Source: Basidiobolus meristosporus CBS 931.73
Lineage: Eukaryota; Fungi; Basidiobolomycota
Direction of reading: 5' to 3'
NCBI GenBank assembly: GCA_002104905.1
Contig: MCFE01000051.1
Span: 1-64,000 of the forward strand
DNA length: 64,000 nt
The notes below the pieces were generated by a model. That model searched no databases. It saw only the letters and a program-made list of their open reading frames with translations, and was not told where the DNA came from. This document shows, piece by piece, positions 1-64,000 of this stretch. Positions within the stretch are counted from its first letter, which is position 1. Each line of letters opens with the position of its first letter. The position numbers and the translations under genes are program-made.

Positions 1-343
1 CCTATATGAAGGATGGAATGTTTGATAAACCTTACATAAGCTGCAGAGGAATAAACTGGGTTAAATCAGAGCTATCATCAACCCACACCTCGATCCTACA
101 GAAACCCCCATGGTTTAGGATATTGGCGACTTGGTTGTACTTCATGTGATTTGTTTATGTAGATTGTGGTTAATTATCACGCAGTGTGACCCTTATGCTC
201 ATACCAGGTAAGACAAAGAATATACAGTATCCCTTGCATAAAATGCCCATTCAGATTTCCTGCTAGACTCACCCATCAACCAGTTCAGCTTACACAATTA
301 ATCCTTCGCCTTCTTCGAAAGCTAAGAGCAGTCTACTCAAGTT

Positions 344-1859
344 ATGGGAAGCAGCAAGGTTGTTACCAAAGTACAAGAGTACTTCCCGATAGCTATAGTA
401 TTTGCTCTTTTAAGCTGGACATATTATGTATATATAATTCGTTTATCAGGTAAGCTGCTTACGAAAAGTACTCGTTGGACGACTTATTAACTCCTACAAA
501 CAGTTGCTCTAATCAAGAAAGACTCCTACGCTCAAGGAGGTATACTCGGCTAAAACTCGCACTCAAAAGTAATGGTGCTAATGTTCAGGTTGATAGTGGC
601 ATACATAGTGCTGTTTCACGTGGTTTTCCTTCCCCTCCTTCTTGCCTACCTCAGGGTTTTGTTAAAATGCCCTGGAAATCCGAAGCCGGTAATTGGAAAG
701 TTACAGCACCCTTTCCTCGCCTACTCCTAAACCTCCCTGCCCATTCGCAGAATCCGGAGGGAACAGAAGATCCTGCGGAATATCCTTCCAAAATCCCCCA
801 TAATCCCTGGCAAACACAGCCAGCCTTGTCCGAGAAAAATGAGTTCGGAGAAGTGAGTACCTGCGAAGCGGCCAACCTCGAAGACACGGCCAGTCAGGGA
901 CCACCTCCATCAGAAGCAACGAAGAACTCCCCGGTCGCTAGCCGGACGACAGTAGTGTCCGAGTATATATCATCGCACATATCACCCAATAGCAGATTCT
1001 GTAATATTTGTGAGGTAATTAAGCCGTCGCGATGTCACCATTGCTCAACATGCAATAGGTGCATTCTTAAAATGGACCAGTAAGTTCCCTTGGCTCTCTT
1101 GGTTCCCTTGATATCCTCCCTAACTAAAGAGTACTTGTCAGTCACTGCATATGGTAAGGAATAACCACTCTCTATTCGGCAACATCTATTGACGCCGGCT
1201 TAGGATTAACCAATGTGTGGGTTGGGGAAACTACAAACTATTTTACCTGTTTATCCTCTATACATCACTCTTCTGCATCTTAGTCGTGGCCTCGATCATT
1301 CCTCCACTGGTGCACAGAGCGAAAGTAAGGATCGTTGATGGTTTCACCGTCTTTGGCTGCTCTAATCCTCTTTCAGTCCGGAAATACTATAGACACTCAA
1401 TGGGGGATCATTCTCGCAGTTGCTGCAGTAGCAGGCTCAGGCACTCTACTTCTGACCCGATACCATACCAAATTGCTCCTCAACAACCAGACCACCATCG
1501 AGGACTTACAGAGCACCAGGAGCGGAGGCAACAACGAAAACATCTACGATCTCGGCAGAGAAAACAACTGGCGAGCTGTCATGGGGAATGTGTGGTGGTT
1601 ATGGTTTGGTAGGTATACTTCTACGTACGTCGTTATTCATTTGGCACTAACTGATCCGGTTTTCTACATACCAGTGCCAACCTCAAACAGGTATTGACCA
1701 CCATTTCTCTATTCAACTATAATCTTGACTTACAGGAGTATCTTTAGCGTTGGCAATGGCCTGCACTTCCCCAATAACTGTACAGATGATCTAGGTATGA
1801 TGAACAATGTCTCCCTATTCGAACCGTTGGAGCCTGTGGCCACTCAACAACAGCATTAA
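344..1859 (+). CDS. DHHC-type palmitoyltransferase (PFA3/ZDHHC2-like), multi-exon
   Basis: ATG 344. Spliced DHHC-CRD reads [49 protein letters not shown]. TM segments; C-terminal NIYDLGRENNWRAVMG and GNGLHFP motifs; stop 1857-1859. Confidence 0.93.
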
Positions 1860-2028
1860 CCGCAGTCACTGTACTATTCATCTACTCGCCAAAATTTTGG
1901 ACAAATCATCAGGCGAGTGACCCACAATGAAGTATTCAATTGTAAGATTTTGGCTTTATTAAACAAATGCTTTCTTTAATGATACACTTTCAAAAATGTT
2001 GATTATTTACTGCGCGTGACGGCCTTGA

Positions 2029-3099
2029 TCATAAGTAGGCCAGCACGAAATATGAATCCTTGGTTGTCTTCTCTTTGCCACCATACCCAAAGCACATGCC
2101 TCCTTTCAGGTGGCATCCAACCTTGCCGACGTGCTCACCCCCACCGTAGCGAGTTTTGGCAATGAAAGAGAGGCTTTCCATCGCTCTCATGACCGGCCTC
2201 GACCGGTCTCCAGTTGTCTGGGTTACAGATTCCGTGGCATTCAACCCAACGCAATTGACGAGCATCACCACATAGCACGTAGTAGTCCTTGAGGTTGATT
2301 TCCTTTCCGTCATACCCAAGCGAGATACTCTTAAGATGTGGCCCAACTTTACCAACATGCAGACCACCCTGGTAGAATTGTCTCGCGATAAACAATGGCT
2401 TTCCATCAGATTCTACGCCACCCTGCACGGCATTGGGAGGGATGGAGCTATATGTATGGAATAAAGTTTAGAAGATCGCTTTTTTTAGGTAATAAGAAAG
2501 TAAACTTACCCCCCAGAGGCATAAACCCAGTCCAGCATTGGTCTATTGGGCTTAGCGTTAGGATTGGGAGGGCAGATAGCGGCACCGGGTGGTGGCCCTT
2601 GAGGAGAGCTCTTAGTATTGGTGCAAGTTGCCGAGCTGCCTTGGCCATTTGGAGCGCCACCTGGTGGGCAAGGCTGAGCGGGAGGAGCACCATTTGGAGG
2701 ATGAGAGGGGCCCGTTTGACCAGGTGGAGCGCCGTTAGGAGGACGGGTGGGGCCGGATTGACCAGGTGGAGCGCCATTTGGAGGACAGGCAGGGCCGGAT
2801 TGACTAGGTGGAGCGCCATTTGGAGGACAGGCAGGACCGGATTGACCAGGTGGAGCACCATTTGGCGGGAAATGAGGCTGACCGGAAGGTGGTCCATTTG
2901 GTGGATACTGAGAACCACCCTGCGTAGGAGGCGGGCTGTATGGGCCAGTTTGGCCTGGAGCAGGAGGGTGCTGTGACGAATGACCACCAAAGTGGAACCC
3001 TCCAGGGAAAAAGGCCCGGTCATTATCCTGAGGCCCACCTTGAGGAGGCGGAGGATAACCTTGTGAGGGGTAACCTTGGTTGGGAGGATATCCGGACAT
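2029..3099 (-). CDS. Pro/Gly-rich N-terminus plus two DM9 (DUF3421) repeats; +1 frameshift in the second repeat
   Basis: MSGYPPNQGYP... then intron 2448-2509. Repeat 1: WVYASGGSIPPNAVQGGVESDGKPLFIAR...GKV. Repeat 2: PVEAGHESDGKPL/FIAKTRYGGGEHVGKV...YFVLAYL*. Confidence 0.8.
2676..2884 (-). repeat. 42-bp coding tandem repeat (about 4-5 copies) encoding PPNGAPPGQSGPxx
   Basis: TGACCAGGTGGAGC-type units start at 2717, 2759, 2801 and 2843 on the + strand (42-nt period). Confidence 0.9.
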
Positions 3100-3631
3100 G
3101 ACGTTGATATTTCGAAGAATAACAATATCCTCCTCTCACTCCCTACTCATTTATAGCTTTGGAGAGGCAACAGGATCTATCATATGACAACCTATTCGAT
3201 TGTAAGTGATCGATGTAAAGGTACATGATTGGATGAATATTTCAGGAATTCATTTAAAATGCCCATATTATTCCCGGAGATAAATCCTTGGAATGCTTGA
3301 TTAGATACACGCCTAAATGTATATATTGAAAGAGGCTATCACCAATTGGCTAGAATCGCATTCAACTCATTTCTACCCTAAAAGACTACGATGGTTGTAT
3401 CCCTCACGCTTGTCCACAGCCAACTTGGCTTGGCATCGGCCAGAAAAAACCGATATTCCTTGATTCCTCGGAACAAATTGTACCTCACGCGAATCAAACC
3501 CGCGTCAGATGAATTTTGCAAAAATGACATCACACAAAACAAATCCGTTGATTGGTTACTCGGGGATAAGGCAGTTTAAATGCTAGAATCGTTCATTACG
3601 GGTTCCTCACCTTTTTCTTTTATTATTCATA

Positions 3632-4143
3632 ATGGGTGTTACTCGTGAAGTTATCAAGGCTGGTGATGGACAAACCTTCCCCAAGAAGGTAAACAAGACC
3701 AAATGCTACCGTTTCCAGCACCTTTACTAACAGCGATGCTTTTTAGGGTGACCAAGTTACCATCCACTATGTTGGCACTGTAAGCTGCCCCTTCTTTACC
3801 TTACTAGTGGCCATTGCCGACTCACCTTTATGTTATCAATAGCTTGAGAGTGGCAAGAAGTTCGACTCTTCCCGCGATCGTGGAAAGCCCTTCAGCTGCA
3901 GAATCGGTGTTGGACAAGTTATCCGTGGCTGGGAAGAAGGTACTGTGAAATCACAGTAAACATGCCCTGCATACCTCGACTAACATGCTCTCCTACATAA
4001 AAGGTGTCCCTCAAATGTCTGTTGGTGAGGTTTCCAAGTTGACCATCACTGGTGACTACGCTTATGGCGACCGTGGTTTCCCTGGATTGATCCCTCCCAA
4101 TGCCACCTTGATTTTCGAGGTCGAGTTGCTTGGTGTTAACTAA
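3632..4143 (+). CDS. FPR1: FKBP12 peptidyl-prolyl isomerase, 4 exons
   Basis: Spliced [70 protein letters not shown]...[28 protein letters not shown]. Confidence 0.97.
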
Positions 4144-4254
4144 ACCGATCACTATAGTCTAGAAACCAAATAAAGCCTCTTAAACGCAGCTTCGTTCTAT
4201 ACATTCTTGTTTATTTTGCCCGAGTAAACCAACAATCAATCGCCATACATCATT

Positions 4255-6553
4255 CTACCAACCACGCAATCCATCGTTGGATTTGCGAAGCTTGGATTCC
4301 GAAGTGAAATAGAAGGGAATGAATCCGATCTTCCCGTTTTCCCAGCACTAGATTAACACAAATGGGTTAAGTTGGCGTGAATTGATCAGTAAATTCCCAA
4401 TGTTCGTTGCCTACCACACTCAACAAGGAGCCTCGCGAAAATTGGTTTGCAAACTGCATGGTCACAGCCTTGGGGTTGCTTTCGACTTCTGAATGCGCCT
4501 CTCCTATGCCCCAGCAGGGTCCTCGGATGAAGCCGCTAGATCCAATACAAATGATGAGGATTCTTCAAACATGTGATGGATCCATGTGTACGCTCTCACC
4601 TGGGCATCAAGGGATTTGTATCACCTAGCCATGAAGTTGGCCTCACAAGGAAAATTGCCAGTAGTTCCGAGCCCTCTGCGTCCCCATCAAAACTGACGAT
4701 CAATCGCTCCCCAGTCTGGTCAAGAGCAAGTTGTCGAATCGGTCCGCCAACACTACCAATAGCCAAAACATGATGTCAGTAAGAGAGTTGCGGTTGGCGA
4801 ACACGAGGTGCGCTTACGTTAGCACGCTTCCAGATGCAGTCTGTGTCGAGAATTCGGTCAAATCTTGGGGCGCACTGGTTTGGAAATCGAGGAAGGGCGC
4901 AGGCTTCACCAGATGAATGATATGGATGATCGCCTCACCCTGGATGGAGTAGAGTAGATTCCGGCTATCTGGGGACCAACAGATGCTCTACAGAGAATAT
5001 GGAGTTATCGGTTTGATGCTCAGATGAAGGGCGTCGTCCGAACACTATACCTTTGGCAAACCCCCAAGGTTCGGCAGAGTTCGACTCTCCCATGTCTTCG
5101 TCTCCCAAATTCTAATTACTTTGTTGCTGTGGTGAAGTAAAGGTGTGTTACGAAGGGACCGGATGAAATACTTGTAAATCGCCACCTACGTATGCGCAAC
5201 ACAGAGGTATGCACCATTGGGGCTCCATGCCATAGTTACAACCCCGCCGCCGATTCTTCTCAATGGGACTGCGCTTTCCAAAGCAACATCCCAAATGAGT
5301 ACCGATCCGTCTGCAGCCGATCCGGTTGCAAGATACTGCCCAGAAGGATCCCATGACAATGAGCTGATGTGTGTGTGTCCAGGGTATTTCAAAAAGTTCA
5401 TCCACGCTGGTCTAGCGCCCTCCGACTCTCTGGCGCAAGGAACAGACGGAACCGTGGTGGCAGTTAGTGGATCTTGGGCGACTCCCTCGCCAAAATCCAA
5501 AAACAATCTCCAGAGACAAACGCCATTACTAGAAAAGACACTGTGAGAAGATGTGGATGGTAAAGGCACTGAGATGGAATGTACTTTGTTCCCACGGCCA
5601 AGGTGGCGCCTGCGTTAGGTTTCCACTCAAGACAAGTGATGTTTTTCTGGAACTCGTGAGTAAGTCCTTGCGGGAACCAGGCTGTAATACAGAGTTAGGA
5701 CGTGTTATGGATGTGATAGCACTTGATTCTTTTCACGAACCTTCAGAATTCATGTCATACACGTATACAACGTCCATTCTATGGGCAACTGCGAACATCT
5801 GCTTGTATGGATGCCAGGAATAGGCCTTGACTGGGCTGTGGGATTTCTGATCCGTAGGCAATTCTACGGTGGGCTAAACAACAATGCACATGGCTTAAAA
5901 CGACGCTCTGAATCCAGGCTTTCGTGTTGTCGATGTACCTGCAGGAAAGAGTTTTTGAACGGCTCGATAAATTCCTCGGCCATGTTTAGGCCGTACTGAA
6001 TCAGATCACCAATCTTCCTGTAGAACATTGTCCAGATAAACATGCGCTCGATAAAAGTATCAAAGTGAGCCACCACCAACCACAGAGGAACATTCTCCAG
6101 CTTGCTTTCCCACCAAGGCTTCACTGCCACCGGTGCGTTCTTCAATCCAAGAGGGCGTTGAATGGGGACCGCTCTAGCGGGTTGGCATACATCATATGGC
6201 ACAACGATATGAGGATATAATACGCCCTATGGAACCAGCAATTAGGGGAAACAGTCATAACAAAAAGGCTTGGCGTTGAGCTTACCTCCGCTCTTACGTA
6301 CTTGTTAACATTGGGATCTTGGGGACCCCTCAGTGTTACTAATGGTTGATCGACGGATACTTGGTAAGTATCTGAGCGGGAAATATGATACGATACGAAC
6401 ACTCCATACATAGCTCAAAGTTCACTTCACCCAAGGTCACTTCGTCGGCATCTGGTGGCAAATGCGTTTGGGCTGTTAATCACCAACCAGATTCATTAGC
6501 TTGTGAAGGTTTCTGTTTCAGAAGAATTGGACAATACCAGAGAAATTCACCAT
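4255..6553 (-). CDS. AAAS: Aladin (WD40 nucleoporin), multi-exon
   Basis: N-terminal LPPDADEVTLGEVNFEL; SWHPYKQMFAVA; GHTHISSLSWDPSGQYLATGS...LIWDVALESAVPLRRIGGGV; C-terminal ALLVSVCWENGKIGFIPFYF. All resemble aladin motifs. Confidence 0.8.
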
Positions 6554-6874
6554 GTGATCTTTACTTTAGTAGGAAACGGATGCGTAAAAAGGCACAGATA
6601 TCACACTTGAAGCCACTTTAGCTATTGTCAGTTTATGACTAGGGCTTGATAATTTTCGTTACGCTGAAGGTAAACAAACCATCAATTCGAGAGAATAATA
6701 GTTATTTTCTTTCATGCAAATCTCCAATATAAACCAAGTTGATTTGGAACTTGGCATATTATTAAGCTTCTTTTGCACTTGGATAAAATCGAGAAGTTTC
6801 TTTTTTGGCAAGGGTCCCTAGCTTATGCCGCGAGTATTTTTTTTTCTGGTGGAAGTGAACGTTACTTGTGCGTG

Positions 6875-6882
6875 TATAAATA
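6875..6882 (+). promoter_or_regulatory. TATA box of the snoRNA host gene
   Basis: TATAAATA lies 30 nt upstream of a CTTTC pyrimidine start at 6905 and about 50 nt upstream of the first GTGAGT donor. Confidence 0.6.
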
Positions 6883-6971
6883 ATACTCAGCTGTTGTCAG
6901 TAGTCTTTCACTTTAGTTCTTTATGGTGAGTGTCTATTTCTCTTTATTACATTCTCGTTTGAATGGTCATT

Positions 6972-7047
6972 GTGATGATTACATAGTTCAACTGAAGTAC
7001 CCTTACTAAGTACTATGTCGAGTTAATTTTCTTTCGCTCCTATCTGA
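6972..7047 (+). ncRNA. snR60: Box C/D snoRNA snR60/U80(SNORD80)/Z15 family, copy 1
   Basis: C box GTGATGA, D' CTGA 6992-6995, D box CTGA 7044-7047. D' guide CATAGTTCA pairs with LSU rRNA UGAACUAUG (yeast Am817). D guide TCTTTCGCTCCTAT pairs with AUAGGGGCGAAAGA (yeast Gm908). Confidence 0.92.
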
Positions 7048-7201
7048 CACCTTCATACGGAATTACATTCGTTACCTACCTAAAGCAATATGCTAACATG
7101 TTTCTCAGTGTATTTAGTGTTGGCCCTACGGCGAGTGGTGCGAGTCTAAAACGACAGCAATGTAAGTACCTTACACAACTGAGAACCCATTTCAATGCAC
7201 T

Positions 7202-7277
7202 ATGATGATTACATAGTTCAACTGAAGTACTCTTACTAAGTACTCTGTCGAGTTGATTTTCTTTCGCTCCTATCTGA
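7202..7277 (+). ncRNA. snR60: Box C/D snoRNA snR60 family, copy 2
   Basis: ATGATGA...CTGA with the same two guides; differs from the other copies at only a few spacer positions. Confidence 0.92.
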
Positions 7278-7434
7278 TACATTCAACCCCACAATTCCAA
7301 TTTATATGATATTTCATTATTCTAATCCTCTCTTGCAGATGAAACAGTTGCTCAAGTCTGCTTCACGGCTAACCGGCTCACAATAATAGTAAGTGATCTT
7401 TTCTATTTCGGAATGGAATATTGAAGAAGGCACT

Positions 7435-7510
7435 GTGATGATTACATAGTTCAACTGAAGTACTCTTACTAAGTACTATGTCGAGTTAATTTTCTTTCGC
7501 TCCTATCTGA
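7435..7510 (+). ncRNA. snR60: Box C/D snoRNA snR60 family, copy 3
   Basis: GTGATGA 7435-7441 ... CTGA 7507-7510, with identical guides. Confidence 0.92.
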
Positions 7511-8180
7511 ACCTCTTCATTCATCCGAATATCCGATTCTCATTGATAACCTGGATTAACCTGATGTTCCGTTTTAGGTTGTAAATCCTTACCCGAGCCG
7601 TGTGATGCCTTAATATATGTATATAATCAGCTTCAATAAATTGTTCTATTTTTGAAAGCCACCGAATATGATCCAATTATGATTCGAATGGTTTGGCGGG
7701 GCGGGAGTAGGGAGCAAATGGGGTTCGAGAACAATGGTGTGATGCTGAAATTCCCCACGGAATGTTCGGCAATTAGGATCCTGGGTTAAAGGTGTATTGA
7801 GTTAGATCCAATTCACAAATCGATGTGGCAAGAGGTATAGTGTACACAGTTGATGAAATCTTTTATGAATTTTGGACTCGAAACAATGAAAATTTGAACC
7901 GGAGTGAAGGTTTTGTTTGACGCACCGATACTGGGGGAATCAAGGTTTGAAATGAGTGCTGCTCAATGTAGCTGGTGAAGAGGAAAGTATGGTTTTCCCA
8001 ATAGGTGCTATGTACATATGGGTGGTAGAGATCCTGCGAGATGGTGACTCGTGTCTCAAAAGGGTGAGGAAAGGGGGATGGGGGTCCTGTATTTCGAGCG
8101 GGGTTTTTTTAGATACGCATTAAGTGAAGATATGGCTTTTGGATTGAAGTTCTTAATATACAGGGAAAACCATTGGCCAT

Positions 8181-9104
8181 TTAACGGACAATCACCCGGC
8201 TATCTTGCCACCGTGGAGAAGCGCAGGAGGCGGTGGAGTTGGGAACGTCCTTATTGAATGGTTCAGTGCTAGAAAGGGAGCTAACGCCCGATTTTAGCTT
8301 GAACGAAGGGTTTGTGCTTTTCTCTTCCTTGACCTCAATCTCCATGGCTACTGGAGAATCGGCATCATTGTTGGGAACATGCGCATCAGACTTGTTGCGC
8401 ATCGCCTCCAGCTCCAGACGTAATCTTTTGTTTTCATCCTCCATCCTGGACATTGAGTCCCGGATTGACTTGATTTCGTTCTGGTACTGCTGGACTTGCT
8501 GCTCCAAGGTAGAGATGTATTCCTTTCTTCTGACACGGAAGTTTCTTGCCGATATCTTGTTGCGAAGCTGTCGGCGCTCTTTGGAGCTGAGATTTTGGAA
8601 GTTGGGGTTGGCTGGGTCGAGCTCCGCCTCCAACTCGGCCGAAGAGGTGCGGTGAGTAGACTTGGGAGGAGACGGAGCGATGGGCAAGGGGGCTGCTGTG
8701 GGGGAGGAGGGGGCGATGGTGGTGGTAGTGGTGGTGTTTTTGGGATTGACAACGGGAGTTGGAGAGACGGTGGGTGGCTGAACTGAGTGCATAAGGTTGG
8801 GTGGGCCATACAGCAGCGTGGAGTCCGCCACACCAAATTGAGAGGCTGGCTCCGAACCCAGAAGGTTGCCAAGTAGCATGTCAATATCAGTTGACTCAGT
8901 CTTCAGGTTAGTCACGGAGGGAGTAATTTGGCTTGAAGGTGGGAGTTGACCAGACAACTCATTGCCAAAGTACAGGCGAAACAAATCAGCATTGCTTATA
9001 TCCTGGTTTTGGGGCTCGGACACATACTTGGGATCAATGAATGCGTCAAACACATCACTAACTTCACCTTCAACGACACCTTGGGTCATGTTGTTTGCAG
9101 CCAT
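8181..9104 (-). CDS. bZIP transcription factor (true C-terminus may extend further via splicing)
   Basis: Basic region and zipper: LSSKERRQLRNKISARNFRVRRKEYISTLEQQVQQYQNEIKSIRDSMSRMEDENKRLRLEL. Probable ATG at 9104. Confidence 0.88.
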   Translation of the reverse strand: MAANNMTQGVVEGEVSDVFDAFIDPKYVSEPQNQDISNADLFRLYFGNELSGQLPPSSQITPSVTNLKTESTDIDMLLGNLLGSEPASQFGVADSTLLYGPPNLMHSVQPPTVSPTPVVNPKNTTTTTTIAPSSPTAAPLPIAPSPPKSTHRTSSAELEAELDPANPNFQNLSSKERRQLRNKISARNFRVRRKEYISTLEQQVQQYQNEIKSIRDSMSRMEDENKRLRLELEAMRNKSDAHVPNNDADSPVAMEIEVKEEKSTNPSFKLKSGVSSLSSTEPFNKDVPNSTASCASPRWQDSRVIVR

Positions 9105-11814
9105 AATCAAATTGGTCTTGATAGGGTGGAGGGATATATACAAGATTTACAAAAGATAACGGTTGAGAGATACTTCTAAACGATCGAAGAAACCAGCAAG
9201 CAAAGGCTTAGTTTTGAAATTGGTGACGATGAGCCTGGTTGGCAACCATGGCAGCTGACCTGCTTATATAGAGAAATCTCGAGCGCATCCAGGATCTGAT
9301 CAAGGAACAAAACAATCAATAATTCGCATGATAAAAGCCTACACATGCTGATAAAAACACATTGGTTTCAATATCAAACGTGTATTTCAGCTCGATATGT
9401 GGGAGAAAGTTCGGATACCCTGGTAAATCTGGACAAACCTCCCCCCTCCTATCCGCCCATATTCATCTAGGTCTCATTCAGTACTGACCTGTCTTATCTA
9501 TCCGTTTATTTATACTCCATTCTATTTGGAGCTACTCTGTGCCTGGCATCGGTTGATCATTTAGCTTGGCAGCGCTCTGATTGGCCAAGAGGCAAGGAAT
9601 ATCGGATATATCTTACTGACCCTGATTCCAGATATGGAGCAGTGTAATGCATTATGTATAAATTAAATCAATAAAGCATTTTTGGTATTCCACCAGCAGC
9701 TTAAATGTCAATACAGCGATTTAATAATGATAAGATTTGAAACCGATTCTTTAAAGCATGGTATGAGGGCGGGTATGGGTTTTGTCCGAGGAGTAGCAGC
9801 TTCCAAGGGCTGGTCCGCGTTGCCGTGGCCCTCTCTGTCCTTTTTTACTTTCCCGCTGTTTCATTCATCTTAGAAACAGAAACCAAAACCAGTGAAGCAG
9901 GTAGGACGAAACGGAATAGGAGTCCAAGCCAACAGAGTATGGCTTGTTCGTTGCATAAATTTATTCGTTCAGTAGGTTGAAAATCTCTGGTCTATCAATG
10001 GCGATCAAGAAACCATGTTTCTCCCTTGTTAGAGAGACAGGCAATGCACTCGTCTAAGACGACATCACCCACTCCAACGGGAATGATCAGGTTTGCCTAA
10101 ATAATGGCATTATTCAAGACACCGCCTATGATTTCATGGAAGAGCTAGATATCTCTACTCGGGGGATTTCATTCGCTAGTGCGGATATAACGGCTGGCTG
10201 GTATACGGTGCCACAACTAGTAATGCATGCAATACTTCATTATTTATGGGAATCTCCCAAATCGGAACTAGCCTTGACTAGATTCTCTCGCAACGCACAA
10301 GGTTAGATGGGAAAGTGAGTGTGCAACCATTCCGCCTGGCTGCACTTGATATTATGAAATTGTGACGCAAATAACTGCCTACTCTAAGTAATGCATGCCA
10401 TAATGAAATTTACTGGGTGATAACGGGTATACTTCCGGTCAATGTCACAATTAGAGGCGATCTGGATCAGCATTGTTGACATCGGATTGTACAATCGATG
10501 ATAGATTGTGGATATTTTTAACCACGGAACCACATCAAACCTAAGCCGCATTGAATACCCGCACTGAATACCCGCATTGTATCCTTTGAAGCTCCACAAT
10601 AAGGTTTGTTCCCTCAGGCATCTCTCCGGTCCACTGGAATTGACCATATCGGCTCTGATACCTAGTTGCAAGTGGCTTAGCCAGCTGGTATGATTCCTTG
10701 CAGTTGGATAATGCTGATTGTTGCTTGTAATGAGGGCGTGTGTGTATTACCAGTAGTACGAAATAATTACAGTTTCTTCAAGAGATTTGTACAGGTGGGT
10801 TAATAGGCTTTGTGTAGTACAGTTTTTAATTACTGGGGGCTAGTGTCATTATTACAACTGATCTTCATTGCTCCCCGTTACTTGTACAATAAAGGGAGGT
10901 CGTCATTGTATAACCTGCTTGGTCAGGCTAGGAGGGTTTTGAGGTTGATTTCCAGCTTTTTAAAGGCCTGAGAACGCCACCGCTCAACCTGCTGGATATC
11001 CGTATTGTTGCCAATTAATTGCTGGCATTGTTATTGGAAAATATCGGAATCTTTCTGTGCACCCGTCATTGGTTACTCAAGGAGATGACTGTTCTGTGAT
11101 TAAGCGCCTCCTAAAACATCAACACAGCATTGAACCATCCTCATCCTTGAAGTACTTTCAGACTAGATGGTCAACCAGGCCCTTGGGAAGCTAAATAGGA
11201 GCACTGGGTGACCTACCTGGAACTTTCTAAAAATGAACCTCGGATATCCAGGAATAGGATTTAACAAGTCATCCCTTTCCGGACGAATCCGGAGGGCGTA
11301 TAGCCGACATGCTATCAAATAAAGTCGAGGATTAGCCGCCGAAGTCTGTGTGGCTTCTCAGACTTAACAGCTCATCACTTGGTTTTATAGAGGAATGTGT
11401 GCTGATGTGGGGTAGCTGTAGGGTGTGGGGTAGTGAGATCCTTGACTTGCCAGTCTCTAAGCGCTAGCCATGGTTCGCCCAGTCTCCTCATATCAGTGGC
11501 TCAGTCTAGGTTGGCGTACATCCAATAGAGCATCTAGAATTCACTCAGGCCGTCAAAGGCCCAAAACCGAGTCCATCAAACCACGTTCCATAAAATCAGC
11601 TGATGATCTTCATCCCGCCACTATTTCCTCAGAATACATGGATGCCACCAAGATGCCACCATTTTGCCTCGGATTACATGGATTTATTATACGATATGTA
11701 GTAGTCAGTGAAGAGGGGGGAAAGAGGGTAGGAGGATTGGTCGAAATGAACATATAGAGTAGGACCCAGTCAGACTTTAGATGTACACTACACTGGCCTT
11801 TACCTACGGAGAAA

Positions 11815-12252
11815 CTAACCGCCGTGAAGGGTAGAGATGAAGACGATCTCATCATTATTTTGAAGTTGATACTCCAGCTCACCCTCCAACTCCCAATCGG
11901 CATCGTTCACCAAAACGAGAATGCCTGGGCGACTGTTCAAATAAGTGAGTTTTTACATAGTGTTTGAGGTATTCTGCGGGCATACTTACACAGTGTTCCC
12001 ACTAACAAAAAGCTCGGGTCTTTCGGCAAGTACATTCTCCTTGATGTACGCAATGAGGTCCTCTAGGTTGGTGGGTTGTCCCTTAGCATTGACTGCCCCA
12101 ATCTCAACAACCTTCTCCTTCTCGTTGTTGAACAACAGCTCCATGCCACCGCTAAGGATCATTCACTGTTAGCAACCAATAGTGGTACTTTTGACTTGAA
12201 ATATACGCAAAAGGACCAAATACCTGAATTGTAGGTTTATCTTGAGACTCAT
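11815..12252 (-). CDS. URM1: Ubiquitin-related modifier Urm1, 3 exons
   Basis: Spliced [19 protein letters not shown]...[50 protein letters not shown]. Confidence 0.95.
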
Positions 12253-12478
12253 CTTTCGTTATGTCTCTTGAACGTTCACGAGAAGTCCTACACAAACCAG
12301 CCTGACCGCACCTACTTATTCCAGAATATTTTTTCATTGGAAAAAAAAAGTTCACCATGCTTCGGAGGATTTTGATCAGATGCGATTTATCCAAATATCT
12401 CGGAAATTTTGGTTTATTACTCAATTTGAGGTTTAGTACTGCAAATTGCCAGCAAGGTTAGGTGAAGAATAGTTTTCC

Positions 12479-13705
12479 ATGTCGGGTATGGGTCCACACA
12501 ACTTCAAAGCAACTTGCTGTATATACTCATCGATTCATTAAACACCCCAGTTATTAAAAGCGGTTCTGTGGTGGTGACCGGCGGTACTCGCGGTATCGGA
12601 TTGAGCATAGCAAGGTCATTTGCCTCGCAAGGAAATCAAGTGTTCGTTTTGTCAAGAAATACCCAAGCTGTCAACAGAGTTGCGACCGAGTTGGGAGAGA
12701 TAAACAGTACGGTGGAGCATGTTGGGCTTGTTTGTGATGTCAGCCGGGTGGAGGAGGTGGAGAGTGCGTGCAAAGTACTGGTCTCGGCTCAACAAATTAA
12801 ATATTCGGAAGCGGCGATTAAAACCAAAATTTCTAGGAAATCTCAGCTAAAGGAGCGGTAAAATGCTTGATTAATGCGGCTGGTAAGTAGGCTATTCCTG
12901 CGCTCTCAAACGTGGCCCTCTTTGATGGTGAGTGCCTAGGAATATCCCACGACGGGCTGCTTGCTCGTGTTCGTCAGTCAGATATAGATGCCATACTGAA
13001 TACGAATCTGGTCGGAGCCATCAATATGTCCAAATATTTGTTGAGACCGCTGCTGAAGTCTCGCGAAGGTAACTATCACTTTGCACACTAGTGTATTGCA
13101 TTACAGCCACTTAGCTATTTGTTACAAGGCTGCATCATCAACTTGTCGAGCGTTGTTGGGCTCTCGGGAAATGTTGGTCAATCAGTCTACAGCGCTTCTA
13201 AAGCCGGGCTCATAGGTAGCGTTGGATCAATCGAGGTCTTTAGCGTGTATTCGCCTAATGTGAGAAACATTCCACCCCAGGCTTCACCAAATCATTGGCA
13301 AAGGAGCTGGCACCTAAAAACATACGTGTCAATGCGATCGCGCCGGGTTTCATCGACACAGACATGACTAGTGGTGAGTGAATTGGCCCCTTCCACACAG
13401 TGGATGTAGTTGTTTATTCTCTTTTGTAACATCAGGGATTTCCGAAGTAAGCAAGCTAGACTTGATTGAGCGAATTGCTCTGAGAAGGTTCGGGGCACCT
13501 GAGGTACCAAGGGTTTTGATGAATTCTCTCGAGCTTCTTCTGACATCAAATGTGTAGGAAATTGCCGACGCAGCCATGTTTTTGGCACAAGCAAAATACA
13601 TTACTGGCCAGGTAATATACTTGTGCTTCCCCTTCACCTAGCCTATCGAACTTACAGTGCTCTATCTTATAGACGTTGGTGGTGGACGGAGGAATGTCTT
13701 TGTGA
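12479..13705 (+). CDS. OAR1: 3-oxoacyl-[ACP] reductase (FabG/CBR4-like SDR), multi-exon
   Basis: TGGTRGIG Rossmann motif, LINAAG, NLSSVVG, catalytic [24 protein letters not shown]|TLVVDGG. Confidence 0.9.
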
Positions 13706-14290
13706 TCATATAAAGTATTGTACCATATTCGTATCTCACACGTAAACAAACCTCTTACATCCAGGCGGATGTTGTTTGCTGAAATAAAGCTTCGAGTCGC
13801 AGAGGCCATCTTCTGTCCATTTCTACATAAACCTAGCGGAGTGCACTCGGACCTGGTTAGCCTAGAATCAGGAAGTATTGCTTTATTTATCAGTTAATAA
13901 TACGCAAATGATATCATCAACAAAGCCCACTAGAATCATAAAAAGAGAGTTCATTAAAGAGTAAACGTCAAGAGGTATAAACTAAAGTTACCCAAACTCA
14001 GAGCCATGGATAGGGCCAAGAGGATGCGTGCTGTAATTCTATATACAGAACATCAAGTGCTCTGATGCTACAGCGTCGTAGCTCAGAACAACACAATGTG
14101 ATGGTGAGGAAAGGCCTGTGCTTTTCATGTTCCGTACTCGTCTTAAACACGCCCTGGTCATGAGGTCACCAGGACTTTGTTAAAGAGCCACGGTTGATGG
14201 TTCTGAAAAAACTTCTAGTAAACCCTTGAAGTAGTATTAACAGTTGGTTAGAAATAATGATGTAGGTGAAAGGTCGTTCTTACAACACAT

Positions 14291-14929
14291 TCAAGCGATT
14301 GTGTTCTCTATAGTGTAGTTTAGATCATCCAAGATGTTCGTAAAGTTTGAATCATACTCTGGAAGATCAAATTGAGTCGACGAATTTAATAACTGTTCGA
14401 TATCTTCTAGAGAATATGAACTATTGGCACCTGCAGCTCTATGGCTTTCACCGCAATTGCCGAGTAAAGGAAGCGGTTGGTCAGGCGACATGATTTTTTC
14501 GAGGTCTGCTAAAAGGCAGTGTGTGTTGTCTAGATTGGAGGTTGCTGAGGCGCTCGTAAGTGGGACGGGGTTTTTTGTTGATTGCTGTGGTTCGGCAATC
14601 TTGGGTGTAGTTTTTCGTTTCGAAACCTTAGTCTTACTTGAATCGGGTGAGGTGGCTTTACGTTTTTTGATTTTCTTGGCTTCGGCAGGGAGTGAACGAT
14701 CCCCTATGAGGCAGTCGTCAAACTCCGCAGTACTGAACGGAAAAGAGCACTAAAATGTGGACGTTGATGAGAAAAGCGAACAAGCGAAGTAAGCTGCCAA
14801 GGAAGAGCACGGTACCTTTGGATTTTCACACATAAAGAAATCAAACTCGAAACTTAGCCGCTGCTTCACAACTTTCTGTGAGCAAAGAGGACATTCCTCC
14901 AACGGAGGTGTGCATTGGGCAGAACTCAT
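14291..14929 (-). CDS. Small protein with N-terminal CxxC...CxxxxC zinc ribbon and basic/low-complexity tail, 2 exons
   Basis: MSSAQCTPPLEECPLCSQKVVKQRLSFEFDFFMCENPK | intron 14751-14815 | CSFPFSTAEF...KKIKKRK...; the spliced ORF is open to TGA at 14291. Confidence 0.65.
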
Positions 14930-15196
14930 TTTCCAAGCGTAGAGGTAGTCAGGAAGTCGGCTGATGATTTATACGGTCTCAACCGTGGTTAAGTTATACA
15001 TCACTTCATCTGGGAGCTTTTTCTCCCTAAAAAGAAAAAAACAATTGCGGCGTTGATTTAACCTGATCGTAAGAAAATTTGAGCATGTAGCTCGATATGG
15101 CTGGGTTGGGAATGTAGCTTTGAATATGATTTATTGTTCCAATTGTAACAAGTAGCATGGAAACGGGTGAGAATGTCATACAAATCCAAGAAAAAC

Positions 15197-15750
15197 TTAG
15201 TTCTTCTTCTTGGAGACACCAACGGTTCTTCCTCTTCTGCCGGTAGTCTTGGTGTGTTGACCACGAACACGGAGACCCCAGTAGTGACGAAGACCACGAT
15301 GAGCACGGATCTTCTTCATACGCTCCAAATCTTCACGGAACTTGTTGTCGAGACCGTTAGCCAAAACTTGGGTATACTTGCCGTCAACAATGTCCTTTTG
15401 TCTGTTAAGGAACCACTTGGGGATCTTGTATTGAAGAGGGTTTTGGATGATGGTAACGATACGTTCCAACTCTTCGTTGGTCAATTCACCAGCACGCTTG
15501 GTGAGGTCAATATCGGCCTTCTTGCAGACCATGGTAGAGTAACGTCTACCAACACCCTTAATAGAGGTCAAGGCAAAGACGACCTTGGTTCTACCGTCGA
15601 TGTTGGTGTTGAGAAGACGGAGAATGTGTTGGAATTGGTTCTTATCAGGAACAACGAGAGACTGCGGATGCAAAGGGATTAGTGATCTATCCGTGGGAGA
15701 CGCGCATCCATCCATAAACCGGGACCATGGCGGCCGTGATGACTTACCAT
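15197..15750 (-). CDS. RPS18: 40S ribosomal protein S18 (uS13)
   Basis: ATG | intron 15662-15747 | [23 protein letters not shown]...[36 protein letters not shown]. Confidence 0.98.
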
Positions 15751-16118
15751 CTTTAACGTCTACGACACCAAGTAGGGAAAGAAGGCAATAATAAGGATCA
15801 TCATCACCTTTATTCAATGGATTTTTTTTTGCGGGCTGACCGAGGGCCAATAAATTTTAGCTGATGATGCCAATGATGTGAATTGCGCTGGAAGAGTTCG
15901 CGGTGGATGAGCATGGACTTGAGTAAATAATCTATCTGTGCATCAACAATAAACAAATATCAAGTGCTAGGCAGCATTGGTATTTCACTAGACTGCTTGC
16001 TGCTATCCCTCAGACTCTGGGTGCCCCTTCGTTACCAAAGTGGCTATCGAACACACACATATATACATATTCACTCGTATAGCTCTTAGTTTTTGCCCGG
16101 AAATACCCCTTGACAAAC

Positions 16119-18270
16119 ATGACGACCCGAATTCCTACGAGAAGTAGAGCGACTCAGCAGAAATTAGTCGAGCAAAAAAGGGGGATTTTCTATTCCAACC
16201 TGCTGCTCTTGGAATTCACTCCAGACATTCTTGCTCAGGAGAAGTTCACCATCCATAAAGATATGTTTGCTGCCTCTGGCGTGGTTGGAAAACCCCCGGC
16301 TGGCCCCAAAGTAACAGAGAAGGTGCTCTGGTTTTTATTCGATAAGCTCGATAGAGAAGAAACCCGTAAGGTAATACCTCTCGATACCGTTCGAAAGCAG
16401 ATCCCAGCTCAATTTACTCTCCCCTTCAGAGATTCAAGGAGAGTTGGCCAGTCGAAGACCGTAAACAAGCTCGCGATTTTCGAAACGTGGCCTTCAAATG
16501 GCTGGAGCAACTGAAGAAAGATGGATTAATATGCGTCGGGTATCCGGTTAGAAGGTCATATTTAGATGAGGGCAGAGGCGAACGGTAATAGAGAATTGTT
16601 CGATAAATTGAGGTGACAGCAGTTATTGATCGATGTTGCTTGTCTGCAGATTTGAGAACATCTTATTTTCATTATCCAACCACATTCTTAGAACTGTCAT
16701 GGAGAAAGACGCCAAGCTGCGCCCCAAAAGTAAGAGCGCTCTTGGTTCAAGCACGAATATTTCCATTTCTAACCTGGCTCCATCAGTTTCCAGCATTAAT
16801 AGCGACGCATTGAGAAGGCTTGGGACTGACACGTTGAAGAAGACACTCAAAGTAAGCACCGACTCTTGCCGCATGTCTAGAAACTTAATGACTGACTAGT
16901 AACTCGGTAGCATCACATAAAAAAGCAAATCGATACTTTTTTGAGCAATGCACAGGAGAGAGTGAAGATCCAAGAGCATTGGTCCGAAAACTCGAGAAGC
17001 TTAACCGCCTCTTTCGAGGAGATCGTTACGGAGCAGGTAGAATGGACCCGAGTCTTCGCCCATAGCGACAGTCGCTAATTTAGATGGACATCATATAGGA
17101 GGAGCTGAATAAACTCAAACTTCGTTTGAGTCAGAAAGATATCCAACCTGTACTCTCTATAGAGTCACCTCTAGCCAAATCCGAGAAGGTCCGTGTACAA
17201 CAAGCTAGAGACTCTTGGGAGAAATCCATAGGATGGATTGAGGAGAACTACAAGCAGATGGGTATAACGACATGGTCTTGTGGGATTTTCATCATCCAGG
17301 TCGTTAACTGAATTGTTTATTGTAAATCCAGAGAGCATCAACAACATGCTGACGAACTTCGAAAGTAAACCCAGACTTGAAGGTAGCTTGTCCGCATTCA
17401 ATCTCCCGACCCCGGTGTTCCAGCTACTGGAGGAGGATGTCAGAAACGTAAGAGCCAGATACAACTCTGCTTTTCATTACCTTTAGCTCAATCCGTATTT
17501 TCAGAACAACGTGAATCCTTTCAAAGATCGCCGTTTGGATCTCATTGCAATGATGAAACTTTGGCGAATGTCGATTGAAGTCATGGGGCATACATTTGGT
17601 TCCAAGGGCAATGGGGGCAATCAGAGTCTACTTCTACCAAACAGTAAGGCGATGAGCACCTCAAAAATATCCCAATTCCCCGATCTTTCGCGCCTGCTGC
17701 AACAAGCGGAGCCATCGGTGTCCAAGCAAATCCAACAGCTCCGCAGCATCATCACACTCAAGCAGAGTTTGCAAACCCAGCTGACGGAGTGCAAAGAATA
17801 TGTTTCTGAGGCACGACAAAGGCCCGAGCCTCAAAACCCCCTAATAGACAAACAGGCGTGGATGAAGCAATTCAATATCGGTGGAAGTAAGATTCCGTCA
17901 GACCTTGCTAGTCTCGAGGCCAGAAACCGCCGCACACTGAATCTACAACCGTTGATTAGTCTGCGCGAGGAGCATCGGACATCAAACGAGGACAGACGCC
18001 AGGAAATCAGAGAGAAAGTTCGCAAGTTCTTGGAGGACGAGTATAACAAGGAAAGGGAACTATCGGATTTAGCGGCAGGCACCACGCTACTTGCGACACG
18101 TGCCGAATCCTCTAGTAACTCGCATACACGACGAATCCCCATCCAGGGCCTGGATATTCTTCTGGACCAGGTTAGTGCTGTGTTGCTGGTTTTGTGTGGC
18201 TCTTTCTAATGCATCTATCCATTTTCTATAGCTGACTCAGTTTGTGCTCCAAGCAGGGGCCGATCATTGA
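16119..18270 (+). CDS. HAUS6: Augmin subunit HAUS6/Dgt6-like, multi-exon
   Basis: KVLWFLFDKLDREETRK|RFKESWPVEDRKQARDFRNVAFKWLEQLKK resembles the HAUS6 N-terminal domain; coiled-coil C-terminus. Confidence 0.72.
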
Positions 18271-18514
18271 AGTTTTGACCATTACTGACGAATATTGTAC
18301 AATAAATATAATTTCATCCACCTTGATTTGCTATAAGCAGCATTTAATCAAAACGCCCATTCTAAGTGAACTACTAAACCTCAAAGATTCGTGAAATTCC
18401 CTCTCGCCCTACAATAATATCGAAATCTCCTTTCCAAAAATAGAGTGAGGAAGCGGAAGCATAGATCTCTACTTCTAATCTGCTTGAAGTGGAAAAACAA
18501 AACGTAGAAGTTTG

Positions 18515-21500
18515 ATGGAGTCGACAGATTCTTCAAAAAGTTTTGACCAGAGTCAGTACTCGGGGGAGGGGACAAGCGCGTCGGCCGCCACCTCGACATT
18601 TTCTCCTTCGGCTGATTCTTTTCTCGCACTTTTGAATGAGGAGAATCCAGACATAGAACGTTTGCTTAGCACAGATATAGGAACTCCCGATCTCACCGTG
18701 AGTAACTCACCAGCAGACAGCTCTCTACACGGCGCTGAAGAGCTTTCGGATATTTCATTCCAGACTGGATTAGCTCCAAACGAACAAGAAGGCCACGATC
18801 CCGACAACTTATCACATTCTGAATTATCAGACGAAGAGTTTGAAATCCCGGGAGCAGTGAGGTATTTCTATATACCATAGAGCTCTGTTTATATCGGATG
18901 AATTGTAACCTTGTTATCGATCAACTTTTGTTGATAGTCGATGGATGACTGCGGCTCAAGCTTCGGGCGGTAACCTCACAGGACAAGAGAATTTCCCCGA
19001 GAATTGGGAGGACGTGGATAGTGCAATCCAGGAGTTTCGTAACGACTTGAAAGTATCGACCGGTATTGGGAAAGTGAAACGGGAGGTATTACACATTTTC
19101 TGGCATCCGATACCATGGAATATCCACTAACGCGGTAAATTTAACGCAGGGCAAGCGTGGCCGGACGCGAAAAGATCCCAACCTAACGCCAGAAATCCAA
19201 AGAATGCTTGGCGAAGCTAATTTGTTGTACGTTGAGAAGAAATACACAGAGGCAATCTCGACTTTGCAAGAAATAATTCGACTCTCTCCCAACGTCCACA
19301 AGGCTTGGTTTACCCTTGGTATGATACAGGAGGAATTGGGAAATGAGGACAAAGCACTTCAATTATACCTGGTAGCGGCGCACTTGACTTTGAAGGATGG
19401 GGCGCTTTGGAAGAGATTGGGCTTGATGTCGAAGTATGGAAGTTCTCCATGTGGATTTGTACATATTCTTTTTAACGAAATCATCTGCTCACAGAAAACA
19501 AGGCGCGATACAGCAGGCTATCTATTGTTTTTCACGCGCAATCAGCGCCGACTATCACGACGTCGATGCTATCTGGGATCGATCGTTCCTCTACGCAGAT
19601 TCTGGACAGCTCAGAAAGGTTTGCGTGGCATTTTTGGTGAACCGATAGACGTTGGATAATAATAGGCATTTTTTCAGGCAATAGAAGGGTACAAAAGCAT
19701 TCTTCAGTATGTTCCGTATCATATGAATGTGATTCGAGAGCTTACAAGGATATACATCCAAATTAACGATCTGAACTCGGCAATCTCCTTCTTCGAAGAG
19801 GCATTATCCCATTACTTGCAGCGAGAATCCCCTCAATCTATCCATTCCCCCATCACTCTTAATAACGCCGCAGATATATTTGGTTTTGACTATTCGGATC
19901 TTAATATCATGGTCGAGTTGTACATGATGATGGGCGATTTCGAAAAGGCAATCAAATCCCTGAAACGCGGTGTTCGAAAGCTTCATGGACGTGATAAAGA
20001 AGTTTGGTGGGATACTGTGGAAGACGACCGCGAGTTCGACGACACCCCCAACTCTAGTATAGCGCCGATTTTGCCGTTAGAGCTACGGGCGAAATTGGGT
20101 GAATGCCGTTTGATGCTAGGCCAAGTGGATCAAGCCAAGGTACGTGTATATTGAGTTTACCTGAATCCAGATAAATGTAAGCTGACCTAGACTTTCCTGA
20201 AGATTCATTTCAGATATTTATTCAGTAACTCCATTGAGAAATACGCTGATCTGTATCACGAAGTGGCTGAAACATATATGGAGAAAAGAATGTTTGAAGA
20301 AGCTCTCGCTGTTTATGAAGAAATAATAAATCATGAAGTGGTATGGTTTCGTGTTATCACCAATGAAGTAATGTTCGTGCGTACTGATCCGAGTTTGTAG
20401 ACTGATGGTCCTATAGCCTGGGTCCAAATGGCCATCTGCCATCGCGAACTAGGAAATTTAGATAGCGCGGTTGAGCTTTACACTGCAGGTACTAATGGCA
20501 CACCTTATTTCTTCACGAATGACTGCCGAAATTCACTGTTTAAATTGTAGCTGTCGAGGCTATACCTGAGGATCTGGATAACAAGATCGCCCTCGCTGAG
20601 ATTTATGAGGAGCTGGGAGAGGAAGAAAGAGCACTTGAGCTTGTGATCGAAGGTATTACTTATGGGACCGATCACATCGCGCCAGATTTCTAATCCATTC
20701 GATTAGTTGACGAGGCCCGAAAAGCCGCACGCACCCTGGCTTCCCTGTCGGAAAACAAGGAGCAGGAACCCGAGGCTATCGAAAATCCAGCTATCAACAA
20801 TTTCTCGATATTTAATGTCGAATCAAGTAGATGGGAAGCATTAAAAGCGAAAAATGCAGCTACTCGTGCAGCTCGACTTCAGCAGGAGCAGGAGGCCGAG
20901 CGAGATACCAAAATCAAATTCCAAAAGCTGGGCTTGCTAATGAGTAGACTTGCTATAGACGAAAAAGCCAGAGTAACATCGTGTTTTCACAACAATGTAT
21001 TGGTGCTTGATCTGACTTTTAAACTTCACCTTGTGCTTACCAGAATGAATATTTTGATACCGCCCAATGCTTATTCGATGACTTCCGTGATACAAAAGCT
21101 TTCTACCCATCGGATCGAGTTCGTGTGCACTGGGTTTTCTATGAGAAGTTCTCTTTTAATAACGCAACCATATATCCTTAGATGAAACGGTTCACCGGCT
21201 TTCGTGATCGCGTTAAATGGGCCACCCTCGATGAGCAAGTCAGATTTATGGTTGCTAGACTGAAGCACTCCACGGGTAAGAGTTTCTACAATCATTCATT
21301 ATTTCACGTACTTACGTCTCGATCCATAGCGACTGATGGGTCTCAATTCAATACCAATCCCCCTAGACTTGGCTCCCAAGCAAACGGTACATGAAAACCA
21401 CTACGTCTGTTCGTATCAAGTTCATTCAATTTACCTTCTTCTCACAAGGCGTAAATGAAAGCGAGGATGAAAAAACAATTCCCACAAGCTTCCGGAGCTT

Positions 21501-22882
21501 TTCTTTCGAAGAATGGTTTGATATGTTTGTCAAGGTTCGGACTGTTGACATGAATTTTCGGCCAGAGCGTTGCGACTAATTTGGTGATATGCAGTATGCA
21601 ATGACGTTAGCGAACTTTAATCGTCAAGAAGAAGCATACGACCTTCTAAAAACAGTCGGCGAAGCCAATGTTTATTATCACCATGAGCCTACAAAAATTG
21701 CAATCAAGATGATCGTATTAGGTGAGCACTGGACAAACTCAATATGGCCTCATTCTAGATTCTAATGGTATGCCATCAACAGCAATTGCGTTACACTGTC
21801 ATAACAATGAGAAGGCGTGTGAGGTAGCCCGCTGGCTATGTAGTTACCACCCTTTCCATGATAACTCATACAAGATGTATTCTGCTGCCATGTCTAGGTT
21901 GGTATTATTTGTCCGTAGTTGGTTGAATGTTCACTCACTGTTCATTACTCTATGTAGTGGTACCTCAGCAACTTCTGTCTATGCTTCTGCCAATTCTCAG
22001 AAATATTTCTTGCGCCAAATCAAAGCCATGGACTCAAATGTTGATGGCTCCCGCGTTTTACAGCCAAACCTCCAAACCACTCCAAACACAACGGACCTGA
22101 AGGAGTCAGGAAAAGACGGTCCAGCTATCAATAAGCGCAACCCGTTACTACTGACATTATATGGGCACATCCTACATTGCGCTAGAAGCTATGTCCCAGC
22201 CATTGGTAAGCTACCTCACAAACAAGTATCCAATAAGCTATTTGAAACCCAACAGAATTTTCTAGGATACTATACACGAGCGTATACTTTGTCTCCTGAT
22301 GATCCATTGATTAGTTTGTCCCTGGGTCTTGCCTACATCCATAGAGCCATGCAAAGGCAAACTGACAACCGACATCTACAAATCATGCAAGTATGTTGAA
22401 GCCATCACCTGATTCATCAACCCAAAACTTGTTACTGAGGCAGCGGTTTTCCAGGGATTTACCTTTCTGTTTAAATATCACCAACTTCGTGAAGGGAGCC
22501 AAGAAGCAGAATACAATTTAGCCAGAGCTTTTCATCAATTAGGTAACTTATCTCGGTACGGTTTTAAAAAAACTCGACTCATTTCGTTCCCTAGGATTGT
22601 TTCATTTGGCCGTTCCTCATTATGAAAGAGTATTCACATTACCCTCTCTGCAGAAATCCATGGCAGGCTTAAGTATCGGGGTAAGTCTTGTTTGCATTCT
22701 GGGTAAAATCGCGCTTTATTTACAATACTTCCCAAAAGACAAACGGAGCTGAAATAGATCAAGAAGACGACCCCACCGATCTAAGCCGTGAAGCAGCCTA
22801 CAATTTGGCAAACATCTATACATCCTTCAGTGGGTCACCAGGCCTGGCGCAGCAGCTTCTCTATAAATATTGTACCATTTAA
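18515..22882 (+). CDS. TFC4: TFIIIC TPR subunit (tau131/GTF3C3), many exons
   Basis: Acidic N-terminus; MLGEANLLYVEKKYTEAISTLQEIIRLSPNVHKAWFTLG; TPR array; C-terminal DDPLISLSLGLAYIHRAMQRQTDNRH and DLSREAAYNL...LLYKYCTI*. Confidence 0.9.
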
Positions 22883-23342
22883 CAATGTCTATGGCGCTAG
22901 CATACAGAGTGGCCACACTAGAATTAGGATTTGAAGATTTCTATATTTAGTATCTTGTACACTAATATATAAAATATTAATACACACCAAGCAAAAAGAT
23001 CCACCCTCCAAGGCTTTAATAGCTTTGATCAGCTTCACCCGCAGTTTCCTGTTTGAGCAATAATACAATAATAAGGTGGCGAGAATTCACTCTCATGCAG
23101 CCCCCAATTTAATGCTCACTATTCCGTTCATGTTCTGGATAGGAAAAATATCCCTCTGAATATTCTTACACTCGCACACTTCTTAGAACCTAACAGGAGG
23201 TTGAATGGGTATCCATTCTACCCAGATTTAACCACCAACTTCGCCATACCACTCCATTTTTGTTCTTCCTGTTGGAAACTGTAATTATTGTTAATTTTGG
23301 TGCACATTTGGAGGTTTTTTTGCTGCTCCGTTACCTTCGAAT

Positions 23343-24774
23343 ATGCCTGACTCATCTAAGCAGACTGCCGGTGACTCACTCTCAAACCTCAATGGTGACA
23401 TATACTCAGTGGGAGGTCTTGCTGTTAATCCCAAGAAAAAACCAGCCTGGGTAAGAGGATATGTGCGATTTCGATACTGAACAATCTGCCTAACTCGCCT
23501 GCCACACTAGATTCCCAGCTCCACCTGGTCACGAGTAGCCGTGCTGGTCGCTGCGTTACAAGGAATCGCAGTAACTGCACTTGAAATAGTTATCACAGTA
23601 AATCGACTTCGATTGGACATCAACGACGAGTACAACAGCATTATCATCTACCACGTAATTATGATGGCTGCCCAACTCTTCGCCTTCATTCTCTGCTGGG
23701 AGGCCGTAAGTAGTGGTTCACCTTGCATCCCCTTGTAAGCGGGTAACTAACAAACTATCCAGATGGTACACAAAAACACCATCCAAGCCATCGCATTTAC
23801 AATCTTCAACTACATTTTGCTTGGGTTTAGTGTGATCTTGTACCTAAAGTATCGATCCATACAGGCACCAGAGGGGCTCTTTGAGGATACTCGATTACTT
23901 GACTTGGCCGTAATCATAGTGATCACTTCATGCTCGGTTGCGTTCACCGGATTGACTTGGGAGATTTACAAGGAGTTTGGCTGGAAGATATTCAAACGCC
24001 TCGGAGCCAACCTGGAGATTCGCCGTAAGAGGTATCGCAAGTTTTGCGCCAGAGGATGTGTATCTGACTGGATATTATTAGGGATGTATAAAGCATACCA
24101 GATCCTGTTGACTCTGCTCAAATTAGACGTATTCTTCTTCATCGGATACTCCGTCCAGTTGGCCACGTTGGTGTATAACAGCGATGATGTCGAGACTTGG
24201 ATCCAACTTACTGTCGCTATTCCTGGCAGTGTAGTCCTCTTGGCGCTGGCTTTCTATGGGGTAAGTTGAGGGAATTCATGCTGTACGGGTCTTGTTGCTC
24301 ACATGGGAGAACTCTTAGCTTCACAAAGAAAAGAAACTCTTCATGTATATCTTTATGGCATGTCTTGCCTTGGTGATCGTGTATTGCATCTACAAGTTCG
24401 TGAAGATGTACCAACCAGACAATCGGTTCGCAAATTCCAGAGAATACTTGACTTTCTTCAGTAAGTAGGATTGCCAATGTGGCCCGTATGTACCTTATCC
24501 TAACAACTCTGATCCCTGCAGACATCACAACCATCATACTGATCATAACGACCATGGTAAATACTTGGATATGCTGCACCAATTTTGGTAAAGGGCTTCG
24601 TGAACAAAGCAAGTAGACCACTGCCTCTCATCTAATGAACGATTTGCTAACCATGTCCACGACATAGTCGAGGCTTACGACGAACGTAGAAACTCCACTA
24701 GCCCGAGACTTTCTCAGGGCGCGCAAATGATCCGTGAATCTGGATGCAATTCTGAGCGTTGGGAAATCGATTGA
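23343..24774 (+). CDS. Multi-pass membrane protein, fungal UPF0658-like family
   Basis: About 7 TM segments; signature YKEFGWKIFKRLGANLEIR...YQILLTLLKLDVFFFIGYSVQ; NFGKGLRE. Confidence 0.7.
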
Positions 24775-24870
24775 TTGCCCATTCACTCAAAGGCAATAGG
24801 CCCAATCTGTAAATAGTATATTCACTCTCACCTCTATACGCCAAGCACTCTGCTCGCTCTCTCTCTCTCC

Positions 24871-25722
24871 TCAAAACGTCAATAATTTATTAGGATTCAT
24901 TGGTTTGGGTTGAAGATTTGAATCACCCCAAGTGGAATAGGGCTTCATCAAATTCTGATGAATATCCGAGAGGTGGTGATGCTTAAACTCAATAAACTTC
25001 TCATATTTTTGGATATTCTCAATATCTTGCGAATGAAGCCAGTGCTCTATCGAGGGTGTCACAAAGTATCGAACGTGATGGCCTTCGGTGAACCGCTCTG
25101 CTGTAAACTCCCCGGACGGCGAATATCTGAAATCTGGGTAGTCGTTGGTTTCTTCAAAGAAACACTGAAAGAGTATGCAGAAAAGGATGATCAAGAACGG
25201 CAGAAACGATACGAAATGGAAACGTGACCTTGACATTCCTAGAATAAACCGGTATGTTAGATGCTCGTGTTCCCTTGATGTCCATGTATCGCTTGATATT
25301 TACTTGGATCGCTTTGTAGTCCGGTTGCTTCACGCCCAGCACCATATAAATCATAGTTTCGCCGAGCATTTTCTTCGACAAGAACAGAGTATGCCTTCGA
25401 TACGACTGGAATTTACCGTTAGCTTTGGACGCGGCGAGTTGATAACAGTCACTCTACCTTTGAAAGCCTCCTCTGCTTTTGAAGAGGGGTTTTTGTCAGG
25501 GTGTAATATCAGCGCCAACTAAGAGTCCGATTTTCTGTTAGCCGTATAGTAGAGCGTGAGGGTAAAGTTTGGGGGTAGAGCGAAACCAACCTTTTTATAC
25601 GCGCGTTTGATCTGTAAAGTGCTTGAGTCTTTGGAGATGTCGAGCACGGTGTAGTATTCGGTAGGGAAATCCAAGATCCGCCTTAGGGCCTCTTCTGGCC
25701 CTTTCTCCATTGAATCGGGCAT
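24871..25722 (-). CDS. DnaJ-domain membrane co-chaperone (DNAJB12/HLJ1-like, possible DUF1977)
   Basis: J-domain YYTVLDISKDSSTLQIKRAYKK|LALILHPDKNPSSKAEEAFK|IVSKAYSVL...RRNYDLYG, then a TM helix and a lumenal domain. Confidence 0.82.
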
Positions 25723-26207
25723 GTTCGATTTGTACTAGAGGTAACAACCAATGTGGCAGCTTTTGCTGAAAATATATCGCTTAGCTTTCCATGGAAAACA
25801 TGCTATTTTGTCTTCAAACGTATCAAAGAGTGATTGCCAAGACCAAGGTAGGCCGCAGCCAACCTTAGCATTGAGTGAGATTGAATTCAACCCTAACCCT
25901 ACAATGCAGGATCACATGAGTAATAATCCTTGTTTAAAAAATACCCAACTTAAGCGATTCGGACGGAGCGGGAAACCCCAAAATGCAACAGCAATGAAAA
26001 CTCACCTATCCCCAAAGGAATTTTACTTCCCCAAATATGAGTGACATTTCTGAGGATTTGTTATATCACAATCATACAATTCTGATACCCCCAGAAGCCT
26101 AAGGGACCCCGCAATATTTTTGTAGTGGTGCTATTCTTATATCAAAAAGTACATCTTGAACCGCTTTGTGAAGCTTAGCTCCGTTTCTCTAAACTCAGTA
26201 AACCTTA

Positions 26208-26756
26208 TCAAACATGGCCCTTCCTCACTACAAGCCTCAACCCAGTTTCGCCGGAGTCACCCCTGAAACTCTCGTTAGAGTGTAAGTTTGGAATCGTCAC
26301 TTTGATTGAGCCAGTATTAATGACTGCATTCCCTGTAGTACACCATCTCTTCTCAAGTGGGGAGTCGCCCTTGGTGCTGCCGCATTCCTCTTTGTTGATC
26401 AAGTTCCCCTTGTCCGCAACCAACTTGTTAAGCTTCCAGTGGTTGGTGCCTACTGGCACCGTTATGACATCGCTCAACCTCAAGAAGATAGCGAATAAGG
26501 GATTTTTTGACACTCTACCCTAGAATAGCGTTAGTCATAGTTCTCTCTCGCCTCGCCTGAATTATTCGTTCTTCTTATCGTTCACAAAGCTCATAACACA
26601 TCACCACATGTTTCCTTCGTAAAATAAATCCTCATTGACACCAGATAACTTGGCCATTGAATATCGGTTGAATATGACTGAGTGCCGTATGAATGATGAT
26701 GTTCCCGCACTTGATGCTGTGGACCAATCAGGGGATGGGATCGGGTGTTGCAGCAT
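26208..26756 (-). CDS. Hypothetical protein; exon join unresolved
   Basis: 101-aa ORF at 26208-26513 follows a branch point and CTAG acceptor; upstream ATG ORF at 26756. I could not find a clean in-frame donor. Confidence 0.3.
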
Positions 26757-26838
26757 ATTGAAAAATTTTTAGATTTGTGATAGAAATAAGCACTTGCGCT
26801 TCTTCGGTCTTCACACTTGTCAATCACTACTAGTAAAA

Positions 26839-27099
26839 ATGGGAGGTCGCGCTGCTTGGAAAGGTCCTTTTTTTGTCAATTTCCCCAATCTCCGTGAGGC
26901 TTTAGCTACCAACGTGCCCATCAAGACCCACGCTCGTGCCTGCACCATCCTCCCCTCCTTCGTTGGTGTGAAGTTCTTGGTTCACAACGGAAAGGATTTC
27001 CTGCCTGTCAAAGTAACCGAAGAAATGGTTGGTCACAAACTCGGCGAATTCTCCCACACCAGAAAGCGCTTCTCTTATCGCCAGACCAAGAACAAATAG
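26839..27099 (+). CDS. RSM19: Mitochondrial ribosomal protein uS19m, intronless
   Basis: [11 protein letters not shown]...[49 protein letters not shown]. Confidence 0.95.
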
Positions 27100-27525
27100 G
27101 TGAACTCGTCAAAGTTCCTTCTAGATATTACATTTGCATCTTCCTACACATCATGATAAACTCAACGCAATATAACATCCAAACTGTTGCCAGTACAAAT
27201 AATATACCTCCATTTAATTACGTCGTTTAACATGCATGCTTGGCTTTAAGCAGAGTGATAAGCAATCCGGATAGGTAGTCACATGCTGGAGTCCGACCTG
27301 CTTGATTCTGGTTTATTCGAAGTCTAGAGTGTTGGGCCCATGATTGTTTCTATTGGATTCTAGATTGGAAGTGACCTTGAACTGGTGAGTAAATGTTTAG
27401 CTCAATACAGGCGGTGTTACACTCGATACATGACAAGGTGCAATATAAATGGATACATGACAAGGTGCTATATAAATGGTCCCGCATCAGCAAATTGCAA
27501 CCGCATATACAGTTAAAGCTTTACC

Positions 27526-28035
27526 ATGTTTCTTGGCAGTACTGGAACATTGGAGGCATTCCGCCGCTCCTTTCTAATGGGAATTGCCGAGGTGCCTAGC
27601 CTATTTCAGCGCCAGCGCTTTCTGGCCTCTCGTTTTGCTTGGAAAAAGTCCAGCAACCTCGTGCAACTGCTGACCGCGCGCTTCCTGCTAATGGACAAGC
27701 CGTATTGGCGAGAAGACCAGTTGCGAAATTGGCATATCTCTGAACATAGCGGCCATCTCAAAAGGGACTCAGCCTTGGAGCCGTACTCCCTTATCCATCA
27801 AAGGTTCTTTGAAGATATTGTGAATGACCGCACCGTTGTTTCTATAGCACCCGAGGACGTTAAGCTCCCATCGCCTTATAACATTTACTTTTTGTCAACA
27901 CCAACACCCTGTCCTCAATCCAATATCTCTCCTAAATCTCTGCGCTTGACATCCGTCGAGTCTGACTCGGTTGTTAACCAGAAAACCGACCAGTCTGATT
28001 CTCAGCAAGCAGTATCGATTGCGATCAACTCCTAA
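27526..28035 (+). CDS. Hypothetical 169-aa ORF
   Basis: Open frame with a TATA-like element upstream; no recognisable motif. Confidence 0.3.
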   Translation: MFLGSTGTLEAFRRSFLMGIAEVPSLFQRQRFLASRFAWKKSSNLVQLLTARFLLMDKPYWREDQLRNWHISEHSGHLKRDSALEPYSLIHQRFFEDIVNDRTVVSIAPEDVKLPSPYNIYFLSTPTPCPQSNISPKSLRLTSVESDSVVNQKTDQSDSQQAVSIAINS

Positions 28036-28343
28036 TCCGCACAGAATCATTAAACAGATTCCACATTTTTTGTTTACATTTGTACAGCGCTTTGCTTATA
28101 ATCCTAGATGCATAATAAATCGCAACGACTTAATTGACTCAGATGCGTAGTCCAGACTTCCCGATGGAAGAATGCATGGAATATATTTTGTGCATCAATG
28201 GATTTCATTTAGCCGAAGGCTACCATAATCCGTCTCCATCGACCCATGTCTATGGATTTATGCTAACGATACGATCATCTGGTTATTTGTAGCAAAGCTA
28301 CCGTAGTTACGCTTCACCCAGAAAGTGTATCTTCCCTTAGATT

Positions 28344-29485
<1,142 letters not shown>

Positions 29486-29651
29486 ATATACCAGTCGAAT
29501 AAACGATGATCCATAATATTCAAGCATGAGACCTTAACAAATCTCAATTTTATTGTATCAAATTTGTGGTGCGATCCTTGAACCATTTTGTGTTTGCTTC
29601 CTGATTACCTCGACAAAGTATTCGTGGGAGGAGGAATAACTGTGGGGATCT

Positions 29652-30370
29652 CTAAGCGAGAAGAGAGTCCTTCTTGGCTTGGATGCGCTCGGCACGACGT
29701 TCACGAGCAGCCTTGGCCTTGAGACGGTGAGCCTCAGCTTGGTCAGCGATGAGCTTAGCTCTGAGCTTCTCGGCCTTAGCCTTGTGGATGAACTCCATCA
29801 AGACACGCTTGTTCTTGAAAACGTTACCTTTGGATTTCATGTAGAGAGAGTGGTACAAGTGCTTGTCGATCTTGCCGGATTCACGGTACTTTCTCAACAT
29901 ACGACGCAAGACACGTTGGCGGCGCATCCAGAGAACTTGGGTGGGCATACGGGCCTCAGCAGTACCTCTGCGCTTACCAGTGCCGGTGTGACGTCCCTTA
30001 CGCTTAGCGGCAAGCTTCTCGCGAACTCTGAAACGAGAGTGAACAACATTAGGCTTCTTAATGATAAGACCATCCTTGATGAGTTTACGGATGTTTTGGC
30101 CTGAAAAGGGTGGTTAGATGGGGTGTCAATTCGGAGCATGGAGGTTGGTATACTTACGAGAGTTGGCGTTGCCGATTTCGTTGACTTCGTTAGGGTCAAT
30201 CCAGACCTTTCTCTTACCACACTTGAGAACGCTAGCGGCCAAACGCTTCTGACTGCTCAAAGAAACCCTAAATCACGTAAGGGTCAGTTGTCTGCTAGCA
30301 CGGTGGGTCAGAAGGGATGCATCCATGGATGGTTGCATGAGAAACTGAGTTGGATTCATCGGACTTACAT
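29652..30370 (-). CDS. RPL19: 60S ribosomal protein L19 (eL19), 3 exons
   Basis: AT | intron 30268-30368 | [28 protein letters not shown]...[32 protein letters not shown]. Confidence 0.98.
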
Positions 30371-30612
30371 TTTTACTAGAGCAACCTGTCAGGGAATATA
30401 GGAAGAAAAGAGAAGGAAAATCCCATCACAACTCATTGATAGATTTAATTCCCTTTCTTTTGCCCTAACGATGGTGATTGGCTGTGATCCAGGGGGTGTC
30501 CCCATCCATCATTCATGCTAGCAACCCGACTAAATTTGGTGAAATTTTGTACCGATGGTTGTATGCTAGAAATTGACCAACTGCACCAAGTCGCTTCATT
30601 TCGTTTGACACC

Positions 30613-30988
30613 ATGTTGAATTCACCTAAATCCATTATGTATTGCTGGTATGTTTGCTTGTTATTTTTGTCAGGTGTGGATTTGCTTCGGTTGAACTGAC
30701 CCAATTATAACTTTCCCTACACCACAGGGCTGCTCTGGCCGTTGGTAAAGATTTTATGCTTCCTCACTTTCAGTCGATGCTGTGTTAATTTGTCAGGTTC
30801 TTCCTAAGCGGCTGGCGGTGGTTACTACATCGCAAAGAGAGAAATCGATGCTTCCCGTCGTGACAAGGCGATTGCTTCCCGTGCGACTAATCGCGCCAAC
30901 CTTGATGGTAAGTTTCCTCTAGACGCACCTCGCTGTTGGCTTGCTTGTGCTTATTCATATATTATCCACGGTAGCCGGAAAGGCATAA
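30613..30988 (+). CDS. 54-aa single-TM microprotein, 4 exons (absent from the ORF track)
   Basis: Exons 30613-30647, 30728-30744, 30809-30907 and 30975-30988 join in frame to MLNSPKSIMYCWAALAVAAGGGYYIAKREIDASRRDKAIASRATNRANLDAGKA*. Donors GTATGT, GTAAAG, GTAAGT; the second acceptor is AAG. Confidence 0.65.
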
Positions 30989-31224
30989 GAATATCAGCCC
31001 CCTTTGGCATTGACTCGAACGAGCAAACAGCACGCTTTTCGCGAATGTATCTCTAATAAAGTCAATATCCAGCACATCTTTCTAAAATGATGTAATTTTT
31101 CTCGGGGTCCGGCAACCCGGATTTTGATGGTGTCGGTTGGTGTTTATTGAAATTCTGCCTGGATGATGGACAGAGATGCAATGGGAATGATGTCTATATG
31201 CTCTTGGATCAGAAGGGTGCGGAG

Positions 31225-33715
31225 TCAGCAATATCTGCTGAAGCTCTCGCCAAATTCTCCTTTCAGTCTCTTTAAATGCTCGGGACTTTCAGCCTTGATT
31301 TTTTCCGCCATCGCGGAGACCTCGCTCCATTTCGCATTCCTGATCAATGGGTCGAGAATGGTCAGGTACGTTTTCTGGCTGGCGTTGGTCATACCGCACA
31401 CCACAGAAGCTGCCTGCTGAAATTGGCGATGTCTACAAAGGGCTTCAACATAGGAGTTGTAATTGTTCTCATCCAAACGATATTTGCTCCGGACATCCTC
31501 CCATGCTTTCTGAAGCCTGGCAAGGTCCGAGTGGCGTCCATAGGAGTCCAGAAGTACCGAGATGGAGGCATTCATTGACTCGTGCTTGGATGAGCGAAAG
31601 TCCTTTTGGACTCTATCCCATGTTTTTACCACATTGTCATGTTCCTGGATTCGCAAATAATAGTCCATTGTGTTGGTCAATAAGCACAGATCAGGGACAA
31701 TCTGGTTGTCGCTCACTTGCAGCAGGGTTTCTTTCGCCGCGTCAAAGTCCTTGTGTTTGATGTACATATTCAGCATGGCGCTGATCACGTGAGTGTCCGG
31801 GGTCAGGTTGAATGCTTTCATGTCGTTGTATACATTCTTTGCGCTCTGGATTTGGTTGCATTTTGACAGGCCCGATATCAACGAGGTAAATATCGTCAGA
31901 TCGAGGACAATCTCGCGTTGTAGTTTGGTAGCTTCGTAGATATTCAATGCGTCCGCGTATCGACCCCGTTGCATGAACCCATTAATCAGAATTGTGATGG
32001 TAATGATATCGGGCTTCGCTGCGGCTGATTCTCTCATCCGGAAGTAGGTTTCGGTCGACTTATCGTAGTCCGAGTGGTCGATATATCCACGTATCATGAT
32101 GTTGTAGAGTGTCGTATCTGGCGCCGCAATGGCGTTGAAATGCGCCTCTGCTCTGTCCAATTGATGGTTATCAAGATACCCTTTGATGAGAGTTGCTTTG
32201 GTCTGTAAGTCTGGCTCGACATTGTTAACGAGCATAGAGTCATACACTGCCTGCGCGTGCTCTAGATCGCAAATACGAATGTAGCCCTCAATCATGCTTG
32301 CAAAGGCAACATTATCGGGTTTGAATCCACGAGCCTTCATTTCCTCGAACAGCTTGCCAGCACGAGAAAGTTTCCCGTTTTTGGCAAACGCATGGATCAG
32401 AGAATTATAGAGAATTGCGTCGGGACGAAGCTTCGACCTGACTAGGTCCTGGCAAGTTTGTTCGATCAGCTCCAGGTTGTTGGCTCGACTGTAGACGCTG
32501 ATCAACGCGGTGAAGGTGACCAGGTTTGGCTTGATTTTGGACCTCCTCATTTCCTCTAATATCCCGGATATATTCTTGACATCCAAGTTGGCGCCGAAGC
32601 ATCGAATCAGAATTGAATAAGTGACCACATCACCCTTGATGCCTCGCTTCGTCATGTCACGGAAGAATTGCACGGCGGTCCGGGAATCGCGTAGTTTAGC
32701 AAAGGCCGATATCAACGTGTTATAGGTAACGACATCTGGTTCGATGCCGTCAACCACCATCCTCTCGAATAAGGAGATCGCCTCTTTATGGTTGTTTGAG
32801 CGTAGATAGGTATTGATGAGGGTGTTCAAGAACACAAGATCTGGCTTGATGCCCAGCTCTTTCATATCTTGATAAACACCCAATGCCTGATCAGTCATGG
32901 ATGCCTTGGTTAGCGCTTGAATCAAAGCGGTATAGACCATCGTATCCGTTGGTCGGTTTGCTCGATCCAATTTAGTATAGACCGAGTAAGCAAGATTCGC
33001 TTTCGAAAGCTGGGAAAAGGCACTAATCAAGGTGCTACTGAGGTTTTCATTCGTGAGTAGCCCGCTCTTGCGACTCTCCTGGTAAACGATTTCCAGTAGT
33101 TTTACGTTGTTATGTCGTCTACACCACTTGGCCAAGATTGAGTATGTACGTCGATCCAGCGCTATTCCTAACGAAGCCAACTTCCAATATACCGCGAAGC
33201 CGTGCTGAGGGTGAATTTGAGAAAGCGAGTTAACCAGCTCGTTACAAATTGTTGTGGTGGGTATCAAATGGGCACTCTTCATTTGGTCGAGCAGCGTCTC
33301 AACCTTTTCGAACCTGACCGACTGATGCGTAAAAAGATAAAACCGTCCTATATTGCTCTAGCGTGCTTAAAGAGTATCCGCCATTTCTGATTTGGTCTAG
33401 AATCTCATTTCCTTTACGACGTCGTTCAGAAGGGGTCAATGAGCTTCGAAGTAGAAGTCCCAGCGCGTGTAAGGATTCGGACACTATAGTAGCTTTCTCG
33501 TTTGAACTTTCCTGGAGCAGGTGAGAGAAGCTTTTAGGCAATTGAGCAGGCTCACTCTGTTGAAGAGTGGAGTTATTTCGAAGTATTGGTATAGATATGC
33601 GAACAGGTCCCCGAAAGCATCCCAGCACCAGACAATTTTTACGAATGCTTGGGTGAGCCTTCGACAGACTGGTGGTCACAGGTACTCTCAAAAGCGAAGG
33701 AGCAGCTGGGGGCAT
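31225..33715 (-). CDS. Long pentatricopeptide-repeat protein (probably mitochondrial); +1 frameshift near 33313
   Basis: More than 12 tandem PPR motifs (e.g. PDVVTYNTLISAFAK, PNLVTFTALISVYSR). The 138-aa N-terminal ORF joins the 685-aa ORF if one G is removed. Confidence 0.88.
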
Positions 33716-33958
33716 TGGAAGAATACTGCTTCCAAAAGATGTGGATAATTTTTACGATTTAGGCTTTCAAATTTGCCGATTATGTCGGGAGCGATTACAC
33801 ATAATCATTTCAGTGATATTTCCCAAACCTGTGAATGAGGAGAATGAATGGTGGCTCAAATTCTTTATTCAGATGCGCAATCATTTTATTGGATTATGTT
33901 GTTTATTGAAATACCTTGTTGGATGATCTGATCTTTCGGGCTGTATTGAGCATACACA

Positions 33959-36900
33959 TTGGCCGACTTTCGCGAGGTAGGAAACCTACTATCTGACAGT
34001 CCGTTGAATCTTCCTGATCGAAGTGACACTGCCGTCCTTAGGTTTAACGAAACACCAACTTTGACATTGTCTGGTTATCCAGAAAACGACACTCTCGTGA
34101 TTGCACTATGGGTATTCTGGAAAACATACAACGGTAAGTCCATTTCATCCCCTGCACTCCGCTCATTGTTGGTTAAAAATACAGTATTTATTTGTAGTAT
34201 TTCTAACTACATGTACGTTTTACAAAAACTCACCAACGCATACTTGTTTTAGCTTAGAGAACATCCGGGAGAAAATATATACACTTCGGAAGAACTACCT
34301 TCGACTGAATAGATCCCTTTCAACGTTAAGCACTGTCTCCACCCCTGACGGTGGCAACCATGAATCCAGTTAATACCACTTACTCAGATCTGTTTGTTTT
34401 CCATGCACTAAGTTCGATCCAACCCAGTAGGCTCGACTATACAAGAACAGGCTGTGCCAAAACCCGCTTATAGAATTGCCACTGGCTTACATAAGCGTAT
34501 CTCACACAAGGAAGGCTCTCCCAACACTGAAAAGGCGACAAGCAACTCTTTAGGTAAACTTAATTTCGATTTTTTTAACGAAGAAATGAATGCCCGAAGC
34601 CAAGCGTAATCTCCATACGCACAGCTTTATATCTTAACGGGCTATCAGTAGTAGATGATTATAGCTAACATTAGGCCTGCCTGCAGATAATTTTTGTCAA
34701 AGCTCTGAAAGTTCCCTTGAGAAGAATGCCCGGAGTGGGTCATCAAAGAGAAAGAGTATCCAAACAAATAGGAAGTCCAGTAGTATTCCAAATGAGCTCA
34801 ACCATTCAAGAAGTCGTGCCATCCCAATTTCCAAAGCCTCCAAATCAACCATCTTGTTCCATAAAACAAAGTTTGAAAGCGAGTCGGATGCAGATGGTAC
34901 GACTTATAATACTGGTACTACGCAGAGCAATGCATATCAGCAACAACCGCCAAAATCTAAACGTCGATCTTATGCGATGAAGTCTTCGCAGGCCAACCTC
35001 CCTTCTGAGCTACGCCCAGTGGCCCCATTGCCAGTTCAAATCGAAAAGGCCAAAAAAGGTACTAAGAATGTGATATTGATTAGCGACAGTGATGAAGAAA
35101 TGCCAAGTGCCCAAGAGATTGTTAATGACGAATCAGCCGGCGAAATTCGTAGCGGAACAACTACACCGGAACCTCTAGATTTCCTTGAAAATCGGTTCGC
35201 AGGAAAGACTGCTACACACCCAAATCACGACACATCGACAAACATCAAAGCTGTAAAGCCCATTATATACATTAATCCCGAAACTGGAATGAATGATATC
35301 CGTCGAAATAATTGGAAAGTGCCAGAGGTTGTTATACCAATATATAGTAAACCTACAACACAGCCACCCAACACTCCAAAGTATAAGAAACAAGTAATTA
35401 TAGAAATCGACTCGGTGCACAGTTCGAATGCTTTGCGGAAAAGAAAAGCTTCGGATTCTACGAATCATTTGAATGGTTCCTCAGCCTCAAAACAACGTGT
35501 AAAGGCACCTATACAGAGTCAAGGGAATCTGGCTTCTAGAGTAAAGCCACCCGTATCAACACCCGTTCCATACATAACTGTGCCAGAAAGGGTGTCCCAA
35601 CAGCAGCATTTCGATAAAGGTGCCACGACTCTTACCGATGAAACTCAACATCGTTCAGAGATTAACAGCACAGGCATTTTGTCCAACAACCCATGTCCCG
35701 AATCCTCAGAGAAAGACTACGATGAGCCCCTTTTTCCAAATACGTTAGAATTGGATCCTTCGCTCCAACTGCAGGTAACATCACTTTGGTCTGGGCGGCT
35801 GTAATACCACGCAATTAACATCGATCTCATTATAGTTTACGGATTACCCCATAAGAAGCTACAATGTATGCATTATGCAATTATATGGAGGGCAAACTTT
35901 AACCAATTTCTCTTCAGTACGTTCAGGACAAGCGAAAATGCACTACTCCACAAATGCTAGACACCACTCAGGTTTAGTAGAAGCTCCCTATACCGGTTTC
36001 ACGAGTGCATGGAGACTTACCTCCCGTTCCTATAGTTGAATGATCGGCAAACACTCCTATTTTTGAACAGTTACATCCGGATTTGTCAACAACAATTGGA
36101 CTGCCTCCATGAGCCTAAAGCGCATATCGAGCGACCATACATATCACTAGAAGTGAGAAGCAAGCTCGCAACACTAAATCTCCCTTTACAAATTGGTAAG
36201 ACGTGATTGGCAGTTACACGGATGCACAGTAATTAATCGAGAAAATATAGGTGACATAATTCACCATCCGTTCACACAGCAAGAAAAGGAAACCCTTCTA
36301 GCGAATATCGGTTTAGGATGGAACAAGATATCAAAGTGAGCGCATTAGAGACCATTCTGTTGTGAACAAATATTGATCAAGACATATGTAGGCTACTCCC
36401 GGGAAGAAAGCCAAGTGATTGTAAGCGTTTTCATGGCGATTGGAAAAAATCTTCATCGAGGTTTGTTTGGTGCTCGCTGACAGCTTACTAAAAATGAATT
36501 GCACTGATAACCGTTACTCTGGTCTGGAATTTTAGGGATGAATTGATGGAGCCACTGATATTCCTTGAGACAATCGGTAATTAATAAACATCATCAACGC
36601 TCTCCAAGTGTGCTCTACGAACATGTATTCACGTCACAAAAGATCGTTCTCGTTGTAAAAAAGAAACCAAGCCAAAGAAGACTCTGCACAACTTAGTTAG
36701 ACTACGAGAAACTGGTTTTGTTTCGGTGAGTGTGGTTTCTGTGCTTTTATTTTGAAGGACACCCCAGCATTAACCATGGTTGAAATTGCAGCATGCTAGA
36801 ACGTACGATGAACCTTTGGTACGAGGCATGGAATTGGTCACTTCATTCAGTTTCAGCAGTGGTGCTGTTATTGATACAAGCCTGCACCAATCTACAAGGT

Positions 36901-38808
36901 ACACAAACAGAAATGGTCTCACATATGATCAGGGCATTAATGTCCATTGATAGAACTCTCCTTGGAGTTGCCTGCGTCACAAATGATGACCCCACATACA
37001 ACAAGCCCAATAATTTACTACTAGGAGATGTGGATTCAGGTATCATGACTTTTGGAATCCTGCTACTGATATTCAGATTTGCTAACAACACCCCTTAGCT
37101 TCCATCCACTGCCTCAATCATCACTACACCAATCAAAACAACCGACGTAAGAAGCGTGTTCTTCGGTGTTGCATGGTGCTCATTTAACTGGAACTCTATT
37201 ACCTTAGGACACTACAGCACAGTTACAGATGTCAAGTTCTCCTCGGATGGGAAATGCATGTATTCAAGCTCTTTTGACACTACGGCTAAAGTATGCCCCA
37301 TAACTCCACGTTACTATTTTGCCATTGATCACTAACATTGTCTTCAGATATGGTCTACGGAATCAGGAGAATTGACAGCATCAACGGGTAAATTGCAGTC
37401 AGTTTCCCTGCAGTATGGTAATAAATACTCACCCTCTTTGTCCCAGGAGTTCACAGCAAAAGGGTCAATAGAATGGCAGTCCCCAAAAACAAGCATTATG
37501 AAATCTTTGCCACTGGATCAGATGATGGGTAAAGGAGCTCTCAAATGGACACAATTACTCCCCACTGACCATGGACTCTATTTAGGTTGATTGGTGTGTA
37601 TCCAGTTAACACTGAACTAGGAATCCTTGCTGCCAAAGCCAATATCTTGTCCCAGCGCAAAAATAGGTAAGCTAAAGCATGCTTGTGTACGGTACAAAAG
37701 CTAAGCTCCCTCCCCTCAGTCGCATTGTGTCCGATGTGGACTTTTGTAGTGGGCCATTTGATCATTTGCTGATTGGAGCTTATGAAGGCACAAAGACCTC
37801 AGCAGCAGGAATGGTAAGCACCAGTAGTCACTGAATCACACATGCAGGATTAGACTTATCAGACATTTTTTAGATTATAGTGTGGGATTATCAAACCAGT
37901 AAACGGGTGCATCAATTTACCGATATGCTGAGTTCAGTGTCATGTATTCAAAGCTCACCCACAGGTATTTGACAAGATCTTTCAACAGACTCCAGAGATT
38001 GAAAACTCAAGCAGTTCAATTCAGGCAATCTGATAGTGTCCGGCTCCTCTGGGGGAACCTATGTGGAAGAAATGCAGCCTTCTGGCGACCAATGTGTGCG
38101 AGTGTTTGACCTTAGAACCAACATTCAGGTTCAAACAGTCAACACAAATCAGTCCGACATCAACTTGGTTACATTTAGGTGAGACCATTCATTCGATCTC
38201 AACAAGTATTCCCTGTCTGATCTCTAGAACATACTAGCCCGGACGAGACATTTATCACTAGTTCCGGAACTGAGAATCGAACCTTTGTGTATGATCGACG
38301 ATTTTGCGATGCTCCCGTTCATGTTTTGAGCCACGAAGGTAAGCCGCCTCTATGGCTTAATCTGCCAATCGAGCTAAACGAACAATTCCTGCATAGAACC
38401 AACTGGGGGAATACGACACGATGGTGTAATATCATTGCAGTGGGTTGGATCCGACATGCTACTAACTGGGGGAGGTGACTCGTTGGTAATTGCTCATGAC
38501 TATAGAATTGGCGATAGATTGCATCATCTCATGCATTGCATCTTCAGGTTAAACTCTGGAGCACCACTCGAACAGATCCCTGCATTCATTCATTTGACCG
38601 CCAGGATAGCCCAGTTAGCTCGCTGTCGATTGCCCCGGGTAAGCTGAACTCGTCACAAGTGTATGTTGAAAATTCCTACTAATCGCTTTTGTTAAAAGAT
38701 CACGACTTGCTAGCAGTTGGCACCATTTCGGGAAGTGTGTATCTTTATAGCAATGATGAAACTCACAAGTCACGAGGGGATATGTGGACAGTTGTGGGCG
38801 ATGAATAG
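33959..38808 (+). CDS. Myb/SANT + WD40 protein, Raf1/Dos1 (CLRC DCAF)-like; start uncertain
   Basis: Long disordered N-terminus; Myb-like HHPFTQQEKETLL...GWNKISKLLPGRKPSDC; TLLGVACVTNDDPTYNKPNNLLLGDVD; WD blades GHYSTVTDVKFSSDG and TGGGDSL|VKLWST...DSPVSSLSIAPDHDLLAVGTISGSVYLYS; stop 38806-38808. Confidence 0.65.
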
Positions 38809-38842
38809 CCAACATCCAGGAGAGCCTGCACTTCCACCTTTC

Positions 38843-38880
38843 ACCCCCTACCCCTACCCCTACCCCTACTCCTACTCCTC
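38843..38880 (+). repeat. (CCCTAC)n / (CTCCTA)n microsatellite
   Basis: cccctacccctacccctacccctactcctactcctc. Confidence 0.8.
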
Positions 38881-39098
38881 ATCCTCCACCTTCTTATGTT
38901 GTAGAAGCTCGTATCAAGCTAGCTTAATGATTTGCTACAGTATTTGTTTGCGTCAATAAATGCTGGGAACCAAACGTAGCCAAAGAGCCAAACCCTGGAA
39001 GTTTCCATCCGCTTCTCGGATCAAACAGGTATTGTTGTTGAAAACAACGTAATGTGACAATCAAAGGGTTAGGGTCAAGCGTATGAGCATTCCGGTAA

Positions 39099-39134
39099 GC
39101 AATATAGGTGAGCAATATAGGTGAACAATATAGG
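39099..39134 (+). repeat. 13-bp tandem repeat x3 (GCAATATAGGTGA)
   Basis: Units start at 39099, 39112 and 39125. Confidence 0.85.
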
Positions 39135-40038
39135 CAGATTATTAAAAATACCGGCCACTGAATCCGCTCCCCAATCTTAGATGCTGATTGGGCGGACTAT
39201 TCGTAATAAGCTACTTTGTTGGCCACTTAATGCTAGATTGAGGTTGAGTAAAGATAGAGTTGGAGCTCTTGAAACAGTCAGATTACTTGATTAATTGATT
39301 CCTGTAAAGCCATTTTAATATATCCGCTTTAAAAGTACTGCTGGCATCCATCTTTGGGGTTGCCGCACCCAGGGCCAATGGCATCAATTATTGACACACA
39401 ACACCAGGCCTTCTTATTGGCTCTCCCAGGTTACCTAGTTCCGAAAACTGTGCCAATTACGCTTTTAATTAAGATCATGGCCAGGTGGTGTTTTGAAATG
39501 GGATCAAAGACGAGAAATATTGATTGCTTCGAGATTACAGAAATTGCCAATTATTCCGATAAAAGAAATATGTTGATTAGTTACCGTTTAGGCCAGCATA
39601 TACGCAAAATATTCCCCTCCATATACACTTGGAATAAGGTTAATACTCTCTCCCCATCACACAAAATGAACACCAGCGCTAATGATTGGAAATTTGTACT
39701 CATGGGTGCTTCCAAATAAGGTGCGCCAACTATCTATACTTTAGGATATTCTACTAATTTGCCAATTAATCTGTGTGTTGTTATTTATAGTTTTTTTTCC
39801 ATTATGGAAGGGCGCTGTGCTCTTAAATTGCTGTGCTAATATTTCCTCTGATCCCTTCGTCCCTCCTTCCACCCACGACATTCCGAAAGGTCCTCCTCCA
39901 TATATTTCTTGACCTTACTTCCACCTGGAGAGCACAAATAGACCACCCGAATTATTTGTCGCCCTTTTGCATTTGTTCATTGCTTTTCTGTTTTCATAAT
40001 ACCTTCCGACAATACGTATATAATAGAGCCTTTCTACT

Positions 40039-43000
40039 ATGGGTAGTAGAAAACCAATTGGCTTATCGGAAGATGGCCACAACCTCGTCAACCTGTCCTC
40101 TTTCAATGAAGACGAAGTCACCTCAACCCTCCGTGATTTCTACCAACAGGATAGCATATTCACTAGAATTGGTACCCGCACCCTTGTCTCCCTGAACCCA
40201 TACAAGCCTCTGGACAACTTCAACGAAGTTGCCCTCCAAAGATACCTCGATGACTACAAGGATATCTCTGGCCAAAGACAGGTGTTGCCCCCTCACATAT
40301 TCGAAACTGTTAGTAACGCTTACTTGGATATGAGAAGGACTGGCTACGACCAAGCCATCATTTTCAGGTAATGTTTTCAGTCGCCGTGTTCCCCGGTTTC
40401 CTCGATTAACTCTGATGTGTTTCTAGTGGTGAGACTGGCGGTGGCAAGTCCTACATCAAAAGCATGGGTCTTCGCATGTTGGCTGCATTGAGAGAATCTT
40501 CGAAAAAGGACTCGCACATCATGGGCCAAATCCAAGATGCCACCAACATCCTGGAGGCGTTTGGTAACGCCCAGACCTTGCACAACAACAACGCCTCCCG
40601 CTTCGGGAATTACACCGAAGTTCAATTCAACGAGCGTGGTAGAGTCATTGGAGCCAAGATCATGGACTATCTCCTGGAAAAGTCCCGGGTCGTGTCCCCC
40701 AACGTCAACGAATCGAACTTCCATATATTCTACTACTTACTCTCCGGAGCCACTGATGAAGAGAGAAGCCACCTAAAATTGGCCGACACTAACACATATC
40801 TTGCCAGCGGATCCCGCTTCAGTGAGCAGGACATGGCTATGTTCAATACCCTACGGGCATCTATGAAGTCCCTTGGCTTCAACAAGAAATACCAAAACCA
40901 AATCTTCAGACTGTTGGCCGCGATTCTCCATCTAGGCAATATCACCTTCATGGACCACCCAAACCGCCCTAACGAAGCCACCTCCATCAAAAATGAAGAT
41001 GAGTTGCTGACCGTTGCCGAATTCCTCGGGGTCAACGCCACGGATCTAGCGAGCGTCCTCACCTACAAGTCCATCATCATTCGCAAGGAGATCTGTACCA
41101 CCTTCCTCAACGCCAAAAAGGCCGAGGTCCAGCGAGACAGCCTATCAAAGGCGCTTTACTCGCTTCTGTTCAGCTGGATTGTCGAGTTCATCAACACCAA
41201 ACTCTGCTCCGACACCCAGAGCAACTTCATCGGGCTGGTGGATATGCCCGGGTTCCAGAGCTTCGAGTCCAACGGATTCGAGCAGTTCTGCGTTAACTTC
41301 ACCAACGAACGCATTCACAACTTCATCAACCACCACATCTTCGAGGCATTCAATGAGGAGTACCAGGAGCAGGGAATCGCTGCACCGGAGGTTCTCTACT
41401 TCGACAACTCCCCTTGTCTTGACCTGTTCATGAAGCCAAACTCCGGCTTGATAGCCCTGATGGATAAGAAGGCCCTTGGCCAGGCAGAGTCCGATGGAGA
41501 GACTTTGTTGGAGAGCTTCAGGAAACAACACTCATCCCACAGCAACTTCCACCCACCACCGAAGGGTTCCCATGGCAACTTTGCCATTCAGCATTTCGCT
41601 GGCCAGGTGGCCTACCGCATTGATGAATTCTCGGAGAAGAACAATGACACCATTGGCTCGGACTTCATTGGTCTCTTCCGTGGTGGCTCCGATATGGCCT
41701 CCACTAGCAATCCCTTCATCGCTGGACTGTTCAGCGACAAGACTGTAGCATACGAGAGCCATCCCAGAAACGAGTCGACAATCGTTGCCGCCCAAACCCC
41801 AGCCATCCCCACCAGAAAGCCTTCCATGCGTCGTCCTCGTACCAAGCCCGGTAAAGATACCAAGAAGGTTACAGGTGTAACCACTCAGCTGAAGGGGGCT
41901 TTGGATGAGTTGGTGGAGACCCTGCAGGAGACTGTTCCATGGTTTGTTCTGTGTATTCGCCCCAACGATACCCAAAAGCCCGGCCAGTTCGACTCCCGCA
42001 AAGTCAAACTCCAGGTTAGATACATGGGACTTGCCGAAATAGCAAACCGTCGTCAGATGGATTACACCACTTCCCTGACCCATGACGAGTTTCTGGAACG
42101 CTATGCGACGGTGATTGAGCCTATGGGGTTGGACCAAACCCGGGACGCCAAGCAGAAGTGTCAAACCACCTGCACCATCTTCGGTTGGAACGAGAAAGAG
42201 ATGGTGGTTGGCGCAACCAAAGTCTACCTCGGCTTTGATGCCTGGAGGGATCTTGAGGACAATCTTCGTCTGATCGAGGCCGATGCCAAGAAGCGCAAGA
42301 AGGATGGTGAGCCAAGTTCTCCTCATGGTTCCATGGATATCCCTACCTCCCCGGCAGCCGTGCCCGCCACATTCCGATCGATCTCGTCCCCCACTCTTCG
42401 GGACTCCCAATCCTATGCTACTAGCGCTGACACTCGTTCCTTCTACAGTGACGATGACTACTTCGAGCGTCCAGAAAACCAGTCTGCCATGACATCGGAA
42501 ATCTTTGCCCCACAGCCTACCATGAAGGGCCCCGAGGTCTCCAAGGTCGAGGCGCAGTTGCCGGTGGAAGAGAAAGAGCCGGTGTCGAAGCAGCGCAAGC
42601 GATGGGTCTGTTGCACATGGTTCCTCACCTGGTGGATCCCCACTTTCACCCTGACCACCTGTGGTAGAATGAAGCGGCCTGACATCCGGATGGCCTGGCG
42701 TGAAAAGACCGCCCTCTGCATCCTGATCCTGTTCATTTGCGCCATCGTTGTGTTCTTCTTGATCTTCTTCGGAAATATCATTTGCCCCCGCCAGCATGTC
42801 TACTCTCCCAGCGAACTCGCCAGCTACACCACCAAAGATAAGCCGTACCTGGCTATCCGTGGTGAAGTGTTTGACTTCAAAGATCTCAACCACTATGGTA
42901 TCACGTTCAATGATATGAAGAATTTCGCCGGAACCGATGCTAGCTTGCTTTTCCCTGTCCAAGTCAACATGGTGTGTGACGGGTGGAACGGCCTTCAGAT

Positions 43001-45701
43001 CGACCCTTCGGTGAACATTGAGAATTACACCCTGGAGCCGTACTCCCGTTACCATGATTATCGCTTTGCTGCCATCGGAAACGACTACGCGAAAAACGAT
43101 TATTACACCAATAACCTGATGGTTTACATGCGCAAGAAGTTCGCCAAAGGTCAAGTGGCTTATTCGACCAAGGCCGTTCGCCAGAAGGCGCAAACTGTTA
43201 ATGGTGGCGTATGGGGAATTGTCGATAACAAGGTGTACGACTTGACCAGATACAAGGCTGCTTTTACCAGCAACCCTCCAGGATGGGGGGATAGAGGTAA
43301 CGTCAACCTGGACTTCCTGGATCCAAATCTTTACGACACCTTTAAGAGCAACAACGGACAGGATGTCACTGGCAACATTAATGCGCTCTATGCCGCTCAA
43401 CCAGAGCAGAAGGCGCAGATGATGAGGTGTCTTCGGAATCTGTTTTATGCCGGTGTCGTGGATACCAGAAATTCGCCCCAATGCATGTTCTCGAATTATT
43501 TCCTACTTGCTGCCACCGTTTTCATGATGTCCATCATTCTCTTCAAGTTCTTGGCTGCGTTGCAACTTGGTTCATTAAGAGAGCCAGAAGATCACGACAA
43601 GTTTGTGGTTTGTCAGGTCCCTTGTTATACCGAAGGCGAAGACTCTCTCAAGAGAACCATCGACTCGCTTGCTGTGCTGAAGTATGATGATAAGCGCAAG
43701 CTTCTGTTTGTTGTTGCTGATGGTATGATCATCGGCGGTGGAAATGACAAGCCCACTCCCATGATTGTGTTGGATATCCTTGGCCATGACGCATCCGTGG
43801 AGCCGGAGCCTTTGGCCTACAAGGCGCTAGGCGAGGGTAATCAGCAGCTCAACATGGGCAAGGTGTACACCGGTCTTTACGAATGTTCGGGCCACGTTGT
43901 GCCATACATCGTTGTGGTGAAGATAGGAAAGCCTTCCGAACGCTCCAGACCAGGCAATCGTGGTAAACGTGACTCGCAGTTGATCCTCATGCAGTTCTTC
44001 AACAAGGTCCACTTCAACACCGAGATGACTCCGCTTGAGCTCGAGATGTACCATCAGATCAAGAATGTGATCGGTGTGGACCCATTCTTCTACGAGTATG
44101 TATTAATGGTGGATGCCGATACCATCGTTCTGCCAGACTCGCTCAACCGAATGATCTCCTGCATGCTTAACGATTCCAAGATCATGGGTCTCTGTGGAGA
44201 AACGCAGCTGTTGAATGAGAAGGCCTCGTTCATCACCATGATCCAAGTCTTCGAGTATTTCATTTCCCATCATTTGAACAAGGCCTTCGAGTCGCTGTTC
44301 GGATCGGTCACCTGCCTACCCGGTTGCTTCTGTATGTATCGCTTCCGTACCCCAATCAAGAACCAGCCTCTCCTGATCGCCAACGTGATCATCGAGGAGT
44401 ATTCCGAGAACAAGGTCGACACCCTCCACAAGAAGAATTTGCTCTCGCTTGGTGAGGATCGTTACCTGACCACGTTGATGTTGAAGCACTTCAACTACAA
44501 CAAGATGACTTTCACGCCCGATGCCAAGTGTCAAACCAACGCCCCTGATGAGTGGTCGGTGTTGTTGTCGCAGCGGCGTCGTTGGATCAACTCCACCATC
44601 CATAACCTGGCCGAGTTGCTGTATCTTCCTCGTCTTTGCGGTTTCTGCTGCTTCTCCATGAGATTCGTTGTGTTCATCGATTTGCTTTCGACCATCATCA
44701 TGCCGGTGCAGTGTTTCTACCTTGGCTTCCTTTTGTACAAGGTGATCACCGACCCATCCTCCTTCCCGGTCATCGCCATCATCATGCTTGCCGCCATCTA
44801 CGGCTTCCAGATCTTCATCTTCCTGATCAAACGTCAATGGCAGCACATTGGCTGGATGATTGTATACCTTCTCTCCCTACCCATCTTCAGTCTCTTCCTC
44901 CCGGTCTACGCCTTCTGGCACTTTGACGACTTCTCTTGGGGTAACACCCGTGTGGTCGTTGGTGAGAAGGGTAGCGTCACCCACGTCTCGACCGAGGAGA
45001 AGTTTGACCCCGCCTCGGTGCCCCTCAAGAAATGGAGTGATTACGAGCAAGAGCTTTGGGAAGTTGGCACCCACGTGTCCCACGAATCCAAAGGATCCAG
45101 CCCGTCAGCCCGGGAGAGCTATCGCAGTCGCTCCAAGTCCCGCATCCCGGATAACACCTCGGTGTACACAGGCATGGCGCCCATTTCAACCCACAGCATC
45201 CCTGACCCATACCTACCCACCGGCATGCGTGGCCGCTCCGTTTCTCCTGCTCCTCCATCAATCCATAGTCATAGCATGTCGCCCTATCCAGCTGGCCCGA
45301 TGCCAGGTCGGAATCCATCCCATTCTGTAGATCGCAACTCGAGGGCCTACTCAGTGGCCAGGTCGGAATACAGGGATTACTCCCGCAGCCGTGGGCCCAC
45401 GCTGGATGTTCCTGGATACAACCCTCGCGCAAGCAATGCCTCCAACCTCTCCCCCATGATGGGTGCTCCTGGCTATCATCAGATGCAGCCACTTGGCAGC
45501 CGACCTGGCAGTGTGATCAATCCTGTCTCGGACCATGAGATCATGGAGGAGATCCGACACATCCTGTCCACTGCCAACCTAATGTCCATCACCAAGAAGC
45601 AAGTTCGTGACGAACTGTCCCGCCATTTCGGAATGGACATGACCCACAAGAAGGAATACATTAATAATTGCATTGACATGATCCTCCAAGGTCAGTTGTA
45701 A
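40039..45701 (+). CDS. Class V myosin-motor chitin synthase (CsmA-like), 1 intron (40368-40426)
   Basis: Myosin P-loop GETGGGKS, switch I NNNASRFG, switch II DMPGFQ; cytochrome b5-like region; CHS motifs GEDRYL and QRRRW; C-terminal DEK_C (ITKKQVRDEL...F). Confidence 0.96.
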
Positions 45702-45749
45702 CCCGCCGACTGAGCCCCTCTTAACTCATTGATTGTCATATACCACCAA

Positions 45750-45778
45750 CCCCATTCCCATTCCCATTCCCATTCCCC
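45750..45778 (+). repeat. (CCCATT)n microsatellite in the chitin synthase 3' region
   Basis: cccattcccattcccattcccattccc. Confidence 0.8.
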
Positions 45779-46069
45779 CCCTCCGAAGATATCCTTGGCA
45801 TGGAGCAACCAGGTTTTTTTTGACTCGACCCAATGTATGAATATGTAATTAGTTTTGCCTCATGCAAACACATTTCCTCATTCTTATCTTATCGATCCTT
45901 CATCTATTTCCATAATAAACGTGTGTATCATCTATCCATCGACCATCGACCATTGACACATGTACCGGATCATTCGGATTCGTTGTTTATTTATAGAGAG
46001 ACTCGCGAGGTGGGAATTTACAAGGAATCTAGTTCGGTTACTTTACACTACACGTCCGCGCCAATTCTA

Positions 46070-48562
46070 TTACAATCCAACGGTTGCTTTCGTGTGGCGG
46101 AAGCGGACTGGCATCGGCACGGCCAGATTCACCTCCACCTCCGGTTGGACCGTCTCTTTCTCGATCACTAGCTTCGGCATGGTGCTCTCGATCTCCTTCA
46201 CCTCGCACCCGGCCGCCAGCAACTCCTTCCGCATCTGCTCGAGGTCCCTTTGGTGGGCGGCGGCCGGGGTGCTCTCCTCCGCCTCCTGCCCTGGCTCCTC
46301 AAACGTCTCGCTGGTCACTTGGATGCCCATCTTCTTCATTAGCCGGGGCATGCTGGCGCGGTATAGGAGATGTCCGTTGATCATGTCGGTGAGGTCGAGG
46401 TTCTCCAGGTTCGGGACGTCCGCCACCGCACGTAGTCCCGCGATGGGCCGACCAACCGCGCTGGCCCGGTAAAGAAATCCTGGGGGAGGAGGGGTCAGTT
46501 GGGTGGGCATGTGATTTGCCGGTCGAGGAGGAACGCTCGCTTACCTAGCACCCAATCCGTTTTCACGTAACCGTTCACGAATCTCCCCGAGACCACGCTG
46601 GCCGCTTGCTTCCACTGCTTGGTGCTTGCTGTGACTGGGGTTCCGAAGAGGTAGACATCTTCCACTATACCGTACGCGTTGACTCGAGCAAGTTCTAGCA
46701 GGCAGTAGAAGATCACTCGGGACCCTAGAGAAAAGCCGACCAGGCTTACCGGGCGGTGCCCTTGAACATGGTTCAGTAGAGTGTCGGCCAAGACCTATTC
46801 GTCAAGAGAGGGAAAGAAAGAGGGGGGGGGGATTCAGTTGATGGAGTAAGTGTCGCTTTTCAATGTCGTCCGAACGTACCAAGCCTGCTTTACGGGCCTT
46901 GTCTAATCCGATGGACCATGGGTTGTCGATCAAGTACCCGATTTTGGTGAGGGCCAAAGGCCATGCCAAAGCGGCCAGTAGGGCGTGCAGCATGGTGTGC
47001 TGCAAGATTTGCTGTGTCGCGAAGCTGACAACCTATGCGGGGGCTTAGTCGGTCGTACCCAACGGAGCGGGGAAATCCCAGGAATCCTTACCTCACCAGC
47101 GACCATCTTCAGGGCGTTTCCTAGCTGTCTCAAGACCTCCGTTTCCCACGACAGACTGAAATGATCGCCGTTGTCCGGGTCCACGGTGGAGAACGGGAGG
47201 GTCGCCTCGTCATCTTCTCCGGTCAACCACCCGCCAATGGTGATCAGGACGTTCGCGCGTTTGGCATCGTGCTGAGGGATGAATTGGAAGGTGCTGATCC
47301 CTTTGGTCCTTTTGGCCATCTTCTTACCGGCCAGCCCTAAACCGAATTCCGATGTGAGTTCGCCCAACGGAGATCATGCGAACTACGCTCTCTTACCTGC
47401 TCCGGTCACTGCTCCCCCTGTGGTGATGAGCGCGATCCCTCCGGTACTTCCTAAAAACGCCGTGGTCCCTCCCACTCCCAGTCCGGTGAACGCGGCCCCG
47501 ATACCGGCCCCGATCACCGGCGCAAGCAGTCCCGCGGAAAGTCCGAGCACCAGACTGCCCCCTGTGGAATCCGGTCAAATCACGTTACTACGGGTGGACC
47601 ACAGTCCCAAATGGCTCCCTTGAAAACTACCTGTCACCGCGAGACCCATCAGGATGAGCCGTTTCGTTTTGTTCCGCTTGTTACGCCCGTAGGACTCCTT
47701 GTCGTGTTTCAACGTTTCCGCCACCTCGTAGAGCTGCAGCTGCTGGGTGACGTTCTTCTCCAGGTCCACCACGTCCACCCAACCGAGCCCCAGCAGCCCC
47801 GCCACCCGTTTCAGCAGCACCCGGGCCCGGGGATCGTACATGTTGTCCGAGATGCACAGCAGAAACAGGTCGCAGATAATCGTCCACCGGATGTCGATGG
47901 TGACCGTGTGCTGGATCTCGGCGAAGTTCTTCGAGTTCCTGGCCGTCTCGGGGGTCTCGAGCGTCTCCACCGTAACACTCTGCCCCTTCTCCACCAACGA
48001 TCTGCACATGTCCTCCGCCACCAGGCCGTGGCGCCTCAGCTGTAGCAGCATCTCCTGTTCTGGGAAAGGTCCGGGTCAATCAACGTCGAGGGTGGGCGGG
48101 TGTGGTCCGCCGCTGTTCAACCTTCCGCGGGGCTCACTTACCTTTGGGGTCCACATCCATGTGCGCGAACAGCTTCTGCAGCAGTCGTTTGGAGAAGTTC
48201 GCCCAGCTCCCCCGCGCCGCGCCGAACTCCTCCTCCGCAAGGGACTCCTCCAACTCCGCCAGCACCACGGTGCACAGCCCGACGTAGGCGAACTTTCGCT
48301 GCTCGTCAAAGATGTCCTTCGTGGTGTGGATGCTCTGGAACTTCCCTTCGGCCGGCGGGGTGGCCGAGGAATACGGGGGCGAGGGGTCGTGTGGGGCTTC
48401 GTAGGAGCAGTACGCCTGGAGGGTGGTGTCGGTGAAGGAGTCCTCCGTGTCGTCGTCGAAGAGTTCCGAAAGCCCGGTGGTTCGCGTGGGGAGCTTCTCC
48501 TGGTCCAAAGTGATCGAATACTTGGTCGGGTCAGACCGTTCCTCCTCCGGTGAGAACTCCAT
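46070..48562 (-). CDS. DUF726 / TMCO4 / Mil1-like alpha/beta-hydrolase-fold membrane protein, multi-exon
   Basis: IDIRWTIICDLFL...YDPRARVLL; GLSAGLLAPVIGAG; GHRPVSLVGFSLGSRVIFYCLLELA; VSGRFVNGY...DWVL. Confidence 0.9.
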
Positions 48563-50261
48563 GGTTGGAACTGGTGCTGAAGGGAAATGTGAAGGGGAAG
48601 CGGGGTGTGGGTCGTCGACGGTTGGTTGTTCTTGGTGTGTGTTTCGTGGGGTCGTCGTCTCGTAACCTTACGAGGAGAGTGGTGGTGGTGGTGGGGGGGG
48701 AAGTTTTGGGAACGGGCGGTGGTCTGGTCGAACGGATATATAGTCACGTAGGGGGATTCGAACGGACGCTGCAATCCACACATGGACGAAAATTTCGATC
48801 CGGTGTCAGGTGACCCGGGAGAGGGGTGGAAATCGATTTCATTAAACCTGGGTTGCCAAGAATAGATTGGGCTCATTTACGCACACCTGTCCATGAATTC
48901 CATTCTTCCTTCGAACATTTCCACTGGCCCACTCAGGTGTGATTCGCAAATCCGGTGTCCCCTGACCATACATGCTGTCAGACTCTCGTGCGCTAGGATC
49001 TCAACCCGAGATCCCCGGTCCCGCCGTGGTAATATGCGTTCCGAATGACCGATTTACACATCGCTCATCCTTGTGATGGTCTCCATCATTGGCTTGAGAA
49101 ACGTGGGGCTGCCCACATTGTATGGTCGGATCTTCAACGATATCGACCCATCCAGTGGCCAATCACGTTCCCAATGATCAGAGCGGGTTTCTTCCAGAGT
49201 AGGATGATCCGGATGATCCAGTCCAGGCATCTCAGGTGCTTGGCGCTAGTGGGTGGGTCTTGGCGAAGTGGTGCGGTTTACTGGGGGATGGACCGGTGAG
49301 GTTTGGTGACACGTACGTGGCTAGGATCAGTCGAACCATCTTGAGCCTCCAGGGTACCTGGACCGTCTAACCTGCTATGGCGGAGCTAGTTTTGAGCGAG
49401 TGCCACATACTCGCTGATTGATGCCGGCCAGAACCAATCTACCAAGCGGCATGACGTCGGAAAATCCCCCGCCAAGGCACTGGCCTTGCTGCCCGCTTCC
49501 ACCACCATTCGCCCTGCATAGTCCCGGGGTTCCCGGTTGTCTAATCCCGCTCCCGCACTGCTCTGTCTAACCACCTCCGCAGATCCCCGTATCCCGCATC
49601 GAACTGCAAGTACGCCACCTATGTCCACACTGTGTCTCCTGGTTTGGCCCCAACCCTGTCTCTGATCCTTTCCACGGTGATGGCTGCGTAGACAACCACA
49701 TGCCAAGTGGAATCTCCAATCCATTGCTAGATAAGTCCATCTCTGAGACCATCTCGACCACCCATGTACTCCCCCTCCACCCGCTTGGGGTGGTGGAGGC
49801 ACCCCGGTTCTCTTCTTCTTGTTCCCTGGGAGCTAGGCGGGTGCTTGGCTGGGTGACAAGCCTGATGGTTTGGTACGCCAAGAATCCCACCTGGTGTGTA
49901 AGATGCACCCAGCATCATGCACCAGATAGTCCTGGAAATTCAGGCGTGGTGAGGTCTCACTGATCCTGGTGGAGTCAGTGATTGGCATCAGTTAGACACC
50001 AACCTCACCTTCAGGGTAGTGGGTTCAGCCAAAGCTGGGGATCAGGCATTTTGGCAATACCCTACAGGATGTAAAGCAGGGATGCATGGGAGGGGACTGT
50101 CAACTCCAAGCCTAAAACCTGTATTGATGGTGCATCATGTGGCTCCACTGGCTGATCTGTATGTTATGTAGTATTGATTTGAAATTTGGCTGGCAGGTGG
50201 TTGATTCTCTGCCTGGATTGGTGCTCCAGAGGTTGTATTCCTGGCCTCTCACCCTGTGATG

Positions 50262-50687
50262 TGTTGTGAAAATTTGTAATTCCACCTAAATATTCACCTA
50301 ACTTAGTCACTTGGATCATTGCCTATAAATCTTAGAGAATACTGACCAAATTCCTTGTTGGGATTTACTTCAAATATTTTCACCAGAACATCAGATACCC
50401 AGAATGTGAAAATTCTCAAAGTTGTCTTGACAACCCCAAACCTTGTACACATGTTCTTGGGACCTTCCTAAGCATATTCTGTGTGGGTTTTTGGCCAAGA
50501 CCATGTAAAAGTATAAGTACTACTCTTACACTTAATAAATCATTATGTGAAAACCACATAACCTACTTATTCTCCCAATCACTTCCAATATGTCCAAGAC
50601 TCTTACACTTAATAAATCATTATGTGAAAACCACATAACCTACTTATTCTCCCAATCACTTCCAATATGTCCAAGACTCTTACAAAA
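50262..50687 (+). repeat. Copia LTR A (about 349 bp plus a 77-bp internal duplication)
   Basis: Starts TGTTG; homologous to LTRs B, C and D; followed by PBS-like AGTTATGAGCCC. Confidence 0.85.
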
Positions 50688-51733
50688 AGTTATGAGCCCC
50701 AATCTGTCACTCTCTGCAATGTTTATAACTGCAACTACTGGAACCTTTCCCTCTGATGAAAAGTTGGATGGACCCAAATAGCAAGTCTGGAAGGTGAAGA
50801 TGAAGATATGGCTACAGGAAAGAGGCCTTTGGGATATTGTTATGGGAGAAGAATGCCCACTTAAAAACACTGGAGAAGAAGCCTTTAAAAATTTTGGAAG
50901 AAAGAACAAAGTGCCTTTAACTGCATTTGCCTTGATGCTAAAGACACATTGCTAATCCAAAGATCACAAGTAGAAACAGCAAAGAATACTTACAAGGCCT
51001 TAGAAGACGCCTACTAATCATGTTCAGCTATTAAGACAATGCATCTTAGACAAAAATTCTCTACTGCAAATATGCTCCCAGCAGCAGAAATGAAAAATAT
51101 ACTAATAGATCCACTCCTCTGGTTGATGAGATGGAATCCCTGAATGTAAAACTACTAATGAAGCTGTGGTAGTTACCCTTTTGAATAGCCTCATAGATGC
51201 ACTTTGGGGCCTTGTAGTGGCTCCAGAATATAAAACTGAAGATTTGACCTTAGATTACCTATATGGAAGGCTCCTGGATGGGGAATTAAGAAAATCAAGT
51301 GCTAAAAAGAAGGAAGAAGAAAATACTTTAATAAGTAACAATAACCACCAACAAAGGTACTCAAGAACCTTGAAAGGCAGCAGCAACCTGTTTTGCAGCT
51401 ACTACAAAAGGAAAGTACACACATTAAACCATTACCTCAAAAAGAGAGATAATCAGCAACAAAAGCCTGAATATGGAAATGCTGCAACAACTGAAGATAG
51501 ACTATTCATATCTGCACTAAGTGAGACTACCAACAAGGACTCTCAGATGTGGTATATTAAATCTGGAGCATCTGAACACTTTACACACCATAAAGAACTT
51601 TTCAGCCAATATTGAGAAATTGTAATCAAGAGGGTTTTCATGGGTAAAAATAGAACACCAGATGTAGTTGGAGAAGTAATTCTCCAAGTAAGCCTCACAA
51701 GCAGTGAAGTATGTCACACACTCACCTTCAAAG

Positions 51734-52081
51734 TGTTGCAATTTTCTGAGGAGTATTGGAAGTGGTGTAGAGAACCAGAGGATTTACAAATAATTCACTT
51801 GTAAATGTATTGATCAAAATTATGGTATTTGTACTTTTGATAAAGTAAAGCAAACAGAAGTGTAGGGTTTGTTAAGGAAGACTCCAAGAGTATGTGTGCA
51901 AAGTGTGGGGTCCTTTGGATGACTTTGAGAAAAATATAATATGGGTATCTTACACTTTGGTGAAAATATTCTTAGTAAATCCCAAAAAGAAATTTGGTCA
52001 GCACAGAATGCTAATCCCAGAATAAGATCTATTTGACTAAGTTAGCATGAATATTTAGGTGATAACTCAACAATTCCAACC
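51734..52081 (-). mobile_element. Solo copia LTR B inserted in element 1 with 5-bp TSD CAAAG
   Basis: 348 bp, diverged copy of the same LTR family; CAAAG at 51729-51733 and 52082-52086. Confidence 0.85.
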
Positions 52082-52869
52082 CAAAGAAGTATGCCATGTA
52101 CCAGCCATAGCCAAGAACATACATCTGTAAGCAAGGTCACAGCAGAAAGACTCAGTTTCAGCTTGACAATTCCAGATACAGATCACTGCTCAAAATGGTG
52201 CCCATATTGCTCTGGGTATCAGTGATCAACATCTATGCAGGCTGACTTATATTCCATCATATCTGGAAGCAAATAAAAGTAATTTAAATGAAGTAACATT
52301 AATGCTTTGGCACAGGGGATTGGACATATCAATTTTGATTATTTGTACAAAATGATCATAGATCAGCTAATTTCCGGAGTAAAAACTGATCCCCTGGCTA
52401 ATTTAGAGCACTGTGAAGTCTGCATATATGGGAAACAAGCCAGACAACTGCTCAAGAGCTCCAGGCCAATCAAAAGTAAGAAAAAATTAGATCTAATTCA
52501 CTCAGATTTGTGTGGACCTAAGCAAAATTTATCCCTTTATATAGATGATTATACAAGATACGCATGGGTTTACTTCATGGAAAGAAAGGAAGAAGCTCTG
52601 TCTAAGCTGAGGGAGTCTAAAGCCATGGTGGAGAGAAAAATTGATGAAAAAACCAAGAAGATGAACACTGACAATAGTGAAAAATATACCTCAAAGCTCT
52701 TCACCCACTTGTGCAAGATTTATGGGATGAGGCAAGAGACTACTGTACCATACTACCCACAGCAAAATGAAGTATCAGAGCATGCTAACAGATCAATAAT
52801 TGATATGGCAAGGTCTATGATCCAAGATCAAAAATTATCCCATAATTTTTGGACAGAATCAGTTGGTAC

Positions 52870-53012
52870 TGTGATCATCACATGACATCCCTGGTCTATG
52901 ATGATCAAGCCAAATCAAGTTTGTGAAGATATCCCAATTCCTGCCAGAGCATTCTACTACATTCTAGCAACTTCTTGAGAGCTCCATGTCAGTATTACAC
53001 AATGGCACATTC
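52870..53012 (+). mobile_element. 5' fragment of a gypsy-type LTR
   Basis: Aligns by eye to 59723-59865 (AAGCCAAATCAAG...TTCTACTA.ATTCTAGCAACTT). Confidence 0.65.
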
Positions 53013-54800
53013 TGTTGTATGAATCTTGGAGATATGGAAGTGATTGGGAGAACAAGTAGATTATGTGTTTTTCACTTGATGATTCATTAAATGTAAAAGT
53101 AGTATGTATACTTGTACCCAATATTGGTATAAAAATCCCATAGAATATGTTTAGGATGGTCCCAAGAACATATGTACAAATATTGGGGCTCTTTGGACAA
53201 CTCAGAATGTTTTCACCAAAACTTCAGGTACTGCAACATGAGAATTCTCAAAGTAAATCCCAATCAGGAATTTGGTCAGTATTCTCTGAGATTTGTAGGT
53301 GATGCCTTAAGTGACTAATTTAGGTGAAAATATAGGTCAAATTACAAATTTTTTCAACACTCCCACTCAACTAAGTGCTCATACTGACTAGTCCTAATTG
53401 TGACCTAGGATATTTAAATTTGTCTCCAACTAATAGGCTAATAAATATGTCTGTAATCATTTCATCTGTAGAACAGTAAACTAGGTTAACTAAGTTACTC
53501 TCTATAGCTTCAAGTATGAAATGATATCTAATATATAGGTGCTTGGTTCCAGCATGAAAAGTTGGATTTCTACCACATTGCCTGTTTGTAGCTTCACAGG
53601 CTGCCATATACTCTGCCTCTGTGGTGGAAAGTGCTCAGGTTGGCTGCTTTCTTGAATTCCATGAAATTGCACCTTTACAGTAACAAAAGGTGTATCCTGT
53701 AATGGATCTTCTGTCTTCTAAATGTCATTCCCAATCACCATCAGAGTATCCCACAAGATCCTATTCTGATCCCTATAGGTGCAACTTAAGCTGATATCAA
53801 CAGCTCTTTTTAGGTATCTGAAAATCAGCTTAACTGCTACATTTTGACCAGATCCATAATTTGGATTATGCTGGCTGACAGCTCCCACTGAATATGAGAT
53901 ATCTGGACATGTTCCAAGCATAAAATACATCTAACAGCCAAACATAGACTGGTAAGGGAATTCTGAGCTTGCAGATGGCACCAAGCTCACTTGATATGGT
54001 GGAGTTTTGACAAAGTTGAGGTTAGTCTCCACTGGGGTAGCTGCCAGTTTACTGTCATCCATTTGGTACTTCTTATATACTTTATGAGTATAATTAGATT
54101 GGCTTAGGGTAATAGTTAAGGTATTTCTGTCTATGGAGAACTTTATCCCTAAGTGGTCACTGAGCTCTCCTAGATTGGACATCCTGAACTCCTTAGATAA
54201 GCTGTAATTACTCCCTGCTAATGTTTCTTGGCTATTGGTAGTTATAATTAGAGCATCCACATAGAGTGCTTATAGAACTAGGTTTGGCCTACCTGGCTTA
54301 CAGTGGATAGTAAAGTCAGCAGTACTCCTTTAGAAACTCAAAAATTCCAAATATGAATCTATCTTGCACTTTCAGGCAAATGGTGATTGTTTGCAACTGT
54401 ATAGAGATTTTTAAGCTTGCAGACAAAATGGGGGTTATCTTGGTCAACTGACCTGTCAGGCTAGTTCATGTAGATGTCTTCAAAATGTTCTCCATTCAAG
54501 ATGTTGATTTTATATCCATATAATGAATAAATAACTTAAATTTAGCTACAATAGCTAATATTAGTCTGATGGAAAAAACTTGGCTACTGGTGCAAATGTC
54601 TCAGTATAGTCAAGTCCTTTTGTCTGAGAATATCCTTTGGCCACAAGTCTTACTTTGTATCTTTCAATTGTACCATCAGCCTTATATGTGGTCTTGAAGA
54701 TCCATCTGCATCTAATTGATTTTTGATTGATTGTTAATCTGACCAAGTCCCAAGTCTGATATTCCATTAGGGCCTGATATTCCTCAGTCACCCTATGGGA
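53013..54800 (-). mobile_element. Degenerate Ty1/copia element 2: RT, RNase H, PPT and 3' LTR C (53013-53359)
   Basis: [44 protein letters not shown]; YMLGTCPDISYSV; RNase H STTEAEYMAACEA...TKHLYIRYHF. PPT GAGTGGGAG abuts the TGTTG..CAACA LTR. Confidence 0.92.
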
Positions 54801-55072
54801 AATAATTGTGATGATCCTGTTAAAAGGCTGTCACAAATTTAAGGTCCCATGACCAAGATGTATTGATTCCATCAGGATACTGCAAAGACTGTCAAATAGA
54901 AATGCACCCCAGATTTCACAAGAAACTTGGTCAAAAATTTTCATCACAACAATACATAAGTGGCTTTTGATTGGTTCTACACCAATTCTCTCACTTTCTA
55001 ATATTGGACACTAAATCACCTCCTACATTTTTAAACTTTGATTGGCTATTGACTCTTTTTCACACTCCATAC

Positions 55073-55421
55073 TGTTGTAAGAGTCTTGGAGATATTGGAA
55101 GTGATTTGGAGAACAAGTAGATTATGTGGTTTTCACTTAATGATTTATTGAATGTAAAAGTAGTATTTATACTTTTACATGGTCTTAGCATTACAAACAC
55201 ATAGAATCGGTTAAGGAAGGTCCCAAGAACATGTGTGCAAAATCTGGGGCTGTTTGGACAACTTTGAGAATTTTCATGTTCTGGGTACCTGGTATTTTGG
55301 TGAAAATATTCCAAGTAAATCCCAACAAGGAATTTGGTCAGTATTCTCTAGGATATGAAGGTAATGATCTAAGTGACTAAGTTAGGTGAATATTTAGGTG
55401 GAAATACAAATTTTTACAGCA
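55073..55421 (-). mobile_element. Copia LTR D (probably solo)
   Basis: 349 bp, close to LTR A; flanks CATAC / CTTAC (4 of 5 TSD match); no PBS or gag follows. Confidence 0.8.
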
Positions 55422-56868
55422 CTTACTTCCTGACTTAACCATTTCTCTTGTTTTCATGCATACCAAAAGATTATTTCTGTTGAAACTTCAGTTGTATCTC
55501 AACTGCTAGTTATATTGACCTATAGAAGTCCTTATACCCTACACTAACACCAGGCCCAACCCCACACTGTACAAGTAGCTTCATTAAAATCCACCACTTA
55601 ATAAGTATTTCTGCTGTCACACTCTGTTTCCATGACTTTGGTGGGAACCCTATGGCATAATGCCACTGTTAATTCACTGGTTCCATACATCCTGGTCTTC
55701 AGCCAGCACTGCAAGGTCTAGCACCTCATTTGCCAGTCTTTGCAATAAATCCTGGCATTACTCAAGTGCATTTTCTTGGGTACTGCTCTTGAAGAGGTGC
55801 TGCAACCTCTTGATATGCCTATTGATGTTCCAAGATTCCACTGAAGGCATTGTTGTATTCTTTGAGTTCTTGACATTGTTACCTTGTCTGTAAGTTGGAC
55901 CCCCACTCTGTCAACAATGGAGGATGTTGAGGCTGTGGTAGATAAATTGCCTTTCTCTGCTAAATCATCTACCTCTCTGCAGTGTAGTTCAACTGGATAC
56001 ACTTCCAACACTTGCAAGAACTGCTGTTTTCTTGTTGGTAATTCTTCTTGGCTATGACAGGATTCAATCTGTAACTGATTTAAGGCATTAGTTGGCAAGA
56101 ACTGCATCATTTCTCTTACACTCCCCTGTCTCTAGCTAAGGTAGACCTTTTTCCCTTTACCTTTTCATTTATCATTGACAGGTCATTCACTGCTACATTG
56201 TCTGAGTGCTTCTTGTATTGAGCAACATTTTCTCCTCAATAAATGCTGCTCTGAGGCATCTGTTTTGGCCTGCTTGTCCCTTGCTGGCACACTACATGCA
56301 ACCTGATGTTTCTTTCTGCAGGTTTTGAGCTCTCAGCTGTAGTTGTGGCTTCTGAGGTAGCCACTAGTTTTGGGCACTAACAGGTCCTTCACTGCTACTT
56401 TGACTGAGTGCTTCTTGAGTGAAACCATGCTTTTTCCTTGATAAATGTCTTGCTGGTGAATCTGTAACTGCTTGCTTGTCCTTGTTGACACTTTTCCAGC
56501 CACCTGATCTCTCTTTGATGCTTGTTTAGAGCTTTTGGCCCTGCTTATAACAGGCTCTTAAGGAAGACGCTGGTCTTTAACCATTGCACCCTAGTTCTTC
56601 TCCCTTTGATAGTTACTGCTATTCTTGAGATACTTTCTTAGTACACGTATGTTGGCCCAAAATTTGCTTACTGGTTTGAATCCATGACAATGCTCATGGA
56701 ACAAGTCATGTGCATTCTGCTTGGCCTTAAGTTCCTGATGGTATCATGGTATGCCAGCCTTAAGGTGATGATATGCTGAACTTCCTACAGCCTCTTGAAT
56801 ATTGGCCCACTCTTCATTATTGTATACAATGGCTTTGGGAATCTTTAATGTCTTTTGATCTTTAGGCT

Positions 56869-58330
56869 TTGGTAACTTACAGCCAAGAGACTGTCCTGAT
56901 TCCAGCATGTGTTAATAGTTGCATGGCATTTGCATCCAAAAATGCCACCATTGCAACATGTTCAAGTTGTCAAGTATCAACTGCCATTGAGGGAAAACAT
57001 TGTTCACACTCCGGATATATTCCGGCTATACCCCATTTAAAGAAGCTCATGCAGTCCAACAAATATTGGAAAGCTATCAAGTACTGCACTCAGTATCAAT
57101 CAAGTGCAAATATATCCAATATATTTGATGGCAAACATTACAAACAGTTAAGAAACAAGGGCTGCTTTGAAGGTATGTATGGCCATGCCTTTGCCCTAGC
57201 ACTTGAAGGATTCCATTGAACCAGTACTCTACCAGCAAATCCTGCTGGCCACTGATTCTCATCAACCTGAATTTGCCACCTATCTTGTGGCAACAGAGCA
57301 AAAATCTGATCATAGTCTCACTGGTATCTGGGCCTAAATAGCTGTCTAACCAGGATAGCTATCTGTTTCCATTGCTGGATGAATTTTGTATGCTTTCCAG
57401 CAGAATAACGGTGAATGGCCATCATGTCAAAGAGCATATTATCATCTGCATTGGAGATACACCAGCCATCAGCAAGATAGCTTGCTTTTCTGGGCACAAT
57501 GGATGGTATTGCTGTTAAATGTGTGTGATACAGGGGATTTATTCCATAACTTGCACACATTATTATTACACAAACACCAACACTAATAACATCATACACC
57601 CACAGAGAGAACATACAGAAGTTAGCATGCAATTGCAGAAAAGTTGGCAAGCTATAAGCCATTGGCCTGAATATGGAATCAATTGGAAACCAGGGGTAAC
57701 TTCAAATAGAGCATATCTGTTGGAGCAAAAGCTTTCCACTGGGAGCAATGCATTTACTTTTCAACAATATCCCTATACTGGCAACTAAGTTGAACATGGG
57801 GCATGTCAAGCTAAATGAGCCCTTCAAGATACTGGAGAAATTTGACTGAATTGGCAAGATATTGCAGAGTATCTGCTACCCTAAGTACTTCTCATAGGCT
57901 CCAATCAATATTCATGTGTATATGCAACAATTTAAATGCAAAGACTGGATGAACTGGATATGTATTTATTCATGCAGCATTACAAAGTCATTCCTACCAA
58001 GAGTACATAGGAAGCATTGGAATTATATGTGGACATTGTAGCAATATTTATCCAGAAGCAGATCAGCAATGCCAACTTGACACAACCTCAGCTGTTGTGC
58101 AAGGAGTTTGTAACAAGATTTGAGTGGCTATACCACAAAGATAAAGCTGAACATGTAGATCTATGCTGCTACTGTATCCATTCCCTACTCAATCTTGCTT
58201 GGTGTGCAGAGAATATTGGGCCTGCTTCACCTTTTGGGAGTTTCCTATGGAGCAGATGTCCAGGGAGATAGGAAGATGAGTCAAGTTACAGGTACTGCCA
58301 TGCCCCAATCTCATCAAGAATATTACCTTC
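56869..58330 (+). pseudogene. CACTA/EnSpm (Tnp2, Transposase_21-like) transposase remnant
   Basis: YIPAIPHL..., IFDGKHYKQL, ALALEGF, CWPLILINLNLPP...SGPK, DSYLFPLLDE, GDTPAISKI...GHNG, FEWLY...IHSLL.LA...NIGP. Frameshifted. Confidence 0.75.
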
Positions 58331-59722
58331 AAGTCCATAATGGATGTGATGAGCTGGTACATGGAGGACAGCCAGGAAGAGTTGGCAAATGTTGTGGACA
58401 GATGTAAGCATGGAGACACCTATGCCTATGGAATTAAGAAGCTAAGCAGCCACAATACATGGGTAATCAGTTAAGTAGTGCAAAGTTGGGATGGGAGCAA
58501 CAAGCAACTGACTTTTATTAGGAAAGCTCTACCAAAGGATGCCAGGTTTCTTGTGGTGACAAGCCAGCTTCTGTTGAGTTGTATTATGATTAGTTTAGGG
58601 CTTGCTCTACAATGTAGAATCTAATCAACAATATACAATAACTTCCAGTATGCTAGTACTGAAATAGTTTAATGAGAGTTTGATGTACCAATACAAGATA
58701 TAAATTTCACTAATATCCTCAATCTTAGGCTCAGAATAAACTGTAGACAGTGTTTCTCACTTGTACAGCAGTGTTCTGACCTTCTGTCAGCTATTAGGAT
58801 TACTTACTGCAAAGTAACTTTTCCTTATTAGGAAGTCACTTTCCTTTCTGATATAACATTTTGTAATACAGAAATTCTGAGCTCTCCTTCAACCTAAAGG
58901 GGTGTGGTGTAGAAGTCTCTGAAGGGGTCTTTAGACCTAAAGGGCGCTTTAGAGTAAAGAGGTTTTTTAGAGAGGACTTCTCTGACAGAAAAGTGGTAGT
59001 TTACTTGTATAACTTAGATTGGATTCTTGTGTGCTTTGTAGTCTCTTTACTCATGTAGTACCAATCAAAGTCAGAGTATTCAACAGTGCAAGTGATGCAG
59101 GGGAAGTTGTATAACATTCAAACTTGTAATTATAGTATGGAGATTCTGGAAAGAAAGATTCTCTTTTATTTTTCAGTAGGGAAGTCATGTATAGGAAAAT
59201 TCCGAGCAATCAAGGTTTTTGAACAATTGCTCAGACAATACATGTGATACAAAGCTAATATTTGCCAGTTGTGCAGATCAGATATAGGTGCAGGGCTTGT
59301 GAGAATTTCATGTTACTTGCTTGGCTGGATCAAAAGTTACATGCAATCAAAGTCACCATAGTAATCATAGCAATAAAGGCATAGCATATAAGGTAATTGG
59401 ACTCTTTTGATCATAACTCCTTACATACTGCTTCAAATGTGCTACAATTTGAAACATGTGTTGGCTACTGCATGTTCTGCACGGCAGATAATTCTTGGGT
59501 GGATTGCTTGCCAGGGTGTTGAGCTTTTGCTCTTCAAACTTGGATTTTCTTTATCTTTCATTTGTGTACTACAATAGCAAAAGCAAAATAAGGAAAGGAG
59601 TGCCATATTAGTTTTGGGATATTGTAGTAATGGAATATTTTCCATTATCACACTTCTACAACATTCAACACAGAATTCACATAAACAAGAGCCAGAGCAC
59701 ACCTGTAAGGGGGACTAGAATC

Positions 59723-60601
59723 TGTCATGATCCCACATCACCCCTGACCTCCAATTACAAAGCCAAATCAAGTCCGCAAAGAAATCCAAGTTCCTTCTAG
59801 AAAGTTCTACTATATTCTAGCAACTTTTTGAAATCTCCAAGTTGCTTTACACAGCAGAACATTCTATGGAAGCTTCCCCTTGGAGTTCATGTAGTCCCTT
59901 ACCCTATATGGAAATTACATACCATATTGCCTGGTTATATGATCAGCCAACCCTTGACATATCCCCATGCAATGCTCTAGTTTGTTCTTTGGTTTATTTC
60001 TATCTTGGCACACTTATTGTGCCTCACCCTAGAACCCCATCTATATTAGGCAATATCTGTTGGCATCCATATTGTCAAAGAGTACATATAGTCCTATCCC
60101 CCCTTATGTATTCCTCAGTCTGATAAACACATGTCTTGAATAAACAGCCTTGCCTTGGAAATCTGCCTTGCCTTGATGATTGACTCATAAGTCCTTTCCT
60201 GGCCCTGCCTTGCCTAGCCCTACTCTACAGCCTTGTGACTATACATAACAGCTTTGTCAGACTACCCTTGACTTACCTATGGATCTCTACCTTCTACCCA
60301 AAGTTCTTGAGAAGAACTTGTAAAGGAATACCTACCGTAAGTATCACCCTGAATCTCTCCCTAGTCTTGTACTCTAAAGGCAAAGATACTTTACCTTTGT
60401 AAGATTATTGGCCCAAGCTGCATTCACCTTATTACCCTGCCGGTGTAGTTTTCAGTTGTTACAGTATTGGAAGCTTTAGTACAATACTCTATCAAAGGAT
60501 GTTAAAGCCAGTACCTTCTGAAGTGATGCTAACTTATTCAAAGTTGGGGATTGTAGCTCAATAATTGTATTCTTGACAAACTAGTGGCTTTATAACCCAC
60601 A
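59723..60601 (+). mobile_element. Gypsy-type LTR/leader segment
   Basis: Starts TGTCATG; its last about 290 bp (60320-60601) are homologous to 61350-61638, the leader of the downstream gypsy element. No TSD found. Confidence 0.55.
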
Positions 60602-60939
60602 TATTAGCTAGTAGTATTTAGTATTCCTGAACAAGCTCAAGAAACCTCTCCATCTCCTGCTACCCCAACATGTCCAGTCTAGAATATAAATTTGCAAGCA
60701 TTGTAGTGGGGTCACAGTGACACCCACTGACAGATGTGCTCATTCCCATGCTTTCTACTTCCCTATTTCTCTACTACACTAATTTTAGTTTTATCCCATT
60801 TACCTTGCCTGATCAGTACTATTCCATAAGCTGGTTGACTATCACACCTGCTTACCTTATTGCATAAGTTATCCCCCACTTTATGTAATATTACTAGCAG
60901 TAAGTGCTTATATAGTAGGCAAGTACCTGCACCGGCACC

Positions 60940-63900
60940 TGTGACACATGATCAACCTGTGTCACCATCCCACCATTTTCATACCATATAGGGTATCCCT
61001 ATGTTACAGAGGTTTCAGAGTACTGATTCCTGATTGGTTGGATTTGCTGTGCCTCTTAGAACCTTCTGGCACCTGCTTAGAACATTCTCAGGTTATTCTG
61101 ATGTCATTAAGATTTCTATTGATATCCAGAACCTTCTGGAACATCATGATTAGTAATCACTTAGTCAATAAGAAAAGTATATAAGGGAGGCTATCTCTTA
61201 ACATTAAATTATCATCCCTTTTATCAATATACTGACTTACTGATTAGTGTGATCACTGCTACCTGCTGCTACCTAAGCTTCCAACCCCAGACCACAGGAA
61301 ACTCCCAGAAAACCACATTGACAGCCAACTGACCTTGGAGGCACTACCTGTGAGGAATACTCAGAGTAGGTATCTTTTATTATATTTGATTCTTTCCCAA
61401 GCTTGTTCTTGTACAGGCAAAGATACTTTTCTGTCCTTGCTACTATTGACCACAGCTGCATTCTTATCAAGTCCCTGCTGGTGGAGTTTACAGTTGTTTT
61501 GACTTTGGAAGCTTTAGTACATTGTCATCTCAAAGGATGGTGAACTCAGCACATACTTTTGTTAAGATGCCAAATAAGTTGGGGATTATAGCTCAGTAGT
61601 TTTCCCCTGACAAGCTTGTGGCTTTATTCCTCATCACATTAGATTAGAGACAGAGCCAAAGTATCCCTAGCAAGCTTTTGCCAGCGGTTATTGCACCCAG
61701 TGAACACCCCACACACAAAACACTTGAGAAGTGTTGGATGCATCTCTCCCTTGGACCTATACACTACCACAGTGTCATGCCTGCCTTTGCCCAGCTGCAA
61801 CAAGACAATGGAACTGCCCTGAAATGGTTCTCCCCTCTGGTGGAAACCAACTCCCCCCTACTCAGTGACTACCATGCCTTCCTCAGAGAAGTGGATCTAA
61901 CATTTGACAACATTGACCAAGCCAGAACTGCTGCCAACAAGATCAAGAACTTGCAGCAAGGAAACAGACCTCCATCTGCCTATGCTTCTAATTCCACCTA
62001 CTAGTCAGTGACTTGAGTCTTTGGGATGATGCTGCCCTAATTAGTCAGTTTCAAGATAGACACAATGAAGTCAGTGACCTACTACCCACACTCCCTAACC
62101 CAACTACCTTGGGTGAAGCTATACATCAAGCAATCCAATGTGACAATCACCTTTTCCGGATGAAACAAAAGTTCCAACATACTTATCATCCAACCTCATT
62201 CCCAGTAATCCAGTCACCCAGTACTAAGCCTGATGATCATATGCAAATTGACAGTGCCAAATACACAAAACTTACAACAGAAGAAAGATCCAGACTTCAA
62301 CAGGCAAACCTCTGCCTTTACTGTGGCCAACCAGGCCATTTTACCAAGTCTTGTCCCAACAAGAAGTCCAGCTTCAAACTCCTGCAATTATTAAGTGAAC
62401 AGCCTTCTCCAGAGTTGTTGGAAAACTCCAGTGTCTGGTTACAGTGACAGGCTTGCAACTGGACTCTCCAATGAAAATTCAACACATTCAAGAAACATCA
62501 TACACTACCAAGTCCATCTAGTCCTTAAGAATACCTGTCAGCATCCATATCCCTGAATTCAGTCCTGTTCATGTCCTTGTCCTCATATACTCTGGTTCTT
62601 CCTCCAGTTCATTGACCAGTCCTTTGTCCAGAAGCACAAAATCCCCACTATCCTGAAATCCTGTCCTGTCCTGTCCAAGTAGAACTTATTAAAGCAAGAT
62701 CCCTCTCCTCTGGTGCTGTTACCTATGAGACATGTCTGCTCCAGCTGTCCAGTACTGGTCACCATGAGACACTAGCCTTTAACATCATCAACTCTCCCCC
62801 CTACTCATAGTCCTTGGAAGCTTATGTTTAGTCACCATAACCCAGTTATCAACTGAAAGACCAAAACCCTGATATTTCCCAGAGTCCATCAGGTCAACTC
62901 CATGAAAGCATTTGACTTCTCAAGTGAAGAAGTGTCTTTCCCCAAGCTACCCCAGATGCAAGAACCCAGCATCAATGAAGGAACCCCCTTCAATGGAATA
63001 CCCACCAACTACCAAGAGTTTGCCCATGTCTTTGATAAGAAGAAAGCAGAGCTACTCCCAGCACATAGACCCTAAGACTGTCCCATTGACCTTGAAGATG
63101 GAAAGACCCCACCTTTGGCCCTATCTATAACCTTGTGCAACCTGAGTTGAAAGAACTTCATGACTATAGCCAGGAAAACCTCCAGAAAGGCTTATTCAGC
63201 ACTATAAGTCCCCAGCTGGTGCCCCAATCCTCTTTGTCAAAAAAAAGGATGGTACCCTAAGAATGTGTTGACTACCTGGCACTGAATAAGATCACAATCA
63301 AGAGCTGGTATCATTTGCCTCTGATCAACACCCTGTTGAATCAACACTCTGCTGCCAAAGTATTTACTAAAACTGACCTCAGAGGAGCATATAATCTTGT
63401 CAGGATCCAGCCAGGCAATGAAAGGAAAACTGCCTTCAGAACAAGATATGGTTGCTTTGAATATACAGCAATGTTACTTGGCCTCACCAATGCCCCGGTT
63501 GTCTATCCACACCTGATGAATGATACTTTCAGGGAGTACCTTGACCAATTTGTGGTTATCCACCCTGATGATATCCTGATCTACTTCAACACTCAAGATG
63601 AATATAATTCCCATGTGAAGAAAGTCTTGACTAAGCTTGACACCTCTGGCCTCTATGCCAAACTGAAAAATGTGAGTTTGTCCAGAAAGAAGTTGAGTTC
63701 CTAGGTTATCTTATAAGCTCAAATGGAACAAGAATGGATCCCAAGAAAGTAGAAGCCATCCAATCCTGACAAACTCCCTGCTCTGTAAAAGAAGTCTAAA
63801 CCTTCCTTGGATTTGCCAACTTCTACTGCAGATTTGTTGCCAACTACTCCAAGATAGTCACTCCCTTGACAAAGCTCATCCAGAAAGTCTGCCCTTTGCC

Positions 63901-64000
63901 TAGAATAAGGAACAGTCTGAGTCCTTTGATTCTACCAAGAAATCCTTCCTGTGTGCCCCATTGCTTGTCCACCCCAACTTTGAGAGTCCTTTCATCATAG
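60940..64000 (+). mobile_element. Degenerate Ty3/gypsy element (LTR/leader, gag with zinc knuckle, protease, RT, start of RNase H); runs off the window
   Basis: Gag TALKWFSPL...LQQG, DDHMQID, CLYCGQPGHFTKSCP; RT KVFTKTDLRGAYNLVRI..G.E.KTAFRTRYG.FEY...GLTNAP; YLDD decayed to HPDD. Left boundary approximate. Confidence 0.92.

Follow-up and report, generated by a model that had tools for sequence, protein, structure and literature searches.

A putative spliced non-coding host gene carrying one snR60/U80 box C/D snoRNA per intron between the aladin and bZIP genes of Basidiobolus

The stretch of DNA analysed here, referred to as the window, comprises 64,000 nucleotides of Basidiobolus meristosporus CBS 931.73 (positions 1 to 64,000 of contig MCFE01000051.1, assembly GCA_002104905.1). 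Close to its beginning two genes are located on the minus strand, both recognized by their domains. The first encodes the 512 aa protein aladin and starts at about 6553 (coordinates mapped onto the window). The second is an ORF at 8184-9104, which encodes a bZIP protein, and the closest non-self relative of this protein is found in B. ranarum (83% identity). In the public gene calls for this contig no gene is present between bZIP and aladin. This gap contains an array of small nucleolar RNAs (snoRNAs) on the plus strand. The array is divergent from aladin, whose ATG lies about 320 nt away from the TATA box of the array, and convergent with the bZIP gene. An earlier note on this DNA had described the array as a non-coding host gene with the same dual-guide snoRNA, snR60/U80, in each of three introns.

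A scan of the 64-kb window against Rfam revealed three matches to the family RF00309 (snR60/Z15/Z230/Z193/J17), all on the plus strand, at 6963-7053, 7192-7285 and 7424-7518. Their scores (48.0, 48.9 and 48.4 bits for copies 1, 2 and 3, respectively) lie above the curated gathering score of 41 bits, and each match spans positions 1-98 of the model, with E-values of 3e-5 to 5e-5 computed for the whole window. The comparison with snR60/Z15 that the earlier note had called for therefore places all three copies in this family. At the cut-off, no other Rfam match was obtained in the 64-kb window, and a relaxed scan of 6300-8300 did not yield an additional RNA. Here, the one additional hit, to ceN22 at 7839-7907, has an E-value of 0.37 and reaches 21 bits where the cut-off is 45, and it was dismissed as a chance match. 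A repeat search returned a single family of three 88-nt copies, spaced by 230 and 233 nt. From C box to D box the copies occupy 6972-7047, 7202-7277 and 7435-7510 on the plus strand, a core of 76 nt in each case. The mutual identity of these cores is 95-99%, copy 2 being 95-96% identical to copies 1 and 3. Variants by which the copies can be told apart are located at 6972/7202, 7001, 7015/7245 and 7255. Outside the cores, the introns of the window are essentially unalignable with one another.

The three copies display the anatomy of a box C/D snoRNA with two guides, which is described here for copy 1 (plus strand). The C box at 6972-6978 is followed by the D' guide, reaching from 6982 to about 6990-6991, the D' box at 6992-6995 and an internal hairpin of 5 bp at 6996-7014. 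Behind the hairpin lies a degenerate C' box (UAUGU, about 7014-7018), and an 11-nt spacer separates it from the D guide at 7030-7043, which leads into the D box at 7044-7047. The C box (RUGAUGA), the D box (CUGA) and the internal D' box (CUGA) are invariant in 8/8 copies from two species, the three described here and five from B. ranarum (see below). The C' position after the hairpin conforms only to a degenerate YAUGU and reads CUGU in copy 2. The internal hairpin brings D' close to C'. It is conserved and contains one compensatory pair; in three B. ranarum copies an A-U pair is replaced by G-C without loss of pairing, a double change that is probably a single event. The guide elements agree with the RF00309 consensus, built from snR60, Z15 and their relatives, the only deviation being one base at the 5' end of the D' guide. 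The predicted terminal stems differ in strength. Copy 1 has a stem of about 7 bp, copy 2 of 4 bp only, and copy 3 one of 7 pairs with one unpaired base inside, which is the strongest of the window (-8.1 kcal/mol). The degenerate C' box and the weak stems predicted for copy 2 and for copies 1-3 of B. ranarum were counted against the explanation that we favor below.

For the guides, the equivalents of Am817 and Gm908 in the LSU rRNA (yeast numbering) had been proposed as methylation sites. A pattern combining the two guides as reverse complements, with the gap between them left free, was run on contigs of bacterial assemblies. At least 120 contigs matched, and the four that were tested all turned out to be eukaryotic LSU rRNA (RF02543), present as contaminants. 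In viral contigs the dual guide-target pattern had no match. The gap is constant, so that in each of the 120 LSU matches listed the predicted target sites, i.e., the nucleotides facing the fifth guide positions, are separated by exactly 91 nt, which equals 908 minus 817. In one complete LSU (L037), the G targeted by the D guide is located at position 910 and the target of the D' guide, by arithmetic from the match coordinates, at 819. The D guide forms 14 bp with eukaryotic LSU (13 Watson-Crick pairs and one G-U), with the G908 equivalent opposite the fifth nucleotide from the D box. The D' guide forms nine contiguous Watson-Crick pairs with UGAACUAUG, and the fifth nucleotide from D' faces the A817 equivalent; this duplex was measured against the common eukaryotic LSU sequence. 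Nine base pairs are close to the lower limit for a functional guide, which was likewise counted against the favored explanation. A further D' target at LSU 1878 was discarded as a spurious gapped site, and the contiguous 9-bp site from the pattern matches was used instead. The same two targets belong to snR60 of Saccharomyces cerevisiae, where the D' guide serves 25S A817 and the D guide 25S G908 (PMC5824354), and the snR60 orthologue CD48 of Neurospora crassa has the same target pair and is intronic (PMC2780460). Complementarity, the 91-nt spacing and the snR60 literature hence bear out the proposed guide targets, with methylation as the predicted outcome.

Around the snoRNAs, the sequence contains the signals expected for a small spliced gene. 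A TATA box, TATAAATA, at 6875-6882 is the sole TATAWAWR on the plus strand of 6500-7700, and an AATAAA poly(A) signal at 7635-7640 is the only one on the plus strand of 6800-8200. The start of exon 1 (6904-6925) is placed at the pyrimidine-rich TCTTTCA, 29 nt past the TATA box, and this exon ends with ATG in front of GTGAGT. A 5'-terminal oligopyrimidine (TOP) start is a hallmark of vertebrate hosts of the UHG/GAS5 type; to our knowledge, TOP control has not been established for fungi. A start of transcription as suggested by the TATA box would result in an exon 1 of only about 20 nt, a point that was also counted against the favored explanation. Intron 1 (6926-7108, 183 nt) would begin with GTGAGT, contains the branch motif GCTAACA and reaches its first AG at 7107-7108, with an alternative AG at 7116-7117. 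It is followed by the predicted exon 2 (7109-7161, 53 nt), the sequence of which is not conserved in B. ranarum. Intron 2 (7162-7338, 177 nt) has GTAAGT, the branch motif TCTAATC and a first AG at 7337-7338 (alternative at 7346-7347) and precedes exon 3 (7339-7388, 50 nt, again from predicted splice sites). Intron 3 (7389-7577, 189 nt) has GTAAGT, the branch candidates ATTGATA and ATTAACC, and an AG at 7576-7577. The last exon, exon 4 (7578-7660), starts with GTTGTAAATCCT, and its 3' end is set about 20 nt past AATAAA. All of these features lie on the plus strand.

The junctions given in the earlier note (6925^7109, 7161^7339 and 7388^7578) coincide with the first AG past each branch point and are predicted sites. 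A second AG follows 9 nt downstream of the first one in both intron 1 and intron 2, which leaves an uncertainty of 9 nt for these two 3' splice sites. The TATA box, the four tiny exons, the three GT-AG introns with branch points, the AATAAA and the lack of a meaningful ORF were all recovered from the sequence; the longest ATG ORF in the predicted spliced RNA of about 220 nt has 15 codons. Likewise, in 3/3 units of the window a single snoRNA is flanked by a predicted 5' splice site on one side and by a branch motif and an AG on the other, as would be expected for one complete C/D snoRNA per intron. A scan for promoters and terminators of the bacterial type was disregarded, as the host is a eukaryote.

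On the plus strand of 6800-7700, GTRAGT occurs exactly three times (6926, 7162 and 7389), each time 40-46 nt 5' of a C box, and downstream of every core a YTRAY branch motif is followed by an AG 61-67 nt past the D box. From the background density of GTRAGT in the window, 0.56 per kb, the chance that three of them fall into the right 14-nt slots is calculated as about 5e-7.

The synteny search beside aladin, suggested as a check in the earlier note, led to locus L001 of B. ranarum. Here, the same gap holds five snR60 copies in the same architecture. They were detected by Rfam at 11492-12582, on the strand opposite to bZIP and with a period of about 250 nt, and score 43.6-51.2 bits against RF00309. 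The gene order DHHC-DM9-aladin-array-bZIP is common to the window of B. meristosporus and to L001; an FKBP gene is called between aladin and DM9 in B. ranarum and was not located in the window. Within the genus Basidiobolus, the aladin search returned only B. ranarum, and no third species or more distant synteny was found. At the gathering score, snR60 is absent from the paralogous bZIP loci L002 (B. ranarum) and L003, L244 and L245 (B. meristosporus), and a motif search of L002 and L003 did not reveal guide remnants. Among the places examined, the array is thus specific to the aladin-bZIP locus. Furthermore, none of the 84 cores parsed from metagenome contigs with snR60 is Basidiobolus-like, the top core identity being 68%.

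With the second locus, eight units are available for comparison. A 5' splice site (GTGAGT, GTAAGT, GTAGGT or GTAAGC) is present 40-53 nt 5' of the C box in 8/8 units, a YTRAY branch A 48-60 nt past the D box in 8/8 and the first AG 60-86 nt past the D box in 8/8. For unit 3 of the window the branch was taken as ATTAACC, the first YTRAY found there automatically being 36 nt past the D box. Apart from these signals, the similarity between intron flanks does not exceed that of shuffled sequence (z about 0). Exceptions are found in B. ranarum, namely the recent duplicate pair R1/R2 (z about 16) and the upstream flanks of R2, R3 and R5 (z about 4). Since the splice signals are kept in 8/8 units while the flanks have mostly diverged, it is selection, and not recent shared ancestry alone, that maintains them.

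This bears on the possibility that the array is an unspliced polycistronic precursor, from which the snoRNAs would be released by cuts of the RNase III/Rnt1 type and trimming, the GT...AG pairs being incidental. Tandem snoRNA clusters that are processed without splicing are well known from yeast and plants, and one metagenome contig (L207) is a dense snR60 cluster with spacers of 60-130 nt, which looks like the unspliced type. At the Basidiobolus loci, however, all eight units retain the 5' splice site, the branch motif and the AG at fixed distances within otherwise diverged spacers, and the three GTRAGT motifs would have to occupy their slots by a chance of the order calculated above. In addition, folding of the cores with 12-nt flanks did not predict extended stem-loops of the Rnt1 type. 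An unspliced precursor is therefore considered unlikely.

The signals at both ends of the array are shared as well. In each species one TATA box and one AATAAA on the plus strand bracket the whole array: TATAAATA occurs once upstream of the first unit and AATAAA once downstream of the last, in the same relative place. The motif TGTATAAATA precedes the first unit in both species (L001 12677 in B. ranarum), and TCTTTCA lies 20 nt past the TATA box in B. ranarum. These upstream motifs were read directly, because a global alignment misplaced the TATA boxes owing to length differences. Exon 1 ends ATG|GTGAGT in both species, and both last exons start with GTTGTAAATCCT, their first 12 nt being identical. 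Such an arrangement is hard to reconcile with the idea that every copy forms a separate gene driven by a promoter of its own, the exons being promoter or spacer DNA. Stand-alone transcription has a precedent, as snR60 of S. cerevisiae is a single-copy gene that is independently transcribed. Here, the lone TATA box on the plus strand is located before the first unit and the lone AATAAA after the last, the 5' splice site and the C box are only 40-53 nt apart and the spacers do not share a conserved promoter-like motif. We consider separate genes to be highly improbable.

A different question is whether the spliced RNA itself could be the functional product, either through a micropeptide or as a regulatory lncRNA, with the snoRNAs as passengers. 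Some vertebrate snoRNA hosts, e.g., GAS5, have RNA functions, and the ATG at the end of exon 1 as well as the 12 identical nucleotides of the last exon, found in both species, would fit to this. On the contrary, the predicted spliced RNA of B. ranarum (about 390 nt) has a longest ATG ORF of 18 codons, no ORF in either species is longer, and the spliced ORFs of the two species (15 and 18 codons) are unrelated and do not share a peptide. The internal exons, two in B. meristosporus and four in B. ranarum, could not be aligned between the species on inspection. The snoRNA cores are better conserved than these exons, with an identity of 84-89% between the species and 93-100% within a species. Furthermore, the conserved pieces of the exons lie at splice junctions and in the poly(A) region, both of them places that should carry processing signals. 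A function of the host RNA as such is thus very unlikely to account for the locus.

A single promoter and a single terminator signal, conserved splice signals and the absence of an ORF together support a spliced non-coding host. We therefore regard it as likely that the locus is an unannotated gene transcribed by Pol II, the RNA of which is a spliced non-coding host and of which the intronic snoRNA is the only product of value. How this gene is transcribed and spliced, and how its products are processed, used and degraded, we infer from the sequence as follows. A primary transcript of about 760 nt would start just past the TATA box (6875), end past the AATAAA (7635) and be spliced at three introns of about 180 nt. 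Each intron would contain one snR60/U80 box C/D snoRNA with a 76-nt core, located about 48 nt upstream of the branch point, a position that would couple snoRNP assembly to splicing. After debranching, exonucleases would trim the intron back to the snoRNP. Every mature RNA may then guide 2'-O-methylation of the LSU at two sites, the D' guide (9 bp) acting on the A817 equivalent and the D guide (14 bp including one G-U) on the G908 equivalent. In the spliced exons (about 220 nt), translation from the first AUG would reach a stop after three codons, which precedes exon junctions. Due to this early stop, we propose that the spliced RNA is probably removed by nonsense-mediated decay. One transcription event would in this way yield several snoRNAs.

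Several known systems resemble this arrangement. The closest is DmSnR60 a-d of Drosophila, four isoforms located one per intron in mfl/Nop60B at about 70 nt from the 3' splice site, within a host that was first described as the non-coding dUhg6 (PMC1821038). Both arrays are built from the same family with dual D'/D guides for the LSU, and both carry near-identical tandem isoforms, one per intron, that arose by local duplication. The copy number is four in Drosophila, three in B. meristosporus and five in B. ranarum. In contrast to Basidiobolus, the DmSnR60 introns lie in alternative 3' UTRs of the protein-coding mfl gene, which encodes a dyskerin homologue, and the transcript also carries an H/ACA snoRNA and snm60 RNAs, whereas the predicted Basidiobolus host is stand-alone, non-coding and carries nothing else. 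An optimum of roughly 70 nt for intronic C/D snoRNAs, which puts the snoRNA about 50 nt ahead of the branch point and about 60-90 nt ahead of the 3' splice site, has been quoted (PMC1821038) and was also seen in N. crassa (PMC2780460). The distances in Basidiobolus, 48-60 nt from D box to branch point and 60-86 nt from D box to AG, fit this rule.

The mammalian SNORD arrays offer a second comparison. SNORD115/116 and SNORD113/114 have one copy per intron of a non-coding host. They consist of single snoRNA families repeated in tandem, one primary transcript gives rise to SNORD115 and SNORD116, and the copy number of SNORD115/116 differs between species (PMC12429941). These arrays are thus similar to the one in Basidiobolus in being tandem and built from a single C/D family, with a variable copy number and copies homogenized within a species. 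They differ in that they comprise dozens of copies at imprinted, eutherian-restricted loci and have orphan guides without an rRNA target (PMC12429941), whereas the Basidiobolus array is small and consists of a canonical, ancient guide for rRNA methylation.

The orthologous guide in human, U80 (SNORD80), is located in GAS5. With vertebrate UHG/GAS5 and the UHG-like hosts of N. crassa (PMC2780460), the predicted Basidiobolus gene has in common transcription by Pol II, short and poorly conserved exons, tiny ORFs and introns that each hold one box C/D snoRNA, located at a constant distance to the 3' splice site. Those hosts, however, carry different snoRNAs, while here the same snoRNA is found in every intron. 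In N. crassa nearly all snoRNAs are single-copy, which the authors tentatively link to RIP (PMC2780460). Tandem arrays of snR60 are also present in metagenome contigs. In a metagenome scan, 7/120 contigs with snR60, most of them short, contained at least two copies, and three of these had three to five in tandem. The view that three copies of one snoRNA are unusual does not hold in the light of DmSnR60 a-d, the SNORD arrays and these metagenome arrays. Of the dedicated unit postulated in the earlier note, the structure is supported by Rfam, the guide targets and B. ranarum, its rarity is not, and its splicing and expression are predicted features.

In B. ranarum, units 1-3 align across the intron and the following exon, which indicates that the duplicated module is an intron plus an exon. 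The array would have grown by tandem duplication of such modules to three in B. meristosporus and five in B. ranarum. The cores of the two species are distinguished by seven fixed differences, all of them in columns 60-70 of the alignment, the 11-nt spacer between C' and the D guide. This spacer does not vary between the copies of a species and has no known constraint. Given that the flanks of these copies have mostly diverged, the uniformity of the spacer points to gene conversion restricted to the cores; with two species compared, an independent expansion after an early change may explain the pattern as well. As a tentative idea, which we hold to be possible rather than probable, the cores evolve in concert by short-tract conversion confined to the 76-nt cores, and a further possibility is that Basidiobolus increases its snoRNA dosage genome-wide by duplication of intron-plus-exon modules. 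If true, such a dosage habit would be one that is largely absent from fungi such as Neurospora.

The locus adds to a known class, as snR60 located once per intron has already been published for Drosophila, and the understanding of snoRNA biogenesis is unchanged by it. For the annotation of Basidiobolus, it represents a gene that is missing from the public annotation of both B. meristosporus and B. ranarum, none being called between bZIP and aladin. A text search of a published fungal snoRNA survey did not retrieve Basidiobolus, Zoopagomycota or Entomophthoromycotina. The array would thus extend both UHG-like non-coding hosts and arrays with the same snoRNA in every intron to an early-diverging fungal lineage. 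With three and five units in sister species, it provides a clean and small case for the duplication of intron-plus-exon modules, and also for intronic snoRNA copies that stay uniform as their introns diverge.

Towards their 3' ends, five of the eight introns considered here, three from the host gene in the window and five from its syntenic B. ranarum locus, carry two AG dinucleotides spaced exactly 9 nt apart, located 60-61 and 69-70 nt past the D box that terminates the snoRNA core. These pairs lie at 7107-7117 and 7337-7347 in the window, and at 12428-12437, 12179-12188 and 11940-11949 in the B. ranarum locus (L001). The pairs could represent a conserved tandem acceptor, which could give rise to alternative 3' splice sites.

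Conservation toward B. ranarum is also observed on both sides of the host gene. Between aladin and the host gene, a block of approximately 75 nt (6639-6712) is well conserved, whereas the sequence flanking it is not. Measured from the annotated start codon of aladin (6553, minus strand), this block lies ~90-160 nt upstream; its distance upstream of the TATA box of the host gene is ~165-235 nt, and no Rfam match was found over it. It could be the 5' UTR of aladin, the aladin promoter or a shared bidirectional element. On the other side, several short conserved blocks at 7900-8183, downstream of the stop codon of the bZIP gene (minus strand), are presumably elements of its 3' UTR.

Further along the window, an uninterrupted ORF of 1745 aa (40464-45701, plus strand) combines a chitin synthase with a myosin motor, cytochrome b5 and a DEK_C domain in a single protein; genes of this class V/VII type are ordinary in fungi. 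This ORF accounts in part for the rise in G+C to 0.51 at 40-46 kb. A G+C of 0.58 is attained at 46-50 kb, followed by an abrupt fall to 0.37-0.38 over 50-56 kb. No Pfam match was obtained for two overlapping ORFs of ~267 aa located at 47747-48876.

Tandem snR60 arrays are present in environmental eukaryotes as well, as seen in three metagenome contigs. In two of these, L206 (1083-2254) and L232 (676-1484), the DNA is AT-rich and four copies recur at intervals of ~365-390 nt. In the third, L207 (~800-1400), five copies, two of them degenerate, are densely clustered with spacers of 60-130 nt, an arrangement that looks plant-like.
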